A DNA stretch of 64,000 bases from an uncultured Clostridiaceae bacterium (GTDB lineage Bacteria; Bacillota; Clostridia; TANB77; CAG-508): the NCBI GenBank assembly GCA_946493085.1, contig CAMMAC010000005.1:945-64944 (forward strand), given 5' to 3'. How positions within the stretch are numbered: position 1 is the stretch's first letter; each line of letters begins with the position of its first letter. Shown here in pieces: positions 1 to 64,000 of this stretch. The notes under the pieces are model-generated. The model was given only the letters and a program-made list of their open reading frames with translations, was not told the origin of the DNA and did not search any database. The translations under genes were made by a program, and so were the position numbers.

Positions 1-9836: not shown

Positions 9837-10040
9837 ATGAAAAAAGACAATTTGTGTGAAGAAAAAGATAAGTATATTCCTTGTTTTGTGTTTCCTTCAA
9901 AAGAAGTAGAAGAACGGGCATTCGAAGTTGTAAGAAAATTGTATGAAAAGGAGAAAGAAGGAAAAAGACAAAATGGTCTTTTAAATAGAGGTTGTCTTAT
10001 TTTAGGACATCCTCTAAATCTTTTACGACTCGACTTTTGA
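9837..10040 (+). CDS. hypothetical small protein (67 aa)
   Basis: AAGGAGG RBS. No family recognised. Contains an in-frame CGG at 9915. Confidence 0.35.
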   Translation: MKKDNLCEEKDKYIPCFVFPSKEVEERAFEVVRKLYEKEKEGKRQNGLLNRGCLILGHPLNLLRLDF

Positions 10041-10119
10041 TTGGTATCTTTTTAATCTATTGCTTACATAAAAGCAAACTGCAGAATTAGGAAAAGTCAT
10101 AAAATTTTAGTACTTGAAA

Positions 10120-10148
10120 TTGACATAACACTAAAAAACGTATATAAT
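10120..10148 (+). promoter_or_regulatory. consensus sigma-A promoter
   Basis: TTGACA-17 nt-TATAAT upstream of ORF 10199. Confidence 0.7.
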
Positions 10149-10198
10149 AATTGTTATGTAACTAAAATAACTCAACCACAATTAAGGAGAGAGAACAA

Positions 10199-10972
10199 AT
10201 GAGAAAGAGTGAAGAATTAAAACAAAATGTAGAAAATATGCGGAGAGAATTATTAAATCTGGCAAAAAAGGAGGAAAAAATATCTGAAATAGAAAGAGTT
10301 TTCAGTTTCTTTTATCTAGATGAAAATCTAGACAGTGAAGGAATGGTACATATTAGGCATGACAATAACATGTTCCCTATAATAGGGCATGTTAAGGAGA
10401 AATCAATGGAGTATGCTTTTATAATATTAACACTTTATGGCAGGTTATATTATAAAACTAGGAAAGTGATTTTTAAGTTACCAAAAATGGAAGATAGGGA
10501 AAAAGTATATGACTTACTTTTGGATATAGGTAAGGTAATAAGGAGACAATCACTATTGGGTGTGAAAAGAAATAAGTTGAAATGTGAAGAATTCTATAAG
10601 GATTTTCAGGAATTTATTTCTATGGCTGTAATGACCTTGGGTCATGAGTATGATGAAATAGATCATCTTACAGTTAGGTATTCTCCCAAGAGTGCAGAAA
10701 AATTAAAAAATATAAGAGAAGTATATGAAAGTATATCTTTCGAGGGAGGCAAAATTAAGTACTTTGATTATATAGAAGAAAGCTTTCAAATAATTCCACA
10801 TAATAATGCTGTATTGCTTCAATATATGATAATGAATTTATATATTAAAGCATATGCAGAATCAGTATTATGGCTGGAAGCGAACAAACCAGCCATTCAA
10901 TGGTGTCCAACAACACCTTGGCAAGTGCTGCAAAAGCTAGAAATGATAATATACGGATATTTTTTACATTAA
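10199..10972 (+). CDS. hypothetical protein (257 aa)
   Basis: Long ORF in AT-rich DNA with an AAGGAGAG RBS, followed by a strong hairpin terminator. No family recognised. In-frame CGG at 10241. Confidence 0.65.
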   Translation: MRKSEELKQNVENMRRELLNLAKKEEKISEIERVFSFFYLDENLDSEGMVHIRHDNNMFPIIGHVKEKSMEYAFIILTLYGRLYYKTRKVIFKLPKMEDREKVYDLLLDIGKVIRRQSLLGVKRNKLKCEEFYKDFQEFISMAVMTLGHEYDEIDHLTVRYSPKSAEKLKNIREVYESISFEGGKIKYFDYIEESFQIIPHNNAVLLQYMIMNLYIKAYAESVLWLEANKPAIQWCPTTPWQVLQKLEMIIYGYFLH

Positions 10973-11128
10973 AATGAAAAGAGAGAGAAGTCAGCAAATG
11001 GCTTCTTTCTCTCTTTTAAAATATTACGAAGTTGATAACCAAAAGCATTTATGATATTATTAGAAAAACTAAGAGGCTCATAAAATAAGGAAATTTTATA
11101 TTTTGGTATTAAAAAAGAAGGTGTAATA

Positions 11129-12754
11129 ATGAAAAAACAAACAATCGTTAAAATAGTAATATTTGTCATACTTTTTATTGTAGTAATGTGCCTAGAAATA
11201 GGAGGACTTAATTTTCTACAGGATGATAAAATATTATTTTGTAGTAGTAAACAAAGTACACAGATAAAAGAGGAACTTTCTCATATAACAGGAGCTCTGC
11301 CAGCTACAAGTACTTATTCTGTAAAAGTAATGATAAAAAACGGTGAAGAAATAAGTATATACTATATGAGTAATGGACAAATAAATGATTATGAATTGAA
11401 AGATAGTGAATTATCTACTAAAAGCCAAATTCGTTCTTATATAGAGGCAGATAGTATAGAGGGGAGAACGATATATTACGCAATTATTATTACTACGGCC
11501 ATCTTACTACTAATGCTCATTACATATTTATTTGTCTCTAAAAAGCCTTTGAAAGGAATCATAAAACTGGGATATTTTATTTTATCCCTATTGGTTTGCC
11601 TATTTTTATTATGTATAATTCCATTATTATCTAAAAATCATGGAGGGGACTTATATTATTATTCTATTGTAATAGGAAGCTTCCTGATAGGATTATTATA
11701 TGGCTATAAGAATAAAATTTTCTTTTTGCCAACATTAGTTATGGTTCCAATCTATTACTTAGCAACATGGTTTAATTATAGCAATGGAATGCTTTGGATA
11801 GATGATTTTTGCGGTTATTTCTTTTTAAATTTTATAGGAGCGTTAACAGGTAGAATAATAGAAAAAAATAAAGGAATAAAGAAAAAGCATTTCCTATTCT
11901 ATGTTATTATTACACTTTTATTTCTTTTAGGCATCTTCCTAACAAGAATGAAAACAAGAACAATTACCTCTTTGCTATTTGATTTTTGTAAGTTAGGATT
12001 AGTAGGAATTAGTTTTAGTATAGTTACCTATGTTAGTTATTGGATGATAGGAAAAATTCCTACAAAAAGGAAGAAAAGCAAAGAAAATAGCAATCCATTA
12101 GTCATAGAACTTTTGGCAGTGATTATTCTAATCCTAGTATTTGTAGGAATGAATCTATACTGCATAAGACCGCATAGTTATATAGAAGCAAATCTACAAA
12201 GTTATTCGCAAAGTTTAGAAGAGCAATACTCATACCGAATTCTACAAGGCAGGATTTATGTGACAACAAATGAAGGAGATAATTGGATAGAAGTGCCTGC
12301 TAATTTTGAAAATATTAGTAGTACAAGTCAAAAATTTTCTGATGATAGCTATTATATGGACAGAAATAAACTTATTTTTGAAACGAGTAGAGGAGAAACA
12401 ATTGGCTTAATATATTCAGATGATAATGGAGTAAATTGGAATAATTCAACAATAACGGATACAAATGGCTATATTGTATATATGAAATTTTTTGATAAAA
12501 ATAATGGGATTGCTATGATATGTTATGGGAATGAAATTGGACAAAGGGAGCATTTAAGAGCAGCCATCACTCTGGACGGTGGGAAAACATGGACTACACA
12601 AAAAGAGGAAAACAGTAGTATTAGAATTAATAGAGGAGCAAAAATAGAGTTTAGTAGTATAGAGGAAGGAAAAATAGAAAATATTTCATACGACGGAAGT
12701 AAGACTGTATATATAACACAAGATGCAGGAAAAACGTGGGAAGAAAATAGATAA
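11129..12754 (+). CDS. polytopic membrane protein with C-terminal BNR/Asp-box repeat domain
   Basis: About 9 hydrophobic segments, then three Asp-boxes: SDDNGVNW, TLDGGKTW and TQDAGKTW. Confidence 0.7.
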   Translation: MKKQTIVKIVIFVILFIVVMCLEIGGLNFLQDDKILFCSSKQSTQIKEELSHITGALPATSTYSVKVMIKNGEEISIYYMSNGQINDYELKDSELSTKSQIRSYIEADSIEGRTIYYAIIITTAILLLMLITYLFVSKKPLKGIIKLGYFILSLLVCLFLLCIIPLLSKNHGGDLYYYSIVIGSFLIGLLYGYKNKIFFLPTLVMVPIYYLATWFNYSNGMLWIDDFCGYFFLNFIGALTGRIIEKNKGIKKKHFLFYVIITLLFLLGIFLTRMKTRTITSLLFDFCKLGLVGISFSIVTYVSYWMIGKIPTKRKKSKENSNPLVIELLAVIILILVFVGMNLYCIRPHSYIEANLQSYSQSLEEQYSYRILQGRIYVTTNEGDNWIEVPANFENISSTSQKFSDDSYYMDRNKLIFETSRGETIGLIYSDDNGVNWNNSTITDTNGYIVYMKFFDKNNGIAMICYGNEIGQREHLRAAITLDGGKTWTTQKEENSSIRINRGAKIEFSSIEEGKIENISYDGSKTVYITQDAGKTWEENR

Positions 12755-12793
12755 TAGTAATTAATTGTAAATCAAAAAATAATACAAGATAGA

Positions 12794-12926
12794 TTGAAAT
12801 CGTTACTTAGATATGTTACTATATTAGCAATATGATTTTGAAATTCCTGTTCTGATTTAAGAGCAGTTTAAATAGATGCAACTTGTTAACTTAATTTAGA
12901 GAGCCAATTGGCGGGAGGAAACAAGA
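12794..12926 (+). promoter_or_regulatory. sigma-A-type promoter plus conserved leader, copy B
   Basis: TTGAAA(12794-12799)-17 nt-TACTAT(12817-12822). Same hairpin (12847-12866) and palindrome GCCAATTGGC (12903-12912) as copy A. Confidence 0.65.
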
Positions 12927-13076
12927 ATGAAGAGTGTTGTTTTAAAAATTGTTGCGTGCATAGGTCTAACAATTGTATCGGTTTTAATAGTTTTACAGAG
13001 CGAAGAAAGTATGCTTATAGGCGCTTTGCTTATGTTTTGGGGCTTATGTGCGATTCTTTCCTGGGGTAACACATGA
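12927..13076 (+). CDS. hypothetical small membrane protein (49 aa)
   Basis: Not in the ORF track (<60 aa). GGGAGG RBS. Sequence MKSVVLKIVACIGLTIVSVLIVLQSEESMLIGALLMFWGLCAILSWGNT has two hydrophobic helices. Confidence 0.4.
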   Translation: MKSVVLKIVACIGLTIVSVLIVLQSEESMLIGALLMFWGLCAILSWGNT

Positions 13077-13094
13077 ATGAATAAGTTTTCAAAT

Positions 13095-13115
13095 AGCGGT
13101 CGCAATGCGACCGCT
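13095..13115. terminator. bidirectional hairpin between convergent genes
   Basis: agcggtcgc-aat-gcgaccgct GC-rich stem between ORF 12927 and asnB. Confidence 0.6.
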
Positions 13116-13126
13116 AACAGCATATT

Positions 13127-14980
13127 TTACAACTCAATCCTAGGCTGATACCTCTCAAGCCACATATTCACTTGACAAAGGTATGCCATAAGTTGAGGAC
13201 CAGTCATCAATTGACCAAACCATGGTCTTGTAAATGCCTTGCCATCTGTTTCTAAAATATTTAAAATGTATTCTCTATTTAATAAATCATTAATAGGAGC
13301 GTTTTTATCTTCCATAATCTTAGTAAGCATTTGCTTTACTCTAGCTAAATACGTAGGGTTCCATGTTTTAGGGTAAGGGCTTTTCTTTCTATCTACAATC
13401 TCCGAAGGCAAAATATCTTTCATAATATAGCGAAGCAATCCTTTTTCTCTACCATTTAATGCCTTTATTTCCCAAGGAATATTCCAAACATATTGTGCCA
13501 AACGATAATCACAGAAAGGAACTCTTAGCTCGAAACCGTTATACATAGCCATTTTATCACTACGGTCTAATAAGGTTTGCATAAACCAATTTAGTGTTAA
13601 ATGAGAGATTCTTCTTTTTTCTGCTGTTTCGTCAGAATCTGTATCTAATATGGTAACTTCAGATAAGCTTTCACGATAACGAAAATCAATATAATCTTTT
13701 AAGTTTACTTCTTTCGCAATAGCAGGATTTAATAATTGTTGTCGTTCTGTTAGAGCAATAGACCATGGGAAAGTTCCACTCTTTAGGGCATCCTCACGGA
13801 AAAACCATGGATAACCGCCAAATATTTCGTCTGCACACTCTCCCGTAAGAGAAACGGTTGCCTCTGGTTTTACATTTTTACAGAAAAGAAGAAGAGAGGA
13901 ATCCACATCTGCCATACCAGGATAATCACGAGCAATCATGGCATCCTCTAAAGCATCTGCTAGTTCTGGTGTATCTAGTACAATGGCTTTATGTTTGGTA
14001 TGCAATTTTTGTGTCATGAGAGATATATAGTAGTTGTCTGAGTTTGGCTGAAAGTCTGTTTTTTGGAAATTTTTATCATTATCTACGTAATCTACAGAAT
14101 ACGTATTTAATGGTGGTAGACCATTTTGTTTGCAATAATTAGCAGCATATAAAGTAATAATACTAGAGTCTAATCCACCAGAAAGGAAAGTGCAAAGAGG
14201 AACGTCTGATACTAATTGTCTCGTAATAGAGTCCTCTAGCAAATAACGAACTTTCTCGCAAGTGGTTCCAAAACTGTCTGTATGAGGTTTGCTCTCTAAT
14301 TTCCAATAACGGTGAATTTGCAAACCATTTGCATTCCAAATGCCAAAATGAGCAGGGCGAATTTCAAAAATATTTTTAAAAATACCATTGCCAGAAGTAT
14401 GACAAGGACCTAAACCAAATAGTTCTCCAATACCTTCTTTATCTATTTTTGCTTCTATATGAGGGAAAGCAAATAGAGCTTTTACTTCTGAGGCAAACAC
14501 AAAAGTGTCGTCTTTTACTGTATAATAAAATGGTTTTACACCAAAATGGTCTCTAGCAAAGAATAATTCTTGCTTTTTCGAATTCCAAATAGCAAAAGCA
14601 AAAATACCATTCATTTTATGCACAATTTCATAACCCCAATGAATAAATCCTTTTAATAGAACTTCTGTATCTGAATGGGTTTCAAAAGTAAAATCAGCTT
14701 CCTCTAGTTCCTGTTTTAATTCTTTTGTATTATATAATTGTCCGTTATAGACAATGGTGTAAGTACTTTCATGATAGCAGAAGCTCATTGGTTGCTTTCC
14801 ACCTTCTGGGTCGATTACAATCAATCTCTTATGTCCCATTGCTGCGTGCTTATCTTGATATAGTCCGTCTTCGTCTGGTCCACGTCTGGCAATGGTCTGC
14901 ATCATGTCTTCTAGAATTTCTTTATCATTTGCTGTTTTTATATTTCTCTTTAAGTTAACAAAACCTACAATTCCACACAT
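13127..14980 (-). CDS. asnB: asparagine synthase (glutamine-hydrolysing)
   Basis: MCGIVGF N-terminal nucleophile, SGGLDSS PP-loop, 617 aa. Confidence 0.95.
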   Translation of the reverse strand: MCGIVGFVNLKRNIKTANDKEILEDMMQTIARRGPDEDGLYQDKHAAMGHKRLIVIDPEGGKQPMSFCYHESTYTIVYNGQLYNTKELKQELEEADFTFETHSDTEVLLKGFIHWGYEIVHKMNGIFAFAIWNSKKQELFFARDHFGVKPFYYTVKDDTFVFASEVKALFAFPHIEAKIDKEGIGELFGLGPCHTSGNGIFKNIFEIRPAHFGIWNANGLQIHRYWKLESKPHTDSFGTTCEKVRYLLEDSITRQLVSDVPLCTFLSGGLDSSIITLYAANYCKQNGLPPLNTYSVDYVDNDKNFQKTDFQPNSDNYYISLMTQKLHTKHKAIVLDTPELADALEDAMIARDYPGMADVDSSLLLFCKNVKPEATVSLTGECADEIFGGYPWFFREDALKSGTFPWSIALTERQQLLNPAIAKEVNLKDYIDFRYRESLSEVTILDTDSDETAEKRRISHLTLNWFMQTLLDRSDKMAMYNGFELRVPFCDYRLAQYVWNIPWEIKALNGREKGLLRYIMKDILPSEIVDRKKSPYPKTWNPTYLARVKQMLTKIMEDKNAPINDLLNREYILNILETDGKAFTRPWFGQLMTGPQLMAYLCQVNMWLERYQPRIEL

Positions 14981-15127
14981 ATTACATTCTCCTTTATATT
15001 GTTTAGTATATGCAAAAATGAAAAAAAGTTGAAAAAAAGTTGCACAGAAAAAAACTTAGTGATAGAATAATTTTGTACCTAAGAGGAAACACTTTAAAAA
15101 GAAATAAAATAAAGGAGGAAATTACAA

Positions 15128-16285
15128 ATGAGTACAACAAGATTTGTTTTAAATGAAACTTCCTATTTTGGAAGAGGGGCAAGAGAAGTGTTGCCAGAGG
15201 AAATTAAAAATAGAGGATTTAAAAAGGTTTTAGTAGTAACCGATAAGTCTTTGTTTGAAGTAGGTGTTACTGCAAAAGTTTTAGAGATGTTAGATAATGC
15301 AGGAATTAGCTATGAGGTTTTTCATGATATAAAACCAAATCCTACTGTACAAAATGCAACAGAAGGAATAAAGAAATGTAGAGAATCAGGAGCAGATGCC
15401 ATTGTAGCAGTAGGTGGAGGTTCTTCTATGGATACAGCAAAATGTATCGGAATTGTTATGACTAATCCAGATAGAGAAGATATTGTTTCTTTAAATGGAC
15501 CATCTAATACAAAGAATAAATCTATGCCAATTATTGCACTTCCTACTACAGCGGGAACAGCAGCAGAAGTTACAATTAACTATGTTATTACAGATGAAGA
15601 AAAAGAAATAAAAATGGTATGCGTAGATCCACACGATATTCCAATTGTTGCCATTGTAGATACAGAACTTATGGAATCTATGCCAAAATCCATTGCGGCT
15701 TCTACTGGTATGGATGCTTTAACACATGGTATTGAAGGATATATTACTAAGGATCGCAACCTTATGTCTCAAATGTTTTCTATGAAAGGAATTAAATTAA
15801 TTTATGAAAATTTAGAGAAAGCAGTTAATGAAAAAGATCCAGAAGCAGTAGAAAAAATGGGTTATGGTCAATATATTGTAGGAATGGGATTTTCTAATGT
15901 GGGATTAGGAATTGTACATTCTATGGCCCATCAATTAGGTGCTGTTTATGATACACCACATGGACTTGCAAATGCTATTTTATTACCAACAGTTATGAAG
16001 TTTAATGGTGATGTGTCTTACGAGCAATATAGAGAGATTTTAATAGAAGCAATGGGAGTAGATGCAAGGAGATTTACAAAAGAAGAAGTTATCAATACTT
16101 TCATTGAAAAAATTAAAGATTTATCAGAAAAAGTAGGTATTACGCAAACTGTTAGTGAAGTAGGAGCAAGAGAAGAAGACATTCCAATGCTTGCAGAAAA
16201 AGCTATGGCAGACCCATGTAAACCAGGAAATCCTAGAGAAGTAAGCAAGGAAGATTTTGAAGAATTATTTAGACTTGCTTGGTAA
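15128..16285 (+). CDS. iron-containing (group III) alcohol dehydrogenase
   Basis: GGGSSMDTAK, ALPTTAGTAAE and HSMAHQLG motifs. 385 aa. Lactaldehyde/propanediol-type. Confidence 0.9.
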   Translation: MSTTRFVLNETSYFGRGAREVLPEEIKNRGFKKVLVVTDKSLFEVGVTAKVLEMLDNAGISYEVFHDIKPNPTVQNATEGIKKCRESGADAIVAVGGGSSMDTAKCIGIVMTNPDREDIVSLNGPSNTKNKSMPIIALPTTAGTAAEVTINYVITDEEKEIKMVCVDPHDIPIVAIVDTELMESMPKSIAASTGMDALTHGIEGYITKDRNLMSQMFSMKGIKLIYENLEKAVNEKDPEAVEKMGYGQYIVGMGFSNVGLGIVHSMAHQLGAVYDTPHGLANAILLPTVMKFNGDVSYEQYREILIEAMGVDARRFTKEEVINTFIEKIKDLSEKVGITQTVSEVGAREEDIPMLAEKAMADPCKPGNPREVSKEDFEELFRLAW

Positions 16286-16304
16286 AAGGAAATAGAAAAG
16301 ATGA

Positions 16305-16336
16305 AGGAGGTTGCAATAAATGCAACCTCCTTTTTA
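16305..16336. terminator. bidirectional rho-independent terminator
   Basis: aggaggttgca-ataaa-tgcaacctcct followed by TTTT. Confidence 0.8.
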
Positions 16337-16354
16337 TATGGAGATATTCAGTTT

Positions 16355-16513
16355 TTACGGCTGATAGGAAAAATCAATACCAGCGTTGGCAAGGTTTTCC
16401 ATACAAGATTTCAAATTACAAGTAATCGGAAGATTATTTTCTTCCTCAATCCGATGGAGGAATTCCTCCAAATCTCCGCCATGTTGCACATAAGTCTTTC
16501 TTTCAGCTTCCAT
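16355..16513 (-). CDS. hypothetical small protein (52 aa)
   Basis: MEAERKTYVQHGGDLEEFLHRIEEE.. with an AGGAGG RBS 8 nt upstream. The longer 101-aa track ORF is an upstream extension. In-frame CGG (plus-strand ccg 16451-16453). Confidence 0.4.
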   Translation of the reverse strand: MEAERKTYVQHGGDLEEFLHRIEEENNLPITCNLKSCMENLANAGIDFSYQP

Positions 16514-16680
16514 AAAAAAATACCTCCTGTTTATTTTCCCGTTCTTGACAGGGAATATACTTATTATATTATACAAACGGTAAAAATACAAGTAGCAAAA
16601 TAAAATTTTCTGTAAACTATTGCAAATAATGAAAGAAAGTAATATAATAGAAATTACCAAAATTATAAGGAGGGCATAGT

Positions 16681-17127
16681 ATGCAAGAAGGCATCAACAT
16701 TCAAGCTCGGAGAGTGTGCATGAGAGATTGCACAGTACCGGATTTGATGGATTATTGTGTTTTGAAATGCATGAACATTCCAAAAAGCAAGAGAAAAGCA
16801 CAAATTTCACAGAGAGAAGGTGAGTTATTAAAAGAACTCACTGACTTCAATGGCAATCTGGCTCTGGTAGCTATTCTGGATGAAAGACGGCATGTTATTG
16901 GTTTAATTAAAATGTATTGTTTGGATTCAGAAACATCTATTTCTCTGGATATTTCCATACCAGAGGAACTAAAAATGTATGGGTACGGTACGGAAGCGCT
17001 ACACCAGTTCATCAAAGCGGAAAGAGAAAAATTTGAAAGAATTGAGCTCAATCCGAGCAATTCCATTGTGGCAAGATATATCCAAGAGAGAGGAGTAATT
17101 CCTCCGGTTGTGCTGAAAGAGCAGTAA
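16681..17127 (+). CDS. GNAT-like N-acetyltransferase (tentative)
   Basis: 148 aa, AGGAGGG RBS, motif-A-like KMYGYGTEALHQFI. Two in-frame CGG (16708, 16888). Confidence 0.5.
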   Translation: MQEGINIQARRVCMRDCTVPDLMDYCVLKCMNIPKSKRKAQISQREGELLKELTDFNGNLALVAILDERRHVIGLIKMYCLDSETSISLDISIPEELKMYGYGTEALHQFIKAEREKFERIELNPSNSIVARYIQERGVIPPVVLKEQ

Positions 17128-17135
17128 AATGTCCG

Positions 17136-17167
17136 AAAGAGGCACCGAAATTTAGGTGCCTCTTTTC
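17136..17167 (+). terminator. rho-independent terminator
   Basis: aaagaggcacc / ggtgcctcttt stem. Confidence 0.7.
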
Positions 17168-17264
17168 CATGTAAAAAAAATGTAAAATTTTTATGAAAAA
17201 TGTTGTACAAATAAAGGCGAATTGATATAATAAAACTAGAATAAAAAACAAAGGAGGAACTTAT

Positions 17265-18431
17265 ATGTTAAAATCAAATATAGGTTGGAGCACACAAGCA
17301 GATAGTTTTGAAGCAGGAAGAGCCTCAGCAAAAAAGGCTGTAGAAGATCTTATGCAAACAAAGGTTGCCTTTTTATATACTTCAGCAGATAATAATGTAG
17401 AAGAAGTATTAAAAGGTGCTAAAGCAGAATTGGGAACAGCGCCAATTATTGGATGTACTTCTAGTGGAGGTATTATTGTACCAGACGGCTATATTACATC
17501 AGAGAATGGATTTGCAGGAATATTAGCCATAGGAGATCCAGACACAGCAGTAGGGGTGGCAGGTTCTAGTAAAGAAAAATCAGCAAGAGAAACAGGAAGA
17601 AAAGTAGCAAAAGAAGCAATGGAGAAAGTAGGAACAGACCATGTTCCAGCATATTTTTATATGGTAGCATCTCCAGGAGAAGAAGAAGATTACTTAAAAG
17701 GAATAGAAGATGTCATTGGTAGAGTTCCTTTCTTTGGAGGAAGTGCAGCAGATAATACTGTATCTGGAGAATGGAAAATCTTCACAAATGAAGGTGTTTT
17801 CTCAGATGGTGTTGCAGTAGCATTTTTCTATACCAACAAACCAATGGCAAATGTATATACAGGAGCATACCATGAAACAGTAAATTCTGGTATTATTACT
17901 AAGTTAGATGGAAAAAGAACATTGGTAGAAATTGATGGAGAGCCAGCTCTTAAAAAATATCAAAAATGGACAGGAAAAGCCTTAAAAGATTTAAAAGGTG
18001 GAAATTTACTTTCTGCAACCATTACAGCACCTTTAGGTGTAAAAGATAGACTAGGAGACTTAATTGCTATTCGCCATCCAATGTCTTCTAATGAAGATTA
18101 TTCTATGAATATTGGAAATCATTTAGCAGTAAATACAGCAGTGATTCAAATGGAAGCAACTGTAGATGAATTAATTGATTCTACAGGAAAAACATTAAAA
18201 GAAGTAAGAAAAGAATTATCAGAAGAAGTAGGAGCTTATTTATTAGTACATTGTGGAGGAAGAAAATTAGGTATTGGAGATAGAATTGATGAAGTAGCAA
18301 AACAATTAAAGAAAGAAGCAAAAGGTGTACCATTTATGACAATCTTTACTTTTGGTGAATATGGTTCTAAAGAACATGGTGCAAATACTTGTGGAGGTTT
18401 AATGTTATCTTTCACAGGATTTGGAAAATGA
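17265..18431 (+). CDS. FIST-domain protein (FIST N + FIST C)
   Basis: 388 aa. The pattern ..GCTSSGGII.., ..FFGGSAADN.. and ..TFGEYG.. is typical of FIST sensory domain proteins. No output domain. Confidence 0.7.
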   Translation: MLKSNIGWSTQADSFEAGRASAKKAVEDLMQTKVAFLYTSADNNVEEVLKGAKAELGTAPIIGCTSSGGIIVPDGYITSENGFAGILAIGDPDTAVGVAGSSKEKSARETGRKVAKEAMEKVGTDHVPAYFYMVASPGEEEDYLKGIEDVIGRVPFFGGSAADNTVSGEWKIFTNEGVFSDGVAVAFFYTNKPMANVYTGAYHETVNSGIITKLDGKRTLVEIDGEPALKKYQKWTGKALKDLKGGNLLSATITAPLGVKDRLGDLIAIRHPMSSNEDYSMNIGNHLAVNTAVIQMEATVDELIDSTGKTLKEVRKELSEEVGAYLLVHCGGRKLGIGDRIDEVAKQLKKEAKGVPFMTIFTFGEYGSKEHGANTCGGLMLSFTGFGK

Positions 18432-18530
18432 AGAGAAGAGGAAGGAAAGCAACAAGGAAGAGCAAGTCTTGCTTTCCTTTCGCCTAACGGCACAGATAAA
18501 CCAATTGTAAAGAAAAAAGGAGGAAATGGT

Positions 18531-19967
18531 ATGAAAAATTTAATTGGCTATGAATGGAAAGATGCTAGTAATGGAGCTATTATTGAAGTAGTGAATCCAG
18601 CAAAACAAGAATTAATAGATACTGTACCAAATGTAACTTTGGAAGATGTAGATACAGCTGTAAAAGTAGCTCAAATAGAGCAAAAAAAGTGGGAAAAAGT
18701 ATCTATTTATGATAGAGCAGATATTTTATATAAATTTGTAGATTTAGTAGAAGAAAACAAAGAAAGATTAGCAAGACTATTATCTGATGAAACAGGAAAA
18801 CCAATTAAAGAAGCAAGAGGAGAAATTGCTAATGTAAGAATTGGTGTAAGAGGTTTTGTAGAAAAAGCAAAACACTTATATGATAATAGTGTTCCTGTAG
18901 GACAAGAAGCAGGGCAAGAAAAAACAATGCAAATAACCAAAAGATATCCTTTAGGAGTTATTGCAGCAATTATCCCATTTAATTTCCCAAGTGACTTATT
19001 CTGCCAAAAAGTACCACCTGCCTTAATGATGGGAAATAGTATTATTGTAAAACCATCTAATTACAATCCGCTTACTTTAATAGAATACGTAAAATTAATG
19101 ATTGAAGCAGGTGTGCCAGCAGGGGTTATTCAAGTGTTAACAGGAGATGGTCCTACTGTTGGACAAGCATTAGCAGGTCATCCAGGAGTGCATTTAGTAT
19201 CTTTAACGGGAGGAACAGTAGCAGGTATTCAAACAATGGGAACAGCTTCTAAAAATTTAACACATATTATGCTAGAGCTAGGTGGAAATGATGCTTTCAT
19301 CTTCCTAGAAGATGGAGATATGGATTTAGCCGTAAAAGAAACCATTTGGGGTCGTTTATATAATGGCGGACAAGTATGCTGTGCAAGTAAAAGATTTTTA
19401 ATTCATAACAGCAGAAAAGCAGAATTTATTAGTAGAATGAAAGAAGTTATAGAAAACTTAAAAGTAGGAGACCCAAGTAAGGAAGATACCGATATGGGGC
19501 CAATGGTAAATATCAATGCAGCAAAGCGTATAGAAGAACAAGTAAATCAAATGGTAGCAGAAGGAGCAAACATTGTTTGCGGAGGAAAAAGAGAAGATGC
19601 TTACTATTATCCAACCATTTTAGACAATGTTACAAAGGATATGGAAGTAGCAAAAGACATGGAAATATTTGGCCCAGTAATCTCTGTAATTGGATTTGAT
19701 ACCATAGACGAGGCAATAGAAATTGCAAATCAATCTTCTTATGGACTATGTGGTTGCGTATTTACTAGTAATTATCCACTTGGTATGCAAATTGCAGATA
19801 AATTAGAATGTGGAGGAGCAGTCATTAATGGAGCAAGCTTCTATCGTTCTTTTGAAATGCCTTTTGGCGGATGGAAACATAGTGGAATTGGAAATGAAGG
19901 CGTAATGACAACTCTACAAGAAATGAGTAGATTAAAAACAATTGTTATGAAAAATATATTGGATTAG
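18531..19967 (+). CDS. NAD(P)-dependent aldehyde dehydrogenase
   Basis: ELGGNDAF and GQVCCASKRF catalytic motifs. 478 aa. Confidence 0.9.
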   Translation: MKNLIGYEWKDASNGAIIEVVNPAKQELIDTVPNVTLEDVDTAVKVAQIEQKKWEKVSIYDRADILYKFVDLVEENKERLARLLSDETGKPIKEARGEIANVRIGVRGFVEKAKHLYDNSVPVGQEAGQEKTMQITKRYPLGVIAAIIPFNFPSDLFCQKVPPALMMGNSIIVKPSNYNPLTLIEYVKLMIEAGVPAGVIQVLTGDGPTVGQALAGHPGVHLVSLTGGTVAGIQTMGTASKNLTHIMLELGGNDAFIFLEDGDMDLAVKETIWGRLYNGGQVCCASKRFLIHNSRKAEFISRMKEVIENLKVGDPSKEDTDMGPMVNINAAKRIEEQVNQMVAEGANIVCGGKREDAYYYPTILDNVTKDMEVAKDMEIFGPVISVIGFDTIDEAIEIANQSSYGLCGCVFTSNYPLGMQIADKLECGGAVINGASFYRSFEMPFGGWKHSGIGNEGVMTTLQEMSRLKTIVMKNILD

Positions 19968-20040
19968 AAGATATTTGTAAAAAGGCGTTAGAGAGACGGA
20001 GGAGAATAGCCGTCTTTCTAAACTTTTGCCTTCAAAAGTA

Positions 20041-20069
20041 TTGACAAATACCAAAAAGATTAGTATAAT
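20041..20069 (+). promoter_or_regulatory. consensus sigma-A promoter of rpmF
   Basis: TTGACA-17 nt-TATAAT. Confidence 0.75.
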
Positions 20070-20144
20070 TTTAAAGTACCAAAAAATAAAACTATGTAAT
20101 AAAACATATATACATAAAGATAAGCGCAAGGGAGGGAAAATAAA

Positions 20145-20327
20145 ATGGCACAACCAAAAAGAAGATGGTCAAAAGCAAGAACAGGTTTAAAAAGATCTAC
20201 ATGGAAACTAGAAAAACAAAATTTAGTAGAATGTTCTCATTGTCATGAAATGATAATGCAACATAGAGTTTGCCCAAATTGTGGATACTATAATGGAAAA
20301 GAAGTAGTTTCTAAAAAAGAAGCTTAA
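20145..20327 (+). CDS. rpmF: 50S ribosomal protein L32
   Basis: MAQPKRRWSKARTG..CxxC..CPNCG zinc ribbon. 60 aa. Confidence 0.95.
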   Translation: MAQPKRRWSKARTGLKRSTWKLEKQNLVECSHCHEMIMQHRVCPNCGYYNGKEVVSKKEA

Positions 20328-20363
20328 AGCAAATAAACCAATAAAAATAGACTAAAAAGAAAT

Positions 20364-20388
20364 ACAGCAGTAATGCTGTTTTTTTGTT
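20364..20388 (+). terminator. rho-independent terminator after rpmF
   Basis: acagca-gtaa-tgctgt followed by a T7 run. Confidence 0.7.
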
Positions 20389-20479
20389 TTTAAAAGAAAA
20401 AATTAAAAAACTCTTTTTTTCTAAAAATGGAAATGGTATAATGCAATAGACAATAAAAATAGAAAGGAAATAAAGAAAT

Positions 20480-22214
20480 ATGCAAAAGATAATGCAACAA
20501 ATAAAGGAAAACAAAAAAATACATTATATATTTATTATTATCATAGGAACTTTATTAAGTTTAGGACTTTTTAATATACAAATTAGAGATACACATGATG
20601 GATTTTTACATTTAACTCGACTAATTAAAACAGATGAAATGTTAAAATTGGGAGAATTCCCTATGATTATACCAGGGATTTGTAATGGCACAGGTTATGC
20701 CATGAATTTATTTTATCCACCACTAGCTACTTATCTTCCATTGTTAGTTAAGATGTTTGTACCGACTTACGTGACGGCGTTAAAAATTTTTGGAGCATTA
20801 TGTATTATTGCTTCAGGCATTACGATGTATCAATTTGCTTTTCAAGTGAGCAAGAAAAGAAGTATTGCTTTTTTTGCGGCATTTATTTATATGATAGCTC
20901 CTTATAAATTAGCTAATGTATATAAAAGATATGCTATAGGGGAGTTCATGGGACTGGTGTTTATTCCATGGGTATTTTTAGGATTATATAATTTATTACA
21001 GGAAGATGGAAAAAAGCACTATTTTATTGCAATACGGAGCAATTGGTTTAATGCTTAGCCATACAATTTCTACTCTTTATACAGCTATTTTTTGTTTTCT
21101 ATATCTTTTATTTTTTGTGAGAAAATTAAAAGAAAAGAAGATACTAATGGAAATAGGGATAAATATTATTTTCATTTTACTTGTAAGTGCTTGTTTTTGG
21201 CTTCCTTTGTTAGAAGCACAAAATAGTGCGGATTATGCTATTTTTGATGACAATATTATGTCTACAAATAGCCAATATGTGCAAGAAGGAGCATTAGATT
21301 TTTATCAAATTTTTGCAAATAAACAAGAAGAAAATGGTACTACTTTTAAGATAGGAATTCCTACTTTGTTCTTGATTATTACTAGTATATATACTATTCG
21401 AAAAGTGGACAAAAAATATAAAGATGTTTATATTATTTTTCTATTATTTTCTTATATTAGTTTATTTATGTGTTTTAAAGTTTTTCCATGGAAATGGATG
21501 CCAAACTTTTTATGCAAACTACAGTATGCCTGGAGAATGATGGGATTTTTTGATTTTTTTATTGCTTTTGTTTGTGGAGTAAATGCGGTTATATTATTAC
21601 AGTGTTTTGCCAAAAAATTAAAATGGAAATATATTTTTAGCTTTGTGTTTATTATAGTTTCTATTCCATATACACTTTCTCTTATGAGTATGTTTGAGAC
21701 AAAAGATGACACTATAGATGAAAAATATGAGACATATATTAAAGAAGCACAGACTTTATCACATTTTCAAGTGAATCGAGAATATTTACCAACAAAAGCT
21801 ATTCAAGAACAAAGAACTTATATGTTAGAAAAAGAAGACAAAACGGATATATTAGAAGGAAACGCTACTGTTTTGGAAGAAGAAAAAGAAGGTTTACATA
21901 TGAAGATACAATTACAAAAAATAGAAGCAAATACAAGATTAGAATTCCCTTATATTTATTATCCTGGTTATCAAATTATTTTGGAAAAGGAAAATGGAGA
22001 AAAAATGGTGCTAAAAGCAGAAGAATCACAACATGGTTATGTAAGTACATATGTTACAGAAAATATGGAAAATGTGGAAATAGTAATAGATTATGAAGGA
22101 ACGTGGATAATGAAGATATCTTATGTTATTAGTTTACTAGCAGGAATTAGCTTTATATTCTATATTGTAAAACAAAATAAAAAGGAGAAAGTAAATGGAG
22201 AAGAGTCGAAATAG
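20480..22214 (+). pseudogene. polytopic GT-C-like membrane protein, paralog of 22195..23898, frame broken by +1 at CGG 21035-21037
   Basis: ORFs 20480..21058 and 21006..22214 align collinearly with the 567-aa downstream paralog (HDGFLHLTRL / DDGIQHICRL; YTAIFCF; LPYIYYPGYQ). The junction HYFIAI|GAIGLMLSHT matches the paralog DYLLAISTIGLILTHT. Confidence 0.85.
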
Positions 22215-23898
22215 AAGGAATAAAATAGCCCTATTGTTTATTCTATTAACATCTATTTTTGTATGCCTGCCATTACTCAGTTCTCATTTAGATATCACTT
22301 ATGATGATGGGATACAACATATTTGTAGACTAATGGGAACGTATAGGTCTATAGAAGAAGGGCAGAGTTTTCCTGTTATTATGTCTGCCTTCTGCAATGG
22401 ATTTGGTTATTCATGGAATTTGTTTTATAGCCCTTTTACAGCATTTGCGCCGCTTCTTTTTAAATGGATTGGATTTTCTTTTTCAGGGTGCATCAAGCTA
22501 TTTATGTTTGCGGTTACCTTTTTTACAGGACTTTCCATGTATCAATGTGTAAAAGAAATCAGTAAAAATTCTAAAATTGCCATTGTGGCGGCTATGCTTT
22601 ATATTGTGGCACCATATCGATTAACCGATATGTACATTCGTTATGCATTAGCAGAACTAACTTCTTTTGTATTTTTACCATGGATATTTTTAGGATTATA
22701 CCGTATTTTCTATCAAAAGAGGAAAAGGGATTATTTATTAGCCATTAGTACGATAGGGCTCATTTTAACCCATACAGTAATCACCATGTATACAGCTATC
22801 TTTTGTTTTATTTATGTACTATTGCATATCAAAAGATTAAAAAATAAAAATGTGTTAAAGCAACTAATTGTAAATTTAGTGTTTGCTGTTGTCATTACAA
22901 GCTTCTTCTGGATGCCACTTTTAGAGGCAAAGCAAAGTGCGGAATATGAAGTATTTCAGCCTGGTAGAATGGAAAGAACAGAAGTACTAATTGCCTATAA
23001 ATTAGATATAACAGATTTGTTATTTACTAAACCAGATGGTGGAATGATTTATGAAATAGGTTTCTTAAGCTTAATAGGGCTTGCACTAACGCCAATAGCC
23101 ATCAAAAAAATGAGAAAAAATAAAAAGCAAATGGCATTTTTATATAAAACCTATATTTTTATGCTCATAGCAGGAATTGTTTCTGTTATTATGAGTTTAA
23201 AGATTTTCCCATTTGAGCATTTACCATCTATTTTGAAAATGCTACAATTCAGTTTCCGTATGTTAGAATTTTCTTGCTTTTTCTTTAGCGTAGTAGTGAC
23301 TATCAATTTAGGAATGGCAATTCGAGATTTTAGCATCAAAGATGTTGGCGTATTGGGAGTAGTGCTTATGATATTAACCTCCTTTTTTAGCACACATTTG
23401 CGTTATTTAGAAGATTTTGATGAAAATGTGTTGTGGCCAGCAGTTCCACTAACAGCAGAAACAGGAAGAGTACATGCCGGAATGGCAAGTATGGAGTATT
23501 TACCTAGTAAGGCATTCCAAAACAGAAGCTATATAGAAGAAAGAGACCAAAGTGTAAAAGTACTACAAGGAAGTGCTCAAATAGAAAACGAACAAAAAGA
23601 AAATACAAATTTAAATTTTGAAATACAATATGTCGTAGAAGAAAGTTTGCTAGAATTGCCATATATCTATTACCCTGGTTATCAAGTAATTCTGCAAAAA
23701 GAAGATGGTAGTAAGGTAGAACTAAAAACCCTAGAAACAGAAAATGGATTTGTGGGAGTAGAAATTCCTGTATTAGAAAAAGCTACAGTGCAAGTACAAT
23801 ATACAGGAACATGGATAATGAAAGTATCTGCTGTTATCTCTTTCATCGGGCTTTGTGTTTTAGCGGGGCTAAAAATAAAATATAGCCCAAGAATATAG
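22195..23898 (+). CDS. polytopic GT-C-like membrane protein (YfhO/ArnT-like, family not resolved by eye)
   Basis: 567 aa, more than 10 TM segments. Intact paralog of the preceding gene, with a 20-nt overlap. Confidence 0.75.
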   Translation: MEKSRNRRNKIALLFILLTSIFVCLPLLSSHLDITYDDGIQHICRLMGTYRSIEEGQSFPVIMSAFCNGFGYSWNLFYSPFTAFAPLLFKWIGFSFSGCIKLFMFAVTFFTGLSMYQCVKEISKNSKIAIVAAMLYIVAPYRLTDMYIRYALAELTSFVFLPWIFLGLYRIFYQKRKRDYLLAISTIGLILTHTVITMYTAIFCFIYVLLHIKRLKNKNVLKQLIVNLVFAVVITSFFWMPLLEAKQSAEYEVFQPGRMERTEVLIAYKLDITDLLFTKPDGGMIYEIGFLSLIGLALTPIAIKKMRKNKKQMAFLYKTYIFMLIAGIVSVIMSLKIFPFEHLPSILKMLQFSFRMLEFSCFFFSVVVTINLGMAIRDFSIKDVGVLGVVLMILTSFFSTHLRYLEDFDENVLWPAVPLTAETGRVHAGMASMEYLPSKAFQNRSYIEERDQSVKVLQGSAQIENEQKENTNLNFEIQYVVEESLLELPYIYYPGYQVILQKEDGSKVELKTLETENGFVGVEIPVLEKATVQVQYTGTWIMKVSAVISFIGLCVLAGLKIKYSPRI

Positions 23899-23900
23899 TC

Positions 23901-24008
23901 GAAAAATGTCAATGTCTCATTTAAGTCAGGGCCTAAATGAGACATGTCACAAAAATGTCAGGGATAAGTGGGACATGTCCCAGAAATATCAGGGATGAGT
24001 GGGACACC
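23901..24008 (+). repeat. tandem ~30-nt units of the AAAAATGTCAGGGATAAGTGGGACATGTC repeat family
   Basis: Units aagtcagggcctaaatgagacatgtcac, aaaaatgtcagggataagtgggacatgtccc and agaaatatcagggatgagtgggacacc. Contains the 12-nt palindrome GGGACATGTCCC. Related copies at 38165-38245 and 61411-61437. Confidence 0.8.
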
Positions 24009-24037
24009 TTGACGTAAACCCAAAAATGAGATAAAAT
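24009..24037 (+). promoter_or_regulatory. sigma-A-type promoter of der-plsY-gpsA
   Basis: TTGACG-17 nt-TAAAAT. The -35 box directly abuts the last repeat unit. Confidence 0.55.
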
Positions 24038-24065
24038 GAGGCTGTAAGAAAAAGGAGTGAAAAGA

Positions 24066-25394
24066 ATGAAACCAACTGTTGCTATAGTAGGAAGACCAAA
24101 TGTAGGAAAATCTACCTTTTTTAATTATATTGCAGGAAAACGTATTTCTATTGTGGAAGATGAGCCGGGTGTTACAAGAGATAGGGTTTATGCTGAAGCA
24201 AATTGGAGAGGAAAATCGTTTTATTTAGTAGATACAGGTGGAATTGAGCCGAAAACTAATGATGTCATTTTATCACAAATGCGTGAGCAAGCAAACATTG
24301 CCATGGAACTTGCAGATGTGATTGTATTTATTACAGATGTAAAACAAGGTGTTACGGCAGATGATAAGGAAATTAGTTTGATGCTAAAAAAATCTAAGAA
24401 GCCTATCATTTTAGTATGCAATAAAGCAGACCAATATGGTGAGACTATGCCAGAGGTATATGAATTTTATCATTTGGGATTAGGAGATCCTTATCCGGTA
24501 TCCTCTGTAAATGCTATTGGCATTGGTGATGTTTTGGATGCTATTTATGAAAAATTACCAAAAGAAGAGGAAAACCAAGAAGACGAAACGATTAAAGTAG
24601 CTGTAATAGGAAAGCCAAATGTAGGAAAATCTTCTTTAATTAATAAAATTCTAGGAGAAAATAGGGTTATTGTAAGTGACATAGCAGGAACTACCAGAGA
24701 TGCAATTGATTCTCCTTTTGAAAACGAATTTGGAAAATATGTTTTTATTGATACAGCAGGTATTAGAAGAAAAAGCAAGGTAGAAGAGAAAATTGAAAAA
24801 TACAGTGTTATGAGAAGTTTGATGGCAGTAGAAAGAGCAGATGTGTGTCTTATTTTAATAGATGCGAATGAAGGAGTTACTCAGCAAGACACAAAAATTG
24901 CAGGAGAAGCACATGAAGCAGGAAAAGGTATTATCATTGTGGTAAATAAATGGGATACGATAGAGAAAGATGATAAATCTACAGAAAAATACAAAAAACA
25001 AATTTATCAAGACTTACCTTATTTAGCTTATGCTCCTATTATTTTTATTTCTGCAAAAACAGGACAAAGAGTAACAAAGCTATTTGAAATGATTAATCAA
25101 GTGGCAAATAAAAATGCGATGCGTGTTTCTACGGCAGTACTAAATCAAGTGCTAAATGAAGCAATTGCTATTACACAGCCACCAACAGATAAAGGAAAAA
25201 GGTTAAAAATTTATTACATGACGCAGGCTGCTACAAAACCACCTACATTTGTGGTTTTTGTAAATGATAAAAAACTATTTCACTTTTCTTACGAAAGATA
25301 TTTAGTCAACCAAATTCGTAAAGAATTTGATTTAACAGGTACACCTATTCGTATGATGGTAAGAGAGAAAAGTGATAAGGATGCACAAAAATAA
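24066..25394 (+). CDS. der: ribosome-associated GTPase Der (EngA)
   Basis: Two G domains (GRPNVGKST and GKPNVGKSS) plus a KH-like C-terminus. ATG 24066 has an AAAGGAG RBS. Confidence 0.95.
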   Translation: MKPTVAIVGRPNVGKSTFFNYIAGKRISIVEDEPGVTRDRVYAEANWRGKSFYLVDTGGIEPKTNDVILSQMREQANIAMELADVIVFITDVKQGVTADDKEISLMLKKSKKPIILVCNKADQYGETMPEVYEFYHLGLGDPYPVSSVNAIGIGDVLDAIYEKLPKEEENQEDETIKVAVIGKPNVGKSSLINKILGENRVIVSDIAGTTRDAIDSPFENEFGKYVFIDTAGIRRKSKVEEKIEKYSVMRSLMAVERADVCLILIDANEGVTQQDTKIAGEAHEAGKGIIIVVNKWDTIEKDDKSTEKYKKQIYQDLPYLAYAPIIFISAKTGQRVTKLFEMINQVANKNAMRVSTAVLNQVLNEAIAITQPPTDKGKRLKIYYMTQAATKPPTFVVFVNDKKLFHFSYERYLVNQIRKEFDLTGTPIRMMVREKSDKDAQK

Positions 25395-25444
25395 GCAAAG
25401 CAAGAGGCATCTAGAAAATATAAAAAAGAAAGAAGGATGAAAAT

Positions 25445-26086
25445 ATGGTAGCAATGATGATTGTATCGGTTATTGCCTATTTATTAGGTAGCATTAGTTT
25501 TTCTGTGATTATCAGCAAAAAAATGGCTGGTTTTGATGTAAGAGAAAAAGGAAGTGGAAATGCAGGAACTACAAATGTACTTCGTACAGTAGGAAAAAAA
25601 GCCTCTATTATTACTTTAATATGTGACATTTTAAAAGGTGTGGTTGCTGTTTTAATAGCGTATATTACAGGTCTTATTACTAAAGAAGGAGCAGATACTT
25701 TGGTACAACTTGCTGCAATTTTTGTTGTATTAGGACATACTTTTCCTATTTTCTTTAGTTTTAAAGGGGGAAAAGGAGTAGCAACAGCATTAGGTGTATT
25801 ATTAATGATAAATTGGCATATTGGTCTTATTTGTTTGATATTTGCGTTAGTACTAATGATACTTACTAAGATGGTGTCTTTAGGTTCTGTAGGAGCAGCT
25901 ATTTTATATCCTATTTTAGTACTATGTATGCCAGAATCTACAGGTTATTTAGTACCAGGTAGCCATTTCAACTATATTGTATTTTCTATTATCTTAGCAG
26001 CTATTGTTATATTTAATCATAGAAGCAATATAAAGAGATTGCTTTCTGGAACAGAAAACAAATTAGATTTTAAAAAGATAAAATAG
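25445..26086 (+). CDS. plsY: glycerol-3-phosphate acyltransferase PlsY
   Basis: GSGNAGTTNVLR and FKGGKGVAT motifs. Polytopic, 213 aa. Confidence 0.95.
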   Translation: MVAMMIVSVIAYLLGSISFSVIISKKMAGFDVREKGSGNAGTTNVLRTVGKKASIITLICDILKGVVAVLIAYITGLITKEGADTLVQLAAIFVVLGHTFPIFFSFKGGKGVATALGVLLMINWHIGLICLIFALVLMILTKMVSLGSVGAAILYPILVLCMPESTGYLVPGSHFNYIVFSIILAAIVIFNHRSNIKRLLSGTENKLDFKKIK

Positions 26087-26180
26087 AAGACAATATCATA
26101 TAAAAAGCAAGGGTATAATGAAACTTTGAAATATTATGCCCTCTATTTTTTATTAGAAAAAATGTACGAAAGGAAGAAAA

Positions 26181-27170
26181 ATGATGAAGAAAATAGCCAT
26201 AATAGGAAGTGGAAGCTGGGGAGTGGCACTTGCCATCCATTTAGCAAAAATGGGACACTTAGTAAAAATATGGTCCTATATGGAGGAAGAAGCAAATCTT
26301 ATTAACAAGGAAAGAAAGTGCAAATTTCTTCCAGAAGTAACTATACCAGAAGGTGTAGTTTGTACTACTTCCTATCAAGAAGCAATAAAGGAGAGCGAGA
26401 TTATCTTGCATGTTACTCCTTCTAAATTTACTAGAAGCACAGTAAGAGAATATAAAGCTTATGTTACGAATCAAATTGTGGTGATTTGTACAAAAGGATT
26501 TGAAAAAGAAACGCTTTCTACCTTAGATACAGTGTTAAAAGAAGAAATGCCAGAAACAAGACTTGCCGTCTTATCTGGTCCAAGCCATGCGGAAGAAGTA
26601 TCTAAAGCTATTCCAACAGCTATGGTAATTGCAGCAGAAGATAAAGAAGATGCAAAACTTTTGCAAGATGTATTTATGAATGAAAATTTAAGAGTATATA
26701 CATCGGATGATATGAGAGGAATTGAACTAGGAGGAGCTTTAAAAAATATTATTGCTTTTTGTGCAGGAGTAGCAGCAGAAATTGGATTAGGAGATAATAC
26801 TTTTGCCGCTTTAATTACAAGAGGATTAAGAGAAATAGCAAGATTAGGTACAGAGCTTGGAGGCCAAAAAGAGACTTTTTATGGATTAACGGGTTTAGGA
26901 GATTTAATTGTAACTTGTCTTAGTGAACATAGTAGAAATAGAAGAGCAGGCAAGTTAATAGGACAGGGAAAAACACTAGAAGAGACAAGAGCAGAAATTG
27001 GTATGGTAATAGAAGGAGTAGACAATATAGAAGTAGCTTATGAACTATCCAAAAAATATCATATTGAAATGCCAATAGTAGAAGCTGTATATGATATGCT
27101 ATATCATCATTTAGATCCAAAAGTGGCAGTCAATCAATTAATGACGAGAGAAAAAAAGGATGAAATGTGA
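26181..27170 (+). CDS. gpsA: NAD(P)H-dependent glycerol-3-phosphate dehydrogenase
   Basis: IIGSGSWG Rossmann motif, GALKNIIA, NRRAG. Confidence 0.95.
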   Translation: MMKKIAIIGSGSWGVALAIHLAKMGHLVKIWSYMEEEANLINKERKCKFLPEVTIPEGVVCTTSYQEAIKESEIILHVTPSKFTRSTVREYKAYVTNQIVVICTKGFEKETLSTLDTVLKEEMPETRLAVLSGPSHAEEVSKAIPTAMVIAAEDKEDAKLLQDVFMNENLRVYTSDDMRGIELGGALKNIIAFCAGVAAEIGLGDNTFAALITRGLREIARLGTELGGQKETFYGLTGLGDLIVTCLSEHSRNRRAGKLIGQGKTLEETRAEIGMVIEGVDNIEVAYELSKKYHIEMPIVEAVYDMLYHHLDPKVAVNQLMTREKKDEM

Positions 27171-27175
27171 ACTTC

Positions 27176-27202
27176 GCAATTTAGGGACGTTCCTTAAATT
27201 GC
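27176..27202. repeat. palindromic hairpin repeat TTTAGGGACRTTCCTTAAA (family 2)
   Basis: gcaatttagggacgttccttaaattgc immediately after the gpsA stop. Related copies at 40539-40563 and 40583-40607. Confidence 0.75.
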
Positions 27203-27222
27203 ATGGAAAGGAAAAATAGAAA

Positions 27223-27666
27223 ATGAGGTTTTTGATACAAAGAGTAAAAAAAGCAAAAGTGACAGTGGATGGAGAAACAACTGGAGAGATAGAAAAAGGT
27301 TTTTTGGTATTGGTAGGAGTAGGACCAAATGATACAGAGGAAGTTGCAGATTATTTGGTACAAAAATTAATTAAATTGCGTGTGTTTGAAGATGAAAATG
27401 GAAAGATGAATTTGGCTTTAAAAGATATACAAGGTAGTCTTTTAATGGTTTCTCAGTTTACTCTATATGCGGATTGTTCAGGAGGGAATAGGCCAAGTTT
27501 TATAGGAGCTGCTAAACCAGAGAAGGCAAATACTTTGTATGAATATTGTATGGAAGAGTGCAAAAAGCAAGGAATAGAGGTTCAACATGGTATTTTTGGA
27601 GCGGATATGCAAGTAGAATTAATTAATGATGGTCCAGTTACCATTCTATTAGAAAAAGAAGCTTAA
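27223..27666 (+). CDS. dtd: D-aminoacyl-tRNA deacylase
   Basis: MRFLIQRV..VSQFTLYAD..GNRPSF..NDGPVT motifs. 147 aa. Confidence 0.95.
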   Translation: MRFLIQRVKKAKVTVDGETTGEIEKGFLVLVGVGPNDTEEVADYLVQKLIKLRVFEDENGKMNLALKDIQGSLLMVSQFTLYADCSGGNRPSFIGAAKPEKANTLYEYCMEECKKQGIEVQHGIFGADMQVELINDGPVTILLEKEA

Positions 27667-27704
27667 ATGTGCAAAATATCTAGAAAACGAAAAATTGACA
27701 AAGT

Positions 27705-28022
27705 TTAATAGGGAAAACGCTCATAAAGATAGCGTATAATTTCATCGGCATTTTGCTCTGTTACATTAATAAAAATATCTTTATCCATGCTAATCCACAT
27801 GTTGATAGGATAATTTTGACTATTTTCGGCAAAAATACCAATAATATCTGCTATTTCTATAGGGTTTTCATATACGTGTTCCCATTCTAATGTATCTTTA
27901 GATAGGTTAAGAGGGGAAGACGTATTTTTTTGAGTGTTTTCCTCACTATTTTGATAAAATTTCTGCAAAAAACGAGCGATTTCATTTTCTGCATTACTGT
28001 ATAATCTAACAATTGTATACAT
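27705..28022 (-). CDS. hypothetical protein (105 aa)
   Basis: Isolated ORF with an AGGAGAAAAAC-ATG RBS. No family recognised. Confidence 0.5.
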   Translation of the reverse strand: MYTIVRLYSNAENEIARFLQKFYQNSEENTQKNTSSPLNLSKDTLEWEHVYENPIEIADIIGIFAENSQNYPINMWISMDKDIFINVTEQNADEIIRYLYERFPY

Positions 28023-28129
28023 GTTTTTCTCCTTTATTTTTCTAATCTTAGTATTTTATATTTTTTTATAACTATACAAGGAATAAAATGCAATTTTTTT
28101 ATGCATACTATTTTTAAAGGAGAATGTGT

Positions 28130-29062
28130 ATGAAAAAGAGTGTATGGAAAAATGTAGGAATTATTCTTATCGTTATTGTGTTTTTTGCCGTTCTATTTTT
28201 TTCTATTTCTGGTTTTGGCAAACAATCAGAAACAGATATCAAAGAAAAGATAAAAGCAGAACTTTCTTATATGGATGATAGTATTTTATCTATGAGTTAT
28301 CAACTAACGGGGATTAATTTAGCAGATTATGTGATTACGAAGGAACAAGAATCTTCTAGTAATCAGCAGTCCAACGAACAAAATAGCCAATCGAATACTA
28401 ATACCGGAGAGCAAAGTTCTACTTCTAGTTCAGGTGGACAAAAATCTAGTGAAAATGTACAAAGCGAAAGTAGTGAGAGTAATGTAAAATTTAGTTTAAA
28501 AGAGCAAAGTACATTAGATACTACTAAAACCAATACCATTGATTGGGAAACATTAAGATTGGATACAGAGCTACTTTATTCTAGTTGGACTAGTTTTTTA
28601 GTCGATTTACATGCTACACAAAATGTAAAAAATGAGGACATACTAGCCTTTAGTTCAGAAATGGATAATTTAATGATAAAGGTGAAAGAAGAAAACAAAA
28701 ATGATGCATTAATAGTATTGGCTAATTTATATAGTTATATTCCTCTTTATGCAGAAGGTATTTTAACAGAGAAAACAGAGCAAGTAAATTTATATCGCAC
28801 AAAATCTCATATTTTAGCCTGCAGTGTTTTACTAGAACAGGAAAGGTGGGAAGAAATTCCAGCACAGATGGCAAAAGCACAAGAATATTTTTCTAGTATT
28901 GTGAATCAAACTTTGACGAATGAAAATATGCAGAACAAACTTAGCAAAAGTTATGTATTGCTAAATGAATTAAATAGTGCTGTTGCATTAAAAGATAAAG
29001 AAGTCTTTTATGTAAAATATGAGAATTTGATGGAAAATATGCAATATTTAGATTTTTCATAA
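28130..29062 (+). CDS. hypothetical membrane-anchored protein with a Ser/Gln/Asn-rich linker
   Basis: N-terminal TM and a low-complexity SSNQQSNEQNSQSNTNTGEQSSTSSSGGQKSSE segment. ATG 28130 has an AAAGGAGA RBS. Confidence 0.6.
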   Translation: MKKSVWKNVGIILIVIVFFAVLFFSISGFGKQSETDIKEKIKAELSYMDDSILSMSYQLTGINLADYVITKEQESSSNQQSNEQNSQSNTNTGEQSSTSSSGGQKSSENVQSESSESNVKFSLKEQSTLDTTKTNTIDWETLRLDTELLYSSWTSFLVDLHATQNVKNEDILAFSSEMDNLMIKVKEENKNDALIVLANLYSYIPLYAEGILTEKTEQVNLYRTKSHILACSVLLEQERWEEIPAQMAKAQEYFSSIVNQTLTNENMQNKLSKSYVLLNELNSAVALKDKEVFYVKYENLMENMQYLDFS

Positions 29063-29140
29063 AGGTTATGATAAAAACATAAGATAAAAAATTTTTCTTC
29101 CAAAATTGACAAAAAGCCCAAAACATATTACAATAAAAAA

Positions 29141-29499
29141 GGAGTAAATTGAATAGTCGCGTATAGCAGGGTCGAAAGACAGCGTACGAGGAAAGTCCGG
29201 GCTCCATAGAGCAGGGATGCTAGATAACGTCTAGTGAGGGTAACCTTAAGGAAAGTGCAACAGAAAAGAACCGCCTCTTTTGGGAGGTAAGGGTGAAAAG
29301 GTGAGGTAAGAGCTCACCGCTTCTTTTGGTGACAAGAGAAGGCTATGTAAACCCCATCCGGAGCAACACCGTGATAAAAAAGAAAATAAGTTGCTCGCTT
29401 TTTTCTTTTTCGTTTATTATGGTGGCTTTGAGCCCTATAGTGATATAGGGAGTAGATAAATGACTATTCATGACAGAACCCGGCTTATAGATTTACTTC
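29141..29499 (+). ncRNA. rnpB: RNase P RNA (bacterial, Firmicute type B-like)
   Basis: Universal GAGGAAAGTCCGGGCTCCATAG block and the 3' ACAGAACCCGGCTTATAG block. P1 pairing ggagtaaat / atttacttc. Ends are accurate to about +/-5 nt. Confidence 0.9.
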
Positions 29500-49294: not shown

Positions 49295-50056
49295 ATGACA
49301 TTTGGAGAAAGATTATTAGCATATAGAAATGCTGTTAATTTAAGCCAAGAAAAGTTGGCAGAAAAAGTTGGAGTAACAAGACAAACTGTTTCCAAATGGG
49401 AAACGAATCAAAGTGTACCAGATTTTGATAAAATCCTACCACTATGTGAGGCACTAGGTCTTAGTACTGAAGAATTAATAACTGGAGAAAAAGAAGAAAA
49501 AAGTGCAGAACTTGAAGATATTAAACAGGAAAAAGAAAGAGTAAAGAAAGAATATATGCAGAAAAGAAATAAGAAGAAAGCAATTGTATTGAGTGTTAGT
49601 ATTTTCTTATATTGTATAGCAACATTTGCTTTGCCTTATATGATTGAAGTGTTGAGATATGAGGATGCTCACGCAGTTATGATTTGGGCAACTTTGTGTG
49701 CTATTGCAACCGTTATCATTGTATATTTCTTTGTAGCTTATCCAAATACTTATAAAGAGGAGAAAGAGAAAAAGGGAATAAAAGAAGATATTGAAGAACT
49801 AAATGATACAATAGAAGAAATTGAAAAATTAAACGATAGTCGCATAAGAATAGAGGCAGTTGGAGCAGAAAGTAAAACAGAGGCATTAGCAATACAGATT
49901 GTTGCAATACTATTTTTAATTATATATCTTTTAATAAGCTTCTTAACAGGAGCTTGGCATATTACATGGATTTTGTGGATTGTATTTATATTTATCGAAC
50001 TAATTGTAAAACTGATTTCCAGTATGAAAGGGGAGAAAGAAAAAAATGAAAAATAA
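49295..50056 (+). CDS. XRE-family HTH regulator fused to a membrane domain
   Basis: LSQEKLAEKVGVTRQTVSKWETNQSVP HTH, then a charged linker and 4 TM segments. Confidence 0.8.
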   Translation: MTFGERLLAYRNAVNLSQEKLAEKVGVTRQTVSKWETNQSVPDFDKILPLCEALGLSTEELITGEKEEKSAELEDIKQEKERVKKEYMQKRNKKKAIVLSVSIFLYCIATFALPYMIEVLRYEDAHAVMIWATLCAIATVIIVYFFVAYPNTYKEEKEKKGIKEDIEELNDTIEEIEKLNDSRIRIEAVGAESKTEALAIQIVAILFLIIYLLISFLTGAWHITWILWIVFIFIELIVKLISSMKGEKEKNEK

Positions 50057-51050
50057 GGGAGTTAAAATTGTACTTATTATAATATTAGCAATATTAGTTA
50101 TAGTATTAATTAATTTTATGATTTATGCAATTATCAATAGAAATAACGAATATAGTGTAAAATTTTCTTTAATTGCTTTTGGTGATAATACAGAAAAAAT
50201 ATTTGAAAAAGAATATGAACCAGAAGAATTAGAAAATATTAAAGTGGATGTTTCTTCCTCTAATGTTACCATTGAAAAAGCAGATGTAAATAAAATTAAA
50301 ATTACAGCTTATGGAGAAAAAGATGAAAAAATAAATGAAACAATCAATGATAGAGAACTTTCCATTACAAAAAGTAATATGAAAATATTTATATTTGCCA
50401 TGTTTTATTGGAGTGATGAAAAGATAATAATACAAATTCCAAATGATTGTGACCAGAAATTTAATATACATACATCAAGTGGAGATATAGCAGCAACTAA
50501 TTTAGAAGATAATGTTATCAACTTAGAAACATCATCAGGGAAAATTGAATGTGGAAATATTAAGACTGGTAGTTTCAAAAGTTCTTCAGGGAATATTACA
50601 GTTGGAAGTGGTAATGAAATCACAATACAAACAAGTTCTGGAAGCATAAAAACAGGTAATTTTAATAAACTATCGGCGGAGGCATCTTCTGGAAATATAG
50701 AAGTGGGAACAATAGGAGAAAGTACAATAAAAACATCTTCTGGTAAAATATTTGTAGAAGGTGCAAAAAGACTACAAGCAGAGGCAAGTTCTGGTGAAAT
50801 AGATATTAATAAAATAGAAGAATATTGTAACTTGACAACAAATTCTGGAAGTATAAAGATAGATTCTTTAAATATAACTGAAAATTCTAATATTAATGCT
50901 AAATCTGGAAATGTTGATATAAAAAGAAAAAATGATATATACATAGAAACAGAAACTGGTTCGGGAGATGCAGATATAAAAAACAATAACAGAATGGCAG
51001 AAATAGTTTTAAAAATAACAACTACATCAGGAAGTATTAAAGTAGATTAA
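50046..51050 (+). CDS. DUF4097-like beta-strand repeat protein (LiaG-like putative adhesin)
   Basis: N-terminal TM, then more than 10 repeats of (T/S)SSG(N/S/K)I.(V/I). Overlaps the upstream HTH gene. Confidence 0.75.
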   Translation: MKNKGVKIVLIIILAILVIVLINFMIYAIINRNNEYSVKFSLIAFGDNTEKIFEKEYEPEELENIKVDVSSSNVTIEKADVNKIKITAYGEKDEKINETINDRELSITKSNMKIFIFAMFYWSDEKIIIQIPNDCDQKFNIHTSSGDIAATNLEDNVINLETSSGKIECGNIKTGSFKSSSGNITVGSGNEITIQTSSGSIKTGNFNKLSAEASSGNIEVGTIGESTIKTSSGKIFVEGAKRLQAEASSGEIDINKIEEYCNLTTNSGSIKIDSLNITENSNINAKSGNVDIKRKNDIYIETETGSGDADIKNNNRMAEIVLKITTTSGSIKVD

Positions 51051-51135
51051 TTTTATATGAATTATAGATTATTTTTCTCTTAAATGATATATTTTATTAA
51101 GAGAGAAAAAATAATTGAAAATATGGAGGAAATAA

Positions 51136-51756
51136 ATGAAAAAAATTTTAATTCACGGTTCAGGACATAAAGCGGATAGTTGGAATAAAGTAACTTCCTA
51201 TATGAATAATGATAAGGATATATTATGTCCTAATTTATCTACAATTTTAGATGGAAAAGAAGCAAGTTATGATAATGTATATTCTTCTTTTATAGAATAT
51301 TGTAATAAAATAGATGGAAAAATAGACTTGTGTGGTCTTTCACTAGGTGGCATATTAGCACTAAACTACGCTATAGATTATCCAAATAAAGTAGAAAAAT
51401 TAGTTTTAATAGGAACACCTCATAAAGTACCGAAAGTAATGTTTAGTATTCAAAATGTCATATTTAAGTTTTTGCCTAAAAAACTGTTTGAAACAATGGC
51501 TTTCAATAAAAGAGATACATTTATTTTAGGTAACACTATGAAAAAATTAGATTTTAGTAATAGAGTACAAAATGTTAAATGTCCAACTCTAGTTATTTGT
51601 GGAGAAAAAGATAACACAAATATGAAGTCTGCACATTATCTAGCTGAAAATATAAAAAGTGCCAAATTAGAAATTATGAAAAATACAGGTCACATTGTAA
51701 ACGAAGAAAATCCAAAAGAGTTATCGGAATTATTGACTGAGTTTTGGAAAGTATAA
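51136..51756 (+). CDS. alpha/beta hydrolase
   Basis: GLSLGG nucleophile elbow and a C-terminal GH. 206 aa. Confidence 0.75.
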   Translation: MKKILIHGSGHKADSWNKVTSYMNNDKDILCPNLSTILDGKEASYDNVYSSFIEYCNKIDGKIDLCGLSLGGILALNYAIDYPNKVEKLVLIGTPHKVPKVMFSIQNVIFKFLPKKLFETMAFNKRDTFILGNTMKKLDFSNRVQNVKCPTLVICGEKDNTNMKSAHYLAENIKSAKLEIMKNTGHIVNEENPKELSELLTEFWKV

Positions 51757-51796
51757 GCAAAATGATATCAATGATTATAAAATGAGGTGCAAGAAT

Positions 51797-52480
51797 ATGA
51801 AAAAAATAATGATAGTAGAAGATGATAAAAAAATACGAAAAGAATTAGAAACATTTTTAAATAAACACGGTTTTATTGCAAAAAGCTTGGAAAAATTTGA
51901 TAATACTATACAAGATATATTAAATGAGAATGCTGATTTAGTATTATTGGATATTAATCTACCATACATAGACGGTGAATTTGTGTGTAAAGAAGTAAGA
52001 AAAACATCTGATGTACCAATTATCATGGTAACAAGTAGAGATAATGAAATAGATGAATTAATGAGTTTAAATTACGGAGCAGACCAATATGTAACTAAGC
52101 CCTATAACATACAAATATTACTTGCTAAAATAAATGGTTTACTAAAAAGAAACCAAAAACAAGAAAAAGGAATACAGAAAATTGATTGCGATGGTTTTGT
52201 TTTAAACATAGCAGAAAGAGTTATTGAAAAAGAGGACAAGAAGATTGAACTTACCAAAAATGAATATAGCATTTTATATTATTTAAGTATCAATAAGGGA
52301 AAAGTTGTGTCAAGAGATGAAATTATGGACTATCTATGGGAAAGTGAAGAATTTATTGATGATAATACATTAAGTGTAAATGTCAAAAGATTAAGGAACA
52401 AATTAGAAGAATTAGGATTTATAGATAGAATTGAGACTAGGAGAGGACAAGGTTATCTATTAGTTGGAAAGGAAAACTAG
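51797..52480 (+). CDS. OmpR-family response regulator (BceR/GraR-like)
   Basis: IMIVEDD..DLVLLDINLP receiver plus a winged-helix C-terminus (LTKNEYSILYYL..RRGQGY). Confidence 0.9.
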   Translation: MKKIMIVEDDKKIRKELETFLNKHGFIAKSLEKFDNTIQDILNENADLVLLDINLPYIDGEFVCKEVRKTSDVPIIMVTSRDNEIDELMSLNYGADQYVTKPYNIQILLAKINGLLKRNQKQEKGIQKIDCDGFVLNIAERVIEKEDKKIELTKNEYSILYYLSINKGKVVSRDEIMDYLWESEEFIDDNTLSVNVKRLRNKLEELGFIDRIETRRGQGYLLVGKEN

Positions 52481-52481
52481 C

Positions 52482-53498
52482 ATGAAATTCAAAGATTTTG
52501 TAAAAGAAAAAATGATATTAATAGTAGGTATCCTACTAGCTATTTCAAGTATAGAGATACTGCTTCTTGCCTATAAAGTTGGCATTTTAGTGCGATTATA
52601 TTGTGCTTTTATCGTAATTTTTGTTGTGGTACTTGCGATTTTGGCGGAATATAAAAGAAAAAAAGATTACTATGATGAATTAATAAAAAATATGGAAGAT
52701 TTAAGAGAGAAATACTTGATTTCAGAAATAATAAAAACTCCCAATTTTATAGAAGGTAAAATTTTAAAAGAGATTTTACAAGATACAGGTAAATCCATGT
52801 TGGAAAATGTGAATTATTATAAAAATATTCAAGAAGATTATAAAGAATATATAGAATTATGGATTCACGAGGTAAAAATACCTATTGCAGCTAGTAAATT
52901 GATGATACAAAATAATAAAAACCAAATAACAAAGAGTATAGATGAAGAACTAGACAAGGTAGAAAATTATACAGAACAAGCCTTGTTTTATGCTAGAAGC
53001 AATACAGTAGAAAAGGACTATATTATTAATAAAACTAATTTAAAGGAAATAGTGAATGGTGCCATATTAAAGAATAAAACCACTTTATTAAATGAAAAAG
53101 TGTCCATAGAATTAACAAACTTAAAATCAGAAGAAGTATATACAGATAGCAAATGGGCTGTATTCATTATCAATCAGATTATACAAAATGCGATAAAATA
53201 CTCTAAAAAAGAGAATAAAAAAATAGAAATTTCTTCAAAAGAAAAAAATGAAAAAGTTATTTTGTACATAAAAGATAACGGGATAGGAATAAAAAAAGGA
53301 GAAATTACAAGAGTATTTGAAAAAGGCTTTACAGGGGAAAATGGAAGGGCTATTGGTCAAAAGTCAACTGGTATAGGTTTGTATTTGTGTAAAAAATTAT
53401 GCGATAAATTAGGTTTAGGAATAGAACTTAATTCAGAAAAGGGAGAAGGAACAGAAGTAAGAATCATTTTTCCAAAAAATAGTTATACAAATTTTTAA
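52482..53498 (+). CDS. intramembrane-sensing histidine kinase (BceS-like)
   Basis: Two N-terminal TM helices with no periplasmic domain. H-box HEVKIPIA. N/G boxes NAIKYS, DNGIGI and GIGLYL. Confidence 0.9.
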   Translation: MKFKDFVKEKMILIVGILLAISSIEILLLAYKVGILVRLYCAFIVIFVVVLAILAEYKRKKDYYDELIKNMEDLREKYLISEIIKTPNFIEGKILKEILQDTGKSMLENVNYYKNIQEDYKEYIELWIHEVKIPIAASKLMIQNNKNQITKSIDEELDKVENYTEQALFYARSNTVEKDYIINKTNLKEIVNGAILKNKTTLLNEKVSIELTNLKSEEVYTDSKWAVFIINQIIQNAIKYSKKENKKIEISSKEKNEKVILYIKDNGIGIKKGEITRVFEKGFTGENGRAIGQKSTGIGLYLCKKLCDKLGLGIELNSEKGEGTEVRIIFPKNSYTNF

Positions 53499-53527
53499 CG
53501 GCTCTTTCGCATAGAGCTGTTTTTTTA
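53499..53527 (+). terminator. rho-independent terminator
   Basis: cggctct-ttcgcat-agagctg followed by a T7 run. Confidence 0.75.
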
Positions 53528-53621
53528 CCTTACGAAAATGTAAGGCAAATGTAAGATAAAAAAATGGCAAGAAGATAGGAGATATTTTATAATATAGTTA
53601 AAATATGTGAAAGGAGATTTT

Positions 53622-54392
53622 ATGATGAGCACTGTATTAGAAGTGAAAAACATTGAGAAATACTACGGAAATAAATCTAACCTAACAAAGGCAATCGATG
53701 GGATTAGTTTTCATGTAGAAGAAGGAGAATTTGTTGGAATAATGGGAGCATCTGGCTCAGGTAAAACTACTTTATTAAATTGTATTTCTACTATAGATAG
53801 AGTAACGGCAGGAAAAATTATTATCAATAACCAAGACATAACAAAGTTAAAGGGCAATAAACTAAATAAGTTCAGAAGAGAAGAGCTAGGATTTATATTT
53901 CAAGATTTCAATTTGCTAGATACTCTAACATCTTATGAGAATATTGCACTAGCACTAACTATCCAAAAAGTAAACCCTCATGAAATAGATAAAAGAGTAA
54001 AAGAGGTGGCAGAAAAATTAGATATTTCTGAAATATTAAACAAATATCCTTATCAAATATCTGGTGGACAAAAGCAAAGAGTAGCATCAGCAAGAGCCAT
54101 TATTACAAATCCTAAAATAGTACTTGCAGATGAACCAACCGGAGCATTAGATAGCAAATCTGCAAGACAATTACTAGAAACATTCGAGCACTTAAACCAA
54201 AAATTAGGAGCAACTATATTAATGGTTACACATGATGCCTTCACAGCTAGTTATGCAGAGAAAATTATATTTATTAAAGATGGTAAGATATTTAATGAAC
54301 TTACAAAAGGAGAAGATACAAGGAAACAATTCTTTGAGAAAATCATCGAGGTACAAACACTTCTTGGAGGTGATTTGAACGATGTTATTTAA
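53622..54392 (+). CDS. ABC transporter ATP-binding protein (BceA/MacB-type)
   Basis: GASGSGKTT, ISGGQKQRVASARA and VLADEPTGALD. Confidence 0.9.
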   Translation: MMSTVLEVKNIEKYYGNKSNLTKAIDGISFHVEEGEFVGIMGASGSGKTTLLNCISTIDRVTAGKIIINNQDITKLKGNKLNKFRREELGFIFQDFNLLDTLTSYENIALALTIQKVNPHEIDKRVKEVAEKLDISEILNKYPYQISGGQKQRVASARAIITNPKIVLADEPTGALDSKSARQLLETFEHLNQKLGATILMVTHDAFTASYAEKIIFIKDGKIFNELTKGEDTRKQFFEKIIEVQTLLGGDLNDVI

Positions 54393-56478
54393 GCTATCCA
54401 TAAGAAATATGAAAAAGAGTTTTAAAGATTATGCCATCTATTTTTTAACATTAGTATTGGGTGTAGCACTTTTCTATATGTTTAACTCTTTAGACAGTCA
54501 ACAAGCAATGCTTGAAGTATCGCAGTCTACAAGACAAATGATACAATTACTGGTTCAATTACTTGGAATGGTTTCAGTTTTTATTGCCATTATACTTGGA
54601 TTTTTAATAGTATATGCCAATAACTTTTTAATCAATAGAAGAAAAAAAGAATTTGGTATTTATATGACACTTGGCATGGGAAGAAGGCAAATATCTAGTC
54701 TCATTCTATTAGAAACCATATTAATAGGAATTTTGTCATTGGTAGTTGGCTTATTTATAGGGATTTTTGCCTCACAATTTATGTCTATTTTAGTAGCAAA
54801 ATTATTTGAAGCAGATATGACGGAATTTACATTTGTGTTTTCTAAAGATGCTTGTATAAAAACTTGTATATACTTTGCTGTAATGTATTTAGCAGTGATT
54901 ATATTTAATACTTTAACCATTTCCAGATACAAATTAATTAATTTATTAACAGCAGTAAGAAAAAATGAAAAAGTAAAAATAAAGAATCCTATTATTTCTA
55001 TACTTGTATTTCTCATTTCAGCAGTTATACTAGGATATGCTTATTATTTAGTAACTGGTGGAGTATATGAGTTACAAACAGGTAATGAATTACTAATTCC
55101 TATATTAATGGGAATTGTAGGTACTATTGGAATATTCTGGTCCTTATCAGGATTTATATTAAAAATGATACAATCTAGTAAAAAGATTTATTTAAAAGGA
55201 ACAAATATGTTTGTATTAAGACAATTAAATAATAAGATTAATACCAATATAGTAAGTATGAGTATCATTTGTTTAATGCTATTTATGACAATTAGTGTAT
55301 TATCCAGTAGTTTATCTATAAAGTCGGCATTAGATTCCCAATTAGATAGATTTACACCAGTAGATGTAACCCTATATAAACCAGCCTATTTACCAGAAAG
55401 CTATGTGAGTTCCTATAGTGGCAAAACAATATATAATTCAGAAGAAAAAATAGAAGATTCCAGACATCCTGTAAGCTATACACTTGAAACAAATGGATAT
55501 GATATGAATCGTTTAAAAGATATTGTAGAAATCCCTATTTATGCATTACCAGAGTGGACTTTGGCAGATAGTTTAGGAGATTATTATGAAGCTACAAAAA
55601 ATCAGTATAGCATGCTTGCTTATGAAATGTCAGAAGCTATTATTAAAGTTTCAGACTATAATAAAATTGCAGAGCTTTATGGAGAAAAACAATACAACTT
55701 AAATGATGATGAATATATGGTACTTTGCAATTATGAGCAAATGATAGATATAAGAAATCAGACACTAAGTACAAATTCTAATATAGAAATTAATGGAAAA
55801 ACATATCATTCCAAATATAAGGAATGCCAAGATGGTTTCGTATATTTGGCAACAACTGCAATAAATGCAGGAATTATATTAGTACCAGACAATTTTGAAA
55901 TAGAAGAGGACTATACAGAACAATATTTTTTAGCAGCCAATTATCATGCAGAAACAGAAGAAGATAAACAAAAAATAGAAGAAACATTAATAGGGAGTGG
56001 GGATACAGAATTTTTTGAAAATATTAAAGAAAAAGGAATAGACCTAGATGGATCTTCTAAAATTAGTATAGTGGAATCTAGCAAAGGTTTAGCAACGATT
56101 ATTATATTTATTGCAATTTACTTAGGTATTATATTCTTAATTGCAAGTTCAGCTATTTTAGCATTAAAGCAACTTACAGAAAGTTCTGACAATAAACAAA
56201 GATATACCATACTAAGAAAAATAGGCTGTGATGAAAAAATGATAAATAAGGCTCTATTTAGACAAATATTTATATTCTTTATGATGCCTTTAATAATTGC
56301 AATGATACATTCTATATTTGGAATTAAGTTTATATTATCGATGTTAGAAGTATTAGCATCACCAGATGAACTACTACCTTCCATTATAGTTACAGCAATC
56401 ATTATGGGAGCAATTTATGGAGTATATTTCCTAGCAACCTATTTTGGAAGTAAAAACATCATTAAAGAGGAGGAATAA
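54382..56478 (+). CDS. FtsX-family ABC permease (BceB-like, 10 TM with a large extracellular domain)
   Basis: 698 aa. Two FtsX-type 4-TM bundles separated by a ~230-aa loop. Coupled to the ATPase gene. Confidence 0.9.
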   Translation: MLFKLSIRNMKKSFKDYAIYFLTLVLGVALFYMFNSLDSQQAMLEVSQSTRQMIQLLVQLLGMVSVFIAIILGFLIVYANNFLINRRKKEFGIYMTLGMGRRQISSLILLETILIGILSLVVGLFIGIFASQFMSILVAKLFEADMTEFTFVFSKDACIKTCIYFAVMYLAVIIFNTLTISRYKLINLLTAVRKNEKVKIKNPIISILVFLISAVILGYAYYLVTGGVYELQTGNELLIPILMGIVGTIGIFWSLSGFILKMIQSSKKIYLKGTNMFVLRQLNNKINTNIVSMSIICLMLFMTISVLSSSLSIKSALDSQLDRFTPVDVTLYKPAYLPESYVSSYSGKTIYNSEEKIEDSRHPVSYTLETNGYDMNRLKDIVEIPIYALPEWTLADSLGDYYEATKNQYSMLAYEMSEAIIKVSDYNKIAELYGEKQYNLNDDEYMVLCNYEQMIDIRNQTLSTNSNIEINGKTYHSKYKECQDGFVYLATTAINAGIILVPDNFEIEEDYTEQYFLAANYHAETEEDKQKIEETLIGSGDTEFFENIKEKGIDLDGSSKISIVESSKGLATIIIFIAIYLGIIFLIASSAILALKQLTESSDNKQRYTILRKIGCDEKMINKALFRQIFIFFMMPLIIAMIHSIFGIKFILSMLEVLASPDELLPSIIVTAIIMGAIYGVYFLATYFGSKNIIKEEE

Positions 56479-56481
56479 AAA

Positions 56482-56835
56482 ATGGAAAGTTTTAAAGAAA
56501 AATTACCAATGATAATTGCAGTAATCATTATTATCCTTTTAATAGCGAGTGCATATTACTTTTTGGTAATACATAAAGAACCCTATTATACACAAATAGA
56601 TAATACAAAAATAGAGGAAGTTTCTGGAACAGATGATATGAAATATCAATATACATTAACTGCCTATAACAAAAATGGAAAAGAAAAAGAAATACAATTT
56701 AAAACAAGCAGAGAATTAAGAGAAGGAGCCTATTTAGAATTAGAATTCATGCAAATGAGGGGAGTAGTAAATTGGAGAGAAGTGCAAGAAGATGACTTAC
56801 CTAAGGATGTTAAAACAGCAATGAATGCCAAATAA
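56482..56835 (+). CDS. YxeA-family (DUF1093) small secreted/membrane-anchored protein
   Basis: N-terminal TM plus YYTQIDN....YQYTLTAYNKNGKEKEIQFKT.RELREGAYLEL pattern. Confidence 0.7.
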   Translation: MESFKEKLPMIIAVIIIILLIASAYYFLVIHKEPYYTQIDNTKIEEVSGTDDMKYQYTLTAYNKNGKEKEIQFKTSRELREGAYLELEFMQMRGVVNWREVQEDDLPKDVKTAMNAK

Positions 56836-57056
56836 GATTACCGTGCTAATTGAAGGAATAAAGCAATTAGCACACAAATTATCCCCTTTTATTTTCGAAA
56901 AGAGCTGCTAGAAATAGTAGCTCTTATTTATGTCAAATTTTTGCTTTTAATTTAAAAATTTCTATAGAATATGCCGTCAAATAGTAGAATAATTTAAAGA
57001 TATATGATATTCTATGGAAGAATTCATTAAACAGAAAATAGAAGAAGGAGAACTGT

Positions 57057-57755
57057 ATGAAATTAGTAGTAAAAAATCTAAAAAAGAATTTTGGGAAAAA
57101 AGAAGTATTAAAAGATATTCATTTTGAATTTGAAAAAGGGAAGATTTATGGACTATTAGGAAGAAATGGAGCAGGTAAAACCACTTTTTTTAATTGTTTA
57201 AATGAAGATATAGAAGTAGATGCAGGAGAATTCTATATAGAAGATAATGACCAAAAAAGAAAAATGGAAGCAGAAGATATAGGATATGTTTTATCCACCC
57301 CAAATGTACCAGAATTTTTAACTGCACGAGAGTTTTTAAAATTCTTTATAGATATTAATAAGAACAGAATAAAAAATGAAAAAACAATAGATGAATATTT
57401 TGACTTTATGAAAATAGAACAAGAAGATAGAGACAAATTATTAAAAGACTATTCACATGGTATGAAAAATAAAATGCAAATGTTAGTAAATATTATTGCT
57501 AACCCAAGTGTATTGCTATTAGACGAACCTTTAACTTCTTTTGATGTAGTAGTTGCAGAAGAAATGAAACAAATGTTAAAGGAAATAAAAAAAGATCACA
57601 TTATCATTTTTTCTACTCATATTATGGAATTGGCACTGGATTTGTGTGATGAAATCGTCATCCTAAATAAAGGAATATTAGAAGAAATTGATAAAAACAA
57701 TATAGATAATGAACATCTAAAAAATAAAATTATAGAAGCATTAAAGGAGGAATAA
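57057..57755 (+). CDS. ABC transporter ATP-binding protein
   Basis: GRNGAGKTT, YSHGMKNKMQM signature and LLLDEPLTSFD. Confidence 0.85.
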   Translation: MKLVVKNLKKNFGKKEVLKDIHFEFEKGKIYGLLGRNGAGKTTFFNCLNEDIEVDAGEFYIEDNDQKRKMEAEDIGYVLSTPNVPEFLTAREFLKFFIDINKNRIKNEKTIDEYFDFMKIEQEDRDKLLKDYSHGMKNKMQMLVNIIANPSVLLLDEPLTSFDVVVAEEMKQMLKEIKKDHIIIFSTHIMELALDLCDEIVILNKGILEEIDKNNIDNEHLKNKIIEALKEE

Positions 57756-57759
57756 TAGA

Positions 57760-59337
57760 ATGATAGAAACATTTATTACTTCCTTCCGATTAAAAAATAC
57801 CTATAGAGCTAATAGCATTATTTACTCCATAAAACAATTTCCTATTATTAGAAAAATATTACCAGATAGTTTGTACAAAAATGCAGGATTAAAAATATTG
57901 GCAAATGTTATTAGTATCTTGTGGGAGATTATCAATATTTTTATAGGAAAATTCATATATATTGCCGTTATGATATTTGTAGCATTATCTTGGTATCCTA
58001 CAAACCAGGCAGATACATTCATACATTTGTTTACATTTTTAACACTTTGTGGAGGCGTGTTAAATACCTACATGCTTAACCCTACGAAAGACAAATACTA
58101 TGCCATTGTTTTGATGAATGTAAATGCTAGAGAATATGGATTGTCTAATTACTATTATCAATTAATAAAACTATTAATTGGATTTTTGCCATTTACCATT
58201 CTTTTTGGTCTGTTAGCAGGCGTTCCATCATGGATTCAAATAGCATTGCCTTTTTTCGTGGTAGCAATAAAATTAATCGTAATGAATTATTGTATCTATG
58301 ATTTTAAGAAAACGAATAAAGCCTCTAATGAAAATTTACCAACTAAATTTGTTTGGGGTTTTGTAGCGGTATGCCTGTTAATTGCCTATGGTGGACCAGC
58401 AATAAATATTTTAATTAATCCAAACATTTTCTTGTACATATTTATTATTTCCATAATACTTGGAATTTACAGTTTGGTAAAAATTCATAATTTCAAAGAT
58501 TATAGAAAAATGTATAAGCAGATATTAACAGAATCTAATGTATATATGCAAGAAAAAAATACAGGAACACAAGCAATCAAAGATACAAGTTTAAAACAAA
58601 TAGAATTAGATAAGAATGATACAAGTAATAAATCTGGCTTTGCTTATTTCCACGATTTATTTGTAAAAAGACATAGTAAAATATTAACAAAAGCAGTAAA
58701 AAAACAGTCAGTTATTATATTGATCCTATTTATTGCACTGATAATTGGCATTGAGATGAACGATGAATTTAAAAACAAAATGAATGAAATATTAATGGTA
58801 TATTTGCCATATTTCGTTTTTATTATGTATTGTATCAATAGAAGCTCGTCAGTTACTACAGCCATGTTTATGAATTGCGATCATAGTATGCTTACTTATA
58901 GAATCTATAGGACACCAAAGGTGATACTTGGAATATTTAAAGAAAGACTAAAGACACTAATAAAAATTAATTTGTTACCAGCGATATTAATAGGAGGAGG
59001 CTTAGCACTATTATTATATTTGTCTGGAGGTACAGATAATCCATTAAACTATCTTGTTTTATTTGTATCAATCATTGCAATGAGCATTTTCTTTTCCGTT
59101 CATTATTTGGTAATGTATTATTTATTACAACCTTATAATGTAGATACGGAAATAAAGAGCAGTACATATAAAGTAGTTCAAGCTTTAACCTATTTTGTAT
59201 GCTGGTACATGATACAAATTCAATTGCCAACTTTATCGTTTGGTATAGCAACCATTGTTTTTTGTATAGCATATTCCTTCATTTCATTATTTTTAGCGTA
59301 CAAATATGCACCAAAAACATTTAAGTTAAGAACTTAG
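57760..59337 (+). CDS. polytopic membrane protein, putative permease partner of the 57057 ATPase
   Basis: 525 aa, more than 10 TM segments, 4-nt gap from the ATPase gene. No family recognised. Confidence 0.6.
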   Translation: MIETFITSFRLKNTYRANSIIYSIKQFPIIRKILPDSLYKNAGLKILANVISILWEIINIFIGKFIYIAVMIFVALSWYPTNQADTFIHLFTFLTLCGGVLNTYMLNPTKDKYYAIVLMNVNAREYGLSNYYYQLIKLLIGFLPFTILFGLLAGVPSWIQIALPFFVVAIKLIVMNYCIYDFKKTNKASNENLPTKFVWGFVAVCLLIAYGGPAINILINPNIFLYIFIISIILGIYSLVKIHNFKDYRKMYKQILTESNVYMQEKNTGTQAIKDTSLKQIELDKNDTSNKSGFAYFHDLFVKRHSKILTKAVKKQSVIILILFIALIIGIEMNDEFKNKMNEILMVYLPYFVFIMYCINRSSSVTTAMFMNCDHSMLTYRIYRTPKVILGIFKERLKTLIKINLLPAILIGGGLALLLYLSGGTDNPLNYLVLFVSIIAMSIFFSVHYLVMYYLLQPYNVDTEIKSSTYKVVQALTYFVCWYMIQIQLPTLSFGIATIVFCIAYSFISLFLAYKYAPKTFKLRT

Positions 59338-59361
59338 AAATAGGAAGGAGAAAAAAAGCAT

Positions 59362-59700
59362 ATGCAAATATTAATATTAGCCTTAAAAATAATTAGTATT
59401 CCTCTAATCATCATTATTGGTGAATCGCATTTTGAGGAAAAAACTAAAAATATAGTATTATTATTACTAGCTTTTTTATTTAATAATTTGTTAGGTTTTG
59501 TTACATGCCTTTCCATACTTTTAATATCTGTTTTATCAGATTCCTATTTATTCATTTTAGCGATAATACTTATTGGATTTTCGCTTTTGGTATATTTAAT
59601 TACAATAAATATGTATGTAAAAGGAAAAACAGATATTAATACTGGAATCTATATAATATTAAATATAATAGCATTTTTGACAGGATTATTTTTAAGATAG
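59362..59700 (+). CDS. hypothetical small membrane protein (112 aa, 4 TM)
   Basis: GGAGAAAAAAAGC-ATG RBS. Hydrophobic throughout. Confidence 0.5.
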   Translation: MQILILALKIISIPLIIIIGESHFEEKTKNIVLLLLAFLFNNLLGFVTCLSILLISVLSDSYLFILAIILIGFSLLVYLITINMYVKGKTDINTGIYIILNIIAFLTGLFLR

Positions 59701-59717
59701 AGATGCACCGGACACCT

Positions 59718-64000: not shown

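Follow-up and report, generated by a model that had tools for sequence, protein, structure and literature searches.

A 31-nt extragenic palindromic repeat of four closely related uncultured gut Clostridia, probably REP/MITE-like and without an operator role

Main finding

The 31-nt motif that lies beside three promoters of an uncultured gut Clostridium is best explained, with a probability of about 0.6, as a lineage-restricted, dispersed and non-coding repeat of the REP/MITE-like kind, selfish or near-neutral, with neither an operator role nor a promoter box of its own. Units of this family would colonise intergenic DNA singly or as short arrays, and copies would persist only where an insertion is tolerated. 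With coding sequence making up 87% of the genome, the tolerated sites would be the narrow intervals that separate a promoter from the stop codon or terminator before it and, in some cases, a 5'UTR or the final codons of a gene. The placement of some copies 2 nt ahead of a -35 box would then be due to the narrow space for tolerated insertion in such a compact genome, and the repeat would neither supply promoters nor be needed by them. The readings weighed against this one are not fully exclusive, given that a mobile repeat can be co-opted locally.

The starting loci

The window, that is, the whole stretch of 64,000 nucleotides analysed here, corresponds to contig C5:945-64944 of the source genome (G000), a draft of 1.37 Mb with 30.7% G+C, 47 contigs and 95% completeness. 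All genomes used, including the sister genomes G007, G044 and G045, are draft MAGs that are 75-97% complete. A repeat search grouped three copies within the window into one repeat family. An exact 29-mer and one copy with 2 mismatches are present there, and when up to 3 mismatches to the 29-mer were allowed, 2 matches were observed in the window versus 0 in 100 shuffles; chance origin of the repeated motif is excluded.

The copies described in the original prediction at these three loci were all located, and their layout was borne out on re-reading the sequence (Table 1). The "three to four tandem units" reported before der correspond to three full units plus one partial unit-like stretch upstream, and the membrane-protein gene on the upstream side has its stop codon (23896-23898) within the block that adjoins them. 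Either unit 2 or unit 3 at der is an extra copy missing from G044, G045 and G007, and the ZIP-locus unit is present but diverged in G007 and G045. The proposed placement of units at the -35 box held for two of the three promoters, since units abut this box at der and ZIP, while the pta array lies at a distance from it and the rest of the family does not follow the pattern. The pta promoter was not called by the consensus scan because TTGTAC has only 3/6 matches to the -35 consensus.

Table 1. Repeat units, adjoining block and promoters at the three starting loci, with positions in the window
Feature	Position	Strand	Basis and remarks
Block aagaatataGTCGAAAAATgtcaa	23889..23912	+	0A-box-like (AGTCGAA); resembles a partial unit
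der unit 1, type B, 32 nt, near-perfect hairpin TGTCTCATTTA-N10-TAAATGAGACA	23913..23944	+	nhmmer (C5 24857-24888)
der unit 2, type A (TGTCACAAAAATGTCAGGGATAAGTGGGACA)	23945..23975	+	nhmmer, 29-mer match; weak fold, z -0.3
der unit 3, type A (TGTCCCAGAAATATCAGGGATGAGTGGGACA)	23976..24006	+	repeat search, nhmmer
der promoter TTGACG-17-TAAAAT	24009..24037	+	consensus scan 10/12; spacer cc after unit 3
pta-locus unit, type A	38165..38195	+	29-mer match, nhmmer; begins right after the stop codon of the upstream ORF
pta-locus inverted type-B unit (hairpin)	38196..38225	-	nhmmer; fold z -3.9
pta promoter TTGTAC-17-TATAAT, A-rich stretch upstream	38250..38278	+	conserved in repeat-free relatives; 24 nt downstream of the array
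ZIP-transporter locus, single type-A unit with 1-nt deletion	61406..61435	+	nhmmer (C5 62350-62378)
ZIP promoter TTGACT-17-TATAAT	61438..61466	+	consensus scan 11/12; 2 nt (tc) after the unit

Anatomy and folding of the unit

A logo built from 114 full-length units of the four genomes defines a unit of 31 nt, TGTCyC-AwwwAwGTCAGGGwTAArTGrGACA, in which about 20 of the 31 positions are nearly invariant (T1 G2 T3 C4, C6 A7, A11, T14 C15 A16 G17 G18 G19, T21, A23, T25 G26, G28 A29 C30 A31). The arms TGTCyCA and TGrGACA form an inverted repeat that flanks an asymmetric invariant centre, TCAGGG. Two subtypes can be told apart. Type A (AAAAAT...ATAAGT), the commoner one, folds as a single strand no better than shuffled sequences (z -0.3 to -1.4, and +1.2), and type B (ATTTAA...TTAAAT) forms a near-perfect 11-12-bp hairpin, with a DNA fold of -8.1 kcal/mol and a z of -4.6 in der unit 1 and a z of -3.9 at pta. 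Type B is the hairpin module that had been predicted in opposite orientations at these two loci, and it does lie on the plus strand at der and on the minus strand at pta.

Only one arm pair, positions 5/27, varies freely; it is paired in 57% of the distinct units, versus about 60% expected if the two positions were independent, and these values argue that no compensatory evolution has taken place. The conserved feature of the unit is its sequence, not its fold. A selected RNA or DNA hairpin is ruled out for the majority subtype, given folds equal to those of shuffles and the lack of covariation at pair 5/27.

Regarding their architecture, 72 of the 114 arrays are solo units, and the remainder are arranged as ++ (20), -+ (10), +- (9), +++ (2) and +-- (1), so that head-to-tail arrays (22 of the 114) outnumber inverted pairs (19). 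Neighbouring units join with no intervening base, so that palindromes such as GGGACATGTCCC arise at the junctions, and the head-to-tail arrays have a 31-nt period. Copies are 80-90% alike and not near-identical, which argues against a recent burst. The covariance models of Rfam 15, run against window positions 23600-24300, gave no match at E<=1, and a literature search for a described repeat family of this kind in Clostridia returned nothing relevant. Judged by eye, the unit does not seem to fit sigma-54, sigma-H, sigma-E/K/F/G, CtsR, CIRCE, NrdR or ComR-box sites either.

One reading of the hairpins is that they act at the RNA level once transcribed, either as terminators or insulators between operons or as stabilisers of mRNA 3' ends, as proposed for many REPs. 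The good folds of type-B units are consistent with such a role, and one of these units was called terminator-like on the minus strand; a T run follows about 20 of the 114 arrays, the ligA array lies inside the 5'UTR, and in tandem intergenic regions the arrays are nearer to the upstream stop codon (median of 40 nt) than to the next start codon (123 nt). Nevertheless, this role is very unlikely, as the majority type-A units fold no better than shuffles, the variable arm pair shows no compensatory change, the loop is invariant while the stems vary, most copies are not followed by a U tract, and none of the Rfam models matched.

Copy number, species distribution and genomic placement

An iterated nhmmer profile counted 51 units in G000 at E<0.01 and 55 at E<0.1, distributed over 38 loci. 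None of them is inside an ORF, and the ORFs, called for this analysis as gene models, cover 87% of this genome. A degenerate core pattern has 22 matches in G000 and 25 in the congener G007, and is absent from 39 other relatives (23 of the genus and 16 from other families of the order). When the pattern was relaxed to 2 mismatches, 51 units were found in G007, 35 in G044 and 36 in G045, and a reversed-pattern control gave 0 matches in every genome, versus 22-51 true matches.

The same distribution was obtained by other searches. When the der locus was compared by BLAST with 42 genomes of the genus, the repeat portion was found in G000, G044, G045 and G007 only; these four carriers are 91-96% identical at the locus, and the remaining 38 species are about 78% identical in der and do not have the repeat. 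Among one genome each of 185,579 species, the only multi-copy carriers are three "uncultured Clostridia bacterium" MAGs, which are the same sister genomes, and the other matches are single and their number is near chance for a database of that size. The repeat family is thus restricted to four closely related uncultured gut Clostridia.

Within these genomes, the units are not associated with a recognisable class of genes. The flanking genes include der, pta, the ZIP-transporter gene, ligA, serS, asnS, argS, pfk, dnaJ, groES, recR, ruvC, spoIIAB, ddl, smc, dinB, pknB/rsgA, cdaA and others, plus a set of pilin-like paralogues. Tandem, divergent and convergent intergenic regions are used 16, 9 and 2 times, versus 18.7, 5.4 and 2.8 expected from the available intergenic length (chi-square p=0.23). 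The idea of shared growth-related targets was not supported, as the neighbouring genes are functionally unrelated and the placement of the units matches random intergenic use. The distance to genes is also variable: some arrays precede a start codon by 25-32 nt, others are placed between convergent genes, some are more than 150 nt upstream, and ddl owes its final three codons and its stop codon to an inverted unit. Regarding the orientation relative to the downstream gene in tandem regions, 11 arrays are co-oriented, 3 anti-oriented and 2 mixed. There may be a residual orientation bias in these regions, and the 11:3 counts are not independent because most of the co-oriented cases are pilin-like paralogues.

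Gain, loss and turnover of units

The repeat loci of G007, G044 and G045 were mapped onto G000. Many loci are common to the carriers, and about half of the G045 loci are not shared with G000. At der, three units in G000 correspond to two in the other three carriers, an in-register difference of 31 nt, and such in-register copy-number differences are also seen at G000 C24 and C11:30130. The pta array occupies an identical site in all four carriers, but its content differs, since the second slot holds an inverted B unit in G000 versus an inverted A unit in G044, between flanks that are 98% identical.

Filled and empty versions of the same site are also found, for which the direction of gain versus loss was assigned by parsimony and repeat-free outgroups. 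At locus L126 of G045, a stop codon is immediately followed by one 31-nt unit and an additional A, and the G000 site is uninterrupted; this is most simply a G045-specific gain, because no G007 or G044 array maps there. At L121, a unit plus 13 nt is inserted after a terminator, and L144 and L128 are similar filled/empty events. Other insertions are composite: at L057 (G007) and L120 (G045), 1-2 units with a 22-nt block-like stretch lie within the loop of a terminator-like hairpin, a site that is empty in G000, and at L133 two units with a reversed leader block correspond to an empty G000 site at C1:75043. In the case of L146, a solo unit in G044 stands in place of a 400-nt small-membrane-protein gene of G000, with flanks 99-100% identical. 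No consistent target-site duplication was found at six filled/empty junctions, where at most an ambiguous AAA in an A-rich context was seen, and no terminal inverted repeats or target motif were found at the junctions.

The identity of orthologous loci between G000 and its sisters was compared for arrays, intergenic flanks and coding flanks. The respective values are 84%, 92% and 91% for G007, 74%, 88% and 88% for G045, and 85%, 85% and 86% for G044.

The strict conservation of arms and centre, without compensatory changes, suggests that a trans-acting protein recognises the unit, and the likeliest candidate for this protein would be an enzyme responsible for moving or copying the unit. The 20 conserved positions out of 31 also fit a cellular DNA-binding protein with a function. 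None of the enzyme families tested combines presence in the four carriers with absence from the non-carrier tested. A RAYT/IS200 Y1 transposase (PF01797) was rejected as the mobiliser, having no match in G000, G044 and G045 and being present in the non-carrier G042; G007 does have PF01797 matches, with no units near them. TnpB (PF07282), IS110 (PF01548) and serine recombinase (PF00239) were rejected for their patchy occurrence across genomes, and tyrosine recombinase (PF00589) because it is found in all genomes tested and does not track the carriers. No unit lies beside any of the transposase or recombinase genes present. Since all the genomes are draft MAGs, a transposase could be unassembled.

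Promoters, the 0A-box-like block and the operator hypothesis

Orthologous intergenic regions of repeat-free relatives contain the der, pta and ligA promoters. The der promoter, TTGACk-N17-TAtAAAT, also precedes der in about 25 congeneric species that do not have the repeat, and in the four carriers the array sits directly 5' of its -35 box (2 nt upstream in G000). The cTTGTACttttt...TATAAT promoter of pta, together with its A-rich upstream stretch, is conserved in repeat-free species too. In the case of ligA, the extended -10 promoter tTGTATATAAT is conserved genus-wide, the carriers have two units about 8 nt downstream of the -10 box, in the 5'UTR, and in G007 both of these units are decayed at otherwise invariant positions. 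The ZIP upstream region is not alignable in non-carriers, whose synteny differs. From this sequence comparison, the der, pta and ligA promoters appear to predate the repeat. A repeat that carries its own -35 box is ruled out at der and pta, where the same promoters, including the -35 box, are conserved in repeat-free species. The predicted element with a carried or recruited -35 box is thus supported as to its REP/MITE-like nature by the filled and empty sites, the copy-number changes and the lineage restriction, but the carrying of a -35 box fails at der and pta.

A block, AAGAAWAAWGTCGAAAA, adjoins 18 of 36 arrays in G000, 17 of 36 in G007 and 5 of 27 in G045. Beside about half of the G000 and G007 arrays, there is thus a Spo0A-box-like block (AATAATGTCGAAAA). 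The heptamer TGTCGAA is the Spo0A 0A box, a 7-bp core flanked by A/T (PMC3485338). In G000, 31 of its 54 occurrences are intergenic, versus about 10% for control 7-mers in a genome with 13% of its sequence intergenic, and the heptamer is enriched approximately 9-fold in intergenic DNA. Eleven of the 31 intergenic TGTCGAA and 8 of the 14 intergenic AGTCGAA, 19 in total, are within 45 nt of an array, and Spo0A is encoded at G000 C33:4370-4681. The array-adjoining block is 0A-box-like and a putative Spo0A site. The earlier failure to match the repeat to the Spo0A consensus remains correct for the unit itself, but not for its surroundings, as a perfect or near-perfect 0A core (TGTCGAA or AGTCGAA) lies beside about half of the G000 and G007 arrays.

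These observations bear on the possibility that the units form an operator array for a lineage-specific regulator, perhaps acting with Spo0A at the neighbouring TGTCGAA, that co-regulates the flanked genes. Such a role is unlikely, even though several features would suit it: the 20 nearly invariant positions of the unit with their asymmetric core and without structural covariation, a 31-nt phasing that equals three helical turns, and the location of two arrays 2 nt before a -35 box and of one just downstream of a -10 box, which are typical activator or repressor positions, besides the intergenic enrichment of TGTCGAA close to arrays in a genome that encodes Spo0A. On the other hand, about 38 congeneric species do without the repeat at the der, pta and ligA promoters, sequence change in the arrays outpaces that in the flanks, with decayed units at ligA in G007, and the positions of the arrays vary from gene 3' ends to convergent regions and sites more than 150 nt upstream. 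Moreover, the flanked genes have no common function, and about half of the G045 loci are not shared with G000. The operator or activator sites of the original prediction were not supported on these grounds, namely the restriction to four species, the inconsistent positions relative to promoters, the unrelated genes and the lower conservation of arrays than of flanks.

Association with pilin-like cassettes

The block extends, in G000, G044 and G007, into ...TTATGGAAATAAGTAAC, which is the start of a conserved leader common to about 20 genes. The products of these genes begin with MQKQKNKQKGITLIALVVTIIVLIILAGVSI..GDNGIITQAQ and then diverge completely. Pfam searches of these pilin-like products gave a sub-threshold N_methyl match and, in one protein, GLUG repeats. 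The units are found at the outer 5' edge of single cassettes or of cassette arrays, and the internal cassettes have no units and are preceded by a terminator hairpin, GAACTTTAGGGACGTTCCTTAAAGTTC. The cassettes share an upstream module that includes the 0A-box-like block and a predicted SD-sequestering hairpin. They vary between the sister genomes, with solo units or unit-plus-block stumps remaining. The leader block was counted 28 times in G000, 29 in G044, 44 in G007 and only 2 in G045, a genome with 36 units, which indicates that the unit family does not depend on the cassette family and is the more widespread of the two. The notion that units are just a part of the cassette leader is ruled out by the same counts. 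Leader-like matches in non-carrier species were discarded as chance matches inside coding regions.

Alternatively, the unit could be a boundary or recombination site of the cassette system, where it would mark the insertion, exchange and deletion of pilin-like cassettes. In that case, the solo arrays next to housekeeping genes would represent either cassette stumps or docking sites that are empty or vacated, and the block and leader would be the promoter module of the cassette itself. In agreement with this, 13 of 36 arrays in each of G000 and G007 are within 80 nt of a leader block, and always at the outer 5' edge. At G000 C1:75043, the site is empty, G045 has units plus a leader stump, and G007 has a 3.25-kb island, composed of a pilin-like gene and an AAA_14/DUF4143 ATPase gene, with the unit ending at the same flank base. 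In addition, a solo unit of G045 corresponds to 3.8 kb of cassettes in G000 (C2 14918-18775) and to a cassette at C9 24528-26032, and the exchange of a solo unit in G044 for a 400-nt small gene in G000 between almost identical flanks (L146) is of the same kind. This boundary role is nonetheless unlikely, because units exist without the cassette family, as G045 demonstrates, single bare units insert alone, and no unit or half-unit lies at the cassette 3' ends, which leaves excision between two sites unsupported. There is also no recombinase specific to carriers, and homologous recombination, with the conserved leader and terminator sequences as substrates, could account for the turnover.

A combination of these ideas would have a putative lineage-specific DNA enzyme that both copies bare units and docks or exchanges cassettes in an integron-like manner, while the Spo0A-box leader ties their expression to the sporulation decision; this possibility is quite unlikely, more so than either the operator or the boundary role. 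Under the preferred reading of a selfish or near-neutral dispersed repeat, one or two units plus the Spo0A-box-like block would have become, in G000, G044 and G007, the distal upstream end of a pilin-like promoter and leader module, and such units would have been amplified, and left behind, with some 20 variable cassettes for pilin-like surface proteins.

Significance and comparison with known systems

The regulon-like appearance of a motif that abuts -35 boxes was a false lead in this genome, given that the comparison with relatives puts the promoters first. The family also bears on how tag-less palindromic repeats spread, as it comes from a low-GC Clostridium, does not belong to the tagged REPs, has no RAYT and can gain single units of only 31 nt. 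Furthermore, the fast-evolving pilin-like cassette family is a possible model of surface variation in uncultured gut spore-formers.

With regard to the cassettes, the closest parallel is in the vsp/vsa-type families of Mycoplasma, in which variable surface-protein genes have conserved 5' expression modules. Similarly, about 20 paralogues share here a common upstream module, 5'UTR and N-terminal anchor, and their C-terminal domains are unrelated and vary between sister species. They differ in that every gene has a full leader of its own, and neither an invertase nor an inverted pair of sites nor a single expression site was seen.

In the case of the 0A box, Spo0A contacts G5 of the sequence (PMC3485338), and this base is not present in the TGTCAGG and TGTCCCA stretches of the unit. 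The adjoining block and every cassette leader, on the other hand, match in sequence a perfect or one-off 0A core flanked by A/T, while most G045 arrays do not have the block.

REP and BIME elements are imperfect extragenic palindromes of 20-40 nt, with superfamilies tagged by GTAG/CGTC (PMC3733652, PMC2817692). The unit described here resembles them in being short, imperfectly palindromic, strictly extragenic, solo or clustered and clade-specific, in its occasional fusion to gene 3' ends, and in the lack of target duplication. The differences are several. The unit does not have an unpaired GTAG/CGTC tag, and its TGTC end pairs within the stem; no RAYT was found in three of the four carriers, which are draft MAGs, whereas the cognate RAYT of REPs is usually flanked by REPs. 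There are 35-55 copies per genome, versus the more than 100 that are typical of REPs, head-to-tail arrays are commoner than inverted pairs, the preference of REPs for the gene 3' side (tandem or convergent regions) is not seen, and the majority subtype is a poor hairpin. Finally, tagged REP superfamilies are predominantly proteobacterial (PMC3733652), and the host here is a low-GC Clostridium.

Compared with classical MITEs, which derive from DDE transposons, presence/absence polymorphism is found (L126, L121, L144, L057/L120 and L133 versus empty G000 sites), but terminal inverted repeats (TIR) and a target-site duplication (TSD) of fixed length are not, as the whole unit is one palindrome with no TIR-bounded body. 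The Correia/NEMIS elements of Neisseria are MITEs with a length of about 100-150 bp; they have terminal inverted repeats, duplicate a TA and may contain promoter elements. Like them, the unit is a small non-coding intergenic repeat that lies next to or inside transcription units and whose presence differs between close strains; unlike them, it is 31 nt long, has no TIR or TSD signature and brought no -35 box at der and pta. Because it departs from the tagged REPs in tag, RAYT, copy number and 3'-side preference, and from the classical MITEs in TIR and TSD, it is not a member of a named family, and the unit is best regarded as a new family of dispersed extragenic palindromic repeat.

Leader and 3' ends of the pilin-like genes

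About 20 pilin-like surface-protein genes in the source genome (G000) have a leader in common, with an anti-SD/SD hairpin after GATATAAT. This hairpin has undergone compensatory changes among the paralogues (CCTTCTCG/CGAGGAGG, CCTTCCTA/TAGGGAGG and CCTCTCTG/CAGGGAGG), which suggests that the genes are under translational control by SD sequestration, and that transcription would start 5' of the apparent -10. At C22:69-190, where contigs C18 and C22 are joined as judged by the sister species G007 and G044, a 31-nt repeat unit and an intact cassette leader block lie upstream of the promoter of a dinB-like DNA polymerase IV gene, where a pilin-like gene would otherwise stand.

Besides the 31-nt unit, a 27-nt hairpin (GAACTTTAGGGACGTTCCTTAAAGTTC) forms another repeat family. 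Its copies overlap with the final codons (..YEL*) of several pilin-like genes and are also found elsewhere; the hairpin is probably the terminator of the pilin-like gene family. A 31-nt unit in inverted orientation supplies the last three codons (M-S-H) and the TAA stop of the D-Ala-D-Ala ligase ORF (ddl), and the ORF ends likewise in G007 and G044.

Coordinates of the repeat, leader and island features
Feature	Location	Remark
27-nt hairpin	window 40535-40611	two copies, inverted tandem
27-nt hairpin	G000 C2:16985-17015, C11:~47450	examples at pilin-like gene 3' ends
Pilin-like leader genes	G000 C1:24649, C1:49348, C2:14993/17022, C4:29897, C10:38925	outside window
Further pilin-like leader genes	G000 C13:10760, C15:18487, C23:24580, C31:5033 and others	outside window
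ddl 3' end within inverted unit	G000 C31:9002-9012	
AAA_14/DUF4143 ATPase gene of the G007 island	G007 C35:36077-37429 (L266:2177-3529)	
TGTCGAA core examples	G000 C1:81896/81920, C15:35332, C23:13922, C33:5482	

Interrupted and replaced genes

At G000 C13:31842-32955, a pilin-like gene is broken off about 30 codons in, directly past its conserved N-terminus, and a tyrosine-integrase gene adjoins the break; an integrated element is therefore probable. In the G007 island at the polymorphic C1:75043 site, empty of units in G000, an AAA_14/DUF4143 ATPase gene adjoins a pilin-like gene. A 400-nt module at G000 C11:35068-35471, which carries a small membrane-protein gene together with a promoter and a terminator of its own, has a single repeat unit in its place at G044 C1:~28150, and this replacement is very recent, because the flanks are 99-100% identical.

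Spo0A-box core

Across the whole G000 genome, the Spo0A-box core TGTCGAA is enriched about 9-fold in intergenic DNA, which makes up 13% of the genome and holds 31 of the 54 copies, and the core is frequently found within AATAATGTCGAAAA. Such enrichment would be sufficient for predicting a Spo0A regulon in this uncultured spore-former.
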